A stretch of 64,000 nt of DNA from Myxococcota bacterium (lineage in GTDB: Bacteria; Myxococcota_A; SURF-8; G963663525): positions 66,536 through 130,535 of the forward strand of contig CAXXVK010000012.1 of the NCBI GenBank assembly GCA_963676915.2. Direction: 5' to 3'. Below the pieces are notes generated by a model, which saw only the letters and a program-made list of their open reading frames with translations, ran no database searches and had not been told where the DNA came from. Both the position numbers and the translations under genes were made by a program. This document shows, piece after piece, positions 1-64,000 of this stretch; positions within the stretch are counted from its first letter, which is position 1; each line of letters starts with the position of its first letter.

Positions 1-2580
1 GCCGAAGACCTGTTGATCCCTCTTGAACCGAACCAGAAACTAGGACAAGTAGAGGGACTTCGAGGAAACATCGACATGTCGGCCTACCCCGAAGTGTTGC
101 GAGGACAAGACGTTTTCTTCACTCAATCCGCTTTCGCCATGAATGGCAACCTGATGAACCACGATTTCGGCTCGATATTGGGAGAACTCGTGGATACCCC
201 CATTCATTTAGGATCGCTCATAAGCGACGACCTGCCTGTTTCCTCTGGATATGTCGGTGGTTTGGCAAACTCCAACTTCCGCGAGGAGTTCGATATTGTT
301 GGAAAGCCGTCTTCCTTTCCTCGCTACGCCTGGACGCTTGGAGGATATACCGACCTGAGCAGCGTGATCGACATCATTAGCTCAGACGAAAGCGAAGGAA
401 ATCCGGCGTACATGTTCTCGGCCCTCCATCAGCTTTTGGATGGAACCCTCTGGCACGGCACGTCTGTTTCCAGCGATTTATCTGAAGTTTCAGGTAGTTG
501 GGACACCGAAAACAACAACCAGCCTCTCTATTTCGGTAGTTTGCCGGAACGCTCCATGGCTGTAACCGAACCCACAAGCCAGAGAATCTCGGTTCAGGTT
601 CCTGCCCAGTCTTCGATTCCTACCCTCGAAAGTTCCTTATGCCCGGACGTGCTGCTTTCCGTCGTGACCGCCAACCGCTTCGGATACGGTCAAATTCCAC
701 TGGGATACTCCATATCGCAACTGGAAACGGGCTGCACGAGCGGACGAACCCTCGACATCGGCTACGCTCCTCAGCACGACGGCATGGACGATTTCCCCTA
801 CAATATCATCGTAATGGCGCTGAATCTGAACGAAGCTTTAGCCGATGAAAGTATCGATACACTCTACTATTACCTGTTCTTCGAGCCAGCATTTATGTAT
901 TACTATTTCCCGCTGGTTACGTCTTTCGGTTCGATGTCCGTCTACCGCGTACAGGCTGGAGAAATGCCACCTCCCAGCCTCGACGCTCCCCCTGCTTCGA
1001 AGTACGTCGCCAATGCCGTATGGAATCCAAGTACGTTGCAATTCACGGCAGAGGGCGTTCCCGGTGAATCCCTTACCCGCGTAACCTTCAGCAAGGATTT
1101 CGATGCCTACACCAGCGTTTGGGAACGGAAACGGTGGATTGTCTATTATCCCAACAGCCTGACCGTGGACTTTACCCTTCCCACTGGATTGGAAGGTTCG
1201 GAATCCACACGTCTGTACAGCCTCGAAGACAACGCCATCGAAGCCCAATCAGCACGAATGACTCTGGAAAACAGCGGTGCTCTCATTGGCTACGACGCGC
1301 TGCTGGAATTCAACCAAACCAACCTCGACCGAGTAAACCAGTGGTTGGAATCCACCAGTTACTTCCCGGTTGTCCAGGATGAATACGTAGATCCCTGCGA
1401 GTCGGTTTCCTGTGGCACAAACGCCCATTGCGTCGAAGGCCACTGCGTCTGCGATACGGGCTATGAGGGAGATCCCACCACCGAATGCACAGCCGTCGTT
1501 CTGCATGATTTCAGTGCAACGCTTATCAATGCTTCAGGCTCGAACGTCAGCAACATTCCGGTGCAAATCTATTCAACGGCAACAGGAACGGAACTGACAA
1601 GCGAGCCGTTGATTTCCGATGCAGAAGGAAAAATCTATTTCGATTATGCAGAACAACAAAGCGGTACGATAGATATCCTTGCTTCGGGCAACGACATGTA
1701 TCGGAATTCATCCACGTATTCCCTGGACCCGTACTCGCAAAACGTCGAGTTGCTTTTGTATGAAACCTCAACAGTTTCCGCGTTGTACTCCATGTTGGGA
1801 GTCACATCGGAAGAAGGAACCTCCATGGTCATCGGCCAGTTATTCTGGACCGATTCTCAAGGAGAAAAGGAACCGATTGCCTGCGCAAAAATAACAACGA
1901 ACGATATGACGGGAACCGAAGATTCCGGCTACCTGGCTCGCGTCCGCTATGCCGATGAATCAAGTAACCTTGTTTCGCTGGAACAACAGGATTCCACAAG
2001 TACGGCTGCCTTATTCATCATTTTCAACGTTCCGGCCGGAGAAACCACATTCAACGTGTGGATTTCAGGCGAGATCCTCACATCGTTCACCCTACGGATC
2101 ATCGGTGATTCAACGGCCTTTACACCCTTTATCCTGCCGTACGAACAGTTCTCAACCAATCCATCGACCTGCACACCAAGTTGCCAGGATGGCCAGGTCT
2201 TTGCGGACGACGATTGCCGGACGATCGGCTTTAGTTCCTGTCAGGCGGGTTGTTCGAACGTAAATTGCCCAGGAACCTACGAAATGTGCACCGTGGACAA
2301 CGGAGAATGTCAACCCGTGTACTGCACCGCAGATACCGACTGCTACAACCTCTGGCAATGCGATGGAGAAGAGACCGTATCCACCCAATGGTTCGGCTGC
2401 GATACGAGCGTCAACAAATGCCTGCGAGGCGGAGGGGAATCACCCGATTTCTGTACGGGATATACCGGTTCCCATTACTGCTGCCAAGCCCACAATCCTT
2501 GTGGATGGGCAGAAAACGGCACATGCGATTGCGAAGATACCTGTTCATGGGAAGCAGGAGAATGCGGCCTGACAAGGTAA
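1..2580 (+). CDS. Large secreted/surface protein, 5'-truncated, with EGF-like, carboxypeptidase-regulatory-like and C-terminal Cys-rich (LNR-like) segments
   Basis: Frame open from base 1 (ORF 13..2580). EGF-like CESVSCGTNAHCVEGHCVCDTGYEGDPTTEC; C-terminal CGWAENGTCDCEDTCSWEAGEC; acidic composition. Confidence 0.7.
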   Translation, partial: AEDLLIPLEPNQKLGQVEGLRGNIDMSAYPEVLRGQDVFFTQSAFAMNGNLMNHDFGSILGELVDTPIHLGSLISDDLPVSSGYVGGLANSNFREEFDIVGKPSSFPRYAWTLGGYTDLSSVIDIISSDESEGNPAYMFSALHQLLDGTLWHGTSVSSDLSEVSGSWDTENNNQPLYFGSLPERSMAVTEPTSQRISVQVPAQSSIPTLESSLCPDVLLSVVTANRFGYGQIPLGYSISQLETGCTSGRTLDIGYAPQHDGMDDFPYNIIVMALNLNEALADESIDTLYYYLFFEPAFMYYYFPLVTSFGSMSVYRVQAGEMPPPSLDAPPASKYVANAVWNPSTLQFTAEGVPGESLTRVTFSKDFDAYTSVWERKRWIVYYPNSLTVDFTLPTGLEGSESTRLYSLEDNAIEAQSARMTLENSGALIGYDALLEFNQTNLDRVNQWLESTSYFPVVQDEYVDPCESVSCGTNAHCVEGHCVCDTGYEGDPTTECTAVVLHDFSATLINASGSNVSNIPVQIYSTATGTELTSEPLISDAEGKIYFDYAEQQSGTIDILASGNDMYRNSSTYSLDPYSQNVELLLYETSTVSALYSMLGVTSEEGTSMVIGQLFWTDSQGEKEPIACAKITTNDMTGTEDSGYLARVRYADESSNLVSLEQQDSTSTAALFIIFNVPAGETTFNVWISGEILTSFTLRIIGDSTAFTPFILPYEQFSTNPSTCTPSCQDGQVFADDDCRTIGFSSCQAGCSNVNCPGTYEMCTVDNGECQPVYCTADTDCYNLWQCDGEETVSTQWFGCDTSVNKCLRGGGESPDFCTGYTGSHYCCQAHNPCGWAENGTCDCEDTCSWEAGECGLTR

Positions 2581-2606
2581 CATTTGTGAAGAGAGGAAAG
2601 TTCAGA

Positions 2607-3557
2607 TTACAAATCTAGGTGCTTTTTCCGACAGCAGGTTTTGAACTGTTGGGTAACGTCCAAGACACCTTCTAAAATACCGGTGGTATCTTCTGCGTTT
2701 GTATCGAGCAAGACTAACAGTCGGTCGAAGGCTTCCAAAGCGGGGGTCATGGAAGCATCGAAATGGTTGTGGTCGTGCATCCGCTCTTGAATAAGACGAC
2801 CGGAGCGGAGCATCGCCGGAGAAACACCCTCCCCCACTGCCTGAGATGCCGTCATAGCGCTCCAGAATCCCAAGAAAAACAAGGTGCTATCCTTGCTTGT
2901 CTCTTTGGAAAACCAACGGACCAGTTCCAAATGACATTGAGCGAAGGCTTCGGGATTGCGATGGCCCCGTTCATAGTGAAACAAGGCCTGCTCCATGGCT
3001 GTCACGAGTTTTTCGGGGAGCCAGGCATTTTCCTTTTTCATAAGACGTTTGATGGCCAGACTGTTGGACACACGACTTTCACGGTCCAACTCATCCAATA
3101 GGGGAGCAACGGCGAGCATCAGTCCCACCGAGAACGCCTCCCACTCGGGATATTGCCGTTTAAGGCTTCTGCCGTTTTTGAGCCAGAATCCCGTGCTCTC
3201 TTGATACAGCTTTCTAAAAACTTCTCTGTTCTCTTCACTTAAGCGATCCGAACAGAATGTAGAAACCCATTGCAAAGCACTCCAGGCGTCGCTTTGCGCA
3301 AGGCAGGGCACAGGAATCACTACGGCGGTTTGTAATGTGGAAGAAGCGGATTCAGTCGCCTCGGTAGTAGTGGTGTCCATAGTTGGAGTTTCAGGGATCG
3401 AAACAACCTCAGAAGAGGTTGGAGATTCCTCGGTTTGGGCTGAAGCAAGGTTGAATCCGGCAACCATCACTGACACAGCAAGCATTCCACCGAGGATGAA
3501 ATGACCCGAAAAGGATGAAAAATAAAGATCTCGACGCGAAAAAGGAAAACGTTTCAT
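2607..3557 (-). CDS. Hypothetical exported protein
   Basis: Long ORF; probable start MKRFPF at 3557; hydrophobic signal ending ASA; Ser/Thr-rich linker, then a helical domain. Confidence 0.6.
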   Translation of the reverse strand: MKRFPFSRRDLYFSSFSGHFILGGMLAVSVMVAGFNLASAQTEESPTSSEVVSIPETPTMDTTTTEATESASSTLQTAVVIPVPCLAQSDAWSALQWVSTFCSDRLSEENREVFRKLYQESTGFWLKNGRSLKRQYPEWEAFSVGLMLAVAPLLDELDRESRVSNSLAIKRLMKKENAWLPEKLVTAMEQALFHYERGHRNPEAFAQCHLELVRWFSKETSKDSTLFFLGFWSAMTASQAVGEGVSPAMLRSGRLIQERMHDHNHFDASMTPALEAFDRLLVLLDTNAEDTTGILEGVLDVTQQFKTCCRKKHLDL

Positions 3558-3586
3558 AATTTTTTCCGAATGATAAGAGTCGCGGT

Positions 3587-4666
3587 TCAGGGTAACACCT
3601 CTTGCTGCGGTACAGGTTTCGATGTGGTTGGAGGCTGCGACCAATTCACCCGCTGCAACGAAAAGTCAAAGCAGAAGGGTGTCTTGGCGCTCTCCGAGTT
3701 CGAAACCGACATACGATTTCCGGGTACTTTATCGAGCGTAAAGGTGACCTGTTTTTCACCCATGACAATTTCTTTGAAGCGGGTTTGCTCTCCGCAATTC
3801 ATCGAGAACGTGTAAAAAACTTCCGCATTTTGTGGAGTAACGGTGGCAACAACATCAACCGCTTCAGTCATCTCGAAAGGAATATCCGCTTTTGTTCCAG
3901 GAGGCAGGCAAATGTTTTTCTGTTCCAGGTATTGGGAAGACCGAAGATTTTCCGTTGCTTCCGAAAAAGCGCTGTTTAAAGCGACAGGTGTGGGAGAAAA
4001 CGCCGCCACCGCCTCTTTAGCCGACCAAACAGGTGTGAGCCAGCGTTGTCCATTCGGAAGAGCTTCCCCTCGGGACAATCCGACGAACGTCCCGTTTGCA
4101 TACGCAAAGGCCACGCTGTCTATAGACGAAGAAGCGGAGGAATTGGTAATCCGCAAAGCTTCCAAACCTTCGGCTGTCTCCAGTCGAAGCACTTGGTTAT
4201 CATCGGTAACCGATAGTGTACCTTCCGAATTTAATGAAACAAGAAACAGATGGACATTGCGCAATCCGAAAGAATCGAGAGGCTTTTTCAACATTCTAGG
4301 AGCGGGGTGGCGGCAATCGTCGCCATACAATACCGCCAGATCGAGTTCGGGATCGACCCAAAGAAGTCTGGAATACGTGCAACTTCGATCGGAAAGATCG
4401 CGCCCCACGATGCTTTTGGCACGAATCACTGTAGAGGCATGCGACAGCAGCAGGTTGTCCTTGAATACGACACCTAAGCCGGTCCATTTTGCAGTCTCGC
4501 TATGGTCCCCCTCGAAACGAAATCCTTCGACATCGAGAATCTGCACCCATTCCCGCCATTCATGAGACGAAGAACGAGGATCGAGATTTTTCGGAGCGCA
4601 GGCCGAAAACAGCAATACAAGCCAAATCACAGAAAAAACCGGCCAAACCAAACGATTGCGGGTCAT
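3587..4666 (-). CDS. Lipoprotein with degenerate trypsin-like (S1) domain
   Basis: Lipobox LFSAC; GLGVVF..LLLSHASTV, DPELDLAVL and NGTFVGLS resemble the HtrA/trypsin fold, but the catalytic His and GNSGG motifs are absent. Confidence 0.55.
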   Translation of the reverse strand: MTRNRLVWPVFSVIWLVLLFSACAPKNLDPRSSSHEWREWVQILDVEGFRFEGDHSETAKWTGLGVVFKDNLLLSHASTVIRAKSIVGRDLSDRSCTYSRLLWVDPELDLAVLYGDDCRHPAPRMLKKPLDSFGLRNVHLFLVSLNSEGTLSVTDDNQVLRLETAEGLEALRITNSSASSSIDSVAFAYANGTFVGLSRGEALPNGQRWLTPVWSAKEAVAAFSPTPVALNSAFSEATENLRSSQYLEQKNICLPPGTKADIPFEMTEAVDVVATVTPQNAEVFYTFSMNCGEQTRFKEIVMGEKQVTFTLDKVPGNRMSVSNSESAKTPFCFDFSLQRVNWSQPPTTSKPVPQQEVLP

Positions 4667-5042
4667 ACCACTATCTCCAAAACAGGATTCATCACGTTTT
4701 CCAACATTGAACCGTAAAAAAGGGATCACGGGAGCATTGTACTCGTCCGTCGGAAACATGCAAGCCAGTGAAGAAAATGATGAATGCGGAAAGAGGGGAA
4801 TGAAATCTCTAAAAGTACTTTGTTGTGATAATTCGAGAGAAAACCAATAATAAACGAAAACCTAGCTCCTTGGTTAAGACCAGTATTTCCACGCAAAAAC
4901 ATGAAGTTGCAAAAACGAATCACGATTTTGGAACTTCGTAGGAAAAAAATCGAAATCGAAAGCTTCTTTTTCTAGTCTCCAGAGGACTTTGTGGTAGGAT
5001 AAATGCCTCGAAAACGATCGAAACGCAACAAGGAGACAATAC

Positions 5043-5519
5043 ATGCCTGCGGAAGATTTCCGACTGCTGAAAAGTTTTCTCGAAGAACGCCCCGTAGCTG
5101 TTCGAGCTGCCGAACCACTAAAAGATGGTACGATTTTTCAAATGAACATCGTCGGCGACGATGCTTCTTACTACGTCGAGCGTGAGGCCAAACGTACGGT
5201 TCTCAAAGAGGGCACCCTACCCCGAAACCCGGATATTACGTTCACAATCAGCCAGGCCGCCATCAAGCGACTGCATGATTTCGACTCCAACAATATCGGA
5301 GCCTATGGCGTCGAATTCTTTAAAATCATGGTTTCCGACGACCCGGAACTGTCACTGGATGCTAAGCTGAATATCGGCTTTTTCAAACTGACAAGACTGG
5401 GTGTTTTCAAGATTCTGGCCAAAGGTGGACCGGAAGTCATGTCCTTTCTTGCAACACGAGGCTTGGGCAGTCTGAAGGCTATCGGCAAAGCCATCAAAAA
5501 ACTGACGGGTAAAAATTAA
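5043..5519 (+). CDS. SCP2/sterol-carrier-like small protein
   Basis: 158 aa ORF with AGGAG RBS; pattern IFQMNIVG..YYVE..VLKEG..PDITFTIS typical of SCP2-like lipid-binding domains. Confidence 0.55.
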   Translation: MPAEDFRLLKSFLEERPVAVRAAEPLKDGTIFQMNIVGDDASYYVEREAKRTVLKEGTLPRNPDITFTISQAAIKRLHDFDSNNIGAYGVEFFKIMVSDDPELSLDAKLNIGFFKLTRLGVFKILAKGGPEVMSFLATRGLGSLKAIGKAIKKLTGKN

Positions 5520-5548
5520 TTCCCCAGCGATCAAGTGGGTCAGGAAAC

Positions 5549-8500
5549 ATGGCACGATACAAACTCCTCATCGTAGATCCGGACAGGGATTTCGTAGACC
5601 AACTCAAAGAGGACTTCGAATCCGCACCGGTGGTTATAGAATACGCAGAATCCGGTCGAAAATGCATGGAAGTTGCGCAACGTGTGGAACCGGATGTCGT
5701 CATTCTTGAAATGAACCTTCCCGACACGACAGGATTCAACCTGTTTAAAGGCATCAAAATCCTACCGGCCACGCGACAGTCGACGGTCGTAATAATGGGA
5801 AGCGACGTCCACCCGAAAACCTTTGAGGAGCATCAAAAGCTCTCCCGCCATGCCGATGTGTATCTGCATAAACCGTTTACAGCCGCACATCTCTATTCCG
5901 AACTAAGTCTGATTCTGGGTTGGGAACCTTGGGGAGATTCACCTCCGCAGACCTTGGAACAAACTGTGGTTTCCCTCGATCAAACATGGATCGACCATTC
6001 CGACGACTTGGCCAAAACCGACATTCAGGGACTGCAAAGCGAAGCCAGCACATCAGTTAGTTATCTTGCGCCTGAAGGTTCCGTTCCTTCCGGAGACGAC
6101 AACGACGAAATCATTGCCAAGCTTCGAGAAGAACTGGCTCTTAGTCTTCATCAACGAGCTTCTGTAGAAGAAAAGCTGGAAGCCACCGAGCAAAGCAACC
6201 GGGAACTTTCTCAACGCATTGAAGAACTCGAATCGAAAAAGACCAGTGAAAACGGTGAAGAACGTAAAGCACTGGAAAAACGTATCTCCGAATTGGAGCG
6301 GGAACGAGACCAGTATCGCCGAACCTGGCAGGAAGAAAAAACCAAGTATCAACGAACGGAAGAACTTCGCCGTTCGGCTGTGGAAAAAGCGAAATCCTTT
6401 GCGGAGAACGCCCGCAAAGCCCAATCGCTGTACAAAACCGCCAAACAGAAATACCAGGAGGAAAACTCCCGTTCGATCGAACTTGCAAAGAAATTGAGCG
6501 ATGTGGAATCCACGCTCTCTTCCCAAAGCCTCGAACTCGATCCGATTCGCCTCGAACTCGAGCAGGAACACAAGCGATTCGAGGCACTGGAAAGCGACCT
6601 CACCCGTCAACAAGAAGAACTAGACAACAGCCGTCAAGAAGCACAAGCCGCTCGGGATGAATTGACCGAAACACAGGAACGTGCCGAAACACTGGAAAAC
6701 AACCTGGAAACCGTGCGTGCGGAACTTTCGGAACTACAAGAAAAGAACGCAGAACTCGTCGAGTTGTCCGAAGAGTTGAAAACCCAACTAGAAACACGCA
6801 ACCAGGAACTGGAAGCACGGGAATCGGATATCGCCGGTGTTCGTTCCAAAGCCTCCACCGCTGAAGAAGAAGCGGAAACACTGCGGATCAAAGTGGAGGA
6901 ACTCGAGGAAGAAACATCCCGTCTTCGCGACGAGGCAGAGCAAACCCGAAAAGAACTCGAAACCGAGTGGAGCGAGAAAGTCGAAAACCTGCTTAATGAG
7001 AGGGAAAATCTCGTTTCCGAGTGGAAACAGAAGCTGGAAGAAACCGAAGCGGATCGTTCTGAATTAAAAGAAAAACTCGAAGAAACACAGCAAGACGAAA
7101 ATTCGCTGAAAACCGAGTTGGAAACGAAACTTACACAGTTGGAACAACAGCTTGCAGAAAAAGACGACCAACTGCGTATTGCGAAAGAAGAAGCCGAAAA
7201 GCATCTTGAATCCGTTCGTTCGGAATCTACAGTGCAGCTTGAAGATATCGAAAGCCGCCTTGCCGAAAAAAGCCGTTGGATCGAGGAGTTGGAAAAAGAG
7301 TTGGAAACCAGTGGCGAGAAAATCACTTCACTCGAAGAAGATCATCGCCAAGCGCTGGAATCGTTGCAAAAAGAACTGGAATCCCGCAACGAAGAGTTGG
7401 AAATCCTTCGCCAAAAACTGACCGACGCTCCTACCCAGCAGCAACTGAACCAGATCCAGGAAGAAGCACAAAAACTCGCCGAACAATCCCATGAGGAAAC
7501 GCAACAAAAAGAACGGGAACTGGAAGATAGCCGGAAACAGTGGGAATTGGAACGGGAACAGTGGCTCGAAAAGGAGAAAGCACTCGAGACAGAGCGAGAC
7601 GATCTGAAGCGAGAACTCGCTGAAATCGGGGAGAAAATCCAACAGTTGGAAGACGAAGCCGAAACGACTTCCAAAGACTTCAAGGAGCAGTTGAAAGAAC
7701 GTGAAATTCAACTCGAACACCTGCGCCGAGAATCCGAAGTCAAAGCCGAGGAAACCCAAAAACTACTCGAATTACGACAAGAGGAAACCGAGCAACTCGG
7801 CGGTCAAATGGCCGACAAACTCAATGAAGTAAAAGAAATTCTAGCCGAACGCGACAAGCAGCTTGAAGAACTCGAGAACGAGTTGGAAGCTGAAAAAGAA
7901 GAAGCCCGTCGTGCCCTGGAAGAAAAGGACAAAGTGCTTGCACAAGCCGAGCAAGATGCCCAGGAAAAACTTGCTCAGGCTCAAAAGGAAATCATCGAGC
8001 GAGAAAACGAACTCACTCAATTGCGAGAAGAAATCAAAACCCTCGAACCGGACGAAGAGCAACTAGCCGAAAAAGAAGGCGAGTTGTCTCGGCTTCACTC
8101 GGAAATAAACGCCCAACGTGAGGAATACGAGCGCCAACTCGAAGAAATGAAGCAAAAGCTGGAGCGCCGTGAAAAAGAATTGAACGACTTACTGGAGCAA
8201 TCGAGCGTTCGTCTGATCAATTCCCACGAAAAATTGCAGGAAAAAGCCGAAGTGATCCAGATGCTCAACGACCGTTTGAAGCGTCGTGAGATGGAATCAA
8301 ATGCCAGTGATTCCGATTGGCAAAAACGCCTCAAAGAACTGGAAGCCGAGTTGGAGCACGCCCGTAAAGAAGCGTATAACCACGGAGCACAAATTTTCGA
8401 GTTGGAAGACGGTCTTGAAGCCGCCAAGGAACGCCTGGAAGAAACCAACCGTCAGTTGGAAGAAAAACGTCAGGCTGTCGAACCTCTGGAAAAAGAAATC

Positions 8501-9448
8501 GCCGACCTCAAAGCAGCACTCGAAGAAGCCCGGGTAAAGCTTGAAAATCAAAAGGATCAAGGCGTGGTCTACGCGGAGGAAATCGATACTTTGGAAGCTT
8601 CGATCGAGGAAAAAACGGAGGCTTTGGAGGAATCCGAGCAGGCACGTATCCAGTTGGAAGATCGCTTGCGAGATATGGTCGAAACTCCATTCCCGCAGAA
8701 AAATGGCGAAGTACTCGTCAGGCTCAAGAAAGCCAACGAAGAACTTACCCGCAAAGTGGAAACTCTGCAAAACGAGTTGCAAAATCGTGGAGACGGTGTG
8801 CCGCCACTTCCTGCAAGTTTCGGGAATATCACTGTCCCAAACGTCGTGAAAACCTGGCTGATTTCCAAAGCCGAGGATATCGAGCTACCGAAAGAGATCG
8901 AAGCGATTCAGGGGATTGGCCCTCTTAAAAACAAACTGGCGCAGGGTTGGTCGTTGCTTCGCCGGATGGAAGACGATTTCCGCCGAGCGCGTGCGATGTT
9001 CGATGAAGTCGAGCGGGAGGACGCCGAGCGGATCGAAGAGTTGGAAAGCCGCCTCGATTCCATCGCTGAAGGCAATGGAGAAGGTGATTCCGTAAATCAA
9101 GCGGCTGTAGATATCTACCGGCAGAAAATCGAAGATCAAAAAAAGAAAATCACTCATCTAAACGAAGAATTGGAAACCGTACGGATGACGTTGTCGCAAT
9201 CCAATAGCGGGATTGTGATCGGCTCGGAAGACGAAGAATTGGCTCGGGAGAAGATGAAAGGTGAAATCGAAGGGTTACGACGTCAGGTCCAGGCTTCCCG
9301 CCACCAGATCAGCCAATACGAGGGAAGAATTCGCGCCATGGGTGACGAACGTTTCAAGACCAAGAGCCAATTGCTTAAAGCCGAGGAAAAACTGAAAGAA
9401 CTCGTCGAAATCATTCAACGTCACGATCCGAATTTCAAACTGGACTGA
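5549..9448 (+). CDS. FrzS/AglZ-like atypical receiver domain plus very long coiled coil
   Basis: N-terminal REC with Glu at the phospho-Asp position (VVILEMNLP) and the motif TFEEHQKLSRHADVYLHKP; about 1100 aa of E/K/L/Q-rich heptads. Confidence 0.8.
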   Translation: MARYKLLIVDPDRDFVDQLKEDFESAPVVIEYAESGRKCMEVAQRVEPDVVILEMNLPDTTGFNLFKGIKILPATRQSTVVIMGSDVHPKTFEEHQKLSRHADVYLHKPFTAAHLYSELSLILGWEPWGDSPPQTLEQTVVSLDQTWIDHSDDLAKTDIQGLQSEASTSVSYLAPEGSVPSGDDNDEIIAKLREELALSLHQRASVEEKLEATEQSNRELSQRIEELESKKTSENGEERKALEKRISELERERDQYRRTWQEEKTKYQRTEELRRSAVEKAKSFAENARKAQSLYKTAKQKYQEENSRSIELAKKLSDVESTLSSQSLELDPIRLELEQEHKRFEALESDLTRQQEELDNSRQEAQAARDELTETQERAETLENNLETVRAELSELQEKNAELVELSEELKTQLETRNQELEARESDIAGVRSKASTAEEEAETLRIKVEELEEETSRLRDEAEQTRKELETEWSEKVENLLNERENLVSEWKQKLEETEADRSELKEKLEETQQDENSLKTELETKLTQLEQQLAEKDDQLRIAKEEAEKHLESVRSESTVQLEDIESRLAEKSRWIEELEKELETSGEKITSLEEDHRQALESLQKELESRNEELEILRQKLTDAPTQQQLNQIQEEAQKLAEQSHEETQQKERELEDSRKQWELEREQWLEKEKALETERDDLKRELAEIGEKIQQLEDEAETTSKDFKEQLKEREIQLEHLRRESEVKAEETQKLLELRQEETEQLGGQMADKLNEVKEILAERDKQLEELENELEAEKEEARRALEEKDKVLAQAEQDAQEKLAQAQKEIIERENELTQLREEIKTLEPDEEQLAEKEGELSRLHSEINAQREEYERQLEEMKQKLERREKELNDLLEQSSVRLINSHEKLQEKAEVIQMLNDRLKRREMESNASDSDWQKRLKELEAELEHARKEAYNHGAQIFELEDGLEAAKERLEETNRQLEEKRQAVEPLEKEIADLKAALEEARVKLENQKDQGVVYAEEIDTLEASIEEKTEALEESEQARIQLEDRLRDMVETPFPQKNGEVLVRLKKANEELTRKVETLQNELQNRGDGVPPLPASFGNITVPNVVKTWLISKAEDIELPKEIEAIQGIGPLKNKLAQGWSLLRRMEDDFRRARAMFDEVEREDAERIEELESRLDSIAEGNGEGDSVNQAAVDIYRQKIEDQKKKITHLNEELETVRMTLSQSNSGIVIGSEDEELAREKMKGEIEGLRRQVQASRHQISQYEGRIRAMGDERFKTKSQLLKAEEKLKELVEIIQRHDPNFKLD

Positions 9449-9591
9449 TCTTTTTCGTCAACGTGGGGGATTAAAAACGCGGTATCGTTTGTTTACGAAC
9501 GGTGCGAATTTGTTACGAATTTGCTTTCGTAATGAGTTCTTCATAAGCTATTCGAAAAAGTAACAAAAACGATTGCAGAGAGGGTCGAAAC

Positions 9592-10242
9592 GTGGTCGAA
9601 AAGCCTCTATTTCCATTGTTTTTAAAATTGGATGGTCGCAAGGTGCTGGTGATCGGTGCGGGGACGATCGCTTTACGAAAAATCGAAGCCTTGCTGGAAT
9701 ACGGAGCGCAGGTTAGCGTGATCAGTCGGGACGCGAACGCCGAGATTCAAACAATGGCTTCCGAAGGAAAAATTCAGCTTGAGCTGGGCGAATTCAAGGA
9801 AGAAAGCGTCAAAGACAACATGCTCGTCATCGACGCCACCGGTGACGACGATCTCAGTCCCTGCGTCGTCGAAACCTGTCGTACGAATGGCGTGTTGCTG
9901 AACACCGTGGATATCCCCCCCGCCTGCGATTTCTACATGGCTTCTCGTGTCAGTCGGGGATACCTGCAAATCGGCATCTCGACAAGCGGCGCGTCTCCGG
10001 CACTGGCCAAGCGTTTGCGAGAACATCTCGAACGGCATTTTCCGGCAAAGTGGTCCGACTATCTCACCCTGCTTTCACAGGCAAGAGAGCGAATCAAAAA
10101 GGCAATTCCCAATAGTCAGAGAGTTCGCAGTTTGGCTGCGGAAGATTTATTGAAGCGCACTATGAACGACATGTTCGACGCCACGAAGGATTTAGACGAG
10201 GAAAACTTCGAACGCCAATTACGAGCTTTGGAAAAAAGCTAG
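9592..10242 (+). CDS. sirC: Precorrin-2 dehydrogenase/sirohydrochlorin ferrochelatase (CysG N-terminal/SirC type)
   Basis: FPLFLKLDGRKVLVIGAGTIALRK, NTVDIPPACDFY, IGISTSGASPALAKRLR. Confidence 0.9.
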   Translation: MVEKPLFPLFLKLDGRKVLVIGAGTIALRKIEALLEYGAQVSVISRDANAEIQTMASEGKIQLELGEFKEESVKDNMLVIDATGDDDLSPCVVETCRTNGVLLNTVDIPPACDFYMASRVSRGYLQIGISTSGASPALAKRLREHLERHFPAKWSDYLTLLSQARERIKKAIPNSQRVRSLAAEDLLKRTMNDMFDATKDLDEENFERQLRALEKS

Positions 10243-10405
10243 ATGTCATCCTAAAAATACCGACCGAAGATTTCGAGGTGATTTCGAGACGAATTCGTCG
10301 TTGTCGAGACGCGGAATACCGGGAGTCTTTCAAGTCGAGACCGGCGGCGAAGTCGACCGAAAGCGTCCGAAAGACGACAGGAGTATATTTTTAGGATGGC
10401 TTCTA
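10240..10405 (+). mobile_element. MITE-like element, copy 1 (166 bp)
   Basis: Ends TAGATGTCATCCTAAAAATA / TATTTTTAGGATGGCTTCTA; near-identical to three other copies; overlaps the sirC stop codon. Confidence 0.9.
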
Positions 10406-10449
10406 ATAAATTCTGTAGCTTTTAGATCACAACTTGGCGCAAATAAAAA

Positions 10450-11478
10450 TCAGCCGAACAATTTTTGAAGGTTCTCTTTGTAGGGAGCACGAACCACACC
10501 CTCTTCGGTGATGATCCCGCTGACCAACTCATTGGGAACGACATCAAAGGCTGGACTCCATACATCCACACCTTTCGGCGCCCAGGTGATATCACGATAT
10601 CCGATGACCTCTTTATGACTGCGCTCTTCGATAGGAATCAGATCGCCGGTTGGAATTTCAAGGTCGATCGTCGAAGACGGCAAAGCGGCATAAAAAGGAA
10701 TTTCGTAAAATTTTGCCAGAATGGCCACGCCTAACGTCCCGATTTTATTGCAGACATCACCATTGGCAACGGTGCGGTCGGAACCAACAATCACTTTCTG
10801 GACTTTCCCGGTGGACATCAAACTGGCGGCCATGTTGTCGCAAATCAACGTTACGTCGATACCATCCTGCATCAACTCCCAAGTCGTCAATCGCGCGCCT
10901 TGCAAGAGAGGACGGGTTTCATCGGCGTACACGTGAATGTTTTTTTCCTGCGCATGGGCGGAACGAATCACTCCCAACGCCGTTCCCCAACCACCCGTAG
11001 CCAAAGCTCCGGCATTGCAATGGGTAAGGATACCATCGCCATCTTCGATCAATTCCGCACCATGTCGGCCCATTTCCACACACATCGTGATGTCTTCGTC
11101 ATGGATTTCACGGGCTTCGGCTTCCAGCGCTTCGATCAGGCCGCTCGGGGTACCATCGAAGTCGTTGTAAACGATACGCATCCTCTCGATCGCCCAGGAC
11201 AGATTCACCGCCGTGGGACGTGTTGCAAGAAGCGTATCGAGAACTTCTTCAAAGTCTTCGTGCGTGCATTCACCCTTTTGTTCGGTGATATTGCGCACTT
11301 CGACCACGACCCCATACGCTGCAGCAATACCGATGGCCGGAGCTCCACGAACTGCCAACGTACGAATGGCGTCGCAAACGATGGTCAGGTTCCGGCAATC
11401 CAGATAACTGATCTCGTTCGGCAGGGCGCGTTGGTCGAGAAGGAAAAGCTTTCCATTACTCCATCCGATGGCTTCCAT
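10450..11478 (-). CDS. mtnA: S-methyl-5-thioribose-1-phosphate isomerase
   Basis: LLDQRALP, VRGAPAIG, TRPTAVNL, LTHCNAGALAT, DETRPLLQGARLT, NKIGT. Confidence 0.97.
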   Translation of the reverse strand: MEAIGWSNGKLFLLDQRALPNEISYLDCRNLTIVCDAIRTLAVRGAPAIGIAAAYGVVVEVRNITEQKGECTHEDFEEVLDTLLATRPTAVNLSWAIERMRIVYNDFDGTPSGLIEALEAEAREIHDEDITMCVEMGRHGAELIEDGDGILTHCNAGALATGGWGTALGVIRSAHAQEKNIHVYADETRPLLQGARLTTWELMQDGIDVTLICDNMAASLMSTGKVQKVIVGSDRTVANGDVCNKIGTLGVAILAKFYEIPFYAALPSSTIDLEIPTGDLIPIEERSHKEVIGYRDITWAPKGVDVWSPAFDVVPNELVSGIITEEGVVRAPYKENLQKLFG

Positions 11479-11594
11479 GGCGTTCCCCGTTTGTTCTGTT
11501 ATTCCCGTCAAGATGTTGTGTCACTTATTGTAAACGTGATAGATCTCAAAGGCAAGAGGGATTGAAATCTTTACGTGTTTTTCATTGAATAACA

Positions 11595-12025
11595 GTGGAA
11601 ACCTATAGAAACTCTGAAGTTTTTCAAAGAACGGCAAGCACAATGTGTATTTTCGCTAGAAGTCATCCTAAAAATACCGACCGAGGATTTCGAGGTGATT
11701 TCGAGACGAATTCGCCGTTGACGAGATGCGGAATACCAGGAATCTTTCAAGTCGAGACCGGCGGCGAAGTCGACCGAAAGCGTCCGAAAGACGACAGCAG
11801 TGTATTTTTAGGATGGCTTCTAGTTTCGTTCCGATTACACTTTTTATCGGCTTGGCCTATCTTGTGTGGATTCGATTGGATTCACAAAGTGGTCTCAGGA
11901 AAAAACTTGGTAACATCATACTGGTATGGCTGCTTGTTTTTTCTTGTATAATACTGGCCGGTTCGATACGAGCGACCGTAACGGGCAACGGCCCGCTTAC
12001 GAAAATCATGGAAATGAACGTCTAA
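11595..12025 (+). pseudogene. Small two-TM membrane protein gene interrupted by MITE copy 2 (may be re-initiated from an ATG in the element)
   Basis: Removing 11657..11822 and keeping one TA gives a continuous frame: ...STMCIFASFVPITLFIGLAYLVWIRLD...IILVWLLVFSCIILAGS...MEMNV*. Confidence 0.6.
11657..11822 (+). mobile_element. MITE-like element, copy 2 (166 bp)
   Basis: TAGAAGTCATCCTAAAAATA...TATTTTTAGGATGGCTTCTA; TA at both ends. Confidence 0.92.
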
Positions 12026-12045
12026 CTTTTTAACCGTCCATTGGA

Positions 12046-12990
12046 TCAACGACTTTGCAACAGGCTTTTCACCTGCTGAACGACCCGTTGGGGCGTTAAC
12101 CCAGCTTTTTCAAGCATTTGTGCCGGTTCGCCACTTTCCATATAGCGGTTTTCCACACCGATAATACGCATTGGAACGGGTTGAGGTTGGATTACGTTCC
12201 ATTCGGCCACCGCCGAACCCAATCCACCTGCAACCATGTGTTCCTCGATAGTCACGATCGGTCCCATCTGTGCGCAGTTTGAGAGGGTACCGAGATCCAA
12301 TGGCTTGATCGTGTGCATATTGACCACACGAGGCCGGATGCCTTCCCGGCGCAGGTCGTCGGCTGCGTCCAGAGCGACGGAAACCATCTGTCCGCAAGCG
12401 ATCAGGCTGAGATCCTCGCCCTCTTCCAGTACATCCGCCCGCCCCAACTGCCAGTCATCTTCGGGAGAAGTTACAACAGGAAACTTTTCACGCCCCATAC
12501 GAAAATAGTATGGATTGGTCCTTTCAGCAGCATCGAGCACAACCTTACGCATCTGGTGGTAATCTGCCGGAACCACAACCGTCATATTCGGAAGCACGCG
12601 CATCAACGCCAGATCTTCGCAGCACTGGTGAGTGGGACCATCTTTGCCTACCGTCACCCCACAGTGTGCACCAACCACCACAACCCCACACTCGCCGTAT
12701 GAAAGCTGTTGCCGGGCGATCTCCCATGCCCGACCTACCACAAACATGGCGTAACTTGTCACGAATGGTCGCCACCCAGTCAAAGAGAATCCTGCCGCCG
12801 TGGCCAGCATCCCCTGCTCGGCGATCCCGAAATCTATGAATCGGTCCGGAAAACGCTCGGCAACCCTGCTTGTCAATGTCGAGGCAGCTAGATCCGCGTC
12901 ACAAACCAGAACATTCGGAAATTTTTCACAGGCATCCAACAATCCGTCGGCAAAACCCTCTCGAATCAGGCGTTGTTCCCAATTTCGCAT
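12046..12990 (-). CDS. tkt: Transketolase, C-terminal (pyrimidine-binding) subunit
   Basis: DADLAAST, FGIAEQGM, GKDGPTHQCCED, VNMHTIKPLD, TIEEH..GGLGSAVAE. Confidence 0.92.
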   Translation of the reverse strand: MRNWEQRLIREGFADGLLDACEKFPNVLVCDADLAASTLTSRVAERFPDRFIDFGIAEQGMLATAAGFSLTGWRPFVTSYAMFVVGRAWEIARQQLSYGECGVVVVGAHCGVTVGKDGPTHQCCEDLALMRVLPNMTVVVPADYHQMRKVVLDAAERTNPYYFRMGREKFPVVTSPEDDWQLGRADVLEEGEDLSLIACGQMVSVALDAADDLRREGIRPRVVNMHTIKPLDLGTLSNCAQMGPIVTIEEHMVAGGLGSAVAEWNVIQPQPVPMRIIGVENRYMESGEPAQMLEKAGLTPQRVVQQVKSLLQSR

Positions 12991-12993
12991 GAT

Positions 12994-13867
12994 TCAGACC
13001 TCCTTCCGGTACGCTTCGATGAGTTCATCCGGATCACGCTCTTCACCCATAGCTTGCAGACAAAGAATGGTTTCTTCCTTGGAAGGAGGTTTTCCATGCC
13101 AGGATGGATCATTCATGAACGGTTTGATGGGATACATCATCTGTGTACGAAACAGAAGCGCTCTGGGCTTTCCAGGAGGCGCGTGAAAAGCTTCCTTATA
13201 CAAATGGTCGATCTGCATGAAATCGTGTCCGTCGGCTTCCCATACCCACCAACCGAATGACCGGAATTTCTCGGCCAACGGTTCGATATCCATCACGTCG
13301 CTAACCTTGCCATCGATCTGTGCATCATTGCAATCCACGAGCAAATAGAAATTGTCGCTTTTGAAATGACCGGCGGCCATGATCGCTTCCCACACAATAC
13401 CTTCCTGCAACTCACCATCTCCAGCATTGCAGAAAACACGCACGTCTTCCCAACCCTTTTTCCTCGCTCCCATTGCGATGCCATGGGCAACAGGAATCCC
13501 CTGCCCCAAAGAACCGGTGGAAGCTTCCACTCCTGGGACTTTCAATCGATTAGGATGCCCCTGCAAGGGTGAATCAGCGCTACGAAACGTAGGAAGTACC
13601 GAAAGAGGCAAAAGACCCTTTTCAGCCAGCAACGCATAAATCAAACGCCGAGCAATGGCCGTTGGACAACACCCAGCGATCTCGTAGTTTCCAGTCGGGG
13701 TCTTCCGGGTTCATACGAAGGTATTTCCACCAAAGCACCGTATTGTAGTCCGTCGCACTGAATGGTCCACCGGGATGTCCTGACCGAGCATGATAGATCA
13801 TCAAGATGATATGGCGGCGAATACGGGTCGAAAGTTCCAACAATTCCGGGTATGTAATGTTGTTCAT
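12994..13867 (-). CDS. tkt: Transketolase, N-terminal (TPP-binding) subunit; one extra base near 13643-13645 (probable sequencing error)
   Basis: ORF 13622..13939 gives SGHPGG, DRWVLSNGH; ORF 12994..13644 gives LQGHP, STGSLGQG, GDGELQEG. Deleting one A from the AAA at 13643-13645 joins them as GHCSALIYALLAEKG. Confidence 0.88.
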
Positions 13868-13995
13868 GGCTTGCCGTAAAAGATTGTAAGAGATTGTTAT
13901 TGGAAAATATAGAATATCTTTAACGAGAATGGATGTCAATGGGAAGCAATTGAAATATCGGCCTCAAACCTGTCCAAATTCCGCCATGATTTCAT

Positions 13996-14161
13996 TAGAA
14001 GTCATCCTAAAAATACTGACCGAGGATTTCGAGGTGATTTCGAGACGAATTCGTCGTTGACGAGACGCGGAATACCGGAAGTCTTTCAAGTCGAGACCGG
14101 CGGCGAAGTCGACCGAAAGCGTCCGAAAGGCGACAGGAGTGCATTTTTAGGATGGCTTCTC
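13996..14161 (+). mobile_element. MITE-like element, copy 3 (166 bp; right terminal TA reads TC)
   Basis: Same termini and internal sequence as the other copies; intergenic. Confidence 0.9.
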
Positions 14162-14329
14162 GGCAAATCACTGGAGGAGAGTTTATTTTGGACAACAACG
14201 GTATCAGCCTCTAAAAACCGCGTTTCCAGTTGTAATTTTATCAGGATAATTCGTGTGGATCGTGACGATACACCGAAAAATTTGGTGTGCGTTTTATGAG
14301 GTCGTTTCCGCTTTGTGTGAAAACACGGT

Positions 14330-16075
14330 CTAACTTAAATCGTAGCGCTTCAAATATCGATATAATGTTGCACGACCGATACCGAGTCGCGCTGCTGCTT
14401 CCTTTTTATTACCATCCGATCGTGCCAGCGCAAGAAGGATCTGATCCTTTTTGATTTTTGCTTGTGGTCCCGGTTTACGTGGGGGAAAGGTACGTGAAAA
14501 CGTGATTTCGGGGGGAAGATGTTTAGCAAGGATACTATCCTCGTGGCACTTCACATAAGCAAACTCAACGGCGTTACGCAACTCACGCACGTTTCCAGGC
14601 CAATGGTAGGATGTCAGCAAATCGATAGCTTCTGTAGATGGTGCCAACAATGGACGCCCGGTGTCTTTGGCGACATATTCCACGAAATGTTCGACCAACA
14701 TGGGAATATCGAGTCGTCTCTCCCTCAAAGGAGGTAAGCGAATGGGTACGACGCAGAGCCTGTAAAAAAGATCGCGACGAAAGAGTTTCTTTTCCATTCG
14801 TTGGCGAATGTTCTGGTTTGTCGCACTGATAACTCGAACATCTACCCGGACGCTATGTTCACCACCCACCGGTTCAAACTGTTTTTCCTGAAGAACTCGT
14901 AATAATTTCACTTGCATGGCTGGAGAAAGCTCGGCAATTTCATCCAGGAAAATCGTGCCGCCATCGGCCAAGGCAAAACGACCATTTTTATCGCGGATTG
15001 CACCGGTAAACGCGCCTTTGACGTGGCCGAACAGTTCGCTTTCGAGGATGCCTTCAGGCAAAGCACCACAGTTGACAGCAACAAATGGTTTTGATGCCCG
15101 ATCGCTCAGGTCATGGATGGCATTGGCAACGAGTTCCTTCCCCGTTCCGCTTTCGCCTTCGATCAGTACCGGGACGCTTGCTTGTCCCACTTCCCGAATC
15201 AACTCGAAAAGCGCCAACATTTTCGGGTCTTTGCCCACAAGCCCACCTAAAGAATGATGGTGTCTCAGTCGCTGTTTTAGAACTGTCAGTTCCGTATTGT
15301 CTTTAAACGTGACGAGTGCACCGACATTGCTCCCATCAAAATCGGTCAGCGGCATTGTGGCCATGTGCAAGGCTCTATGCTCTCCATCGGGGCGTACGAA
15401 TCCGACGTCATTGTGGCGAACGCCTGTGTTGTCTCTATTGTTGGGAGAACAAAACGAGCAGTTTCCTCCACAGAATCTTCCAGGGAATACCTCGTGACAG
15501 TCGTGTCCTAGGACTTGCTCACGATGATATCCGGTAATGCTCTCTGCGGCTTGATTGAAGTAGAAAATCCTGCGATTGGTGGTATGAGCCATTACACCAT
15601 CGAGCATGTTGTTGAGAATCAGTTCAAGGTTGCGACGGGTGACGGATAGTGCATGCAGTACACCGGAGTTGAAAAGTCTGTCTAATTTTCGCAATAGCTC
15701 ATCGCTAAGAATCCTGTAATTTTGCAGGGTTATTTCGCTTGGGGACTGTTGTGGAACGAATGAAAAATCCCAATGTATATGTGGCGGCATACCGGGAAGA
15801 TTCGGTCGGCAGGCTTGATCGAAATTTCCAAGTGTTACAACGATATCGAACTTGAAAAGCTCGATATCTTCCGGCGTTCGGATGGGAATATCCTCCAAAT
15901 CTATTCCCTTTTCCTGCATCACCAGAACCGCAAACGGATGCCTTTCGGTGGGAGAAAGTCCCGCGCTGAGGATGTCCGCACCATTTGGTTCCCATTTTTC
16001 AGCAAACGCCTCCGCCATCAGGGCCAGATTGTCCGGCCCGTTCGATAAAAACAGAATGGCGCAACGGTTACGCAC
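14330..16075 (-). CDS. Sigma54-dependent activator: degenerate ArsC/LMW-PTP-like domain, PAS, AAA+, Fis HTH
   Basis: GESGTGKE, ESELFGHVKGAFTGA, WPGNVRELRN, HTH AAARLGIGRATLYR; N-terminus MAEAFA..SAGLSP..HPFAVLVMQEKGID is ArsC-like but lacks CX5R. Confidence 0.92.
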   Translation of the reverse strand: MRNRCAILFLSNGPDNLALMAEAFAEKWEPNGADILSAGLSPTERHPFAVLVMQEKGIDLEDIPIRTPEDIELFKFDIVVTLGNFDQACRPNLPGMPPHIHWDFSFVPQQSPSEITLQNYRILSDELLRKLDRLFNSGVLHALSVTRRNLELILNNMLDGVMAHTTNRRIFYFNQAAESITGYHREQVLGHDCHEVFPGRFCGGNCSFCSPNNRDNTGVRHNDVGFVRPDGEHRALHMATMPLTDFDGSNVGALVTFKDNTELTVLKQRLRHHHSLGGLVGKDPKMLALFELIREVGQASVPVLIEGESGTGKELVANAIHDLSDRASKPFVAVNCGALPEGILESELFGHVKGAFTGAIRDKNGRFALADGGTIFLDEIAELSPAMQVKLLRVLQEKQFEPVGGEHSVRVDVRVISATNQNIRQRMEKKLFRRDLFYRLCVVPIRLPPLRERRLDIPMLVEHFVEYVAKDTGRPLLAPSTEAIDLLTSYHWPGNVRELRNAVEFAYVKCHEDSILAKHLPPEITFSRTFPPRKPGPQAKIKKDQILLALARSDGNKKEAAARLGIGRATLYRYLKRYDLS

Positions 16076-16146
16076 GGTTGCAATCTTTCTTCAGAGCCTA
16101 TCCCTGTTTAAGGTTCGATATGCCTTTCGGTGAAAACCTCTTGCGA

Positions 16147-17955
16147 TCATGAAGAATTTTCCTCCAATTCCGGAAGTCGATTCCTCGGTAATAGAATTCT
16201 GAAAGTAGTGCCCTGCCCCGGCTCACTTTCCAGTTCGATTCTCCCACCGTGTTCCTGCACGATTTTTCGTGTAGTCAATAAACCGAGTCCCGTCCCCCCC
16301 AAGCCTTTTGTTGTAAAAAACGTTGTGAAAACCTTCTTTTTTATTTCGTAGTCAATACCGCATCCATTGTCGATCACTTCGTAAGACAACACATTGTCTC
16401 GTTCGAAAGTCCTGACTCGCACTTTGCAGGTCTGTTTTTTATCGCTCATCTGGCAGGCATCGATAGCATTGCCGACGAGATTGGTCAGGCTCTCGTGAAT
16501 GCCGGCCTCGTCCAAAGGAGCGGGTGCCACTGTGCCCAATGTCTCGTATTCAAGGGAAATCCCTTCTTTTTCCGCATTGGCCGAATACAATTCGACGACA
16601 TCCCGTGCCACGCTGGCCGGATCGACCAGGGCGACTTCGATTTTCCGTCCCCTTGCGAATCCGAGAAATGCTTTGACGAATGAAGAGATCCGACCGATAT
16701 TACGATCCAGAATATCCCAACCTTGGACGATTCTTTCACTTTCCCCCTTGTGGATACCTGTATTGAGCATATACATGCCGCCTTCGAGACCGGCGATCAG
16801 GTTTTTCACCCCATGAGCCAGTCCGGCAACCGTTTCACCAACTGCCGCCAGACGCTCGGCATCAAGATTGGCTTTTTCCAACTCTTTGATTTTTGAAAGA
16901 TCTTGGATAGTAAAGGCGCTTCCCAGATACTCTTTATCCGTCACCAGGCGAACTCCTACCAGGCGGACGGGAATGGGTTCGTGACTCAATGTGGTGATCT
17001 TCGTATCGGGCAGGTAGACGTTTCCCGGCCCTCTATTGACCTGTTCCACAAATCCTTTCGGAAAAATAGCTTTCAACTCGTTGGCGGTTACATGGTGGCT
17101 GGCCGGAATGTGACAGATTTCCCTGGCCGAACGATTGAAAACCTGGACGTGTCCCTCTTTATCGGTAGCCACGATACCATCGATGGACGTTGCTACGAGG
17201 GTTTCTAAAAACGAATTGGCGATCCGTAAATCGCTTTCCAGCTTCATGGTTTGAGAAATATCCATCGCCATTTCGACGACGCGATCCACGCTTCCGTCCA
17301 ATTGCTGAAGTGGAGCGGTCGTCACGAAAAGGTGGACATTGTCTCCATTGCGGCTTTTTACGACGGAATGACCGGAGTGCACCTGACCATCTTGTAACGT
17401 TCTCCAGGCCGGACAATCATGACAGCGCTCGTCGAGGCCTTTTAAAACCTGATAACAGACCTGCCCTTCGACATCGCCGAATTTTTCACGAATCCGATGG
17501 TTCGAACGGACAATATTCAAGTTTTTATCGAGAATGGCAATGTTGCAGGGGACTTGGTCGAAAAGGAGTTGCAATTCTTTTTTCATGAGATCGAAGTCCG
17601 TGATATCCGTGGACATCTCAATCAGAAAAGGAATATCCCCTTTTTCATCGGAGATCGGAACCGTGTACTTGATATACCTAGTAGGTTTGCCTTCCTTGTT
17701 GAAACCCAACTCTTCGTTCATTCGCGGCTGACCATCGCGAAATGCTGCCGAACCGGCGCAACTTGAACAGATGGAGTCCCGGCTTTTGTAGACTTTGAAA
17801 CACTTTTTGCGTTGCCATTCGCCGAACATCTGCTCAAAGGCGAAATTGGCTTGGATAATGTTGTAGTCACGATCGATGACCGCAATGCTCATCGGAACGG
17901 CATCGAAAAGTTTCTCGTTGATCCAACCTTTCACATTTACTCTGGGATCATCCAT
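16147..17955 (-). CDS. Cytoplasmic multi-PAS sensor histidine kinase
   Basis: H-box GLAHGVKN, NLVGNAIDA, DNGCGI, FFTTKG, GTGLGL; three PAS-like repeats, two with C-x10-C-x2-C; no TM segments. Confidence 0.93.
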   Translation of the reverse strand: MDDPRVNVKGWINEKLFDAVPMSIAVIDRDYNIIQANFAFEQMFGEWQRKKCFKVYKSRDSICSSCAGSAAFRDGQPRMNEELGFNKEGKPTRYIKYTVPISDEKGDIPFLIEMSTDITDFDLMKKELQLLFDQVPCNIAILDKNLNIVRSNHRIREKFGDVEGQVCYQVLKGLDERCHDCPAWRTLQDGQVHSGHSVVKSRNGDNVHLFVTTAPLQQLDGSVDRVVEMAMDISQTMKLESDLRIANSFLETLVATSIDGIVATDKEGHVQVFNRSAREICHIPASHHVTANELKAIFPKGFVEQVNRGPGNVYLPDTKITTLSHEPIPVRLVGVRLVTDKEYLGSAFTIQDLSKIKELEKANLDAERLAAVGETVAGLAHGVKNLIAGLEGGMYMLNTGIHKGESERIVQGWDILDRNIGRISSFVKAFLGFARGRKIEVALVDPASVARDVVELYSANAEKEGISLEYETLGTVAPAPLDEAGIHESLTNLVGNAIDACQMSDKKQTCKVRVRTFERDNVLSYEVIDNGCGIDYEIKKKVFTTFFTTKGLGGTGLGLLTTRKIVQEHGGRIELESEPGQGTTFRILLPRNRLPELEENSS

Positions 17956-18130
17956 TGGACATCCGATTTTTTTGCGTTGAATCCATCGTTTGCATCCAAA
18001 ATTCCCATTCCTGAATATGGCATTTTAGCCATATCGTAGACCTATTGTCCAGTGTATTTATAGAGATGATCCTCTATTGGTACACTTGTAGTACAGGTAC
18101 CCGCCGAAAATTCAGCCATTTCTAGGGTGA

Positions 18131-18667
18131 TCACCCTTGCTTATCCAGCACTTCTCGAACTTTTTGGAGGGTCGAAAGATCCACGTTGCGTAGCTTTGTT
18201 AACAGGTTTTCCCGGTTCTCTTCTGCGCTACGGTCGAGGAATTCCGACATATCCACGCCGAGTTTCTCCGAAACCCTACGCACCAGTTCAAAGGTATCCA
18301 CCGGTTTTTCCATGTAATCTTCGGGAGCTTGCACGTTTTTTCCATACATCAACTCCTGAAAATCCTCCTGTCCCAGATCGTCGCGGGCATGGGCGGTGAT
18401 GATCATCACTGGAATTTTCTGCCAGCGAGAGTTCTTGCGCAGTTTTTTGTAAAACAGCACGCCCGATTGTCTGGGCATCACGAGATCGAGGGTAATAAAA
18501 TCCGGCATTCGCTCTTTTACTCGGTTGTATGCCTCATGACCATCCGATGCGGTGACCACTTGAAATCCGGCATCTTTCAAAGCCGTGACAAGAACCAACT
18601 GCACATCCGGTTCGTCTTCGACCACCAGCACGGTTTTTTCATGTACGTTTTCCATCGCCTTCTCCAT
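18131..18667 (-). CDS. Response regulator (receiver with short C-terminal extension)
   Basis: VLVVEDE, DFITLDLVMP, IITA, EKP. Confidence 0.9.
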   Translation of the reverse strand: MEKAMENVHEKTVLVVEDEPDVQLVLVTALKDAGFQVVTASDGHEAYNRVKERMPDFITLDLVMPRQSGVLFYKKLRKNSRWQKIPVMIITAHARDDLGQEDFQELMYGKNVQAPEDYMEKPVDTFELVRRVSEKLGVDMSEFLDRSAEENRENLLTKLRNVDLSTLQKVREVLDKQG

Positions 18668-18739
18668 TTTGTCCGTGGTTTCCCCCAGGGAATGAACGAG
18701 CCGGTCAGGTACCTCTCTACAGGCTGCCAGCTCAGAAAA

Positions 18740-20344
18740 TCAGTAATCATCTTCCCAACTGATAAAGCCGGGATTAACATCCACCATGGCGTTGACGATC
18801 AGTTCCACGAGTCCTGCATAGATCAAGCTCTCCTTTTCCTTTAAGTCGTAGTATTCGAAGATATCCCGAATCTGGCCTTTGCAGTTCGAGCAGGGTGCAC
18901 ATACGTATTTGGGATGCTCCGGTCCTCTACAATCGTCGAAAGCGCTGAGAATTTGTTCCAGTTTTCGTCGTCCTGCCACTTTGAAACGCCAGTCCTTGAT
19001 GTTGTTGCGCCCCATGATGGCAAATCCCGATCCTCCTCCGCAGCAGTAGTTATGAGCACCGTGAGGGGTCATTTCGCGAAATTGTGGACAAAGATAGTTT
19101 AAAACCTCTCGTTGAGGTTTGATGATACCCATCAAGCGTGTCAGATTGCAGGGGTCATGAACGGTGACGGGAAAATCGTTGCGCGACGGATCGAACTTGA
19201 TTTTTCCTGAAAACACAATGTCCCGCAAAAGAGGGAAACAGCTTTCACGAGGTGTTTTCAACGATTCCGGCAACACACGATCGGCAATGACCGTCAACGC
19301 CTTGTGTGCATGCCCGCATTCGCCGAGCACGATCTTTTTCACACCAAGCTTTTTGGCCGCTTGGGCGTGCAATAGTGCGGTACGGGCAAATTGTACGTCA
19401 TCGTAAAACACGCCGTAATTGATGCTGTCATAGGCGGCCAGATCGCTAGAAAGAGTCCAGCTCAGTCCTGCGGCATCGAAAATGATGCCGAAAGCCCCGA
19501 CGTTTTCCGGCCAAGTGAGAATCTCGCCCGCATTGTGGATCAACAGGATATCAGCACCTTCCACATCCCAAGGCGTTTCGTATTTATAGCCGGAAACCTC
19601 GTTGATATCTTCGTCGATGAAATCCATGTTGTCTTTGACGACGAGCGAATTCATGTTGGTAGACGATCCGGATTTCAACTGCAACATCGAGCCTTTTTCG
19701 TGCAATTCTGGGGCGGTAATGCCCATCTCCTGGCTGAAAATCTTGCGGATTTCTCTGGCGATCAGACCGTTGTCGGCACCGATCGGACAGGTTTGTGCAC
19801 AACGACGGCAAAGATTGCAACGATACGCCATCTCTCCTAAACGAGCTACGGCCTGCCAGTTAAGGTCGATATCCCCATGTCGCCATTTCGCGAAAAGGTC
19901 TTCTTTGATGTATTTTTTGTAGATTCGGCGGAAAACTTCGCTGCGATAAGTCGGCCTGTACATCTCGTTTTCACCGGAAGCCTGGTAAATGTGACAAGCC
20001 TCGGAGCACGTGTTGCATTTGGCGCAGTGTTCCATCGTCGTGACCAATTGACTGTAAAAGGTCCAGTTGTCTTCCTTGTTGAAAAGCTTGCGCATTCCGC
20101 TGATGAACTTGTTGACGAGTTCTTCTTCCTCTTGCTTCGTTTTCGGCCTGGGAATGGGCAAAATCGAAGTGTCATCCAGGATACAAGCGTATTTTTCTTT
20201 GGTATCCTCCTTCAGAGGAGTCCATTCCGGCTCGTCAATACCGTCGCTTTTCGGCAAGGGTATGAGGTCTTCGTTATTTACGTGCGAAAGTTGATCCGTG
20301 TTTTTGCTTACATCGGTAATTTTTAGTTTTTTATGTTCCTGCAT
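18740..20344 (-). CDS. DsrK/HdrD-like Fe-S oxidoreductase (2x[4Fe-4S] plus CCG domain)
   Basis: CAKCNTCSEAC, CNLCRRCAQTCP, GECGHA, HDPCN, NYCCGGGSG, CAPCSNCK. Confidence 0.88.
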   Translation of the reverse strand: MQEHKKLKITDVSKNTDQLSHVNNEDLIPLPKSDGIDEPEWTPLKEDTKEKYACILDDTSILPIPRPKTKQEEEELVNKFISGMRKLFNKEDNWTFYSQLVTTMEHCAKCNTCSEACHIYQASGENEMYRPTYRSEVFRRIYKKYIKEDLFAKWRHGDIDLNWQAVARLGEMAYRCNLCRRCAQTCPIGADNGLIAREIRKIFSQEMGITAPELHEKGSMLQLKSGSSTNMNSLVVKDNMDFIDEDINEVSGYKYETPWDVEGADILLIHNAGEILTWPENVGAFGIIFDAAGLSWTLSSDLAAYDSINYGVFYDDVQFARTALLHAQAAKKLGVKKIVLGECGHAHKALTVIADRVLPESLKTPRESCFPLLRDIVFSGKIKFDPSRNDFPVTVHDPCNLTRLMGIIKPQREVLNYLCPQFREMTPHGAHNYCCGGGSGFAIMGRNNIKDWRFKVAGRRKLEQILSAFDDCRGPEHPKYVCAPCSNCKGQIRDIFEYYDLKEKESLIYAGLVELIVNAMVDVNPGFISWEDDY

Positions 20345-20349
20345 TATGT

Positions 20350-21291
20350 TTACTCCTGTTCCCCTTCCGGACGCATTGGGTTGTACATGGCGACTTCCGC
20401 CCAGGTTTTCTTGCCTTCAATTGCAATGTGTTCGGCAGACCACGACACGGGGTAGTTCAAGACCGTATTGATTTTGGCATCGGTTTCGGGAGTACCGACG
20501 TTCGGTTTATCTCCCCAGCGAATGTCGTGGTACAGGAAGTACTTCATGAAGAAATGCGCCATGTGGGTATTGGGAATGTAGGCAACCAACAGAAAAGCGA
20601 TTACCAACTGCGCGATAAAAAGCGGATGGGTCAATTCGATGAAATCGAATGTTATAAGACCCGTAAAAAATCCACTCAACATGCTGAAGGAAGGATCTAC
20701 GAACAACCAGGTCAGCAAAGCAACAGTGGTTGAGATCATAAATAGCGTCAAATTGAAAAAGTGCCCAAAGCTTGAGTAAGTACGCATGTCGGGATCTGTC
20801 AGCCGTTTAACGAATAACCCAAAAGCTCCGGAAAATGTTAGGATAAGCCCTAATGGTCCAAGGAGAGACATCAACGCCATCACGACCGAGCCAGGAGCTA
20901 TTCCGCTTCCCAGCGAAATACCCGCAAGCTGTAGCATGACGCCAACGATGAGGACACCCAAGAAAGCACAAAGGATGTACAGACCCAAATGAAAAGGATA
21001 GGTTACAAACCATAAAGGACGGTTGTGTTCCCATACCGCTTTAAGAAGCAGGATTTCAGGAACCATTACTTTCAACTCGCCCACGAGTGAAAATTCCCGT
21101 TCTTTTTTCCACCAATCCACCTCTTCGAGATAGCTTCCTCCCCATTCGGCGCGTTTGCCTTCGTGGGCAACGGGATACAACTCCCAGCGAACGTGAATGG
21201 GATTTCTTAAATAGCTGATAAACCGGCCAAGGACCGCAGCGGTAAATACGATTACCGAAAGATAGGCGATCAGATAGACAAACCAAGTCAT
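20350..21291 (-). CDS. DsrM/NarI-like membrane cytochrome b subunit
   Basis: About 6 TM helices; PIHVRWELYPVAHE, YPFHLG, YIPNTHMAHFF; immediately upstream of the DsrK-like gene. Confidence 0.85.
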   Translation of the reverse strand: MTWFVYLIAYLSVIVFTAAVLGRFISYLRNPIHVRWELYPVAHEGKRAEWGGSYLEEVDWWKKEREFSLVGELKVMVPEILLLKAVWEHNRPLWFVTYPFHLGLYILCAFLGVLIVGVMLQLAGISLGSGIAPGSVVMALMSLLGPLGLILTFSGAFGLFVKRLTDPDMRTYSSFGHFFNLTLFMISTTVALLTWLFVDPSFSMLSGFFTGLITFDFIELTHPLFIAQLVIAFLLVAYIPNTHMAHFFMKYFLYHDIRWGDKPNVGTPETDAKINTVLNYPVSWSAEHIAIEGKKTWAEVAMYNPMRPEGEQE

Positions 21292-21335
21292 TGATCTTCT
21301 CCTGTTCAGATTCCGCCATGTGCGGGAAAACGTTG

Positions 21336-21716
21336 TTAATCCAATAAATTGCGAGCCATCTCTACCAATTCGTTCTTATCGATTGGCTTGGACATGAATC
21401 CATCGGGTTTGGGAATCTGTCGGCGGTTGTCGAGGAAATACTTCATTCCGTCACCAATAGCCGTGATGATGATGACGGGGATGTTTTTCAATGCCTCGTC
21501 TTCTTTGAGATCCCGATAGGTACGAACGCCCGATTGTTTCGGCATCGTCATGTCCAGAGTAATGAGGTCCGGTTTTTCCTTGCGAGCCATTTCCATAGCC
21601 TGGATGCCGTCCAGAGCCGTTACAGTGTCGAACCCGTTGTCACTGAAAAACGCCGCCATGAACGTGAGCAGATCTTGCTCGTCATCCACGATCAGAATTT
21701 TCTTTTTTTCGGCCAT
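21336..21716 (-). CDS. Single-domain response regulator
   Basis: ILIVDDE, PDLITLDMTMP, IITA, SKP; paralogous to 18131..18667. Confidence 0.93.
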   Translation of the reverse strand: MAEKKKILIVDDEQDLLTFMAAFFSDNGFDTVTALDGIQAMEMARKEKPDLITLDMTMPKQSGVRTYRDLKEDEALKNIPVIIITAIGDGMKYFLDNRRQIPKPDGFMSKPIDKNELVEMARNLLD

Positions 21717-21769
21717 GATCGCTAATTCTCCTTGTGTGAATTACGTTTCAAAAAGTATGCTTTTTGCCG

Positions 21770-21979
21770 TTACGGATCGTTCCGCACGGAGCTTCCATGT
21801 TTTTCCAGTTCTTTTTCTGCAAGCCTTCGAATTTTGTAGGCATTGTCCCGTAGCGTACCGAACACTACGCCGCAGCCAGCATCCCGACGAGCCTCGTCAC
21901 CTCGGTCGGCCAATTCCAACATGGTTTTGCTGATCTCCACGACACGGCGAAGGAAATCGTCAATGGCAGGTGAATCCAT
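21770..21979 (-). CDS. Small helical protein with DAGCGVVFG motif
   Basis: 69 aa ORF with GAGG RBS, first gene after the sigma54 promoter. Confidence 0.75.
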   Translation of the reverse strand: MDSPAIDDFLRRVVEISKTMLELADRGDEARRDAGCGVVFGTLRDNAYKIRRLAEKELEKHGSSVRNDP

Positions 21980-22018
21980 AGCTTTACCCTCAATATTCGA
22001 TGAGACACACTTGAATAA

Positions 22019-22035
22019 AGCAAAACGAAGGCCAA
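22019..22035 (-). promoter_or_regulatory. Sigma54 (-24/-12) promoter of the DsrMK-like operon
   Basis: Minus strand TTGGCCTTCGTTTTGCT = GG-N10-GC, 40 bp upstream of the first ATG. Confidence 0.75.
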
Positions 22036-22174
22036 TATCTTGTTATGAATATGAGGATTTTAAAATCATCAATAAAAGCGAGGGGTTGGAAATTTCAATA
22101 CATATTGGAGCGTGGGAAGAAGCAAATTTGTGTCTCGATCTATATCGAGTCCTGAAGGCAGGTTAACAGCAAGC

Positions 22175-22187
22175 TAACTTATTGATT
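22175..22187 (-). promoter_or_regulatory. IHF-binding site
   Basis: Minus strand AATCAATAAGTTA matches WATCAANNNNTTR, in an AT-rich region upstream of the sigma54 promoter. Confidence 0.55.
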
Positions 22188-22349
22188 TTTAAGAATAAAA
22201 ATCTATATTATACATAAAGCATACCGATAGGGTGTCTCATTGAGTATCCTGAGAAGAACGTGAAACACGAGACACGATCCGATTTCCAATAATCTAGAAT
22301 CAGAATTCTATCTCTTGTAATCGAACATACGAGAGGAGCAGATCTGTGA

Positions 22350-24134
22350 TTATTGTTCCATTTTCTCCAGATACCTGAAAATGGTTCGAGGATCTACATC
22401 AAGCATTTTAGCAGTCTTGGTACGATTGTTGGCGTTATACCGAAGGGCTTCGAGAATATACTTTTGCTGAAATTCCTCGCGTGCTTCAGCTAACGTTTTC
22501 AGTACGGGTGGCTGGGGATTTTCAAGATCCAGGTCTTCTGCCTCGATGATGCTCTTTTCCGCCATGACAATGGCTTTTTTCACTCGGTTTTCCAATTCCC
22601 GTACGTTTCCCGGCCAGCTATGCAGCCGGATGGCTTCGGAAGCTTTCGGAGAAAATCCAGTAATTTTGGCTTTGTATTCTTCTGCATAACGCTTCAAGAA
22701 ATACTTGGCGATCAGCAAGGTATCGTCGTCCCGATCTTTCAGAGATGGGAGTTCCAGGCCCACGACGTTCAATCGATAGTATAAATCTTCCCGAAATTCC
22801 TGGGTTTCTACCATTTTTTCCAGAGGTCGATTGGTCGCGGCAATCACGCGAATATCAACCTTTTCCGGCTTGGTCGAACCGACCGGCAGGATGGTATGTT
22901 CTTCCAGCGCCCGCAAGATTTTGACCTGAAGCGCCATCGGCATATCACCGATTTCGTCAAGAAACAATGTCCCTTGATGAGCCGCCTTGAATTTTCCGCT
23001 TTTGTCGGACACAGCACCGGTGAACGCTCCACGTTTATGACCGAACAGTTCGCTTTCCAGCAGATCCTGGGGAATCGCGCCGCAGTTGATGGCAACGAAC
23101 GGACCTTTCGCCCGATGGGACTGGTTGTGAATCTCATGTGCCACCAGTTCTTTACCGGTCCCGGTTTCTCCACGAATCAGCACCGGAATATCCGCCTGAG
23201 CCACTTTCGAGATCTTACGGAACACATCCTGCATGACTTCCGAGGAACCGATGATCGCTCCCTGTCGCATCTGATCGATTTGGTCTTTCAACTGCTGCTG
23301 ATCCAGCTTAAGTTCGTCGATGGCCAATGCGTTTTGAATAACCAAGGCCGCCTGACTGGCGAAAATTTCCAGCAATTCCAGTTTATGGGGCGTGAATAGG
23401 TTGATGATATCGTTGTTTCCAACGTACAAAATACCGAACAGGTTTTCCCGCACGATCAGCGGTGCACACATAACGGAACTCAATTTCAGATCGAGCACGC
23501 TGGCAGCGTTTTTGTAGGCATCCTCGTTCATCGCATCGGAAACGATCAAAGCCCGACGTTCCTCAATGACTTGTTGGATGATGGTATCCGATACGTAATC
23601 CGTTCCGTGCTGGATCGTCTCGCGTTGCACGTTCCTCGCCGCCGTGATGTGAAAACGGTCCGTTTCATCCCGCAAAATCAGGAAACCGTTGGACGCACCG
23701 GTCACTTCGATGACCGTATCCATCAGGTGGTCGAGGATTTCCTCCACCGTGTGTCGGCTCATCATCATCGAGGTGAATTCATAAAGTTTTCGATAACTTG
23801 CGATCTCCTGATTCACGCTATCGTCCGGCGACATGGCCAACTCGTCGTAGAGGTCAAATAATAATTCCACCTCACCTAACGTTACCTTGTCATGATGCAC
23901 CAGACGTGCGGCTTTTTCCTTTTTACCATTGACGAATACGACGCATTTTTTCGAAACCTGGGAGATGTTGTAATGTTTTCCATCGAAATGGATCACGGCG
24001 TGATTGCTTTGCACACTGGGGTCATCGAAAACGACATCGTTCGTCGGTTCTTGCCCCAACGTCGTGATTTTCTTAAATAATTTAACTCTCTGCGAACCTT
24101 TCGCATTGGTCGTGGTGAACACGAGAGATGGCAT
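22350..24134 (-). CDS. FHA-GAF sigma54-dependent transcriptional activator
   Basis: Start MPSLVF after GGAGG; FHA-like TLGQEPTNDVVFDDPSVQSNHA; GAF SVMCAPL..GILYV; GETGTGKE, GAFTGA, WPGNVRELEN, HTH. Confidence 0.92.
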   Translation of the reverse strand: MPSLVFTTTNAKGSQRVKLFKKITTLGQEPTNDVVFDDPSVQSNHAVIHFDGKHYNISQVSKKCVVFVNGKKEKAARLVHHDKVTLGEVELLFDLYDELAMSPDDSVNQEIASYRKLYEFTSMMMSRHTVEEILDHLMDTVIEVTGASNGFLILRDETDRFHITAARNVQRETIQHGTDYVSDTIIQQVIEERRALIVSDAMNEDAYKNAASVLDLKLSSVMCAPLIVRENLFGILYVGNNDIINLFTPHKLELLEIFASQAALVIQNALAIDELKLDQQQLKDQIDQMRQGAIIGSSEVMQDVFRKISKVAQADIPVLIRGETGTGKELVAHEIHNQSHRAKGPFVAINCGAIPQDLLESELFGHKRGAFTGAVSDKSGKFKAAHQGTLFLDEIGDMPMALQVKILRALEEHTILPVGSTKPEKVDIRVIAATNRPLEKMVETQEFREDLYYRLNVVGLELPSLKDRDDDTLLIAKYFLKRYAEEYKAKITGFSPKASEAIRLHSWPGNVRELENRVKKAIVMAEKSIIEAEDLDLENPQPPVLKTLAEAREEFQQKYILEALRYNANNRTKTAKMLDVDPRTIFRYLEKMEQ

Positions 24135-24660
24135 ATTGTGACCTCCGGTTCGGTCGAGCTGAATTTCTGCACAACAATAATCGCTTCTACGAAAAGATCG
24201 TCTCCCCCCGTTCTGTGCGTTCTCGTTACTATAGCAGATTTCCTCGATTCCCAAGCTGAAAACATGAAAAAAGCCTTTCACTGCCGAAACGATCTGAGAT
24301 GCAATGAAGAGTGTAATCAGTCGAGTGGTCATTTTCTAAAGATTTTGAGAAGAAATCGGATCTTAGGTTTTCTCATAGGAAGGATCGTTAAGTTTCGTTC
24401 ACATGGCAGAACGATCTGTAAAGGGAAGTTGTCTTTGGGGGAAATCTTGTCAAATATCCAACTCATCGCCAAAGGAACGATGTGAAAGCAAATCGAAGAC
24501 GAAAAACAGAACCTCTCAAAATAAAAGATCTAAAAAAGCGTTATAATTCCAGCATGTTGAAAATACTGGACAAGATTTCTCCGTAAAGGCAGGATAAAAT
24601 AAGGACAAAGAAAAAACATAGTTTTTTCCTTTCCATTTAAATCGAAAGAATATCCGTTTA

Positions 24661-24676
24661 TGGCATCGGTTTTGCA
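24661..24676 (+). promoter_or_regulatory. Sigma54 promoter of the Kazal lipoprotein gene
   Basis: TGGCATCGGTTTTGCA, a near-consensus -24/-12 site, about 43 bp upstream of ATG 24720. Confidence 0.8.
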
Positions 24677-24719
24677 AAATCTATTGAGACGAGATATTGG
24701 ATTAAGACATGGAACGGCC

Positions 24720-26837
24720 ATGAAAAACTTTTTAACATTCTCTTTGGTTCTCCTTTTTATCACGGTGCAAGGCTGCGTCCTGCAATCCAGCGATTCCGTT
24801 GCAGGAGTCAACGACGCTGCCGGTGACAACAGGGACGACGAACAAAACGGTACGGGAGACCTTTCTCCTGATGGTTCCGTAGACGACTCCGAGTATCCCA
24901 ACAGTTCAGGAGGGGATGAAGAAGAGATCAACGGACAAGAAGGTGATGGTGATCCTTCTTCGTCCCATGCTGATGATCTGATCCTACCGTTTCTTGTGAA
25001 TCTTAGCGGTCTGCAAGACCTTTTCGGAGAAGAGCTGACCAGCTACAATATCGATTACGGCGAACAAACCGACCTGATGCTGACCGAAACGTCCCCCTAC
25101 GCCGGCATCACTTTCGACGCTTTGGCAGGAGCCAATATCACCGCAACGGTTTCGGCTCCCTCCGATAGCTTCGTAAGCCCTGTTCTTGTCCTGTACGGCC
25201 CGAAAAGCTCAACAGGATTGTGGAGCCGAGAAATCGCCATGAAAATCGCCGATGAAGGTCAGCACGAAGCATTTCTGTACTCGATTCCCATCGATACCGA
25301 AGGCCAATATCTCCTGTTGGCAACGGGACTTCCCATCATCCCGGATACACCCCTGGAAGTCACATTGGGTTGCCATGGACAATGCGTCGAGCCGTATTGC
25401 CCCGACAACACCTGTCAGGCGTTTTGTCCCGAAGGTTTCCGATTGGACGCCAACGGCTGCCCGTCCTGCCAATGCCGGGAAGCGACCTGTTCCTGTCTCG
25501 AAGACGAAGATTGCCCCCAAGGTCATTATTGTATGGATTGCCAGTGCCTCCCGGAAGAAAATCCTCCCGATGGCGACGATGACCTTTGCGGATGTCCCGA
25601 CGATTGGGATCCCGTATGTACCGAGGACGGTACGCAATTCGCCAACGATTGCATAGCGTTATGCCTGCTTGGTCCAGAGACAACCTTCATGCCCTGCAAC
25701 GATCCGGGTGACACTTGCGTGACCGATGAAGATTGCATTGAAGGCACCATGTGCGTCGCGGGGGTCTGCTCGGCCAATACCGATTGCAACTGTACAGGCA
25801 TTTACGATCCAGTGTGTGGCGTCAACGGCGTAACCTATGCCAACGAATGCGAAGCGTCCTGCATCGGTGTGGCAATTGCCTACATCGGCGATTGCTCCGA
25901 CCCCGCAAACCTGATTTGCGAACCGGTCTGTATCAGCGCTTCGGGTACTGAAGCCTGGAACTTCCCTTGCACGGGAGACGTGGTATTCGATAGCTGTTTG
26001 GGCTGTTACGCCTCCTGCGACCAGGCCGAAACTCGTCAGGAAGGTTGGTACGCCCACTGCATCATTGACGACATCGGCGAAGAAACGATCACCTTGATTC
26101 AGTATGCTGACTGCGTACTCAACTGCGGTTGCCCGGATACTTGGGAGCCTGTTTGCAGTCTCGATGGTGTAACCTATCCCAACCTCTGTGAACTTGACTG
26201 TGCCGACGCGATGTTCGGCTACGAAGGAGAATGCGAGGAAGGTATTTTCGGATGCCTTGAAAACAGCGACTGCCCGACCGGAGAAATCTGCATGCTCGAC
26301 AATCTCGAAGGTTGCTCCGAAGACGATTACGGTTCCAGCCCGGAATGCACCGGCTTTTGCATAGAGTATCCCGACGTTAACGACATGCCCTGTACAGCCA
26401 ACGCGGACTGCCCCGCCGGTTATGCATGCGTCGAAGGATATTGTCAGGTTTCCTGGAGCGCGGACGACTGCATCATTACGGGGAGACATGGTGAAATCTG
26501 CGCGAACGAAGAAGTCACGACGCAATCAGCCTATTCCGACGAATTTGCATGCTATGGACTCTCCGAATGCACGCTCCTTGAAACCGGCGAGTGCGGTTGG
26601 CTGGAGACCCCGGATTTTCTGGAATGTCTGAGTTTCACAGGTCGCACGGAATGCGACTCCGATGGACAATGCACAAGTGGCCAATATTGCTCAGCCGAAG
26701 GTTTTTGCCAGACAATGGACTGCCAGTGCCCCGGCATCGTGATGCCGATCTGCCTCCCGGACGGCAACCGATATGCAAGCCCTTGCATTGCCGCCTGCGA
26801 AAACATTACGGAAGAGCAAATCGACTTCTGTGAATAG
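24720..26837 (+). CDS. Cys-rich lipoprotein with PPC-like domain, antistasin-like module and four Kazal-type domains
   Basis: Lipobox VQGC; Kazal CPDDWDPVCTEDGTQFANDC, CTGIYDPVCGVNGVTYANEC, CPDTWEPVCSLDGVTYPNLC, CPGIVMPICLPDGNRYASPC; antistasin-like CQAFCPEGFRLDANGCPSCQC. Confidence 0.85.
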   Translation: MKNFLTFSLVLLFITVQGCVLQSSDSVAGVNDAAGDNRDDEQNGTGDLSPDGSVDDSEYPNSSGGDEEEINGQEGDGDPSSSHADDLILPFLVNLSGLQDLFGEELTSYNIDYGEQTDLMLTETSPYAGITFDALAGANITATVSAPSDSFVSPVLVLYGPKSSTGLWSREIAMKIADEGQHEAFLYSIPIDTEGQYLLLATGLPIIPDTPLEVTLGCHGQCVEPYCPDNTCQAFCPEGFRLDANGCPSCQCREATCSCLEDEDCPQGHYCMDCQCLPEENPPDGDDDLCGCPDDWDPVCTEDGTQFANDCIALCLLGPETTFMPCNDPGDTCVTDEDCIEGTMCVAGVCSANTDCNCTGIYDPVCGVNGVTYANECEASCIGVAIAYIGDCSDPANLICEPVCISASGTEAWNFPCTGDVVFDSCLGCYASCDQAETRQEGWYAHCIIDDIGEETITLIQYADCVLNCGCPDTWEPVCSLDGVTYPNLCELDCADAMFGYEGECEEGIFGCLENSDCPTGEICMLDNLEGCSEDDYGSSPECTGFCIEYPDVNDMPCTANADCPAGYACVEGYCQVSWSADDCIITGRHGEICANEEVTTQSAYSDEFACYGLSECTLLETGECGWLETPDFLECLSFTGRTECDSDGQCTSGQYCSAEGFCQTMDCQCPGIVMPICLPDGNRYASPCIAACENITEEQIDFCE

Positions 26838-26872
26838 CTGTTACAAAACAAGCCAAAATACCCATAAACAAA

Positions 26873-26906
26873 AAAGCGGGTCGGATAATTTCTTCCGACC
26901 CGCTTT
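26873..26906 (-). terminator. Intrinsic terminator between convergent genes
   Basis: Stem AAAGCGGGTCGGA/TCCGACCCGCTTT with a U-rich tail on the minus strand. Confidence 0.8.
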
Positions 26907-26938
26907 AAATTTTCAATGCTTCTTTTACCCTTCCCAAC

Positions 26939-28216
26939 TCAACTTTGAGTCTCGGGTATAAGGGAAATATCGCTGTTGTCATCTTGCAACAGGCGACATA
27001 TTCCTACGGCTTCCGGGTAATCCGAGGTTTCGTGGTTCAACGTCGCTTCGATAACTTCGGGATCGGGTTCCTGATAGTTTTCCGGCTCCTGATACGTCGT
27101 AATCACCCCTTCGTAATTCCTCAATACGGATTTGCTCCCAGAACAAGAAAGCTGGTAGTTCGGCTGGACCGGAATTTTTCCGCCACCACCGGGAGCGTCG
27201 ATGACGTAAACCGGACGAGCATAGCCGCTGGTATGACCGATGAGACTTTCGACGATCTCTATACCTTTGCCGATCGGAGTGCGGAAGTGATTGAGTCCCT
27301 CGGACATATCACACTGGAAAAGATAGTAGGGACGAACCCTGTTCTGTACGAGCAGGTGAACCAGTTTCTTCATTACGAGGGGAGAATCGTTGACTCCAGC
27401 CAGCAGAACCGATTGATTTCCCAACGGAATCCCGGCATCCGCCAAACGAGCCAAGGCTTTCCGTGAAGCCGATGTAAACTCCCTCGGGTGATTGAAATGC
27501 GTATTGATCCACAACGGATGATGCTTTTTCAGCATTGTGACGAGCTCATCATCAATGCGGAACGGCAACACCACCGGCGTGCGCGTACCAATGCGAACGA
27601 TCTCCACATGGTCGATTTCCCGCAAACGGGTCAGGATATCGTCCAGAAAATCCGTAGGTAGCATGAACGGATCTCCGCCGGAGACCAGAACGTCACGGAT
27701 TTCCGGATTGCTACGAATGTATTCGATTCCTGCAGTGATTCGCTCTTTGCTCGGAATAAAGTCTGTTTTGCCGACTTTGCGCTTTCGTGTACAGTGGCGG
27801 CAGTACATCGCACAGGTATTGCTCACCAGAAACAACACTCGGTCGGGATAGCGCTTCGTCACCCCGAGAACCGGGCTGTCACGTTCCTCGGCCAACGGAT
27901 CTTCCATTTCGAAATCCGTCCGCTCCAATTCCTTTGGAGAAGGAAAAGCCTGCTTGAAGATCGGATCGACCTCCAAATTTTTCCTATCGATCAACGAAGC
28001 ATAATACGGAGTAATCGCCAGCGGGAAGGTTTTCAATGTTTTCTCGAACGTTCGCCGCAACTCAGCCGGTAAAGAAATTCCCAGAGCTTCTTCGAAATCA
28101 GGAACTGTTTTTATGGCGTTTTTTACCTGCCATCTCCAATTTTCCCAACGTTCTCGCTCTATTTCCTGATATCCACGTTCTTCGTTGAACTTAATGTCAC
28201 CTGTAAGCGTATCCAT
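26939..28216 (-). CDS. ablA: Lysine 2,3-aminomutase (KamA/AblA, radical SAM + PLP)
   Basis: [54 protein letters not shown]; clustered with ablB. Confidence 0.93.
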
Positions 28217-28261
28217 GTCTCCTCACACGTTTTTTCACCCAACCAATCCGGGTGAATGGGT

Positions 28262-29434
28262 TTACTGTCGGTTCATCTTCCCGTCAAGCGTTTCCGTTTC
28301 CGAAACGAATGAACCGACGGTCTGCGCCGTATCGGCGTGACCTTTTTCACTGTTTATACAAACCTTTTCTATGTATTTATTGTTCATACAGCGTAAGAGC
28401 GCTGAATAAGATAATTTGAATGAAACTTTCGACCCCAACTCCACGCCATTTTTCCGATTTCCGACATTCAACACCGTAATATCGCTGCTCGCTCCGGCAA
28501 TCTGGTAGCGTGTCTCCAGAGGCGTTAGTCCCGACACATCCGTATCGAGTTGACCGATATTAATCAAAGCACGATACCCTCTCTGTCCAGGCAAGTGCGA
28601 ATCGTCCACTTCCATATCAAAAGGTGATGTCTCGCTGTTCGTCTCTCCTAAGGGAACCAAACTTTTTTCTTTGATTTCGGCAACTTCCGCTTCGAGGATC
28701 ATCACGTCGTCCCGCAGTTCGGGAAGCAAACCGCCATTGATCAGATCGGTCCCCAGGAACACGGCTTCTCCAATGCGAAAGTGATTGATTCTCTTGGGTA
28801 ATTGATTTTCGACCATCAAGGGAAGAACAGCCGTAGTACCGGCGGAAACGAAAGGGATTTTCCGCTCGAACTTCAACTCCAACAGTTCGTGATACAGTAA
28901 CAACTGCATCAATTGATCCACTGTTGGCACAACTCCCGTCAAGCACCCGAGATTGGCACCCAAACCAACGACTTCGATATTGGGCAGATTAAACACACGT
29001 TTGTAAAACGACACCAAATGCCCCGGTAGGATTCCCTCCCGAAGATCGCCCAATTCAATCATGATCACGATTTTATGAACTTTTTTGCGTCGCCGCGCTT
29101 CTTCATCGAGCAATTCGATAACTTTTGTCTCCGTAACGAGACTGACATCAGCCCATTCAATCACGCCTTCGACTTCCGACTGAACAGGTGGACGAAGATA
29201 CCACGTTTCGCATTCTGGGAACACATTTCGAATGACTTCCAGGTTTTCTAGCCTGGAATCGCCGAGCGATCTGATACCAGACTTCCCCAACGCATGGATT
29301 GTATCTTGGTGCCCGCAAAGCACTTTTGTCACGATCGTACAATTTGCACCAAATTGACGCATTTGCCTTTCGATCACCGAAAGGTTGTGATTCATAGCTT
29401 CCAGATCAATGATGAGACGGCTCATTGCATCCAC
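28262..29434 (-). CDS. Alanine/ornithine racemase family PLP enzyme
   Basis: VTKV (PLP Lys), GDSRLEN, ELGDLREG, GANLGC, NHFRIGEA, GASSD. Confidence 0.88.
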   Translation of the reverse strand: MDAMSRLIIDLEAMNHNLSVIERQMRQFGANCTIVTKVLCGHQDTIHALGKSGIRSLGDSRLENLEVIRNVFPECETWYLRPPVQSEVEGVIEWADVSLVTETKVIELLDEEARRRKKVHKIVIMIELGDLREGILPGHLVSFYKRVFNLPNIEVVGLGANLGCLTGVVPTVDQLMQLLLYHELLELKFERKIPFVSAGTTAVLPLMVENQLPKRINHFRIGEAVFLGTDLINGGLLPELRDDVMILEAEVAEIKEKSLVPLGETNSETSPFDMEVDDSHLPGQRGYRALINIGQLDTDVSGLTPLETRYQIAGASSDITVLNVGNRKNGVELGSKVSFKLSYSALLRCMNNKYIEKVCINSEKGHADTAQTVGSFVSETETLDGKMNRQ

Positions 29435-30381
29435 CTCATTTCCGCGTGGGTCTGCCTGAATCCGAGACGTTCATACAGGCGCTTTGCAGGATTGATGTAT
29501 TCCACATGCAGTTTGATCGGTCCATCTGTCCGTTTCATCGCCTCACGAATCAAAGCGGCTCCGATCCCGGATTTCCTTCTATTGGGATCGACGCAAATGA
29601 AAAGCAACAGGTTTTCCGGCATTATATGTTTTACTCCGGTTCGCAACATGACCAATGCTCCGCAAAATACATCGTCCACGAAGCCAAGAAGAACGAAACC
29701 GCCTGAGCTGTCCGATACTCCAAGCGCGTAATCCAAACCCCGTTTCACATCCCGTAGACGATCTTCATAAGGTTTCATGTAAACGTGAAGAAACTCGGCT
29801 AAAGCATCCTTTCCAAGTTTTTCCGGAAGATCGTTTAGCGACGAAGCTTCCATAATTTTCACCACCGATTGTAACCGCTTCATATCGTCCGTCGAATGTG
29901 AAGATTCAAATCTCATTTCTGCATAGGGATTACTAAAGCCTTGTTTCTCCAGAAAATTTCGAGCAATGCTTTGAGCAGGAACGTGACATTTGATACTTCC
30001 CGGAGTTTTCTCCTGCGCAAACCGCAGCAATCGACTTCCGATCCCTTTACGACGCTCGGATGACAAAACCATCATAACAGCAATCAGGGTTTCGGGAATG
30101 TAACCTTTCATCCCCGTCTCCATAGCAACCAGTGCGCCTTGTAACGCACCATTTTTTATCGCAAGAAACATACTTCCGAAGGCTTTTTCAGAAGTCGCCA
30201 AAGCGACATCAATCGACTCAAGAATCGCTTCTCGTCCTATCGAAGCAATCAAATCGTCATCCCCCAGTAAAAATTCGGAAACATCGAACCTTGTCACACC
30301 CTCGGGAAAATCAGCTTGTTCCTGAACAAAGACGAGTTCGAAATCAAGAAGCGGTTCGGATTGGCTTTCACTGTCTTGCAT
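29422..30381 (-). CDS. Tandem (two-domain) GNAT N-acetyltransferase
   Basis: Two homologous halves with RRKGIGSRLL and RRKSGIGAALI acetyl-CoA motifs, each followed by IKxHV..A..LE..GF...AEMR. Confidence 0.88.
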   Translation of the reverse strand: MQDSESQSEPLLDFELVFVQEQADFPEGVTRFDVSEFLLGDDDLIASIGREAILESIDVALATSEKAFGSMFLAIKNGALQGALVAMETGMKGYIPETLIAVMMVLSSERRKGIGSRLLRFAQEKTPGSIKCHVPAQSIARNFLEKQGFSNPYAEMRFESSHSTDDMKRLQSVVKIMEASSLNDLPEKLGKDALAEFLHVYMKPYEDRLRDVKRGLDYALGVSDSSGGFVLLGFVDDVFCGALVMLRTGVKHIMPENLLLFICVDPNRRKSGIGAALIREAMKRTDGPIKLHVEYINPAKRLYERLGFRQTHAEMRWMQ

Positions 30382-30406
30382 AATTTCGCTTCTCCAGTAA
30401 TCTGAT

Positions 30407-31486
30407 TTATTTCGAGAGTCGTTTGACCCAGATATTCATGTCCTCGAAATGGCCGAAAATGTCGCAATTATTCACCAATCGTCCCGAAAACTCATACCCG
30501 AGTTTGAAAAACGAACGATTCATACCGATGCTCATCCCTCGCGCCAACGTATAGGCCGTCATGATGCCTTCACGTTCCAGATCGCCTTCCAAGCGCGTCA
30601 GAAGATGCTGCATCAGACCTTTTCCCTGTGCTTCCGGCACCGTGGCGCAGTCTGTCATTTCGGCATTGAGGTGCTTGCGATCCATGTCGGCGCTGGCCGC
30701 AGCAAGAGCCGATTCTCCTTTGACCGCCATTCGATAAATCAGATTGTGGTCCATCGTGGATTTGATGTAATCCGGGTTCGTCAGCGGCGACGGATACGTC
30801 TTGAAAACGCTTCGATAAATCGCCGCCAACAGGGGAATATGTTCTTCGGTAGCCCGAATGATATCGATTTCCGGGTCTAGAGGGTGAATATCCCCCGGTT
30901 CGGAATGATACATCAGGGTTTCGATCAGCTTCGCTTCTTCCAGCAAGTCGGAGCTGCTTACACGCTGAACCGACGAAAAACGCGACAAAACATAGGCATC
31001 TTCCCCACGGAAATAGTAACGCAAAACACCTTCCATCATGTAACCGTGGGATAGGAAGATCTGAAAATCCTCCTTTTTCGCTTTTACGAAAATCTTGTCG
31101 AAGTCATTGGCTTCCGCCAGATAGGCCAAACGACGAATCATAGCGGTGTAATCGGAAGCGTCGTAATCCGCGACTTTCAGCCGCTTGTTGTAATAGTCAA
31201 AGAAAACGTTGACGTTGTATCCATCGCCTTCGAGATCGAAATCCAATCCATATACGGTACCGACCACGGTTGTTTTCACCCCCTTATCCAACGTGAACTG
31301 AACCAACCCCATCTCTTTGTCCGTGGGTTCCAGTCCTCCCCACTCGTCGGTCATCTGCTCGATGTCGTCGATGCCATCGACACAATGAACCGCAGGCGTA
31401 CTCTCGTCGTTTTTTAAAACCGCCACGTCGGATTGTTCGTCATGCGAGGGTGACGCTTCCGCCTCCTGTTTCTCCGTTTTCGTCAT
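30407..31486 (-). CDS. ablB: Beta-lysine N-acetyltransferase
   Basis: FDKIFVKA, VFKTYPSPL, NAEMTDCAT..QGKGLM, TAYTLAR..SIGMN, GRLVNNCDI..FEDMNIWVK. Confidence 0.9.
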   Translation of the reverse strand: MTKTEKQEAEASPSHDEQSDVAVLKNDESTPAVHCVDGIDDIEQMTDEWGGLEPTDKEMGLVQFTLDKGVKTTVVGTVYGLDFDLEGDGYNVNVFFDYYNKRLKVADYDASDYTAMIRRLAYLAEANDFDKIFVKAKKEDFQIFLSHGYMMEGVLRYYFRGEDAYVLSRFSSVQRVSSSDLLEEAKLIETLMYHSEPGDIHPLDPEIDIIRATEEHIPLLAAIYRSVFKTYPSPLTNPDYIKSTMDHNLIYRMAVKGESALAAASADMDRKHLNAEMTDCATVPEAQGKGLMQHLLTRLEGDLEREGIMTAYTLARGMSIGMNRSFFKLGYEFSGRLVNNCDIFGHFEDMNIWVKRLSK

Positions 31487-32898
31487 TGATTTTCCTCCAG
31501 TAAAACATTTTTCGATGTCGAGGGTTTTGCAAGCGTTATCAGAACAAGAACTACCGCCGATAGTGGGAGAGCAATAAGAATCGGTTCATCGACGGGGTTG
31601 AGAGATGGAACAATATTAAGTATCAAAGCCGCAAAACCACCGACGATCATGCTCCAAAATGCTGCTGTGGAGGACACCCGCTTCCACAGCAATCCTCCCA
31701 GCGTCGGTATAAACAAACCGGACACCATAAACGAATAAGCCAGCAAAATACTATCGAGCACCTTCGGCACGGCGAGAGCAATGACAATCGCCCCTACACC
31801 GATCACCAAAGTGGCGATTCGGCTGACGTTCAGCACGCGACGTTCCGAAGCCTTGGGATCGATGTATTTCTGGTAAATGTCGTTGACCAGATTACCAACC
31901 GACGCCAGCAGGCAGCTATCCGCCGTGGACATGATCGCCGAAAAATAGGCGGCACTGACCAGACCGATCAGACCTATGGGCAACACGTTTTTAATCAGCA
32001 TCGGCAAGGCCATCTCGGATTCGGCATCGGGAAACATCACCCGACCGAACATCCCCAGCAATACACCAAGAAACGCCATGACCGGCCATTCGAGCAATCC
32101 GGCCAGGTACCAGGCTTTTTTGGCGGTTTGCACGTCTCGGGTAGCGTAAATTCTCTGATACAACGTCATTCCAACGAACCAGATAGGAACGATGGTAAAC
32201 ATCCAGGTCAGAAATTTTCCTATCGTGATGTTGGTCATGCTGAAATGTTCGGCTGGCAGACTCTCTCGAATGGTCTGCCATCCTCCGATTTCCGCATACG
32301 AAAACGGCAAGGCGAACAACAGCAAACCACCGAGCAAAACGACCCATTGGATGGAGTCGGTATAAATTACCGCCTGAATACCACCGAATGATGTGTAAAG
32401 AATAGCTACACCCGCCATGACGACCACGGCCGTCAGCAAACCTACATCGAAAACCGCGCTTCCCAGTTTGGCTCCGGCCAGGATCTGTGCTCCGACAAAT
32501 CCGGCATAGCCGACGCCGGAAACAATGGCCGCCACGAGTCTCGTTTTCGAATCGAAACGCTTTTCAAGAAAATCGGGATAGGTGAGCAGTCCGAAACGAT
32601 CTCCAAGACGTTTCACACGAGGAATCAGCAACACTGCCGCCAACCAGGCTCCCAACAGGCCGCTGAACAGCAGCCAGGAACCCGACAAACCCATCGCAAA
32701 GCCCAAACCGCCCAAACCAATGGAAAATCCACCGCCTACATCCGTCGCCACCACTGAAAAACCGATATGGCCCGCACTCATGTTACGGTCACCGACGAAA
32801 TACTCGTCAACGCTGGTCTGTCGCCTCATGAAAAAGAAGCCGACCCCTAACATTGCAACCATATAGAGAGCGATAATGCCGAAATCGATCCAATGCAT
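31483..32898 (-). CDS. Sodium:solute symporter (PutP-like)
   Basis: About 13 TM helices; EYFVGDR, YTSFGGIQAVIYTD, YQRIYA, SAIMSTADS; stop overlaps the ablB start. Confidence 0.93.
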   Translation of the reverse strand: MHWIDFGIIALYMVAMLGVGFFFMRRQTSVDEYFVGDRNMSAGHIGFSVVATDVGGGFSIGLGGLGFAMGLSGSWLLFSGLLGAWLAAVLLIPRVKRLGDRFGLLTYPDFLEKRFDSKTRLVAAIVSGVGYAGFVGAQILAGAKLGSAVFDVGLLTAVVVMAGVAILYTSFGGIQAVIYTDSIQWVVLLGGLLLFALPFSYAEIGGWQTIRESLPAEHFSMTNITIGKFLTWMFTIVPIWFVGMTLYQRIYATRDVQTAKKAWYLAGLLEWPVMAFLGVLLGMFGRVMFPDAESEMALPMLIKNVLPIGLIGLVSAAYFSAIMSTADSCLLASVGNLVNDIYQKYIDPKASERRVLNVSRIATLVIGVGAIVIALAVPKVLDSILLAYSFMVSGLFIPTLGGLLWKRVSSTAAFWSMIVGGFAALILNIVPSLNPVDEPILIALPLSAVVLVLITLAKPSTSKNVLLEENQ

Positions 32899-32906
32899 AA
32901 CGCTCG

Positions 32907-33404
32907 CTACCCTTCTTCGGAGTCATCGATATCGATCGACTCCAATCCTTCCAGCATAATGGACCCTTTTTTAGGAGATCGAAGCAAAGCGTCGTCTTCT
33001 TCCTTGGGAATTTTTTCCTCGAAGGCTTCTTTTTCGGGCTTAGTCAATTGGCGAATCGTATCTTCTACCGAAAGGATCAGATCGCGGCGATCTTCTTTGG
33101 GAAATTTTCGCATCAAACCGAGAATGAACCGGACTCCAGCAAGGTTCACCTTCTCGACGGACACCAGATAATGGATAAACGTCAATAATTCCACGTCTCT
33201 TTGAGAGTAAAGCCGCCGATTGCCATCGGATCTCGCCGGGAAAATAACCCCCTTGGACTCATAAACGCGAAGTTGCTTTTGCGACGTGCCGATCATATCG
33301 GCAACCACACCGATGGGGAACATACCTTTGGAAGGATCTGCTATTCGCATCTTTCGCCTCGATGATTTCCGATAAGCCTCAAACATGACCTTGACAACAT
33401 TCAT
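32907..33404 (-). CDS. MerR-family (HspR-like) transcriptional regulator
   Basis: FPIGVVADMIG..QLRVYE..G..PARSDGNRRLYSQRD..VNLAGV; start uncertain. Confidence 0.88.
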   Translation of the reverse strand: MNVVKVMFEAYRKSSRRKMRIADPSKGMFPIGVVADMIGTSQKQLRVYESKGVIFPARSDGNRRLYSQRDVELLTFIHYLVSVEKVNLAGVRFILGLMRKFPKEDRRDLILSVEDTIRQLTKPEKEAFEEKIPKEEDDALLRSPKKGSIMLEGLESIDIDDSEEG

Positions 33405-33430
33405 TTACTTCCCTATCATTAGGCATGTTT

Positions 33431-33459
33431 TATGTACCACTCAGGGAAAGGAGTGTCAA
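33431..33459 (-). promoter_or_regulatory. Sigma70-type promoter of the merR-abl operon
   Basis: Minus strand TTGACA-17 bp-TACATA. Confidence 0.6.
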
Positions 33460-33617
33460 GGCTCAATCAGACATCTTCAAGATAAACTCGCTCTTCATAG
33501 TAAAAATCACACGAAATTCATTCATTTTCGTTCACAATCAGTGCTTTGTATACCTTCTTTAAGGTGCATTTTATTGCCTAACTAAAGACAGATTTTTACT
33601 CACACGAAAGGAAAACC

Positions 33618-34403
33618 TTGGACTTCGGGAGATTTTCGCAAATGTTTCATATTGGGTTCAGAACCGAAACGAAAAAGTGTGCAAAAAAACTTGAGTCAAA
33701 CCTTCCATTTCGCATCTTTTCGCAAAGATGCCTTTTCCGTGGAGTCAATCACGGGACTCGGAGTTTCTATTTTCCATTTTTAGTTACACTGTTTTTTTTA
33801 ATGATTCTGGGATTCCCAGGCTGGTCACAAGCGGAAGAAGAAGCCACGGCACCAAGTGAAAGTTCGAAAGAAAAACAAGACGAGATCCTCGACGAAGACG
33901 ACTGCTCGTTACTTTTCGGTTCGGAAGAGCTTGAAAAAGAGAACGAACAGCATCGCGAGAAACGGTTGGAACACGTCATGGAATCCAACGGAATTATCAC
34001 GATCATGCATCACTCCAAACAATGGAGCGAAGCCACACACGGCATGTGCGAGGGCATTGAGCTGGAAACGATCGAAAAAGACGAAAACGGCGAATATCTG
34101 GCCATTTTCGAGGTAGGCGAAGACATTGCCGAAATGTATGATTGCGAACCGGGACTGTACGAAGTTTCCCAAGATGCCTCCATTTTTTCGCAAGCTGCCG
34201 TTTTGTGGATCGACAAACGCTTCGTTCTTCTGGGCTACGAAGGCGAATTGACTTACCTGACTCCCGACCCGGAAAACCGGTACATCGTGCGCATGATCTG
34301 GCAATCGCCTTGGACTATCTCCCGCCCGAAAGAACCTTCGAGAAGCCGCAGCAATAGCCGTCGCAGTCGACGACACAGAAAAAGCCGTAGAAGACGACGA
34401 TAA
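33618..34403 (+). CDS. Hypothetical exported acidic protein with Arg/Ser-rich tail (true start probably further downstream)
   Basis: Hydrophobic signal ending SQA; acidic body; C-terminus SRSRSNSRRSRRHRKSRRRRR. Confidence 0.6.
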   Translation: MDFGRFSQMFHIGFRTETKKCAKKLESNLPFRIFSQRCLFRGVNHGTRSFYFPFLVTLFFLMILGFPGWSQAEEEATAPSESSKEKQDEILDEDDCSLLFGSEELEKENEQHREKRLEHVMESNGIITIMHHSKQWSEATHGMCEGIELETIEKDENGEYLAIFEVGEDIAEMYDCEPGLYEVSQDASIFSQAAVLWIDKRFVLLGYEGELTYLTPDPENRYIVRMIWQSPWTISRPKEPSRSRSNSRRSRRHRKSRRRRR

Positions 34404-34600
34404 ATTCCCTGATGTTTCAAATAAATACGGTATTCTTCATCTAACCTAGGATGAAAAACCGCTCAACCCGCTAACGATAAGAGAATCCGCACTTTACTTT
34501 CCTCCCGTAATCAGGTAGCGTGCATACAATTTCGAAAGAGGGAAGCACGCGAAATGGTGGGCATTTCCCGAATTTGGCAATGACTGGTGTGGAGGAACGG

Positions 34601-37102
34601 ATGGCTTTCGATATTCTGAAAGCGGTCGCACAGGATGTGGGCGTAGGTGTCGAAGTGGTTACCGGGGTTCGTACTCTTTTCGGAGAAGGCTGTACAATTC
34701 CGTTTATCGCCCATTTCCGCAAGGAAGTCCATGGGGGTCTCGTAGAACATAAACTCGCGGAAATTCAAGAACGTTTGCGGTTTTACACCGAATTGCAGGG
34801 GCGAAAAGCTCAGGTCGCGAGTCAAGCCGAAGACCAGGGACTGCTCACGGAAAGCCTCAAGGAGCACATCGAATCCTGCCGGAATCGAACCGAGCTAAAT
34901 GATATCGCCCAACCCTTCCAGAAGCGTAGACGTTCCCGCTCGGGTCGTGCCATGGAACAAGGGCTGGAACCTCTTGCCGAACGAATTCTCGAACAAAAAA
35001 ACGAAACCGCGACAAAAACTGCCCTCGGACAACTATACGTATCCATCGAACGCAACGTGGAGAGTCCCGAAGAAGCAATCAAAGGCGCCATGACCATCGT
35101 GGTCGATGCTTTGGCCCAATCACGGAAAATCCGCCGTCGTCTGCGTTCTCTCACGTGGCGTGAAGGGTTTATCGAAAGCCATATCCGTGAAGATGCTAAA
35201 GAAAAACCTGCGAAATACAAACCGTATTTCGATTTCAAGGAATCGATTCGCTCGACGCCTTCGCATCGTTTGCTTGCCATACGCAGGGGCGAGAGAGCCA
35301 AGATTTTAAACGTCCGCATCGGTCTCGAACCCGAAAAAGCCTGTCGGGAGATGGAAAAAATCGCCATCACCAACCCGGAGTCCATGTGGGCCGAAACCAT
35401 GCGCACCTGCATCCAGGAAAGCTATACGAACCTGCTTGGTCCGCAACTCGAAACGGAAATCCGTCTTGAACTGCGCCGCAAGTCCGATAACGAAGCGATC
35501 GAAATCTTCGCTCGAAACCTGGAAAATCTGCTATTGTCGGCACCACTCCCTGGAAAAATGGTGCTTGCCATGGACCCCGGCGGCAGAGCTGGCGTGAAAC
35601 TGGCCGTAATCGATCCAGATGGCGGTCTGTTGAACAACACCACGATTTATCCCATCGCTCCGAAAAACGATGTCGAAGGGGCGTGTAAAGTTCTTGACAG
35701 GATCTATGAAGACCACCCCTTCGAAGCCGTTGCCGTAGGCAATAGCAAAGGCGGACGCGAAGTACTCGCGGTAGTGCGAAACTACCTGAAAGAACGTGAA
35801 CGTGACAAGATTCCCGTCGTGCTCGTCAATCAAGCAGGAACCAGTTCCTACAGTGCCACACCAGAAGCGAGAGAAGACCTTCCCGGTGCGGGACAGGCTA
35901 CGCGTAGTGCGGTTTCCATCGGGAGAAGGCTTCAAGATCCTCTGGCCGAACTCGCCAAAATCGATCCAAAACTGATTGGAGTCGGCCAATACCAGCAAGA
36001 CGTAGACCCGCAAAAACTTTCCCGCAGGCTGGACCAGGTAATGGAATTCTGCGTCAATCGTCTGGGCTGCGATGTGAACAACGCCTCGATAGCGATGCTC
36101 TCGAAAATCTCGGGAATCGGTCCCATCCAAGCCCGTACACTCGTACGCTGGCGGACGGATAACGGCCCCTTCCCTACCCTGGAATCGCTCAAAGACGTTC
36201 CGGGATTCGGAGACGAAACGTTCCAGCAATCGACGGGATTTTTGCGAGTTCAAGGTAAAAATCCTCTCGACGCGGCGCGAATTCATCCCGAACGCTATGG
36301 GGTTCTGGGCGAGATGGCCGGTGAACTAGGAATGGAACTCGGCGATCTGCTCGGCAAAGAAGACCTTGAGCAAAAACTCGATTCGTCGAAATATGAAGAG
36401 CTTGTTGGAACATACACCTGGAAAGACATCTTGGCCGAATTGCGAGACCCTGGCCGAGAAATCCGCCCCGAGTTCGTCGCTCCCGAGTACGCCGACGAAC
36501 TGATGACGATGAACGACCTCGAAGAAGGAACGGTGCTGGAAGGTACCGTAACCAACGTGACGGAATTCGGCGCGTTCGTCGATATCGGCGTCCAAAACGA
36601 CGGCCTCGTCCACGTCTCGGAACTTTCGCATCGCTTCATTCGCGATGCCTCACAGTTCATCGAAGTTGGGAAAAAGGTCCAGGTCAAGGTCATCGAAATC
36701 AACCACGAGCGCAAACGCATCGGCTTGTCCATGAAAGCTCTGGAAGATCCGCCACCCGAGCCTGAAATGCCCGAACCGTCTCCCGAATCTCCGCAGGGAC
36801 CACCCCCGGAAAATCAACGAAGACGACGTCCACGACCTGAACGAGATACCCGCGAAAATCGCCCGCGTTCCGGCGACCCGCGCCGCTCCTCGCAAAAAAA
36901 ACCGCCCTCACGCAAACCACGCCAGGACGGTCCGCCACCGATGCGCAAGGAAGGTCAGAGGGAAACCCGACGTGAAGAGTGGGAACGAAGCAAGGGCAGC
37001 GATAAAGTGACCCGTTACAGCGACACCAAGGAAGGTCAACCCGTTTCCACCGGACTAATGGCCGACCTGTTGAAGAAAGCTTTGGAGAAAAACAAGAAAT
37101 AA
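34601..37102 (+). CDS. tex: Tex-family RNA-binding transcriptional accessory protein
   Basis: GCTIPFIAHFRKE, HRLLAIRRGE, AVSIGRRLQDPLAEL, GVGQYQ, S1 domain GTVTNVTEFGAFVDIGV; GGAGGA RBS before 34601; Pro/Arg-rich tail. Confidence 0.95.
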   Translation: MAFDILKAVAQDVGVGVEVVTGVRTLFGEGCTIPFIAHFRKEVHGGLVEHKLAEIQERLRFYTELQGRKAQVASQAEDQGLLTESLKEHIESCRNRTELNDIAQPFQKRRRSRSGRAMEQGLEPLAERILEQKNETATKTALGQLYVSIERNVESPEEAIKGAMTIVVDALAQSRKIRRRLRSLTWREGFIESHIREDAKEKPAKYKPYFDFKESIRSTPSHRLLAIRRGERAKILNVRIGLEPEKACREMEKIAITNPESMWAETMRTCIQESYTNLLGPQLETEIRLELRRKSDNEAIEIFARNLENLLLSAPLPGKMVLAMDPGGRAGVKLAVIDPDGGLLNNTTIYPIAPKNDVEGACKVLDRIYEDHPFEAVAVGNSKGGREVLAVVRNYLKERERDKIPVVLVNQAGTSSYSATPEAREDLPGAGQATRSAVSIGRRLQDPLAELAKIDPKLIGVGQYQQDVDPQKLSRRLDQVMEFCVNRLGCDVNNASIAMLSKISGIGPIQARTLVRWRTDNGPFPTLESLKDVPGFGDETFQQSTGFLRVQGKNPLDAARIHPERYGVLGEMAGELGMELGDLLGKEDLEQKLDSSKYEELVGTYTWKDILAELRDPGREIRPEFVAPEYADELMTMNDLEEGTVLEGTVTNVTEFGAFVDIGVQNDGLVHVSELSHRFIRDASQFIEVGKKVQVKVIEINHERKRIGLSMKALEDPPPEPEMPEPSPESPQGPPPENQRRRRPRPERDTRENRPRSGDPRRSSQKKPPSRKPRQDGPPPMRKEGQRETRREEWERSKGSDKVTRYSDTKEGQPVSTGLMADLLKKALEKNKK

Positions 37103-37144
37103 GCGGGAAATCCACGCTCCCGAACCATCCGACGGAAAACTTTG

Positions 37145-39373
37145 ATGCCCCGGACCGAACATTCCGAAAACGAACCGATGTTTTCCGTCAAGAGCTTGGT
37201 TTGGCGAACCATCCCGGCTATTGCATGTCTGCTGCTTTTTTTCGGCCTGAAATTCTGGCAACCTTTCGCAACGTTCTGGCCATGGCCCTGGGTGGCTTTC
37301 GGTTCGGCTTTCGTGTTGCTGTTCCTGCTGCTCCATCCTTTTCAACAACTCGTCCGTGTTATCGGTTCGATCAAGCCTCTTACCTTTTATTCGTTTATCG
37401 GGCTGACTTCCCTTGTCACATCAACGATTTTCGCCTATTCGGTGCTCGGTGGAATTCCGCATGTCACCGATTCCACAGCCTACCTTTGGCAGGCAAAAAC
37501 CTTAGCCTCGGGACAGCTTTTTTTCGACAGCCACCCCCTCGCGGAATTTTTCAACGGTCATTTTCTGATCAACGATGGGCGGTATTTTTCCATTTTTCCG
37601 CCTGGATGGCCTTTGTTGCTTGCGCTGGGTGTATTGATTCATTCAGCATGGCTCGTCAACCCGATCATCGGCACCGCGACGTTGCTTCTAGCCTGCCGTT
37701 GGGCATCACGACTGTTCGGCGAACAGGTCGCCAGACTTACTGCCCTATTGGGGCTGGCATCGCCGTTTTTCCTGTTCATGTCGGCCTCGTTCATGTCCCA
37801 TATTTCCAGCGCTTTCTTGACGTTACTCGCCTTGGAACGCGCCCACGCCTGGACATCATCCCCGAACCGACGTAACGCCACCTTCGTAGGGATCGCGTTG
37901 GGAATCCTCGTACTGACCCGACCATTCAACGGTTTGTTGACCACTTTTGCCGTTGCGGTCCTGGTTCTGTTTTCGCTGAAAAATCACTCTCTTATCAAAT
38001 CGTTCGCGAAATCGGCTCTATTCGTCATTGTTCCGCTGGTGCTTTGCGCAAGTCTACTGCTTGCCTACAATCGAGCACTTACTGGAGACTGGCTTACTTT
38101 CCCACAGGACCAGTGGTTCGAACAGACCGAAGAACATCCCGACTGCCACCGCCTCGGTTTCGGCGAAACCGTGGGTTGTGCGTACGAGCACGGCAGGTAT
38201 GGTTTTCCCGACGGATATTATCTGAAAGACGCCTGGGACGTCACAGAACACCGCATGGCGAGCCTACGCCTGAATCTCTACGGCTGGCCCATCGTATTGC
38301 TGATGCTGCCGCTATCTATTCTATTTCTACCACGTCGCCGCCTGTTCTGGCTCTGGGTTCCTTCGCTTGCGGTAGTCGGCGGATATTTCTTTTTCTATTA
38401 TCACGGCAACTGCTACGGTCCGCGATTCTATTTCGAAGCCCTGTTCCCTTGGCTGATATTGATGTCCGCCACCCTGATTTCGCTGCATCGGAAGCTTTCG
38501 GATCGCACGAAACGTCCGTTACCGCGAAAACTTCTTGCGGCTTTCGTTCCTGCTTTCGTGGTGGGAACGTCGGGATTCTCCTTTGCAGCCGTCTTCCCCA
38601 GCTTAATAGAGAGCTACAGTCATTTCAGGGGGATCGATGACGTTTTGGGGAATCTTGTCACGGATTTGCACGTCCATCACGCCGTCGTGCTGATCCCCGG
38701 TTCTTCCGTGGATTACTGCGAGGGGCTGAATTTCCAGACCACCGACGAAAACCCCGACGTGATTTTCGCTCGTCATTGGATGGATGGCTCCTCCCAGCTC
38801 ATGTACTGGTATCCAACCCGCCGGTTCTATCGTTACAACTGGGAAGACAAGTGGCTGCATGAGTTAAGGCGTGTCGAATGGAACGGCATCATCTTTTTTG
38901 AAGGCGAGCAGAAATGGCCGGTGTTTTCGCCAAAACTCGGCCACGCCATCCAGGAAAACACCTGGGTCGAGGAAGGACGCCACGATTTCGGCTTTTCGGG
39001 AAGTCGCCAGTTGCGTTTCGAGGGTGAAGGTCCGGGAGCTTCCTTTACCTTGCAACAATGGGTGTTTGAAGAAGCGGAGTATCGAATCAAGATCCGCGCC
39101 GGTCTGGATGAATCCATGGGTATCTGGCAGTTGTCGGTAGATGATCAGCCGGTCGGCGAACCTTTCGACGCCTATGGGGAATCTCGCAAGCCTCAGTTTG
39201 TCGAGTACCAAGAACCGATCCTTCTTTCCGAAGGAATGCATACCCTCACGTTCACGGTACAGGGACACAACGAACGATCCAAAGGCTACGATATCGGCGT
39301 GGATCTCGCCATTTTGCGTCAGGCTCATTTAAAGCCACCACCTCCGCGACCATACATTCGCGACAAGCGATAA
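37145..39373 (+). CDS. GT-C fold (family 39/ArnT-like) membrane glycosyltransferase with C-terminal beta-sandwich domain
   Basis: Multi-TM; PHVTDSTAYLWQAK, FPPGWPLLLA, LTRPFN, YGPRFYFE. Confidence 0.75.
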   Translation: MPRTEHSENEPMFSVKSLVWRTIPAIACLLLFFGLKFWQPFATFWPWPWVAFGSAFVLLFLLLHPFQQLVRVIGSIKPLTFYSFIGLTSLVTSTIFAYSVLGGIPHVTDSTAYLWQAKTLASGQLFFDSHPLAEFFNGHFLINDGRYFSIFPPGWPLLLALGVLIHSAWLVNPIIGTATLLLACRWASRLFGEQVARLTALLGLASPFFLFMSASFMSHISSAFLTLLALERAHAWTSSPNRRNATFVGIALGILVLTRPFNGLLTTFAVAVLVLFSLKNHSLIKSFAKSALFVIVPLVLCASLLLAYNRALTGDWLTFPQDQWFEQTEEHPDCHRLGFGETVGCAYEHGRYGFPDGYYLKDAWDVTEHRMASLRLNLYGWPIVLLMLPLSILFLPRRRLFWLWVPSLAVVGGYFFFYYHGNCYGPRFYFEALFPWLILMSATLISLHRKLSDRTKRPLPRKLLAAFVPAFVVGTSGFSFAAVFPSLIESYSHFRGIDDVLGNLVTDLHVHHAVVLIPGSSVDYCEGLNFQTTDENPDVIFARHWMDGSSQLMYWYPTRRFYRYNWEDKWLHELRRVEWNGIIFFEGEQKWPVFSPKLGHAIQENTWVEEGRHDFGFSGSRQLRFEGEGPGASFTLQQWVFEEAEYRIKIRAGLDESMGIWQLSVDDQPVGEPFDAYGESRKPQFVEYQEPILLSEGMHTLTFTVQGHNERSKGYDIGVDLAILRQAHLKPPPPRPYIRDKR

Positions 39374-39390
39374 ACGGAAACGCTGCCGAC

Positions 39391-39434
39391 CCAACGCACG
39401 AAAGCCGCCTTTTTAGGCGGCTTTCGTGCGTTGG
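39391..39434. terminator. Perfect 20-bp hairpin between convergent genes
   Basis: CCAACGCACGAAAGCCGCCT-TTTT-AGGCGGCTTTCGTGCGTTGG. Confidence 0.75.
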
Positions 39435-39482
39435 AGTGTGTGTGAGGAGGAGGCCGGTTCGGCCGGAAAAGCATTGGTTGGA

Positions 39483-40160
39483 TCAGATTTCCGCAACCTG
39501 TTCCAGTTCTTCGCGGTTCTCGATAACGATCCAGTTTTTCGTGGTTTTGACAAGTCCCGTCTTGGCAAAGCGACTCATCGTACGAATGGCGGTTTCCACC
39601 GTGGTTCCGGTAAAGTCCGCAATATCCTGTCGGCTAAGGTGAATGTCGATTTTTACCTTGTCCTGATCATCCCGACCGATTTTCTCACCGAGACGCAGGA
39701 TCAGGTTGGCGATGCGAGAATCCACCTTACCTACGGACAATTCTTTGATGTGGCGGTACAAGTCGCGAGAGCGACTGCTAACGATCCGTACCGAATTCTT
39801 GAGAATGATGGGGAACTGCTCGACAAATTTCAGCAACTGCCGACGGTCGAGAAGCAACACATTCGTAGGCTCGACGGCAACGGCGCTCGTCGGGTAGCCT
39901 TCACCGTCGAAAATCGGTTCCAGAGAAAGCGTATCTTTGGTAGCGCCGATATCGACGATCACATCCTTACCCTGCGGCGTGTGTTTGACCAATTTGACCT
40001 TTCCCGAATCCACCATGTACAGGTGCGTCGTCTTTTCGCCTTCGTGAAAGATCGTTTTCCCTTTTTTGTATTCTCGTTGGACAACATACCGATCGATGGC
40101 GGAAAGTTCTTCGGGAGACAATCCGTCGAACAATGCAAAACCTTGTAATCTGCTGCTCAT
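39483..40160 (-). CDS. Crp/Fnr-family regulator (Cys-free, DNR/HcpR-like)
   Basis: IFHEGE, SGKVKL, HTH LSRQDIADFTGTTVETAIR; no FNR cysteines. Confidence 0.93.
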   Translation of the reverse strand: MSSRLQGFALFDGLSPEELSAIDRYVVQREYKKGKTIFHEGEKTTHLYMVDSGKVKLVKHTPQGKDVIVDIGATKDTLSLEPIFDGEGYPTSAVAVEPTNVLLLDRRQLLKFVEQFPIILKNSVRIVSSRSRDLYRHIKELSVGKVDSRIANLILRLGEKIGRDDQDKVKIDIHLSRQDIADFTGTTVETAIRTMSRFAKTGLVKTTKNWIVIENREELEQVAEI

Positions 40161-40261
40161 CGTTGGTTTCCTTTCCAAATGATTTCGGGTCTTTCACCCG
40201 TTTTCTACTGTTCATAATCCATAATATCCATGGACTTTCTTATTTTATAATGGTTCCATTT

Positions 40262-40275
40262 ATGACCTTTGTCAA
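40262..40275. promoter_or_regulatory. Candidate Crp/Fnr-family box
   Basis: ATGACCTTTGTCAA (TTGAC-N4-GTCAT on the minus strand), between the divergent crp-like and gspE-like genes. Confidence 0.4.
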
Positions 40276-40488
40276 CCCAGTTTGTGATTTTTTTCGGTTT
40301 TCCAAACTTTTAGATCTCTTTTTAAACGCTATTCCTTTCCAGGCTTTCATTACTTTATTCAGAGCCAGCCATCTCAACCACGGATGCACAAACATTCGTG
40401 ATTTTTCACGTAGCGAACAATGCGCCTTGGTTTGATTATTGCTTGGAGGAGCGCTATAATGCCTTCGAAACAACCGGGAATGGCATAG

Positions 40489-42300
40489 ATGAAAAAACCA
40501 TCGCAAAATTCGGACTTTACCGTTTCGGGAATCCTCGACCTTCTCGTGGGATACGGCCATCTTCAACCGAAACAGGTGAAAAACATCCAACTCAAGCTTC
40601 CGAGCGCACACAAAAGCTTAGCAGCGGAATACGCTGGAAACCCATTGTATTCCGGAGGTCGCAGCATCCAGATTCTTCCGCCGGAGTTGATTGCCAGCCT
40701 CAAGGTACCCTCGGCCTTCAACCCGGATCAAACCATCGAAGAAGACCTGATTTACCAGCTCCTTGCACGAAAAATGGGGTTGCGGTATGTAAAAATCGAT
40801 CCATTGCAACTGGACGCCGAGATGGTGACCAACATTATTTCACGTCCTTTCGCTCGCAAGCACACTGCCATTCCGATTGAAAAGAAAAAGAACGAAATCG
40901 CCGTTGCCGTAGCGAATCCCACCGATGTCGAACTGTTCGACGAACTGCGGCGCATCTCCAACATGAAAATCGTTCCGGTTCTTTCGAGCAAAACCGATAT
41001 CAATAAGGTAATTACCGAGCTGTTCGGCTTTCGCCGCTCCGTTTCGGCGGCAGAAGAAACAGCCGATTCCAAATACGATCTCAACAACTTAGAACAACTT
41101 TTCGAAATCCAGGACATCGACGCGCTCGAAGCCAACGACAAGCATATCATCAATGCTGTAGACTATTTACTACACTATGCCTTTGACCAACGGGCCAGCG
41201 ATATTCACATCGAACCGAAGCGCGAATACGCCCGAATCCGGCTGCGCATCGACGGCGTACTGCATGACATTCACTCCGTAACGAAAGCCATTCATCCAGC
41301 CATTGCCAGCCGTATCAAGCTGATGGGTCGCCTCGACATCGCCGAGCGTCGCAGACCACAGGACGGACGCATCAAAACCGCCATCGGCGATACCGAAGTG
41401 GAATTGCGTGTTTCCACGGTTCCAACCACTTTTGGCGAAAAAGTGGTCATCCGGGTTTTCGACTCATCCTCTCTGGTTCAGGAATTGAACAATCTTGGAT
41501 TCGAGGAGGAAGCTCTCAATCGCTATCAACGCATTATTCATTCACCCACAGGACTTTTATTGGTCACCGGTCCCACCGGCTCGGGAAAAACCACGACGCT
41601 GTATTCCAGCCTGCGGGAAATCGCCAAACCGTCGGTCAATATCGTAACCATCGAAGATCCCGTGGAAATGGTACTGGACAGCTTCAACCAGATCCAGGTT
41701 CAACCCAAAATCGACCTCACATTTGCCACAGCGCTAAAATACGTGTTACGGCAAGATCCCGATATTATTATGGTTGGTGAAATCCGCGATGGCGAAACCG
41801 CCGCCAATGCCGTACAGGCAGCTCTGACCGGACATCTTGTCTTGAGCACCATGCACACCAACGATGCCGTCAGTTCGATCGATCGACTTCACGAACTCGG
41901 TGTTCGTCCATACCTCACAGCCAGCACTTTGACCGGCATCGTCGCTCAGCGCCTCGTTCGCAAGATCTGTCCTCACTGCAAACAGGAAAGTGTGCTAAAC
42001 GACGAAGAAATGGCCCGTTTGGAAATTCAACTACCGGAAGGCGCTCCAAAACTGAAAGTCTGGTTCGGAGAGGGCTGCGTCCGTTGCCGCTATACTGGCA
42101 TGTATGGCCGAATGGCAATATTCGAACTTTTCGAAGCTACCGAGAAAATCAAGCGTCTGATTAAAAACGAAGGCGATGTCAGGGAGATTCTGAAAATCGC
42201 CAAACAAGATGGCATGACTCCCTTGCGCGAATCAGCCATCCGAAAACTGGCACAAGGAATCACCACTGCCGACGAAATTTTACGAGTGCTCTCGTTTTAA
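40489..42300 (+). CDS. gspE: GspE/PilB-family secretion/pilus assembly ATPase
   Basis: ASDIHIEP, DIAERRRPQDGR, GPTGSGKTTTLY, TIEDPVE, LRQDPDIIMVGEIRD, TGHLVLSTMH, two CxxC motifs. Confidence 0.93.
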   Translation: MKKPSQNSDFTVSGILDLLVGYGHLQPKQVKNIQLKLPSAHKSLAAEYAGNPLYSGGRSIQILPPELIASLKVPSAFNPDQTIEEDLIYQLLARKMGLRYVKIDPLQLDAEMVTNIISRPFARKHTAIPIEKKKNEIAVAVANPTDVELFDELRRISNMKIVPVLSSKTDINKVITELFGFRRSVSAAEETADSKYDLNNLEQLFEIQDIDALEANDKHIINAVDYLLHYAFDQRASDIHIEPKREYARIRLRIDGVLHDIHSVTKAIHPAIASRIKLMGRLDIAERRRPQDGRIKTAIGDTEVELRVSTVPTTFGEKVVIRVFDSSSLVQELNNLGFEEEALNRYQRIIHSPTGLLLVTGPTGSGKTTTLYSSLREIAKPSVNIVTIEDPVEMVLDSFNQIQVQPKIDLTFATALKYVLRQDPDIIMVGEIRDGETAANAVQAALTGHLVLSTMHTNDAVSSIDRLHELGVRPYLTASTLTGIVAQRLVRKICPHCKQESVLNDEEMARLEIQLPEGAPKLKVWFGEGCVRCRYTGMYGRMAIFELFEATEKIKRLIKNEGDVREILKIAKQDGMTPLRESAIRKLAQGITTADEILRVLSF

Positions 42301-42461
42301 CCACAACAACGTATTGATTTTCCCGAAATTTCAACCCAATCGAATTGAATTCGACGTGTTTTTTGATGTTTTTGTCTTTTTGCGATATGTAATTCGTAGA
42401 GATTGGGGACGTCTAATATGGTAGTTGCGTTCGAGTTCGATGTCTTGGTCCGTCTGAAACG

Positions 42462-44615
42462 ATGAAAATGAAAATCTATCTCCCTTTATTCCAGTTATTT
42501 CTTTCGGTTTTTCTGATTGCCTACTGCGCAAGTTGCACGGATTCGTCCACAAACAACTCTGCCGACGAAGACTTTTTAAGTGAACAAGACGTTGATGCTC
42601 CTCAGGAAGCCGATTCGAACCCGGATATAGATGAAATTCAGGAAACAGACTTAGATTCGGATCTCGACGACTCCGACACCGAGGAAGAACTCGACCTCCC
42701 GATGTATGTCGAGCCGACCCCCGGTTTCGCGGTTCTCCCGAAAGGTAGCTATTGGATGGGCAGCCCGGAAGGAGAACCCGGCGATAGCGTGGACGCCGTC
42801 CCGCATTATGTGAACTTGACCTGGAATTTCGAAATCATGCCTTTTGAGACATCGCAACGTCAGTGGCGAGATATCGCCGAACACGAAGGCTGGCCCTCCA
42901 CCCCCAGTCATCAGGATGATTGTGGTGATTCCTGCCCCGTAGAGCAGGTCAACTGGTTTGAAGCTCTGGCTTTCGCCAATGCTCTCTCTCGTCAAGCAGG
43001 GCTTGAAGAGTGCTACAAACTGGAAAATTGCCTGGGAACAATTGGAGAAGGCTGCACCGACGGAACAAGTGATTGTTTCGGCGACTTTTCATGTGAAGTC
43101 TCTCTAAACGGCGTTGAATCTCCCTATCTATGTGCCGGATATCGGCTACCCACCGAATCGGAATGGGAGTTTGCGGCACGAGCCGGAAGCGATACGACAT
43201 TTTATAATGGAGGCATCACCGTTACCGATGCCTACGCCTGTACGCCGGAAGATCCGAATCTGACCGAAATTGCCTGGTATTGCGCCAACGCCAATGGAAA
43301 GGTCAAGCCTTCAGGGCTAAAACTTCCCAATGCCTGGGGACTGTACGATACCCTGGGCAATGTTTGGGAATGGACCTGGGACTGGTACACCTTTGTGTAT
43401 CCAGCCGGGGACGAAAACGACCCGGCTGTCAATCCTGTCGGTCCCTCCCAAAGCCCACGAGACAGCCGTGTCTATCGCGGCGGCACGTACTCCGATGACG
43501 CCTTGCACTTGCGCGTAGCCAAACGCGATTATCTGCCCCCTAAAACCCGTAGCGCACGCTTGGGCTTTCGTATCGTCCGCTCGTTGGGAGTTGGCGATGT
43601 GGATCTGATCATCCCGGAACATGAAACGGAATACGAAGGTGATCAAGATACCTTGGACATCTACGAAGACGACTACGATGAGGATGTATTCGAAGCCGTG
43701 GAAGACTGGGAACGACCGGAAACGGGACTTGGCATCCCCTGGCTCTGGTGCCCGGACGAGTCATGGGCGATCGATGGCAATGGAACGGGGCAACTGACAA
43801 TTTCCGATTCAGCATTGTATTGCGGAACATTCAATGAAATGCGTAGCTTGCAAGATGAAATAGAAGCCAAATCCCAACTTTCATTCGCTCCAGGAAGCTA
43901 TGCTCTACCCACCGAAAACGGTACTTTCTCGTATCTGCTACCATTCTGCTTGAAATTCACCGAGGATGGCACTCAACCGACGATCCATGAGCCTGGAAGT
44001 CTGCAAACCTCGCATGATGAACAATATTACCGGTACTTCTTCCAGCAACCACTGGTTGCCGAAAACGGGGACGAATGGTCTCTAAGCCTCGAACTTTCAG
44101 CCCCCCACAACGACGCGCAGCCATATCTGACACTCGACGGAAGCTACTGCGGACTCGATTGCTCGTTTTCTTCTCGGATGACTCTTTGCCGAGGGGACTG
44201 CATCGGCGCCAATGACCGGCGGACTTTCGATTCCTGCCATTTAGACACCCTCGACCCGGAAACCCATTACATCACGTTCGATGGTGGCTGGACACGTCTC
44301 GAAGTTCGCATCGGATACAGTCTCGCCAGTACCGAACCGGGGCTGTTCTCCCATGCCGAAGGTCATCTGGATGGCCAGGACTTCGAGCAAAACAATTACT
44401 GGAAACTGATCTACAACCCGGAACATCATCATTTTGTTAGAGATTTCCAGGTTTTGTTCGATACTCCTATAGGAGAGGTCTGTGGTTTGAAAGCCCAAAA
44501 TCTTGACATTTTCCTGCAAGATCCATTCGGTCGCGTGACCACGACGGATTGTGCTAACGAAGAAATGGAAGAACGTACTATTTATTCCGAACAGTTAGAA
44601 GGCAACGAGAAGTGA
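42462..44615 (+). CDS. Lipoprotein with formylglycine-generating-enzyme (SUMF1) family domain and unknown C-terminal domain
   Basis: Signal with CASC; acidic linker; YWMGSP, CPVEQVNWFEA, YRLPTESEWEFAARAG, NAWGLYDTLGNVWEW, LGFRIVR. Confidence 0.87.
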   Translation: MKMKIYLPLFQLFLSVFLIAYCASCTDSSTNNSADEDFLSEQDVDAPQEADSNPDIDEIQETDLDSDLDDSDTEEELDLPMYVEPTPGFAVLPKGSYWMGSPEGEPGDSVDAVPHYVNLTWNFEIMPFETSQRQWRDIAEHEGWPSTPSHQDDCGDSCPVEQVNWFEALAFANALSRQAGLEECYKLENCLGTIGEGCTDGTSDCFGDFSCEVSLNGVESPYLCAGYRLPTESEWEFAARAGSDTTFYNGGITVTDAYACTPEDPNLTEIAWYCANANGKVKPSGLKLPNAWGLYDTLGNVWEWTWDWYTFVYPAGDENDPAVNPVGPSQSPRDSRVYRGGTYSDDALHLRVAKRDYLPPKTRSARLGFRIVRSLGVGDVDLIIPEHETEYEGDQDTLDIYEDDYDEDVFEAVEDWERPETGLGIPWLWCPDESWAIDGNGTGQLTISDSALYCGTFNEMRSLQDEIEAKSQLSFAPGSYALPTENGTFSYLLPFCLKFTEDGTQPTIHEPGSLQTSHDEQYYRYFFQQPLVAENGDEWSLSLELSAPHNDAQPYLTLDGSYCGLDCSFSSRMTLCRGDCIGANDRRTFDSCHLDTLDPETHYITFDGGWTRLEVRIGYSLASTEPGLFSHAEGHLDGQDFEQNNYWKLIYNPEHHHFVRDFQVLFDTPIGEVCGLKAQNLDIFLQDPFGRVTTTDCANEEMEERTIYSEQLEGNEK

Positions 44616-45475
44616 AACCGCAACATGACATCCTGCTGATTCTCTGGTTCCTGCTCTACAGCTGCGTTCTGGTACCTGCCTGCAATTCGGACGGCAACTC
44701 CGAATCCAACCCTCTTGCCGATTTCGATCAAGAAACCGAAGATACGGATTTCGATACGATTGAGGCAGACCTCGATAACGACACTTTTGACGAATCTCCT
44801 CCTGGAGATGAAGATCCTGACGAAGAAAGCGACACCATCGAATTCGAAGACGAAGCAGATGACATCGAGGAAGACACTTTCGAAGAAGATGAGACGGAAT
44901 GCTGCGAAGAAGAGGAATCCGTTGATGCTGAAGAGTACCAAATTACCGGAATCTGTGAGGATTTGACCAGTCCCGACAATTTGGTGGTATGCCTGGAGCA
45001 AATCGCAAGTCAGGAAGACTGGGAATCCCTTACGCTGGAGATCCAAGAAGGAACCCAGGTTCGAGGAACAAAATACTTTCTCCCCGCCTTGGATGACGCC
45101 CGATTGCCTCCGCTGGTAATGAACGTCAATGCCATCCTCTGGCACTATGAAATGCTCTCCGATGTTTTCGCACAGCTCTTTCCCGATTTGATGCTCGAAG
45201 ATTACAACACCTTGGTTTATGCAGGAGATGAGCGAGAATTCCTGGTCGGATCGCTCACCGAACATCGAACCACGGATTTGCAAACCCATTACGTATTCAC
45301 GGTATGGGACGATCCTTCCCGTTCGGATTGGGTACTTACCTGTGACCAGTTGCAAGACGCCTATGCTTCATTGAAAGCCTTGTTTGCTCTGGGACCGGTA
45401 GAATTTCAAAGCTACACCCCCTACCAAGCTACAATGCTGCTTGAATGCCCCGGAATACCAATCTTCGTTCCTTAA
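44612..45475 (+). CDS. Hypothetical lipoprotein with acidic linker
   Basis: GTGA overlap with the upstream stop; lipobox VPAC; D/E-rich stretch. Confidence 0.7.
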   Translation: MKPQHDILLILWFLLYSCVLVPACNSDGNSESNPLADFDQETEDTDFDTIEADLDNDTFDESPPGDEDPDEESDTIEFEDEADDIEEDTFEEDETECCEEEESVDAEEYQITGICEDLTSPDNLVVCLEQIASQEDWESLTLEIQEGTQVRGTKYFLPALDDARLPPLVMNVNAILWHYEMLSDVFAQLFPDLMLEDYNTLVYAGDEREFLVGSLTEHRTTDLQTHYVFTVWDDPSRSDWVLTCDQLQDAYASLKALFALGPVEFQSYTPYQATMLLECPGIPIFVP

Positions 45476-45540
45476 ATGTACCCTTTTTTCCCAACCGTTA
45501 CTTCCCCCACGAATCTTCTTCGTAAGAAAACCTGGTTCCT

Positions 45541-46746
45541 ATGTCATCGCATCCTGAACACGTTTCCTCATTCGCCCGAAAGCGATTGCTGGCTTTTTTG
45601 GGTTTCCTGTCCTCTTTCGTGGCCTTGTCCACGGATCTTTACCTTCCGGCACTCCCCGGAATGGCGGAAGCGTTTCAAGCTCCGATTTCACAAATCAATC
45701 TCACCCTTACGTTATTTTTCGTGTTTTTCGGTATCGGAACACTGTTCTGGGGACCGCTATCGGATAAATACGGACGACGCCCCATCTTACTGGCAGGTTT
45801 GGTTATTTACACCTTGTCCAGCATGTTGTGCGCCATCACCAGACATATCGAAGTCCTGATTGCCTGCCGCAGCCTTCAAGCCTTTGGAGGAGCGGCGGCT
45901 CCAGCCATCGCCATGGCAATCATCAAAGATGTTTACGAAAGACGTGAGCGGGAAAAGGCACTGACCTGGGTCCAGACTCTTTTCGTTCTGGCCCCCATCT
46001 TCGCCCCTATGCTCGGTGCCGCCCTGCTCGGCTTTACGAGTTGGAGAGGTGTATTCTGGGTTTTATCCGCGCTAGGTGGCCTTGGAATTCTCGGTGGAGC
46101 GCTGATGCATGAAACCGGGACGAAAAACCGGGAGATTTCACTACCAAAAACCTGGCAGCGCCTGGGCGTTCTTATGAAATCTCGGGGATTTACCCGCCTT
46201 CTTCTCATTTTCACTCCCCTGCCCTTGCCGATGATGGCCTACATCGCCAGCTCGTCGTTCATTTATCAAGAACAATTCGGATTGAACGAGCAGGATTTCA
46301 GCTTCTTTTTCGCCCTCAACGCACTGATTTCCCTGTCTGGTCCGTGGCTGTACCTCACCTTGTCGAAAACGATCGACAAACAGCGTTTGATCACCGCCGG
46401 TTTGGCAGTCATCATCGTAGGAGGAGTGCTGCTGTGCCTTTTCGGAAGTGCAGCGCCCTGGGTGTTTCTCATCTGCCTTCTTCCCGGCACGACGAGTATT
46501 GCTTTTTTACGTCCTCCCAGTGTAAGCCTGATGCTGGCAGCACATGAGGGAGACACCGGCTCCGTATCGTCGTTGATCGGTTTTTCCGGCACAATCGGCG
46601 GAAGTTTCGGAATATTCCTGATTTCGTGGAACTGGGAAAATTTCGTTACGGCCTTAGGTTTGCTGTACTTGGTTACGGGGCTATTTTGCCTGACATTCTG
46701 GTGGCTTCATTCCGGTTCGCGAAATGTCAAGTCGTCTCAATCGTGA
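45541..46746 (+). CDS. Bcr/CflA-family MFS efflux transporter
   Basis: STDLYLPALP, GPLSDKYGRRP, RSLQAFGG, APMLGA..WRGVF; about 12 TM. Confidence 0.93.
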   Translation: MSSHPEHVSSFARKRLLAFLGFLSSFVALSTDLYLPALPGMAEAFQAPISQINLTLTLFFVFFGIGTLFWGPLSDKYGRRPILLAGLVIYTLSSMLCAITRHIEVLIACRSLQAFGGAAAPAIAMAIIKDVYERREREKALTWVQTLFVLAPIFAPMLGAALLGFTSWRGVFWVLSALGGLGILGGALMHETGTKNREISLPKTWQRLGVLMKSRGFTRLLLIFTPLPLPMMAYIASSSFIYQEQFGLNEQDFSFFFALNALISLSGPWLYLTLSKTIDKQRLITAGLAVIIVGGVLLCLFGSAAPWVFLICLLPGTTSIAFLRPPSVSLMLAAHEGDTGSVSSLIGFSGTIGGSFGIFLISWNWENFVTALGLLYLVTGLFCLTFWWLHSGSRNVKSSQS

Positions 46747-46766
46747 TCGACACCAGAAACAAGCAG

Positions 46767-47639
46767 CTAATTGTTTCGAAGCTTTTTCAAGATCGGTTTT
46801 TCCGAGTCGAACACGATTTTCACACCGTCCCCAAGTGCCTTTTCCACGATGCGAATATCCCGCACCAGCCGGAACAATCCCTGCGGCTCGACACTCGCCG
46901 CGTGGTCGGTGCCCCACATGGCGCGATCGAGAGTGATGTGACGCTCTACAACGGTAGCCCCCAAAACCGCTGCCGCTAAGGTCGTCTGCAAACCAACTTC
47001 ATGCCCGGAATATCCAATGGGAATGTCGGGATACTGGCGCTTCAGACTTTGAACGCAGGAAAGGTTCAGTTCTTCCGGCGGACAGGGGTAGGTACTGGTC
47101 GTGTGCAGCAAGATCAGGTTGTCTTTCCCAAGCACTTCGATAGCATGCCCGATCTGGTCGGTGGTGCTCATGCCGGTGGAAAGAATCAACGGCTTCCCGA
47201 GATTCTTGAGTTTGAGCAACAACTCGTCGTCGGTCAGCATGGCCGAAGCGATTTTGTGGCAGGGGACGTCCAGTTCTTCGAGAAAATCCACCGACGGTTC
47301 ATCCCAGGGAGAAGCGAACCAGTGGATGCCTTTTTCTTTGCAATAGGCATCGATTTCGAGATATTGCTCGCGCTCGAACTCGATTTTTTTCTTGTAATCC
47401 AGGTAGGTTATCAGTCCCCACGGTGTTTCTCTAAGGATGCTCTTCTGATGCTCCGGCACGCAGAGATCCGGGGTGCGCTTCTGGAATTTCACCGCGTCGC
47501 AACCTGCGAATACGGCCGCGTCGATCAGACGTTTCGCGATCCCCACGTCGCCATTGTGGTTGATGCCGATTTCGGCAATGATATAGACGGGATGCCCGTC
47601 TCCGATGGGACGATCTTTGATTTTCACGGTGGCCGTCAT
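46767..47639 (-). CDS. neuB: N-acetylneuraminate/nonulosonate synthase family (short form, no SAF domain)
   Basis: IIAEIGINHNG, AVKFQKR, ILSTGMS, GYSGHE, VERHITLDR; 290 aa. Confidence 0.93.
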   Translation of the reverse strand: MTATVKIKDRPIGDGHPVYIIAEIGINHNGDVGIAKRLIDAAVFAGCDAVKFQKRTPDLCVPEHQKSILRETPWGLITYLDYKKKIEFEREQYLEIDAYCKEKGIHWFASPWDEPSVDFLEELDVPCHKIASAMLTDDELLLKLKNLGKPLILSTGMSTTDQIGHAIEVLGKDNLILLHTTSTYPCPPEELNLSCVQSLKRQYPDIPIGYSGHEVGLQTTLAAAVLGATVVERHITLDRAMWGTDHAASVEPQGLFRLVRDIRIVEKALGDGVKIVFDSEKPILKKLRNN

Positions 47640-47692
47640 ATCGTTTGATCCTTTGCTAAATAATTATAATCACTGGCATAAACTACTCAGAG

Positions 47693-48718
47693 TCACCCGC
47701 CGAAGTCGTGAAATAGTGCCAACGAAAGCATCCGGTCGTCCACATAGAAATCGGCGGCCGGTTTGCCGAACTTCAATTCGTGATATTTCACGCCCCAACG
47801 CTCCATCTGCGCTCGGGTCGTTTCGCTCCAATCAACGCCTGTCATCGTTCCACGCGCCGTGAACAGCACGATCCGGTGGCCGCGCTCGTACAGGCGATTG
47901 ACCGCCCGTACCCCTTCCGGCAACGGTTCGGCCTTGCCGTATTCGAGACCGGAGACCGTTTGCGCCACCACACCATCGATATCGATGCAAAACGTTCGTT
48001 TTTCGACCGTAGCGTCCGATTCCATCGCAAGCCAAAGATCGGCAGCGCGGAATTGCTCTTCGGTATCGATATCGACCTGTTTTTCCATCACGTATCCCAC
48101 GATGTTCGGACCGGTCATTGAATTCTTTTCCAAAACCGTCCGCGAACGAAGCACGTCGATGGAGCCATTGTGTAAATAGGTTTGAGGAAGAGCCTGGCGA
48201 GGAGCGTTGTAAGCCTCCGGCACATCGCAGGTCGCTGCAGGTCGAAGCAGTCCATGTTCTCCCATCGTCCACATTTTGTAAGGCGTTTCGGGAGCTTTTA
48301 CCAGGGAACGGACGGAATCCGCTTCCGGGTTTTCCTTTAACAAACGGATCATAGCCGATAGGTCATCCAAACGACGATAAGGACATGTCGGGCGCAAATG
48401 CACAAGAATTTCGGGAACTTCGCCCTCATTATCTTTCAACCACATGAGGGCGTGCCGGAAAACTTCCAGGTCGGTAGAAAAATCCTCGGCAAATTCATCT
48501 GGGCGAAGAAATGGTGTTTCCGCACTGTATTTTCGCGCGATTTCGGCGTAGGATTCGCTGTCTGTGCTGACAATCGCCCGCTCGATCTCGGGACATTCGA
48601 GGGCGTGCCGGATCGACCAGGCCATCAACGGCATCCCCGCGATGGGTCGAATATTTTTATCCACCACCGATTTCGACCCCGAACGAGCGGGAATCAATGC
48701 GAAAACTTTTTCCGTCAT
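47693..48718 (-). CDS. neuA: Acylneuraminate cytidylyltransferase fused to a HAD-type phosphatase
   Basis: IPARSGSKSVVDKNI, VSTDS, HLRPTCP, VDIDT; C-terminal CIDIDGV, FTARG, FGKPAADFYVDDR. Confidence 0.9.
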   Translation of the reverse strand: MTEKVFALIPARSGSKSVVDKNIRPIAGMPLMAWSIRHALECPEIERAIVSTDSESYAEIARKYSAETPFLRPDEFAEDFSTDLEVFRHALMWLKDNEGEVPEILVHLRPTCPYRRLDDLSAMIRLLKENPEADSVRSLVKAPETPYKMWTMGEHGLLRPAATCDVPEAYNAPRQALPQTYLHNGSIDVLRSRTVLEKNSMTGPNIVGYVMEKQVDIDTEEQFRAADLWLAMESDATVEKRTFCIDIDGVVAQTVSGLEYGKAEPLPEGVRAVNRLYERGHRIVLFTARGTMTGVDWSETTRAQMERWGVKYHELKFGKPAADFYVDDRMLSLALFHDFGG

Positions 48719-48963
48719 AGTGAACGCTTCCGTTTCAATCAACCTACGCGCGGGATTCGCGCACGACTCTTCACGAAAGGGCACGAGTCCGACAACACCG
48801 CTTGAAAATGAATCTGTTCTCTATTCACAGGGTACTCGACGAACCACCGAAATGCAACGTTTCCGGGTGTATTCGCAGGGATTTAGACACATCCAACGAA
48901 TTTTATGGAAGAAAACTTGGATAGTTTTTTCAGAGCGATACAAACAATCCGGTACGAAAACGA

Positions 48964-49335
48964 TCAGGACTTCGAAGCTGCCGCACGATTTCCACTGGAA
49001 GATTTGGACGAGCTTTTTGACGAAGAGCTGTCTTTTTTCTCGCTTTTCTCACTTTTAGATGTGGTTTCGGTCTTTTTGTCGTTTCCGTTGCTCTTGCCAT
49101 TTCCATCGCTTTTAGAAGGGGACAGTGTGGAAGAGTCAGGCAAAGGTTTTCCTTTGTCACGAAAATCAGTGACATACCAGCCGGTACCGGTCAATTTGAA
49201 CGAAGAATGGGAAATCAATTTGTGCATGGAATGTTTTGCACCACAGGAGCATTCCTCGGGGGCTGGATCATCGAATTTCTGCATAACTTCGGTGATTTGT
49301 CCGCATTGATCGCACTGATATTCGTAGATCGGCAT
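48964..49335 (-). CDS. FmdB-family zinc-ribbon protein
   Basis: MPIYEYQCDQCG..CSCG..SSFKLTGTGWYVTDF plus Ser/Lys tail. Confidence 0.9.
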   Translation of the reverse strand: MPIYEYQCDQCGQITEVMQKFDDPAPEECSCGAKHSMHKLISHSSFKLTGTGWYVTDFRDKGKPLPDSSTLSPSKSDGNGKSNGNDKKTETTSKSEKSEKKDSSSSKSSSKSSSGNRAAASKS

Positions 49336-49485
49336 ATCTCTACCTCGTCGGTTGCCTTCGCACTCCGTTTTCCGCGCTGTAATATAATATCAACCCGCTC
49401 GGACGCAAGTCTTCTAGCGTTTTTTCTCGTGACTCGTTTCACGAAAGCTTCCGATTTTGCACAAACTATTCGGTTGTGGCGTGTT

Positions 49486-50415
49486 TCAGGTCGGTTTATC
49501 CGGGTAGATCGGAGTCGTTTCGTAAGAGCGCTCGAAAGGCTCGAGGTGAACCATCACCCGTACATCCCGTCCCAATTGTTTGAGAATGAGGTCTTCCGTT
49601 TCCTGCGCGATCTCGTGCCCTTCCTGAACGGTTAGATAAGGATCAACCAAGATATCCACGTCAATGAAAGTCAGTCGACCCGACAACCTTGCACGACAGT
49701 TTTTGAAGCTACGCACATCTTCAACAGACTCGATGGCTTCAAGCACTTTTCGATAGGTTTCCTCGTCGGGACTGGCATCGCTAAGAGCATGGAATTGCTC
49801 GCGAATCACATCGATACCCACTTTGACGATCAGCATCCCGACCACAATGGCCGCCACTTTGTCAAGAAAGCGGTATTCCGGCTGGTATCGTGCGAGTCCA
49901 AGTCCTAAAAACACGATGATCGACGAAACGGAGTCTGACCGGTGATGCCAGGCGTTGGCGATAAGTGAAGACAAATGCAAGCGCTCTCCCATCACGCGCG
50001 TGTAATGAAAGAGAATTTCCTTGGTGACGAGAGACAATCCGGCGACGATCAGAGCCGTGATTCCGGGAGTTTCATTCGATGCATCGGTGACGGCGAATGC
50101 GGCGCGAATCATCAACCCAAGACCCGCCAGTAACAGCAAAATGCCAACAGTCAGAGCCGCCAGTGGTTCATAGCGACTATGACCATAATGATGATCCTCA
50201 TCGGCGGGTTTTCCGGCATACCGCAGACCGAACAATACGAAAAAATCCGTTACGAAATCGCTCAAACTGTGAACGCCATCCGCTACCAGAGCTTGACTTG
50301 ATGCAAGAAAGCCCCCACCAATTTTGGCGACAACCAAGGCTGCGTTGGCAAACATGCCGATGAGCGTGACACGCTCCCCGACGAGAAAGGCGCTTCTATC
50401 TTCCTGCCCGTCCAT
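49486..50415 (-). CDS. Cation diffusion facilitator (FieF/MamB-like) transporter
   Basis: SQALVADGVHSLSD, PADEDHHYGH, NAWHHRSD, EGHEIA, MVHLEP. Confidence 0.93.
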   Translation of the reverse strand: MDGQEDRSAFLVGERVTLIGMFANAALVVAKIGGGFLASSQALVADGVHSLSDFVTDFFVLFGLRYAGKPADEDHHYGHSRYEPLAALTVGILLLLAGLGLMIRAAFAVTDASNETPGITALIVAGLSLVTKEILFHYTRVMGERLHLSSLIANAWHHRSDSVSSIIVFLGLGLARYQPEYRFLDKVAAIVVGMLIVKVGIDVIREQFHALSDASPDEETYRKVLEAIESVEDVRSFKNCRARLSGRLTFIDVDILVDPYLTVQEGHEIAQETEDLILKQLGRDVRVMVHLEPFERSYETTPIYPDKPT

Positions 50416-50444
50416 GAAAATCCTTGTTGAAATGCGAGATGTCG

Positions 50445-50493
50445 AGCCATCACCCCCGAAACGGTGAAGCAACGAGGAACCGTCGTGCTGGCT
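50445..50493 (-). promoter_or_regulatory. Candidate structured 5' leader (three-way junction) of the CDF gene
   Basis: AGCCA-[GCACGA..UCGUUGC]-U-[UCACC..GGUGA]-UGGCU, starting just downstream of a TAGAAT -10 hexamer. Confidence 0.3.
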
Positions 50494-50603
50494 TGCCGTA
50501 TTCTACTTCACTTTTGACTCATCTCCAAAAAATTCCGAGAAATGAAGAGGAGGAATAACGTGTCGGCTAAACAATCTCTTTGAATTAGAGGTTTTGCAAC
50601 GTC

Positions 50604-51818
50604 CTAATCGTCTCTTTCCTTGTTTTCCATTTTTTCCTGCTCTTCCATTTCTTTGGCGCGGTCGGTTTGCTCGTCGAGCAGGTTTCGAACGTTTTCTGCG
50701 ATAACGTCGAGAGATTCGGGAAGCTGATCGAGACGGGTCTGCGGTCCCATCACTTCGTGTGTACGAACCCCATGGACATGGTCGTCCTTCAGATGGATTT
50801 CGTAGTAAGTCTTCAGCTTGGGTAGGAATTTTTTCCCTTCCTCTACAATGAAATACTCATCTCGGAAGCAATCGGCCTGCAACACCCGTTTTTCTCCACG
50901 GTAGAACGATCCCATGCGGTGCAGGTGCCCGGTGACAAACATTTCGTAGGATTTCCTATCCACCGTTCGAGCCAACCAGCTTTCGTCCATACCGACATCC
51001 GGGCTGCTGGCGGTCATTTGTCGGATGATATCCTTAACCATCGTCCAGTTGAGCTTGACCAGTGGATCTTTCATCATGATGAACTTATGCCAAAAATCCT
51101 TGCCCCAATACTGCCATGCCATCGTAAGAAACAGTTCACGCAACTCCGGAATCTTCGCCATCAGACGGTCCCGAGGCACCAGCCTGTCGATAAAAGGAAA
51201 ACGGGCATGAAGAGGAATCGCCACATCCAACAGAGTAATCGCCGCCCACGGCTGGTTGAGCAACTGTTGCCCTTTGTACTCGATGAACGGGTTCGCCGGG
51301 TCGATGAAAAACATTGAATCGGCCTGGCTGCCATGCTCGAAATACACCGACCCCAGCGCCGTTTCGAATCCGGGAAATCGTACACGCTCGCTCCCACCGC
51401 ACAAGGCGCGAACGAAACCCTGCACCTTTGGAAACAACAACTCGGCGTCGTGATTGCCCACGATAAAATTCACAGCACGGTTCTCGCGCTCCAGCAGTCG
51501 ACTGATCGTCTCAAAAAATTTCGGATGAGCCGCAGCGATGAACGACATTTTGGACGTGGCAATATCCTTGGTCACATGACGTGGATACTCGCCCAAATAC
51601 GGAGTTTTCAGCAGATCGAACGTATCGCCATTGAACACGAAATCCACAGTGAGATCGTCGTATTCCGCCCCATTATAGGTCTCCAGTATGTCAGCCAGAA
51701 AAGCGGAGTGGGGAAAATCGTCCGTTACCCCGCCCGCGCCCATTTCCACATCACTGAACACTACAATCACCCGGTCAGTGTCCGGGTGGATTTTCGGTGT
51801 AGGAAGGTTGGCCATCAT
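50604..51818 (-). CDS. Metallophosphoesterase-superfamily protein
   Basis: FSDVEMG, FNGDTFD, GNHD, EHG, GHLH motifs. Confidence 0.82.
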   Translation of the reverse strand: MMANLPTPKIHPDTDRVIVVFSDVEMGAGGVTDDFPHSAFLADILETYNGAEYDDLTVDFVFNGDTFDLLKTPYLGEYPRHVTKDIATSKMSFIAAAHPKFFETISRLLERENRAVNFIVGNHDAELLFPKVQGFVRALCGGSERVRFPGFETALGSVYFEHGSQADSMFFIDPANPFIEYKGQQLLNQPWAAITLLDVAIPLHARFPFIDRLVPRDRLMAKIPELRELFLTMAWQYWGKDFWHKFIMMKDPLVKLNWTMVKDIIRQMTASSPDVGMDESWLARTVDRKSYEMFVTGHLHRMGSFYRGEKRVLQADCFRDEYFIVEEGKKFLPKLKTYYEIHLKDDHVHGVRTHEVMGPQTRLDQLPESLDVIAENVRNLLDEQTDRAKEMEEQEKMENKERDD

Positions 51819-51992
51819 TTCCTCTTTCATTTTGCTAACGACCACGCCATTTTACACAATCGAGAGAAAAATCACGAATGATTGGTCCGAAAACCTGGAG
51901 GATCAAACAAACAGTATGCAGCCATTGACAAAACGATCCAATCAGGTATTTTTTCGAAAACGTTGTGTACAACAAGTTAACGGGAGGCTTCG

Positions 51993-52847
51993 TTGACCAC
52001 GGAAACCGTAGATCCATTACGACAGGAACGGGCCAAATTTTCAGAAACTTTTCTGAAAGTCGAAAAAGACGTTTTATTACGAGCTTGGACGTGGATTCCC
52101 GAAGGAAAAGAAGAAGAATCTCCACTGATTTTCCTTCCGGGCTGGGTTAGCGTAATCGCCGGGTGGCGGGATTTTCTCGCTGCGGTTGTAACCAATCGTC
52201 CGGTGGTTTACATCGAAACGAAGGAAAAACATTCAGCTCGAATCGGACACCCTGTCTCGGAAGAAGATTACGGTATCGAGCGCATGGCCGACAACCTTAT
52301 AAAAGCTTTCGAAGCGCTACCGTTTTCCGTGGAAAATGCCGTCATTTCAGGAAGTTCATACGGAGCCACCATTGCCCTGGAAGCCATGAAACACGGAAAC
52401 GTCTCACCGAAAGGCGCGTTTTTCGTAGGAGTAAACACCGAGTTTGCCGCTCCCTGGGCTTTTCGACTCCTCGTGCAGTTTCCAGCGTGGGTCTACCACC
52501 CTTCCAAATATTTCGTGCTCTGGTACCTGCGCCATTTCATGGTCAATACCGAAAAAGAACCGGAGCAAATGCAACGCTACGAAGAAACCCTGCTGAAAGC
52601 CATACCGGCACGGGTGAAATACTCCGTCAAGGCCGCTTTCCCTTATTCGGTCTGGCAGGATATCGAAACCGTCAGCGCACCGGTAGGCGTTGCGTTTTCC
52701 GACTCCGACACCTTACACACACCGGAAAACATCGAGCGCCTTTTGCAAACGTTACCCCAAGGAATCGAAGTACGTTGTCCGACGAATAAATACATGCACT
52801 CGGCAGCGTTGGCCGAGGATTTCGAAACGTTCGCAAAAAAACTCTAA
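51993..52847 (+). CDS. Alpha/beta hydrolase
   Basis: GGGAGG RBS and TTG start; IFLPGW, nucleophile GSSYG, C-terminal Asp and His candidates. Confidence 0.82.
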   Translation: MTTETVDPLRQERAKFSETFLKVEKDVLLRAWTWIPEGKEEESPLIFLPGWVSVIAGWRDFLAAVVTNRPVVYIETKEKHSARIGHPVSEEDYGIERMADNLIKAFEALPFSVENAVISGSSYGATIALEAMKHGNVSPKGAFFVGVNTEFAAPWAFRLLVQFPAWVYHPSKYFVLWYLRHFMVNTEKEPEQMQRYEETLLKAIPARVKYSVKAAFPYSVWQDIETVSAPVGVAFSDSDTLHTPENIERLLQTLPQGIEVRCPTNKYMHSAALAEDFETFAKKL

Positions 52848-52870
52848 CCCTTCGAAAGAAAAGCGATTTT

Positions 52871-53650
52871 ATGCAGATTTTCGCCTTGTCCGACCCTCAT
52901 CTCGCCTTGAGCATGGACAAACCGATGTCGGTTTTCGGTTCCCATTGGGAAAACCACGCCGAAAAAATCGAGCAAAACTGGAAACGCCTTGTTACGGACG
53001 AAGATCTCGTGCTGGTTCCGGGAGACATTTCCTGGGCGATGCGCGTGGATGAAGCCCAGAAAGATCTCGATTTTTTGCAAAACCTCCCAGGAACCAAGGT
53101 TCTGATCCGTGGAAATCACGATTACTGGTGGCAATCGATCACGAAACTTCGTAAACGATTCGCTCCCATGCGTTTGCTTCAAGCGGATACAGTAGAAATC
53201 GGTGGTGCGGTAATCGGCGGAACACGATTATGGGATGTTCCCGGAGTCTCCTGGAGCGGACACAAATCGGAATTTCCGAATGAAAGAAAAACGATCTCGG
53301 GCGGTCGGCCGGAAGTGGACCACGAAAAAATCTTCAAGCGGGAACTCGGACGGTTGGACAGCGCTTTAGGCAGAATGCAAAACCTACCGGAGTCAGTTCA
53401 AATAAAAATCTGCCTGTTGCATTATCCACCACTCGACGACCGCAAGCGCCCTACTCCCATTACGGAACGATTGACCCGTGCCGGAGTGGATCTTTGCGTT
53501 TTCGGGCACCTGCACGGCCCGCGTCCCGCAGAGAAACCGCCGATAGATTTCGAGTTCGAAAACGTCCGTTACGTCTGCGCCTCGGCGGATTTGATTGATT
53601 TCTCTCCTATACATCTTGGAGAGATCGATAGCTACGGAACCAAGGTCTGA
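52871..53650 (+). CDS. Metallophosphoesterase (calcineurin-like)
   Basis: SDPHL, GDISWA, GNHDYWW, LHYPP, FGHLHG. Confidence 0.92.
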   Translation: MQIFALSDPHLALSMDKPMSVFGSHWENHAEKIEQNWKRLVTDEDLVLVPGDISWAMRVDEAQKDLDFLQNLPGTKVLIRGNHDYWWQSITKLRKRFAPMRLLQADTVEIGGAVIGGTRLWDVPGVSWSGHKSEFPNERKTISGGRPEVDHEKIFKRELGRLDSALGRMQNLPESVQIKICLLHYPPLDDRKRPTPITERLTRAGVDLCVFGHLHGPRPAEKPPIDFEFENVRYVCASADLIDFSPIHLGEIDSYGTKV

Positions 53651-53901
53651 TTGCAAAACCACAGAGAAAACGATTTTCCCCAGCCGGTTTTCCATGAATA
53701 CATAGAAAAAATTTTCCGTTCGATTCCCTTGCAGTGCATCCAACGGCTGGATTATACTAAGAAATGGAAAAATGAATCGCTATATATGAAGTGAACTTCC
53801 CTCAACGTGTACGTTCGCTTAATATACAATGTGTAGCGATTGTTTCTATTTGTGATGAAAAGTCGGGGTTACAGTAAACCTATATTCGGAACACGAGGCG
53901 C

Positions 53902-55485
53902 ATGGATTCCAACCTGAACAGCTTTCACCTCGCCATTCGAGAGTCGTTGGCCGAATGCCGACAGCGTATGCAGACGATATTCTACAAACTCAACGAACTG
54001 TCGAATAACCCCTTTGACACGATGGCGGTCAAAGCACTGCGGCACCATTTCGCCGCTATCGGCGAATTCGGAGACGTCTATGGTCTGGCAGATGTGGTTC
54101 GACTGACCAACGTCGGTGAAAACAGTTGTAACGTCATTGCGCTTCTATCGGAAACCCCTTCGCCGCATCAAATTGCACAGTGGCAGGATACCGCACAGGA
54201 ACTTTCCGCCGAACTGAATGAACGCCTCAACGAGGGAGACATTGCTCGATCCATTCGTATCTTGATGATTTCAAACTCCCGCGAAATGCCTCTAGCGAGG
54301 AAAGTGTGGGAACATCTCGGACGTATCTGCGAAAACGTGACGAACTGGGAAGAAGCGAAACAGAAACTGAAACGAAAGCGCTTTTTTGCGGTCGTTGTCG
54401 ATATGACCGAAAATCCCGTTCCGGTTGAAAAAGTCATCCGGCGTCTTCGTTCCCGTGGGGATTCCCGTCGGGTTCCGGTGTTTGCCGTAGCCGACAAGCT
54501 GACACTCGTCGAACGCATCAAATTGACACAAAACGGCGTAGGGCGATTTGTGCCCTCCACGATTTCCTCTTCCGATTTCGTAACGTTGCTGCTTCAGATT
54601 CAAGGGCAGATCGAATCGATCCGCTCGACCGTGTTTCTTCTCGAAACCGATCCTTTATTGCGCCGCCAGATTCAAACGGATCTCGAAAAGGAAGACTACA
54701 AAGTCTATTCCTGCACGACCTACTCGGAACTCTTGCAAATCTGGTCGCAAAAAGCACCGCAATTGTTGATCGTCAACGCCAACGTGAAAGATGTCAACGC
54801 CTTCACGCTGTGCAAATCTATGAAAAAAAGCAAAAAAGCGGACAGTTCGATGTCCCGCGTACAAATCTTGCTTATGGTGGATCGCGAGATCGGACGTTTT
54901 CGCGAAAAAGCGTATCAGGCCGGTGCAGACGACTACCTCGTGCTGCCGTATAACAGCCAGGAGTGGCTGACACGGGTGAGGGTGCGTCTGGAACTGTTGC
55001 GCTATCTGTTCGACCTGGAAAGCAGCCGTTCCTCTGGATCGATTTCCATTGCGCCTCCCCCCGAGTTGAACGAAAGCCAGCCAATCAAAACGCTGCCGAA
55101 GTCAGTACTTCCTTCGAATGAAATCCGCGTGCTGATCGCCGATGACGACCGGATGATTCGCAAAATGCTGACCCACTTCGTAAAACAGGAAGGCTGGGTT
55201 CCCACGGTGGCGGAAAACGGGGAAGAAACCGAAAATCTGCTCAAAACCGAGACCTACCACTTCATCTTGCTCGATATCAATATGCCGTTCAAAAGCGGTT
55301 TCGACATCCTCAACTGGATTCGTGAAAGCGGTACCAAGGGAGACACGAAAATCGTAGTTCTCACAGCCAACAATGAAGACGACGCCGTGCTACGTGCCTT
55401 CTCGTTGGGTGCGGACGATTTCGTTGCAAAACCCGTCAATCCTCGAATCGTCGTCAGCCGCTTGAAGCGCTACCTCGAAGAATAA
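53902..55485 (+). CDS. Hpt-like domain plus three receiver domains, no output domain
   Basis: N-terminal helical LRHHFAAIGEFG; REC1 VVVDM; REC2 LLIVNAN (Asp replaced by Asn); REC3 IADDD, ILLDINMP, AKP. Confidence 0.8.
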   Translation: MDSNLNSFHLAIRESLAECRQRMQTIFYKLNELSNNPFDTMAVKALRHHFAAIGEFGDVYGLADVVRLTNVGENSCNVIALLSETPSPHQIAQWQDTAQELSAELNERLNEGDIARSIRILMISNSREMPLARKVWEHLGRICENVTNWEEAKQKLKRKRFFAVVVDMTENPVPVEKVIRRLRSRGDSRRVPVFAVADKLTLVERIKLTQNGVGRFVPSTISSSDFVTLLLQIQGQIESIRSTVFLLETDPLLRRQIQTDLEKEDYKVYSCTTYSELLQIWSQKAPQLLIVNANVKDVNAFTLCKSMKKSKKADSSMSRVQILLMVDREIGRFREKAYQAGADDYLVLPYNSQEWLTRVRVRLELLRYLFDLESSRSSGSISIAPPPELNESQPIKTLPKSVLPSNEIRVLIADDDRMIRKMLTHFVKQEGWVPTVAENGEETENLLKTETYHFILLDINMPFKSGFDILNWIRESGTKGDTKIVVLTANNEDDAVLRAFSLGADDFVAKPVNPRIVVSRLKRYLEE

Positions 55486-55590
55486 AAGTATAGAATTCGA
55501 ACAAATTCGGACCAAATCACGACCATACCTCGTTCGTGTCGGGCTGATATGAATCGACTTCCCCTGTTCTCAGTATCGAAAATATCTCGC

Positions 55591-55652
55591 GTAGGTCGGG
55601 CAAATTTCTTACCCGACAATGCCAAGGTGTCGGGCTAAAAATCAGTCTGACC
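55591..55652. repeat. Degenerate GTAG-type REP dyad
   Basis: GTAGGTCGGG..CCCGACA followed by an inverted TGTCGGGCT..AGTCTGACC; a further TGTCGGGCTGA at 55537. Confidence 0.5.
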
Positions 55653-55673
55653 ACCCCTATTATCTGACAAAAA

Positions 55674-55700
55674 ATCCCCTGAGACCAATGCCCAGGGGAT
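55674..55700 (-). terminator. Intrinsic terminator
   Basis: ATCCCCTG/CAGGGGAT stem followed by a U6 run on the minus strand, just downstream of the 55728 stop. Confidence 0.65.
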
Positions 55701-55727
55701 CATGTCAACCGAGTATGTACGAGAGGA

Positions 55728-57404
55728 TTACTTACCTAGCAATCCTGTGATTTTGGACAACAAACGCCCCAGGCAGCGGTTGAAACTTTTCTGGTCGGCG
55801 GGTTGCCATTGGGGAGATGTCGGATAGCCCGCAAGATCCAGCGCCGCCGGATCGATATACACCATACCTCCGAACGTGGGATCTGCAAACGCCATGTACG
55901 GCGTCGGTAAAATCGTTCCATCCGCCTCGATTTCGTACGGAGTACCTACGAAATGGGCCAGATCCTCCATAGCACCGTCACTGTCGCAGAAAAATCCCGC
56001 TGTACCCGGCGGGAAACCGGTGCCGTCGAGTTGCTCGGGGCATTCCCACTCGATATACGGCAGGTTCTCCCAATCGGCGGTAGAGCCTTCATCCGAAATC
56101 ACCGGCAGGAAACCTCGGATGGACGTTGGATTTTCGCGGTAGGCGTGGAAATCGATGGCCATGGTGTCACCCACGACGAAGGCTGTAAGCAGCGCATTGA
56201 GCGTTTCCGGGTCTATCGCTCCAGGCGGCAGAGGAAGCTCTAGGCCCAAGGAGTCGAACAGACCAAAGGAAAAGGCCACAACCGCCACGGAAGACAACAC
56301 AGGCAGGACAGTATCGGAGAATACGACGTACGGAACTTCGCTGTCTCCTTCCAGGTTTTTCTTGAACGTCTCAATTTCGGGCCGGATTGCATCGGTCACG
56401 AATACAATGTCCAAGGCTTCGGCTTCACCATCCTCGTTTTCCTGGTAAACCCTCATCGACAGCTTTTTGCCTTCATACCTATCGTTGATCACCAACGTTA
56501 CGTCGTCGCTTTGGTCGTCCGTTTCCTGCTCGATCAACGATTCAACCGTAACGATATTCTCGAAAGCTCCGAGAATGAGATCCCCGGTTTCCAGAACTTC
56601 CGCAGCTCCGGTTTCTCTAAAACCGAGAAACTCATCGCTCGTCAGCAACAGATAGGAAGCGATTCGTAAAATCATGTCGGCTGTGGCGTTGTCGGGATCG
56701 CTGTAATCCGCTTTTACACGGAAAATCACGGTAGCCAGATCTCCCATGAAAGAATGCTCGCGCACCACCTGGAACACCATGGCGAAAGTGCGGGAAACCG
56801 AGTCGAGCAACAGAAGGTCGGCGCGGTCGATCTCACCGGAAATCCAGGCTTTTTGCGTAACGCCGACATAGATCGGCAAATGCTCGAAATTTATGGCGAA
56901 GTCTGCATCGTCCTTGATTTTATCGTACAATTCCATCGAGTATTCGAACTGAGTCGCCATATGGTCGGCCACGTTGTAGAACTCGTCGTTGAGCCAGTCG
57001 TTCATGCTCTCCGGGTCGTTCTCACCCGATTTGCCCATCATCCCGCCCAGACCATCGAAAACCGAAAGCAGGCTGGTGAACAGTTCCTGTCCATACTGGC
57101 TTGAAGCGAACGCCGCACCGAAAATAGCGATGTGATTGTCGGGAGTTTCCTCCAACGCGCCTTCGAAGCTTTCGAGCGCCATATAGCTCTGGCCTTTTTC
57201 GAGCCAGTCCAGACCTTCCTGGATTTTATCGGTAATTTCGTAAGGGTTGGCGCCTTCGTCGTCACCGTCGGGATTCTCCCCATCTTCCTGATCCTGATCG
57301 CCGTCCTGGTTGGATTTCCCGCCTCCCGAAGAACAAGCCGTGCCACCCAGCATCAAGGTCGCGAACAGAGCAAGAAACAGAATAGAAGTGATTGTCTTTT
57401 TCAT
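55728..57404 (-). CDS. Hypothetical lipoprotein (acidic linker, TPR-like N-terminal helices)
   Basis: MKKTITS..GGTAC lipobox; DGDQDQEDGENPDGDD; AAGGA RBS. Confidence 0.8.
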   Translation of the reverse strand: MKKTITSILFLALFATLMLGGTACSSGGGKSNQDGDQDQEDGENPDGDDEGANPYEITDKIQEGLDWLEKGQSYMALESFEGALEETPDNHIAIFGAAFASSQYGQELFTSLLSVFDGLGGMMGKSGENDPESMNDWLNDEFYNVADHMATQFEYSMELYDKIKDDADFAINFEHLPIYVGVTQKAWISGEIDRADLLLLDSVSRTFAMVFQVVREHSFMGDLATVIFRVKADYSDPDNATADMILRIASYLLLTSDEFLGFRETGAAEVLETGDLILGAFENIVTVESLIEQETDDQSDDVTLVINDRYEGKKLSMRVYQENEDGEAEALDIVFVTDAIRPEIETFKKNLEGDSEVPYVVFSDTVLPVLSSVAVVAFSFGLFDSLGLELPLPPGAIDPETLNALLTAFVVGDTMAIDFHAYRENPTSIRGFLPVISDEGSTADWENLPYIEWECPEQLDGTGFPPGTAGFFCDSDGAMEDLAHFVGTPYEIEADGTILPTPYMAFADPTFGGMVYIDPAALDLAGYPTSPQWQPADQKSFNRCLGRLLSKITGLLGK

Positions 57405-57432
57405 GACGTAATCCTTTCTTGAAGCGTCGCGT

Positions 57433-59970
57433 TCAGTCCGCAATCCGTTTGGCACGTTCGGGACGAGGGATGTCGCCATGCATCAGACGCCACATATGGT
57501 CGCTGAAACCTTCCCAACCATCCACATCATCCAAAGGCCAGTTCGCCTTGGCTGCTTCCTCGGCAAAACGACCGGTTTTGGGATTGGTGCGGAACGGTAC
57601 CTCAGGAACGATGAGATCGTATGGTGTCAGGTCCGGGGTATCGGTAAAGACATCGTACATAGGCACGGCCATCAACGTATTCCGGTTGAGCGGCGGAACC
57701 CCGAGAATCAACTCGATCGTACGGAAAATATTGGGAACCGAATAATGAACGGTAGAGTGATACCCTCGCTTGACCCATGGACTGATCATGAAACACAAGG
57801 AGCGGTGAGCATCGATGTGGTCGCCCGGACCGGACTGCGGGTCATCCTCGATAACAATGATGAGGGTCTTTTCCCAGTAGTCCGAATGGGAAATCGCCTG
57901 AACCACCATTCCCAAGCCGTGATCGTTGTCAGCAACGTAGGTTCGTGTGGTCGGCTGCTCGGCAGAACCACCCGCCGTATGGTCGTTGGGCAACAGCATG
58001 AAAACGAACGGCGGGAAAATTCCCTGATCGAATTCTCGAATGAATTCTTTGGCTTTGTCCACATCCAATACCGACATGGTCCAGAACGGATATTTATGAT
58101 TGTGGTATTTGGCAAGGTCGGTTACGCCATCGATGCCGAAACTAACGATCTCGCCGTAATTGCGGAAAGAAACTTCATTCTTGACCAGATGCCGGAAGAT
58201 ATCTTTGTTGTAACTGAAGGTCGCCGGATCGATACCGGGAAGCATGAAGGTATCCGAACGGTTACGTTCGGCAAAATCGTTGATAGTGCCTTGGGTAACC
58301 CACAAATGCCCCTGTACCGATTCCTCCGCATTGGAGTAGAAATTGAGCATATTGCTGAATTCCTGCGCGATTTTGTAGTGGTTGGGCGTGTTGTGGATGT
58401 CTTTATCCAATTCGTCATCGTGGAACGTGCCCCAGGTACACAGTTCGGGATCGTGCCAATAGTGCTTGTCCGGCTGTGTATCGTCTCTGGCCCACAGTCC
58501 GTAGGTTTCGGCGTCCCAGTCGTCGGGTTCGGGAAGCTGTCCCATAACTTCATCGTAGGTCTTGTTTTCTTTGATGATGAACACCACATGCTCGATCACG
58601 CTTTTTTTGCGAGTCGTTCAGAGGAAGCGGTACGGTTTCGATACAATTGTTGTCGGGGAAAAAAGCCTTCGTGCCGGGTGTTGTTGCTTTCCACCTCAGC
58701 CGAATATTCTTCCAACTTCGTATCGTCGGGGGCATCGAAAACCTGGATGGAACTGGCGATACCCTGGCCGGTGTGCTTGCCATTGTTGTTGATATTGCCC
58801 CACCCTTTTCCGTTGACCACCACCATCTTCGAACCGGTCCGGCGAGATATCCACCCGCACCGGATACCAGGCCGTGGGAATGTACCCGGAGATCGTCCAA
58901 GTGTTGGTATCGATAACCTCGACGGCGTTGCGATCGGCGCTGGCGACGTAGGCACGAGAGCGAATCGGGTCCATCGAAACGGAATTCGGGGACCAGAATT
59001 TCAACTCGGGTTGGTCATCATCAAGCACAATAGTGGTATTGACTTCATCGGCGGTCGTGTCGATCACGGCGATTTCGTCGGCGTCGGCGCTGGTTACGAG
59101 CAGGTAAGCATCATCCAGAGTAAATGTCAGACCTTCCGGGCTTTTACCGACGGGGATATCGGTGAGCTTTTTCATCGTCGTCAAATCGAGCACGGAAACA
59201 TTGTTTCCCGACCAATTGCTTGTATAGGCTTTGGTGCCCTCCTCGTTGACCGCGATATCGTAGGGCCAGTATCCCGGCGGGAATTTCCGTAAGCTTGTCG
59301 TTGTCGGCCAGATCGATGACCGTAACTTTACTTTGAGCGGGATGGGTGACGAACAACCGCTTGGTGGCGGCATTGTATTTCACGCTTCCGGCGTACCCGA
59401 TCACCTTGATTTCACGATCGAATCCGAAAACTTCTTCGTTCGTTTCGGTATCGGTCGTCCAGCGATAGACGTACAACCGTTCGCTGTTGCCACCCGGCAC
59501 ATAGACGGTTTTCCCCGTGTCGTCGGTATCCAATCCCCAACCGGCCCATCCGGGTGTCCGATAACCTGGACAAGTAGTTGGTCCTCGGTTTCGGCGGTGA
59601 GGTCGATCACGTCGAGCGACTGGTAGTGAGACAGTCCATCACTGGAGGAAAAATGCCCTCCGGTAAGGACATACGCATAATGATTGTCGGGACTCATCGT
59701 CAGGCCACGAGCGTATTCCTGAACTTGCACGTTCAATCCGGGAGGAGAAATACGTTTTCCGTCGAGCAGAATGCGCGAACCGTCTTCCAACTCTCCCGCA
59801 CACGACGAAAGCCAGCTCGGAAGGGCTTCCGGCGTCACAGACCGCTGCCTTGAATGTTCCAGCTCGTTCCTGCTCCGCCGGGTTAACGTCGGAATCGGAC
59901 GAAGAGAAGAACAGCCCGTAATCATTACCAAAACCAGCAATCCGAGATAAAATCTGTTTGTCCACCCCAT
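57433..59970 (-). CDS. YVTN/YncE beta-propeller plus phosphoesterase (alkaline phosphatase/PLC-like) lipoprotein; multiple frameshifts
   Basis: Consecutive minus-strand fragments: lipobox ITGC, propeller blades (YWPYDIAVN, VGKSPEGL, PTAWYP), then IEHVVFIIKENKTYD, LPNDHT, VADNDHGLG, EDDPQSGPGDHIDAHRS. At least five frame changes are needed to join them. Confidence 0.8.
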
Positions 59971-60257
59971 GTTATGGAACCTTTCCCGATGGAATCGTTT
60001 TTGGGCTTCTGAACCGATCCAAATGCCGATCCGCAAATCTTCGATATCTACAGAAAAGACAATGCTTTTCAATGTTGTTTTCTACTGCGAAAGCGTACGA
60101 GAGATCATACCGTTTGAAGCAAATGACTGTCAAGGACGAGAACGTTAGAGCGGGCACTGATTGTCTTGAAAACACGGAAATTCCGGGACGTTCGAAAGAA
60201 ATTGACGTATACTTATGATTACACGGTCTCCTTGAGTGCAAAACAAGTGAAGAATCT

Positions 60258-61331
60258 ATGACATTTCACAAGATTTTTTCGATCCCGATTATTACGGTAA
60301 TTGGTCTGGTTTTCTTCATTTCACCGGCACATGCCTGGATGGTACTGCACGGCTTTACCGATCCCTGCCATGAAACGATGGCTTTGCAGTCCTACGATTT
60401 TGTTTTGCGTGGCATGGACCTTCAAGACGTTCATCTGCCAAAGGATGCCGTCAGTCGAAAAATTTTTAAAACCATCGGGAAGGAACTGGACATCGAATGC
60501 TCCGACGATATCCACCTGTTCAACGTAGGAAGCATGATCTTAGGGGTTCGGCAACCTGACACTGATGGGCATTTCGATGCTCGATTTCAACCGGGCCAGA
60601 GCCATGCACATGGCAGAAGATACACAATCGAACCACGGCCTTCGAACCCGCTACGACGACGGAGAAGAAGGAAAATAAAATGGCGATCCTCGCCACGAGG
60701 CGGAAAATCGAGAAAATGCTTGAAAAAGCGAGGTTTTACGCCACGGGTCCACTTACCGAACGCTACATTCGGGTCAGCCATCCTATCGAATACTACGGAG
60801 ACATCAAGATCACTGTGTATTGCTCCGGCCTATTATCTGGGAATCGCCATGCATACGTTCCAGGATACCTTTTCCCACATGATCCGTAGCGACGACGTAC
60901 GCGAAATCCACCACGTCATGAATTACATCGACGCTTCCACCGTGGGTCACGACGAAAAACGCGACGGACTGGCACATTCTCTCACGATGGATGACTGCTT
61001 CGGAGCGGCCGCCGAAATCGCGGAAACGGCGACCATTGCCACCAGCGAGCTGATGCGTGCGTTTATCGCCGATATCAGAGTCTACAAAGGAGAAGCCACC
61101 GATCAGGTACTGGATGACTGGCTCCAACTCAAACCGGGTTGCACGATGGAAAACAACTACTGCGATTCCCGCTGGCTTGAAATGGCCCGACGGGAACAAA
61201 CCGAACCTCTGTTCGAAGAAGCTTTTGACTGTTCCATGCACGGAAACTCAAAACTTCCCGTTTTCCCCATGGGTTTTAGGAATGATTCTACTGGGTTTGA
61301 GAAGAAAGTGGTCCCGTCGGCGATGGAGTAA
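60258..61331 (+). CDS. Secreted zinc phospholipase C/P1-nuclease-like protein with probable MYXO-CTERM-like tail; frameshifted
   Basis: Signal AHA then N-terminal W..H; GIAMHTFQDTFSH; the middle and the tail (PWVLGMILLGLRRK) read better in alternative frames. Confidence 0.55.
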   Translation: MTFHKIFSIPIITVIGLVFFISPAHAWMVLHGFTDPCHETMALQSYDFVLRGMDLQDVHLPKDAVSRKIFKTIGKELDIECSDDIHLFNVGSMILGVRQPDTDGHFDARFQPGQSHAHGRRYTIEPRPSNPLRRRRRRKIKWRSSPRGGKSRKCLKKRGFTPRVHLPNATFGSAILSNTTETSRSLCIAPAYYLGIAMHTFQDTFSHMIRSDDVREIHHVMNYIDASTVGHDEKRDGLAHSLTMDDCFGAAAEIAETATIATSELMRAFIADIRVYKGEATDQVLDDWLQLKPGCTMENNYCDSRWLEMARREQTEPLFEEAFDCSMHGNSKLPVFPMGFRNDSTGFEKKVVPSAME

Positions 61332-62063
61332 AAATCGGATTTCAGCTTCAACGTTGACGTTTTGGCTTGTTGTGTTCGCCTTTGGATCGATTGCAACGCC
61401 CCTTCACGCCGAAGACAACGATTCACTTCGAAAAGAAACAAACGAAAACGCTTCAGAACCATCGAAACTACCCATCGTCACTAAAAAGGAAGTCAATCAA
61501 GATTCTTCCGAGAAACAACCCACAGAAAAACGAACTGCATCTGTCCCCCCTATCCTGGTCACCAGCAACGTTTCGTACATTTACCCATAGCTTTTATTTG
61601 CTTCCGGAAGTCCATGGGTCGATTTTCAACGACGCCAAGGACGACCGTACGAGCATCGGCGACACCTTCGGCTATGCATTGAAGGCAGGATATCGCTGGA
61701 CCTTGTTGGGAGTATTTTTACAGGTCGAACAGAACTTCTGGACATCCACAGAGTTGGACCGGAGCATCAACCAGGGAGCGTTGAATGTCGGGTTGGGTGT
61801 CGAACCTCAACTAATCTACACGGCTACGTTCGAAGTTCGCTGGCCATGGGATCTTCTACATTGCTATTTGACACAATGATCGACGAAGCAGGTGAAACCG
61901 GCGTGTTCCTGGATTTCCGACCGTTGGCGCTCCGATGGCCGATGACCGACTTTTTCGCCCTCGTACTGGACCCTTGAGTTCGCTCTGTCGTTCGGTGCTC
62001 GACGGTTTTCCGTTGGTGATGATGGAATACCGGACGGTGTTCGCCAACGAGTTCAACTTTTAA
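61322..62063 (+). CDS. Probable outer-membrane beta-barrel-like protein; frameshifted, start approximate
   Basis: Signal-like FWLVVFAFGSIATPLHA; amphipathic strands FGYALKAGYRW, ALNVGLGVE; a frame ending ..YRTVFANEFNF* (terminal Phe) at 62063. Confidence 0.45.
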
Positions 62064-62066
62064 CCA

Positions 62067-62546
62067 ATGAACGCAATGTTGCCTAATCTATACCCATTTT
62101 TCATCATTCTACTCGCAGGATGGCTCTTTGCCTGCGGGGATCAGTACAAGAATCCGATTGCTAAAGAATGTAAGGAATTATGCGAAGTTGGAACCGCTTG
62201 CCTTGAAGGAGAGGAGTTCGATATCGACCAATGCCGCACCTACTGCGGAATCGAGCAGTGGGATTATCTTTGCCTGGGTTGCCGTTTAATCGAAGACTGC
62301 GAAGAAATGGAGCAGTGTATCTTCAAATACTGCGACATGCGGCCCATGATCGATCAATGTGAACTGCTTTGTCAACGAGCAGAAGAATGCCTGGACGAAT
62401 ACCTCGACGTTGAAAACTGCATCGAAGACTGTGCGACCGACAAGGACAAATACGCCTGTCTCGATTGCCTGAATCAAAACACCTGTACTAATTTTCTGAC
62501 TTGTGGTGAAAAACATTGTGATAACGACTGGTTACAATTTTGGTAG
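62067..62546 (+). CDS. Small lipoprotein with two 10-Cys repeats
   Basis: Lipobox LFAC; Cys spacing 3,5,10,3,8,2,5,5,4 then 3,5,9,3,8,2,5,5,4. Confidence 0.8.
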   Translation: MNAMLPNLYPFFIILLAGWLFACGDQYKNPIAKECKELCEVGTACLEGEEFDIDQCRTYCGIEQWDYLCLGCRLIEDCEEMEQCIFKYCDMRPMIDQCELLCQRAEECLDEYLDVENCIEDCATDKDKYACLDCLNQNTCTNFLTCGEKHCDNDWLQFW

Positions 62547-62708
62547 AAGCCATCCTAAAAATAGCGACCGAGGATTTCGAGGTAATTTCGAGACGGATTC
62601 GTTGTTGGCGAGACGAGGAATACCGGGAGTCTTTCAAGTCGAGACCAGCGACGAAGTCGTCCGAAAGGGGCCGAAAGGCGACAGGAGGTATTTTTAGGAT
62701 GGCTTCTA
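62544..62708 (+). mobile_element. MITE-like element, copy 4 (165 bp, perfect 20-bp TIR)
   Basis: TAGAAGCCATCCTAAAAATA / TATTTTTAGGATGGCTTCTA; overlaps the upstream stop codon. Confidence 0.92.
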
Positions 62709-62713
62709 GTCTC

Positions 62714-64000
62714 ATGAAATTTTTGAATTTCATCGTGATAACCTGCTTGATTCTTTCAGGAGCGATTTCCTGCGCCGACCCGATCCACCCGGCAAAGATC
62801 AGTAATATCCGTTGCGAAGACAACGATTGCCGCTTGCTGGGAACCATCACCGAGGACACGTTGCTGACCGCCGATAAAAACTGGCTGATCAAGGGATCGG
62901 TTTTCATCGGGAGCACGAATTTTCCCACCGTTCTGACTATCGAAGCAGGAACCGTGATCAAAGGGGATACCGCCACCAATTCGGTGTTGGTGATTTCAAT
63001 GGGTTCGAAAATCATTGCCGAAGGAACAGTAGAGAAACCGATCGTCTTCACGTCTGCCGCACCTGTCGGTCAACGTGTCGCCGGAGATTGGGGAGGGGTG
63101 GTAATCAACGGCAAAGCTCGACAAAACCAGTGCATCGTTTCGGAAGAACCCTGCATGAACATGGGAGCAGGACTGACCTGGGATTACGGAGGAGAAGACG
63201 ACGAAGACGACAGCGGCCTGCTGCGCTACGTTCGAATCGAATTCGCCGGACGGCATATTTCCTATTATAACGAACTCGACGGCCTGACTCTTCACGCCGT
63301 CGGCTCCGGCACGACCATCGACCACGTCCAGATTCATCATAGCGAGGACGACGGCATCGCGTTTTTCGGCGGAACCGTCAACGTCAGCCATATTCTCGTA
63401 ACGGGGGCATTGGACGATGGCTTCGACTGGACGGACGGCTGGAGAGGAAAAGCACAGTTCATCGTCGTTCAGCAGCATTCGGGACGCTCCGACAACGGTC
63501 TGGAAGCGGACAACTCCCAGGACTCTCCCGAGAGCGAGCCCCGTTCAGCACCGGTTCTCGCCAACATGACCCTTATCGGCGCTCCCGGTTCGGGGGAAGA
63601 ATCCGACATAGGTTTCCTATTTCGCGGTGGCACTTCCGTGCAGTTGTATTCCAGCGTAGCAACAGGATTCAACGAAGCCTGCATGGATGTCGATGATATC
63701 GAAACTTTCGACCTCGCCCAGAACGACCCGGAAGCCTTCACCGTCACGGCAACAGTGCTCGATTGCGAGCAAAACATACTGGAAAACGACCAGTACGACG
63801 AAGAAGAACAGCCGTGGAAGATCCCTGGAGCGTTGCAGACTTCTACGAAGAAGGTGAAAACAACAATCTTTACGAACCGTTGTTAACGTATCCATACAAC
63901 ACGGTCTCCCCGGATTTCCGCCCGACAGCCTCCTCGCCTCTCATTTCCGGCGCAATCCTCCCCGATGACACCTTTTTCGAAACAGTCGAGTTCATTGGGG
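62714..64000 (+). CDS. Beta-helix-type lipoprotein; apparent frameshift(s) after about 63820, probably runs off the window end
   Basis: Lipobox AISC; LTIEAGTVIKG, GSKIIAEGTVEKPIVFTS, GDWGGVVING, SGLLRYVRIEFAG, DDGIAFFGGTVN, DDGFDWTDGW, DNGLEAD; DFRPTASSPL continues in another frame. Confidence 0.8.

Follow-up and report, generated by a model that had tools for sequence, protein, structure and literature searches.

A GNAT and ornithine-racemase-type gene pair inserted into a beta-lysine osmolyte operon of a Myxococcota bacterium: a candidate route to a second acetylated solute

How N-epsilon-acetyl-beta-lysine is made is understood; to our knowledge, no genes have been assigned to kindred solutes of bacteria, such as N-delta-acetylornithine. 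AblA and AblB act in two salt-dependent steps, in which lysine is isomerised and then acetylated (PMC1224877, PMC9049628). N-delta-acetylornithine, N-epsilon-acetyl-lysine and N-alpha-acetyl-lysine are among the compatible solutes reported, and ShKAT, the lysine N-alpha-acetyltransferase of Salinicoccus halodurans, is described as rejecting D-lysine (PMC9049628). Ornithine racemase has been described with a signature that comprises a Lys + Cys acid/base pair, an Asn that replaces the PLP-stacking His and two PLP-binding Arg residues; in that account the Salmonella enzyme (OrnR) is inactive on lysine and its gene sits with transporter homologues (PMC13397332). Here we describe a locus in which these two kinds of system meet, within a 64,000-nucleotide stretch of DNA from a Myxococcota bacterium (the window).

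The operon, its insertion and its control

The operon consists of six co-oriented minus-strand genes, which encode a MerR/HspR-like regulator, a sodium:solute symporter (SSS), AblB, a tandem GNAT, a PLP racemase and AblA (Table 1). The original prediction, made from the sequence of the window, had named these genes along with a promoter, a terminator and two overlapping junctions, and all were confirmed in the sequence. The SSS/ablB junction is an ATGA overlap and the GNAT/racemase junction is most likely one too; the racemase probably starts at ATG 29425 (387 aa), as it also does in the database gene call P0001, rather than at GTG 29434. The terminator-like hairpin lies 32 nt past the ablA stop codon. 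A Logan contig of 41.5 kb, independently assembled, probably out of the data that also yielded the window, covers 26800-33600 with zero differences. No RNA run was found to contain the stretch.

Table 1. Features of the operon in window coordinates.
Feature	Position	Strand	Basis
Terminator-like hairpin	26873..26906	-	13 pairs, 8 G-C, then T run
ablA, lysine 2,3-aminomutase	26939..28216	-	TIGR03820 668 bits, above cut-off 525
Inserted segment (two short spacers, GNAT-GNAT, racemase)	28217..30406	-	Absent from same-genus G001
OrnR-type PLP racemase	28262..29434 (probable start ATG 29425)	-	Ala_racemase_N 73 bits
GNAT domain 2 (residues 161-319) and stop, module-type acetyltransferase	29422..29901	-	41-48% identity to single-domain GNATs preceding the racemase elsewhere
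GNAT domain 1 (residues 1-160), degenerate	29902..30381	-	30% identical to domain 2
ablB, beta-lysine N-acetyltransferase	30407..31486	-	TIGR03827 290 bits, above cut-off 205
Sodium:solute symporter, clade A	31483..32898	-	TIGR00813 190 bits, above cut-off 184
MerR-family HspR-like regulator, 165 aa	32907..33404	-	MerR_1 58 bits
Opposing promoter-like site, TTGACA-17 nt-TATCAT	33391..33419	+	11/12 matches; faces operon promoter
Promoter-like site, TTGACA (33459-33454), 17 nt spacer, TACATA (33436-33431)	33431..33459	-	Read from sequence

The ablA product carries Radical_SAM and LAM_C domains (Pfam) and a CxxxCxxC motif in the form CAMYCRHC. The TIGR03827 match covers AblB residues 96-357 and is preceded by an N-terminal extension of ~95 aa, of which residues ~61-95 are conserved among relatives and residues 1-60 are acidic and variable; besides passing the curated cut-off, ablB shares an operon with ablA and is directly adjacent to it in the same-genus genome G001. 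There (locus L112), merR-SSS-ablB-ablA are contiguous, with identities of 83, 86, 82 and 78%; the flanks are syntenic and the GNAT-racemase pair is missing, so that ~2.2 kb was inserted here. The G001 ablB and ablA genes are spaced by 158 nt with no gene between them, in agreement with the earlier view that the racemase and second acetyltransferase had been added at this point. The last ~14 nt ahead of the ablA start (TGTGAGGAGAC) are common to the window and G001; the insertion kept this ribosome-binding region, left gaps of 25 and 45 nt around itself and is accompanied by intact reading frames. A search of G001 with the GNAT query did not find the pair; its only racemase relative is a 34%-identical paralogue on another contig.

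The regulator scores 64 bits against the HspR model NF047375, under the cut-off of 105. It may start at ATG 33350 (M19, with GAGG ahead), which would give 147 aa, and its homologues in two genomes of the same order (G005 and G006) start at the equivalent position. Four other genomes of the order (G001, G004, G005 and G007) have homologues of 62-83% identity at the head of merR-SSS-ablB, so MerR/HspR-type control of abl genes, which had been thought unusual, is a recurrent arrangement there; in G006, a 59%-identical homologue, with a similar promoter, heads GNAT-racemase instead. The motif CTTGAC...GGTAnAT upstream of merR is also found in G001, G005 and G006. A consensus scan omits the minus-strand operon site on account of the final A of its second hexamer, and the four promoter-like sites found in the region, against 7.5 expected from shuffles, represent no enrichment. 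The CCTTGACA of the opposing site and the operon −35 box form an 8-nt inverted repeat (33389-33396 / 33454-33461), and the G001 counterpart of the opposing site reads TTGACA-17 nt-TAACAT. Between 33340 and 33640, no dyad resembling the HAIR consensus was seen, the only inverted repeat at the promoter being this pair.

The symporter reached no substrate-specific SSS equivalog (PutP model, 159 against a cut-off of 515). In the SSS tree it groups with 13 ablAB-linked and five GNAT-racemase-linked symporters, which are intermixed, and the starred branches of this clade A force at least 3-4 partner switches between ablAB and GNAT-racemase. Symporters of this type adjoin AblB in 13/80 metagenome loci and the GNAT-racemase pair in 7/80 racemase loci. 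The window's SSS is an original part of the abl unit and was not brought in by the insertion.

The inserted acetyltransferase and racemase

The tandem GNAT gene (29422-30381, minus strand) contains two GNAT stretches by Pfam. Domain 1 keeps an RRKGIG loop but has lost the Glu, Asn-Pro and Tyr of the family signature (HVE to HVP, NPA to SIA, and the Tyr of RLYER to Phe), whereas domain 2 retains the loop RKSGIG and the signature HVEYINPAKRLYERLGF and is predicted with pLDDT mostly > 85. No other full-length match to the GNAT-GNAT fusion occurred among 97 hits. The fusion is a local duplication of the GNAT that accompanies the racemase elsewhere, forming a pseudo-dimer with one degenerate half.

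The racemase matches the Orr model NF040742 over its full length at 297.5 bits (E 1e-88), below the cut-off of 480, and belongs to a subfamily related to but distinct from Orr. Residues K37, R132, N161, C164, R220 and Y343 are invariant, the first five having been checked in 20 family members, and align to the Lys, Arg, His, His+3, Arg and NYE-Tyr of Alr-type proteins; the Lys/Cys/Asn/two-Arg signature of ornithine racemase is thus present. Equivalence to Salmonella OrnR residues 36, 164, 161, 129 and 220 is drawn from position, motif and the alignment to Alr-type proteins. The predicted fold is that of a fold-type III PLP enzyme of the alanine racemase superfamily, in which a TIM-barrel N-domain bearing the PLP lysine is joined to a beta-strand C-domain: in Foldseek, an AlphaFold2 model (pLDDT 78.9) matches alanine, lysine and broad-spectrum racemases best, at TM 0.62-0.71 (alanine and lysine ~0.66).

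Distribution and possible role of the GNAT-racemase pair

A GNAT lies directly upstream of the racemase, co-oriented, in 75/80 racemase loci distributed over at least 17 phylum-level labels, mostly uncultured, and three of the five remaining loci are at contig edges; in 74 of the 75, the gap between the two genes is ≤ 26 nt. Many GNATs of the pair carry a fused MarR HTH domain, and a SAM methyltransferase is found in 12/80 loci. The original prediction, which saw here an expanded beta-lysine pathway, had called for a synteny survey and had taken a pair not conserved beside ablAB as part of what would speak against it; the pair is indeed not kept there. ablAB occurs within 10 kb in 1/80 racemase loci (L081, Thermoanaerobaculia, with ablA-ablB divergent from GNAT-racemase), AblB reaches ≥ 190 bits in 4/50 pair-carrying genomes, and the GNAT of the pair was found in 0/80 metagenomic AblB loci and beside 0/7 other AblB loci of relatives. 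GNAT and racemase are therefore an autonomous module and not an elaboration of the beta-lysine pathway, and, as the pair is so rarely beside ablAB, a beta-lysine derivative is ruled out as its usual substrate. The module also turns up in samples with no hint of salt in their labels, an observation that counts against a solute role. In UBP7 genomes, it belongs to an operon SSS-GNAT-racemase-argB-argD-argC-argJ, followed by a MerR-like gene; because this argJ is the genome's sole copy, the operon is the housekeeping one for arginine rather than a special supply line, which likewise sits poorly with solute production.

The reading that we put first, tentatively and at somewhat less than an even chance, is that the pair makes a second zwitterionic solute by racemising and acetylating ornithine or some comparable basic amino acid; the earlier idea of a second solute or of D-amino-acid handling thus still leads, detached from an expanded beta-lysine pathway. 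The operon would unite two units, each self-sufficient, under a single stress regulator. The unit ancestral in this taxonomic order (merR, clade-A SSS, ablB and ablA) would make N-epsilon-acetyl-beta-lysine from lysine and would probably take up or recapture a solute. The unit inserted between ablB and ablA consists of a small GNAT translationally coupled to an ornithine-racemase-type PLP enzyme, which may interconvert L- and D-ornithine or a similar basic amino acid by means of its Lys/Cys pair; acetylation of one amino group by the GNAT would pull the equilibrium and leave a zwitterion without net charge, akin to N-acetyl-ornithine or N-acetyl-lysine. Such a product could serve as a second compatible solute that is metabolically inert, arising, as with AblA/AblB, by isomerisation followed by capping. 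The arg genes beside the pair in UBP7 and the ArgD-like and ArgC genes near some module loci speak for ornithine, and the clade-A symporters and regulator type common to both units speak for a tie to stress and solutes. A lysine product is the less likely one, because Salmonella OrnR is described as inactive on lysine (PMC13397332). Gene content, insertion, autonomy of the module, catalytic signature and the common transporter clade and regulator type are observed, while we infer the substrate, acetylation site, stereochemistry and solute role of the pair. Against a solute, the M20 deacetylase-like and Alr-type genes in about one third of loci look catabolic, the SAM methyltransferase in another 12/80 does not follow from this reading, and the MarR HTH fusions hint at regulation and not bulk synthesis.

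The pair could instead serve salvage or detoxification, which we consider unlikely though worth weighing: the symporter would import racemic amino acids from necromass, the racemase would turn D-ornithine or D-lysine into the L-form (L-lysine feeding AblA), and the GNAT would acetylate toxic D-forms. The module's companions fit this, since transporters accompany it in 42/80 loci, an Alr-type racemase in 28/80 and an M20 amidohydrolase in 24/80, as does the prevalence of uncultured, sediment-type lineages (by record title) among its carriers. The transporter homologues near Salmonella OrnR are a further parallel, although that enzyme is described as having no lysine activity (PMC13397332), and the SSS here, being ancestral to the abl unit, did not come with the insertion. 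Salvage also leaves unexplained the very tight GNAT-racemase coupling in almost every locus and the placement of the pair in an arginine-biosynthesis operon or under ablB's type of regulator. That same arginine operon of UBP7, the only one in those genomes, argues instead for ornithine/arginine homeostasis or acetyl-protected catabolism, to which the succinyl-protected AST pathway would be an analogue. Here the GNAT would make N-alpha-acetylornithine from free or imported D/L-ornithine, and the acetylornithine might re-enter arginine synthesis or be degraded by an ArgD-like transaminase and an M20 deacetylase; in the abl operon, the pair would balance the pools of nitrogen and basic amino acids in stressed cells. 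ArgD-like transaminases occur near the module in 6/80 loci (class III enzymes of 495-531 aa in L024, L035 and L083) and ArgC in 5/80, and the M20 genes noted above are DoeB2/ArgE-like. No transaminase, dehydrogenase or deacetylase entered the window operon with the pair, however, and homeostasis gives no obvious reason for the link to an ablAB-type transporter clade and regulator; we rate this scheme, in all its parts, as about as improbable as salvage.

A chance landing of a passenger pair functionally unrelated to osmoprotection has little likelihood. The arrangement is confined to this genome among the AblB loci surveyed in relatives and metagenomes, and the GNAT gene has a GC3 of 0.45, lower than the 0.56-0.61 of its neighbours; yet the insertion is clean, the transporter clade and regulator type are common to both units in other genomes, and the racemase falls among those of its own order in a FastTree phylogeny, at a weak support of 82. 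Very improbable is the narrower idea of the original prediction, that the pair modifies the beta-lysine pathway itself to give an epimerised or a doubly or differently acetylated beta-lysine. The nesting of the pair between ablB and ablA, its co-transcription as judged by gene spacing and the Thermoanaerobaculia locus all speak for it, but 46/50 pair-carrying genomes are without AblB at ≥ 190 bits, the survey of AblB loci is equally adverse, and PLP racemases of the OrnR type act at the alpha carbon of alpha-amino acids.

The preferred solute reading can be made more specific, at correspondingly lower confidence. It is conceivable, if doubtful, that L-ornithine is converted to the D-form and then to an N-acetyl-D-ornithine-type zwitterion that L-specific enzymes ignore, in a widespread parallel to AblA/AblB, and that clade-A symporters take up or recapture N-acetyl diamino-acid solutes, acetyl-beta-lysine included. 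If so, the module would supply genes for N-acetylornithine-type solutes, a D-amino-acid-derived osmolyte and the first transporter family for acetyl-beta-lysine.

Comparison with described systems

A literature search found no paper that ties a GNAT-racemase pair to solutes of the N-delta-acetylornithine type. The pair is a compact two-gene module of at least 17 phylum-level lineages, built on the recently defined Cys-type ornithine racemase and tied to a known osmolyte system by physical insertion, a common transporter clade and a common regulator type; a salt shift and these two genes should therefore allow a direct test of what it makes. The locus also offers a candidate transporter family and MerR-type regulator for bacterial acetyl-beta-lysine systems.

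The racemase resembles OrnR/Orr (Salmonella STM2358; Clostridium sticklandii Orr) in its full-length Orr match, catalytic signature and predicted fold-type III fold, but it is accompanied by a GNAT and a symporter instead of D-ornithine aminomutase or a D-ornithine/lysine decarboxylase. The mycothiol synthase MshD is a tandem GNAT with one inactive (N-terminal) domain; the tandem GNAT here likewise has two domains per chain, of which only the C-terminal one keeps catalytic residues, and MshD is among its weak profile matches, a remote similarity (E ~1e-3). HspR provides the best-scoring NCBIfam model for the regulator, which differs from it in its sub-threshold score, in showing no HAIR-type operator and in having solute genes, not chaperones, as predicted targets. 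ShKAT, as described, is also a GNAT of small size and turns a basic amino acid into a zwitterion by capping it, and pathways for N-acetylated diamino-acid solutes, in the form described there, are without a racemase, unlike the module (PMC9049628). As in the abl genes of Methanosarcina mazei and yodP-kamA of Bacillus subtilis, ablA and ablB of the window pass their equivalog cut-offs and share one operon; they differ in being split by a 2.2 kb insertion, in the ~95 aa N-terminal extension of AblB and in the addition of an SSS and a MerR/HspR-like regulator, which are conserved in five genomes of the order.

Layout of the operon and its control region

The six ORFs of the operon follow one another in the same direction on the minus strand, from 26939 to 33404. 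The SSS/ablB junction is an ATGA overlap, and the GNAT/racemase junction is most likely one too, with the racemase starting at 29425, the position at which the database gene call (387 aa) and the homologues also start; elsewhere, 8, 25, and 45 nt separate neighboring genes. Downstream of ablA come a 13-pair hairpin and a T run. Contiguity is confirmed by a 41.5-kb Logan contig, probably stemming from the same data as the window, which spans 26800–33600 without differences. Among sequencing runs, one DNA run and no RNA run were listed as containing the stretch.

Genes of the operon, with the best-matching models and their scores
Feature	Position	Strand	Match
MerR-family regulator	32907-33404	-	HspR best NCBIfam model, 64 bits, under cut-off of 105
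SSS symporter	31483-32898	-	TIGR00813, 190 bits (cut-off 184)
AblB	30407-31486	-	TIGR03827, 290 bits (cut-off 205); model covers residues 96-357
Tandem GNAT	29422-30381	-	two GNAT stretches
Racemase	28262-29434	-	Ala_racemase_N; Orr model, 297 bits (cut-off 480)
AblA	26939-28216	-	TIGR03820, 668 bits (cut-off 525)

Upstream of merR on the minus strand is the sequence TTGACA-17 nt-TACATA (33459–33431), which was not among the sites of the promoter scan; promoter-like sites were not commoner in the region than in shuffles (4 vs. 7.5). The pattern CTTGAC...GGTAnAT is also found upstream of merR in G001, a genome of the same genus, and in G005 and G006, relatives of the same order, and alignment of six merR upstream regions showed conservation of the −35 box and a GGTA-type box only. 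Translation of merR may alternatively start at 33350, as in the G005 and G006 homologues. The merR upstream region showed no convincing operator dyad, of the HAIR type or otherwise, and an Rfam search of the whole window returned zero families, thus no riboswitch accounts for control of the operon.

A plus-strand promoter-like site (TTGACA-17-TATCAT, 33391–33419; 11/12 matches) faces the minus-strand site; the CCTTGACA boxes of the two, separated by 57 nt, make up an 8-nt inverted repeat within 33389–33461, and the facing layout recurs in the G001 upstream region. With this arrangement, the operon and the divergent gene at 33618 could be transcribed in a mutually exclusive manner. This plus-strand ORF (33618–34403) matches no Pfam or NCBIfam family, and its product combines a signal-peptide-like stretch with an acidic body and a highly basic Arg/Ser tail; its relatives (30–72% identity) lie beside merR in four genomes: G001, G004, G005, and, with the strand reversed, G007. 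Just downstream of ablA, a plus-strand gene (24660–26837) encodes a protein of 725 aa that contains a Cys-rich repeat and protease-inhibitor domains of the Kazal and antistasin types; no relative was found at the same position in G001, and a Haemadin-like match adjoins ablB in G007. In AblB, a variable acidic tail (residues ~1–60) is followed by a conserved segment (DEWxGLEPTxKxMGLVQxTLDKGVKTT...) that lies N-terminal to the TIGR03827 match and is common to homologues of the same phylum.

A composite operon

The operon proved to combine two units, an ancestral merR-SSS-ablB-ablA unit and a GNAT/OrnR-type racemase unit inserted into it. In G001, merR, SSS, ablB, and ablA are contiguous (83, 86, 82, and 78% identity to the window) and the flanking genes on the merR side are the same; the ablB-ablA spacer is just 158 nt long, and its final bases before the ablA start match those of the window. 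Among 40 relatives, AblB scored over its cut-off in seven genomes besides the window's own and close relatives of the racemase (57–59% identity) were present in two others, G003 and G006; the two occur together in the window's own genome only. G003 carries GNAT-racemase, and in G006 a merR gene (59% identity) heads GNAT-racemase and the promoter is similar. The window racemase clusters weakly (support 82) with its G003 and G006 counterparts in a FastTree tree. The merR-SSS-ablB segment is kept in G004, G005, and G007, with ablA elsewhere in the genome; in these three members of one family of the order (loci L113–L115), ablA is on another contig or far from the segment, and the conserved core of the order is therefore regulator-transporter-ablB, not ablA-ablB.

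Regulator and transporter link the two units. One regulator type stands at the head of either unit within the order. A tree was built from 30 SSS proteins: that of the window, 13 linked to ablAB (4 from relatives and 9 of 13 metagenome loci, leaving out L134, L138, and L193, all partial, and L163, a near duplicate of L161), 5 of the 7 window-type proteins linked to the module (leaving out L045, a split hit, and L070, near-identical to L066), and 11 other module-linked proteins picked for full-length hits. A deep split divides it into two clades: the window symporter, 13/13 ablAB-linked and 5/5 window-type module-linked proteins fall into clade A, intermixed, and the 11 others into clade B. Depending on the lineage, one and the same transporter clade therefore serves either unit. 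Three related UBP7 genomes carry an operon of clade-A SSS, GNAT, racemase, argB, argD, argC, argJ, and then a MerR-like gene of 298 aa (L066, 8038–16347; also L067 and L070); argJ is the sole copy in the genome, and argC has a second copy elsewhere. The possibility that these arg genes are an extra set devoted to supplying the solute was rejected because argJ is single-copy there.

The GNAT-racemase pair as a widespread module

The GNAT-racemase pair is an autonomous, widespread module, for which no published description was found in the literature searched. The racemase profile gave at least 225 confirmed places in species-representative genomes, and the 80 of these that were counted span at least 17 phylum-level groups by record title, including Zixibacteria, Ignavibacteria, Acidobacteria, Myxococcota, Planctomycetes, and Verrucomicrobia; related genomes among them are non-independent. 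A single-domain GNAT of ~165 aa is co-oriented with and directly upstream of the racemase in 75/80 loci, with a gap of ≤26 nt in 74 of the 75, and three of the other five loci sit at contig edges. Neighbors within 6–10 kb of the racemase (locus ORFs called crudely, adjacency judged by tblastn) include an SSS symporter (42/80 loci), an Alr-type racemase (28/80), an M20 amidohydrolase (24/80), a class I SAM methyltransferase (12/80), an ArgD-like transaminase (6/80), and ArgC (5/80); ablA and ablB accompany the module in 1/80 loci, the divergently oriented L081. AblB reached at least 190 bits in 4 of 50 carrier genomes, those with the longer contigs among the 80 loci, and 2 of these were over the cut-off. 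Conversely, the module GNAT was found in 0 of 80 metagenomic AblB loci (80 of 524 AblB places). The sole one of these 80 with a racemase paralogue is metagenome contig L141 (7001–12698), where ablB and a clade-A SSS are followed 2.4 kb on by an OrnR-family paralogue (32% identical) without the module GNAT.

A common extended form of the module (L012, L015, L018, L023, L028, L035, L083, and others) adds an M20 amidohydrolase, which matches DoeB2 best but scores under that model's cut-off, and an Alr-type alanine racemase, so that the operon encodes two racemases; another places a 367-aa class I SAM methyltransferase between racemase and SSS. A bacterial-type GNAT-racemase-methyltransferase-SSS set (59% identity) on L033, a contig labeled Bathyarchaeia archaeon, reflects either transfer or a binning error.

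For the module GNAT family no characterized close relative was found, and a profile search gave remote Naa30/RimI-type matches only. Fusion to a MarR HTH domain is frequent in the family. In the window GNAT, the family signature is complete in the C-terminal domain; the N-terminal domain, at 30% identity to the C-terminal one, retains the acetyl-CoA loop and lacks the Glu, Asn-Pro, and Tyr of the HVE...NPA..RLYER motif. Tandem fusion was not found elsewhere among 97 homologues (175–559 aa), coverage above 58% being reached by the window's own protein only. The AlphaFold2 model is confident for the C-terminal domain only; the N-terminal half has pLDDT <60 because the alignment gives no depth there. 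A quick tree of GNAT domains did not resolve, with the N-terminal half on a very long branch. The MarR-GNAT form (~340–350 aa, N-terminal HTH; L011, 8898–10004; protein records P0122–P0215), a bifunctional regulator/acetyltransferase form, lies upstream of the racemase in Acidobacteria, Hydrogenedentota, Nitrospirales, and others.

Putative function of the pair

From these sequences we infer that the inserted pair would racemize and acetylate ornithine or a similar basic amino acid, the putative product being a second zwitterionic solute made by a logic parallel to that of AblA/AblB. The two-step abl pathway and its dependence on salt have been described (PMC1224877), and N-delta-acetylornithine and N-acetyl-lysines are reported to act as solutes (PMC9049628). 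Against a second solute, the M20, Alr-type, transaminase, and methyltransferase neighbors are unaccounted for and some look catabolic. The MarR fusions also speak against a solute, since they hint at regulation. In a rival reading, the pair may serve salvage or detoxification of D-amino acids. Homeostasis of ornithine and arginine is a further rival, favored by the arg genes of the UBP7 operon, and true modification of beta-lysine another, disfavored by the rarity of ablAB near the module. The pair could also be a chance passenger, inserted into the abl unit in this one genome.

The racemase is the only member of its family in the window's own genome. Its AlphaFold2 model (pLDDT 78.9) has a TM of ~0.66 to structures of alanine, lysine, and broad-spectrum racemases; phmmer against PDB sequences gave zero matches and a profile search at best a lysine racemase (E 0.012). 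Complex prediction for the racemase dimer with the GNAT domain scored 0.00, gave no answer and is neutral as evidence. K37, R132, N161, C164, R220, and Y343 are invariant in the family. In alignment with Alr-type proteins of the same loci, K37 is the PLP lysine, R132 and R220 the first and second Arg, and Y343 the NYE tyrosine; N161 takes the position of the PLP-stacking His, and C164 lies three residues past it. In ornithine racemase, Cys-164 and Lys-36 are reported to form the acid/base pair and Asn-161 to replace His (PMC13397332). By position and motif, the invariant residues of the window racemase correspond to the signature published there.
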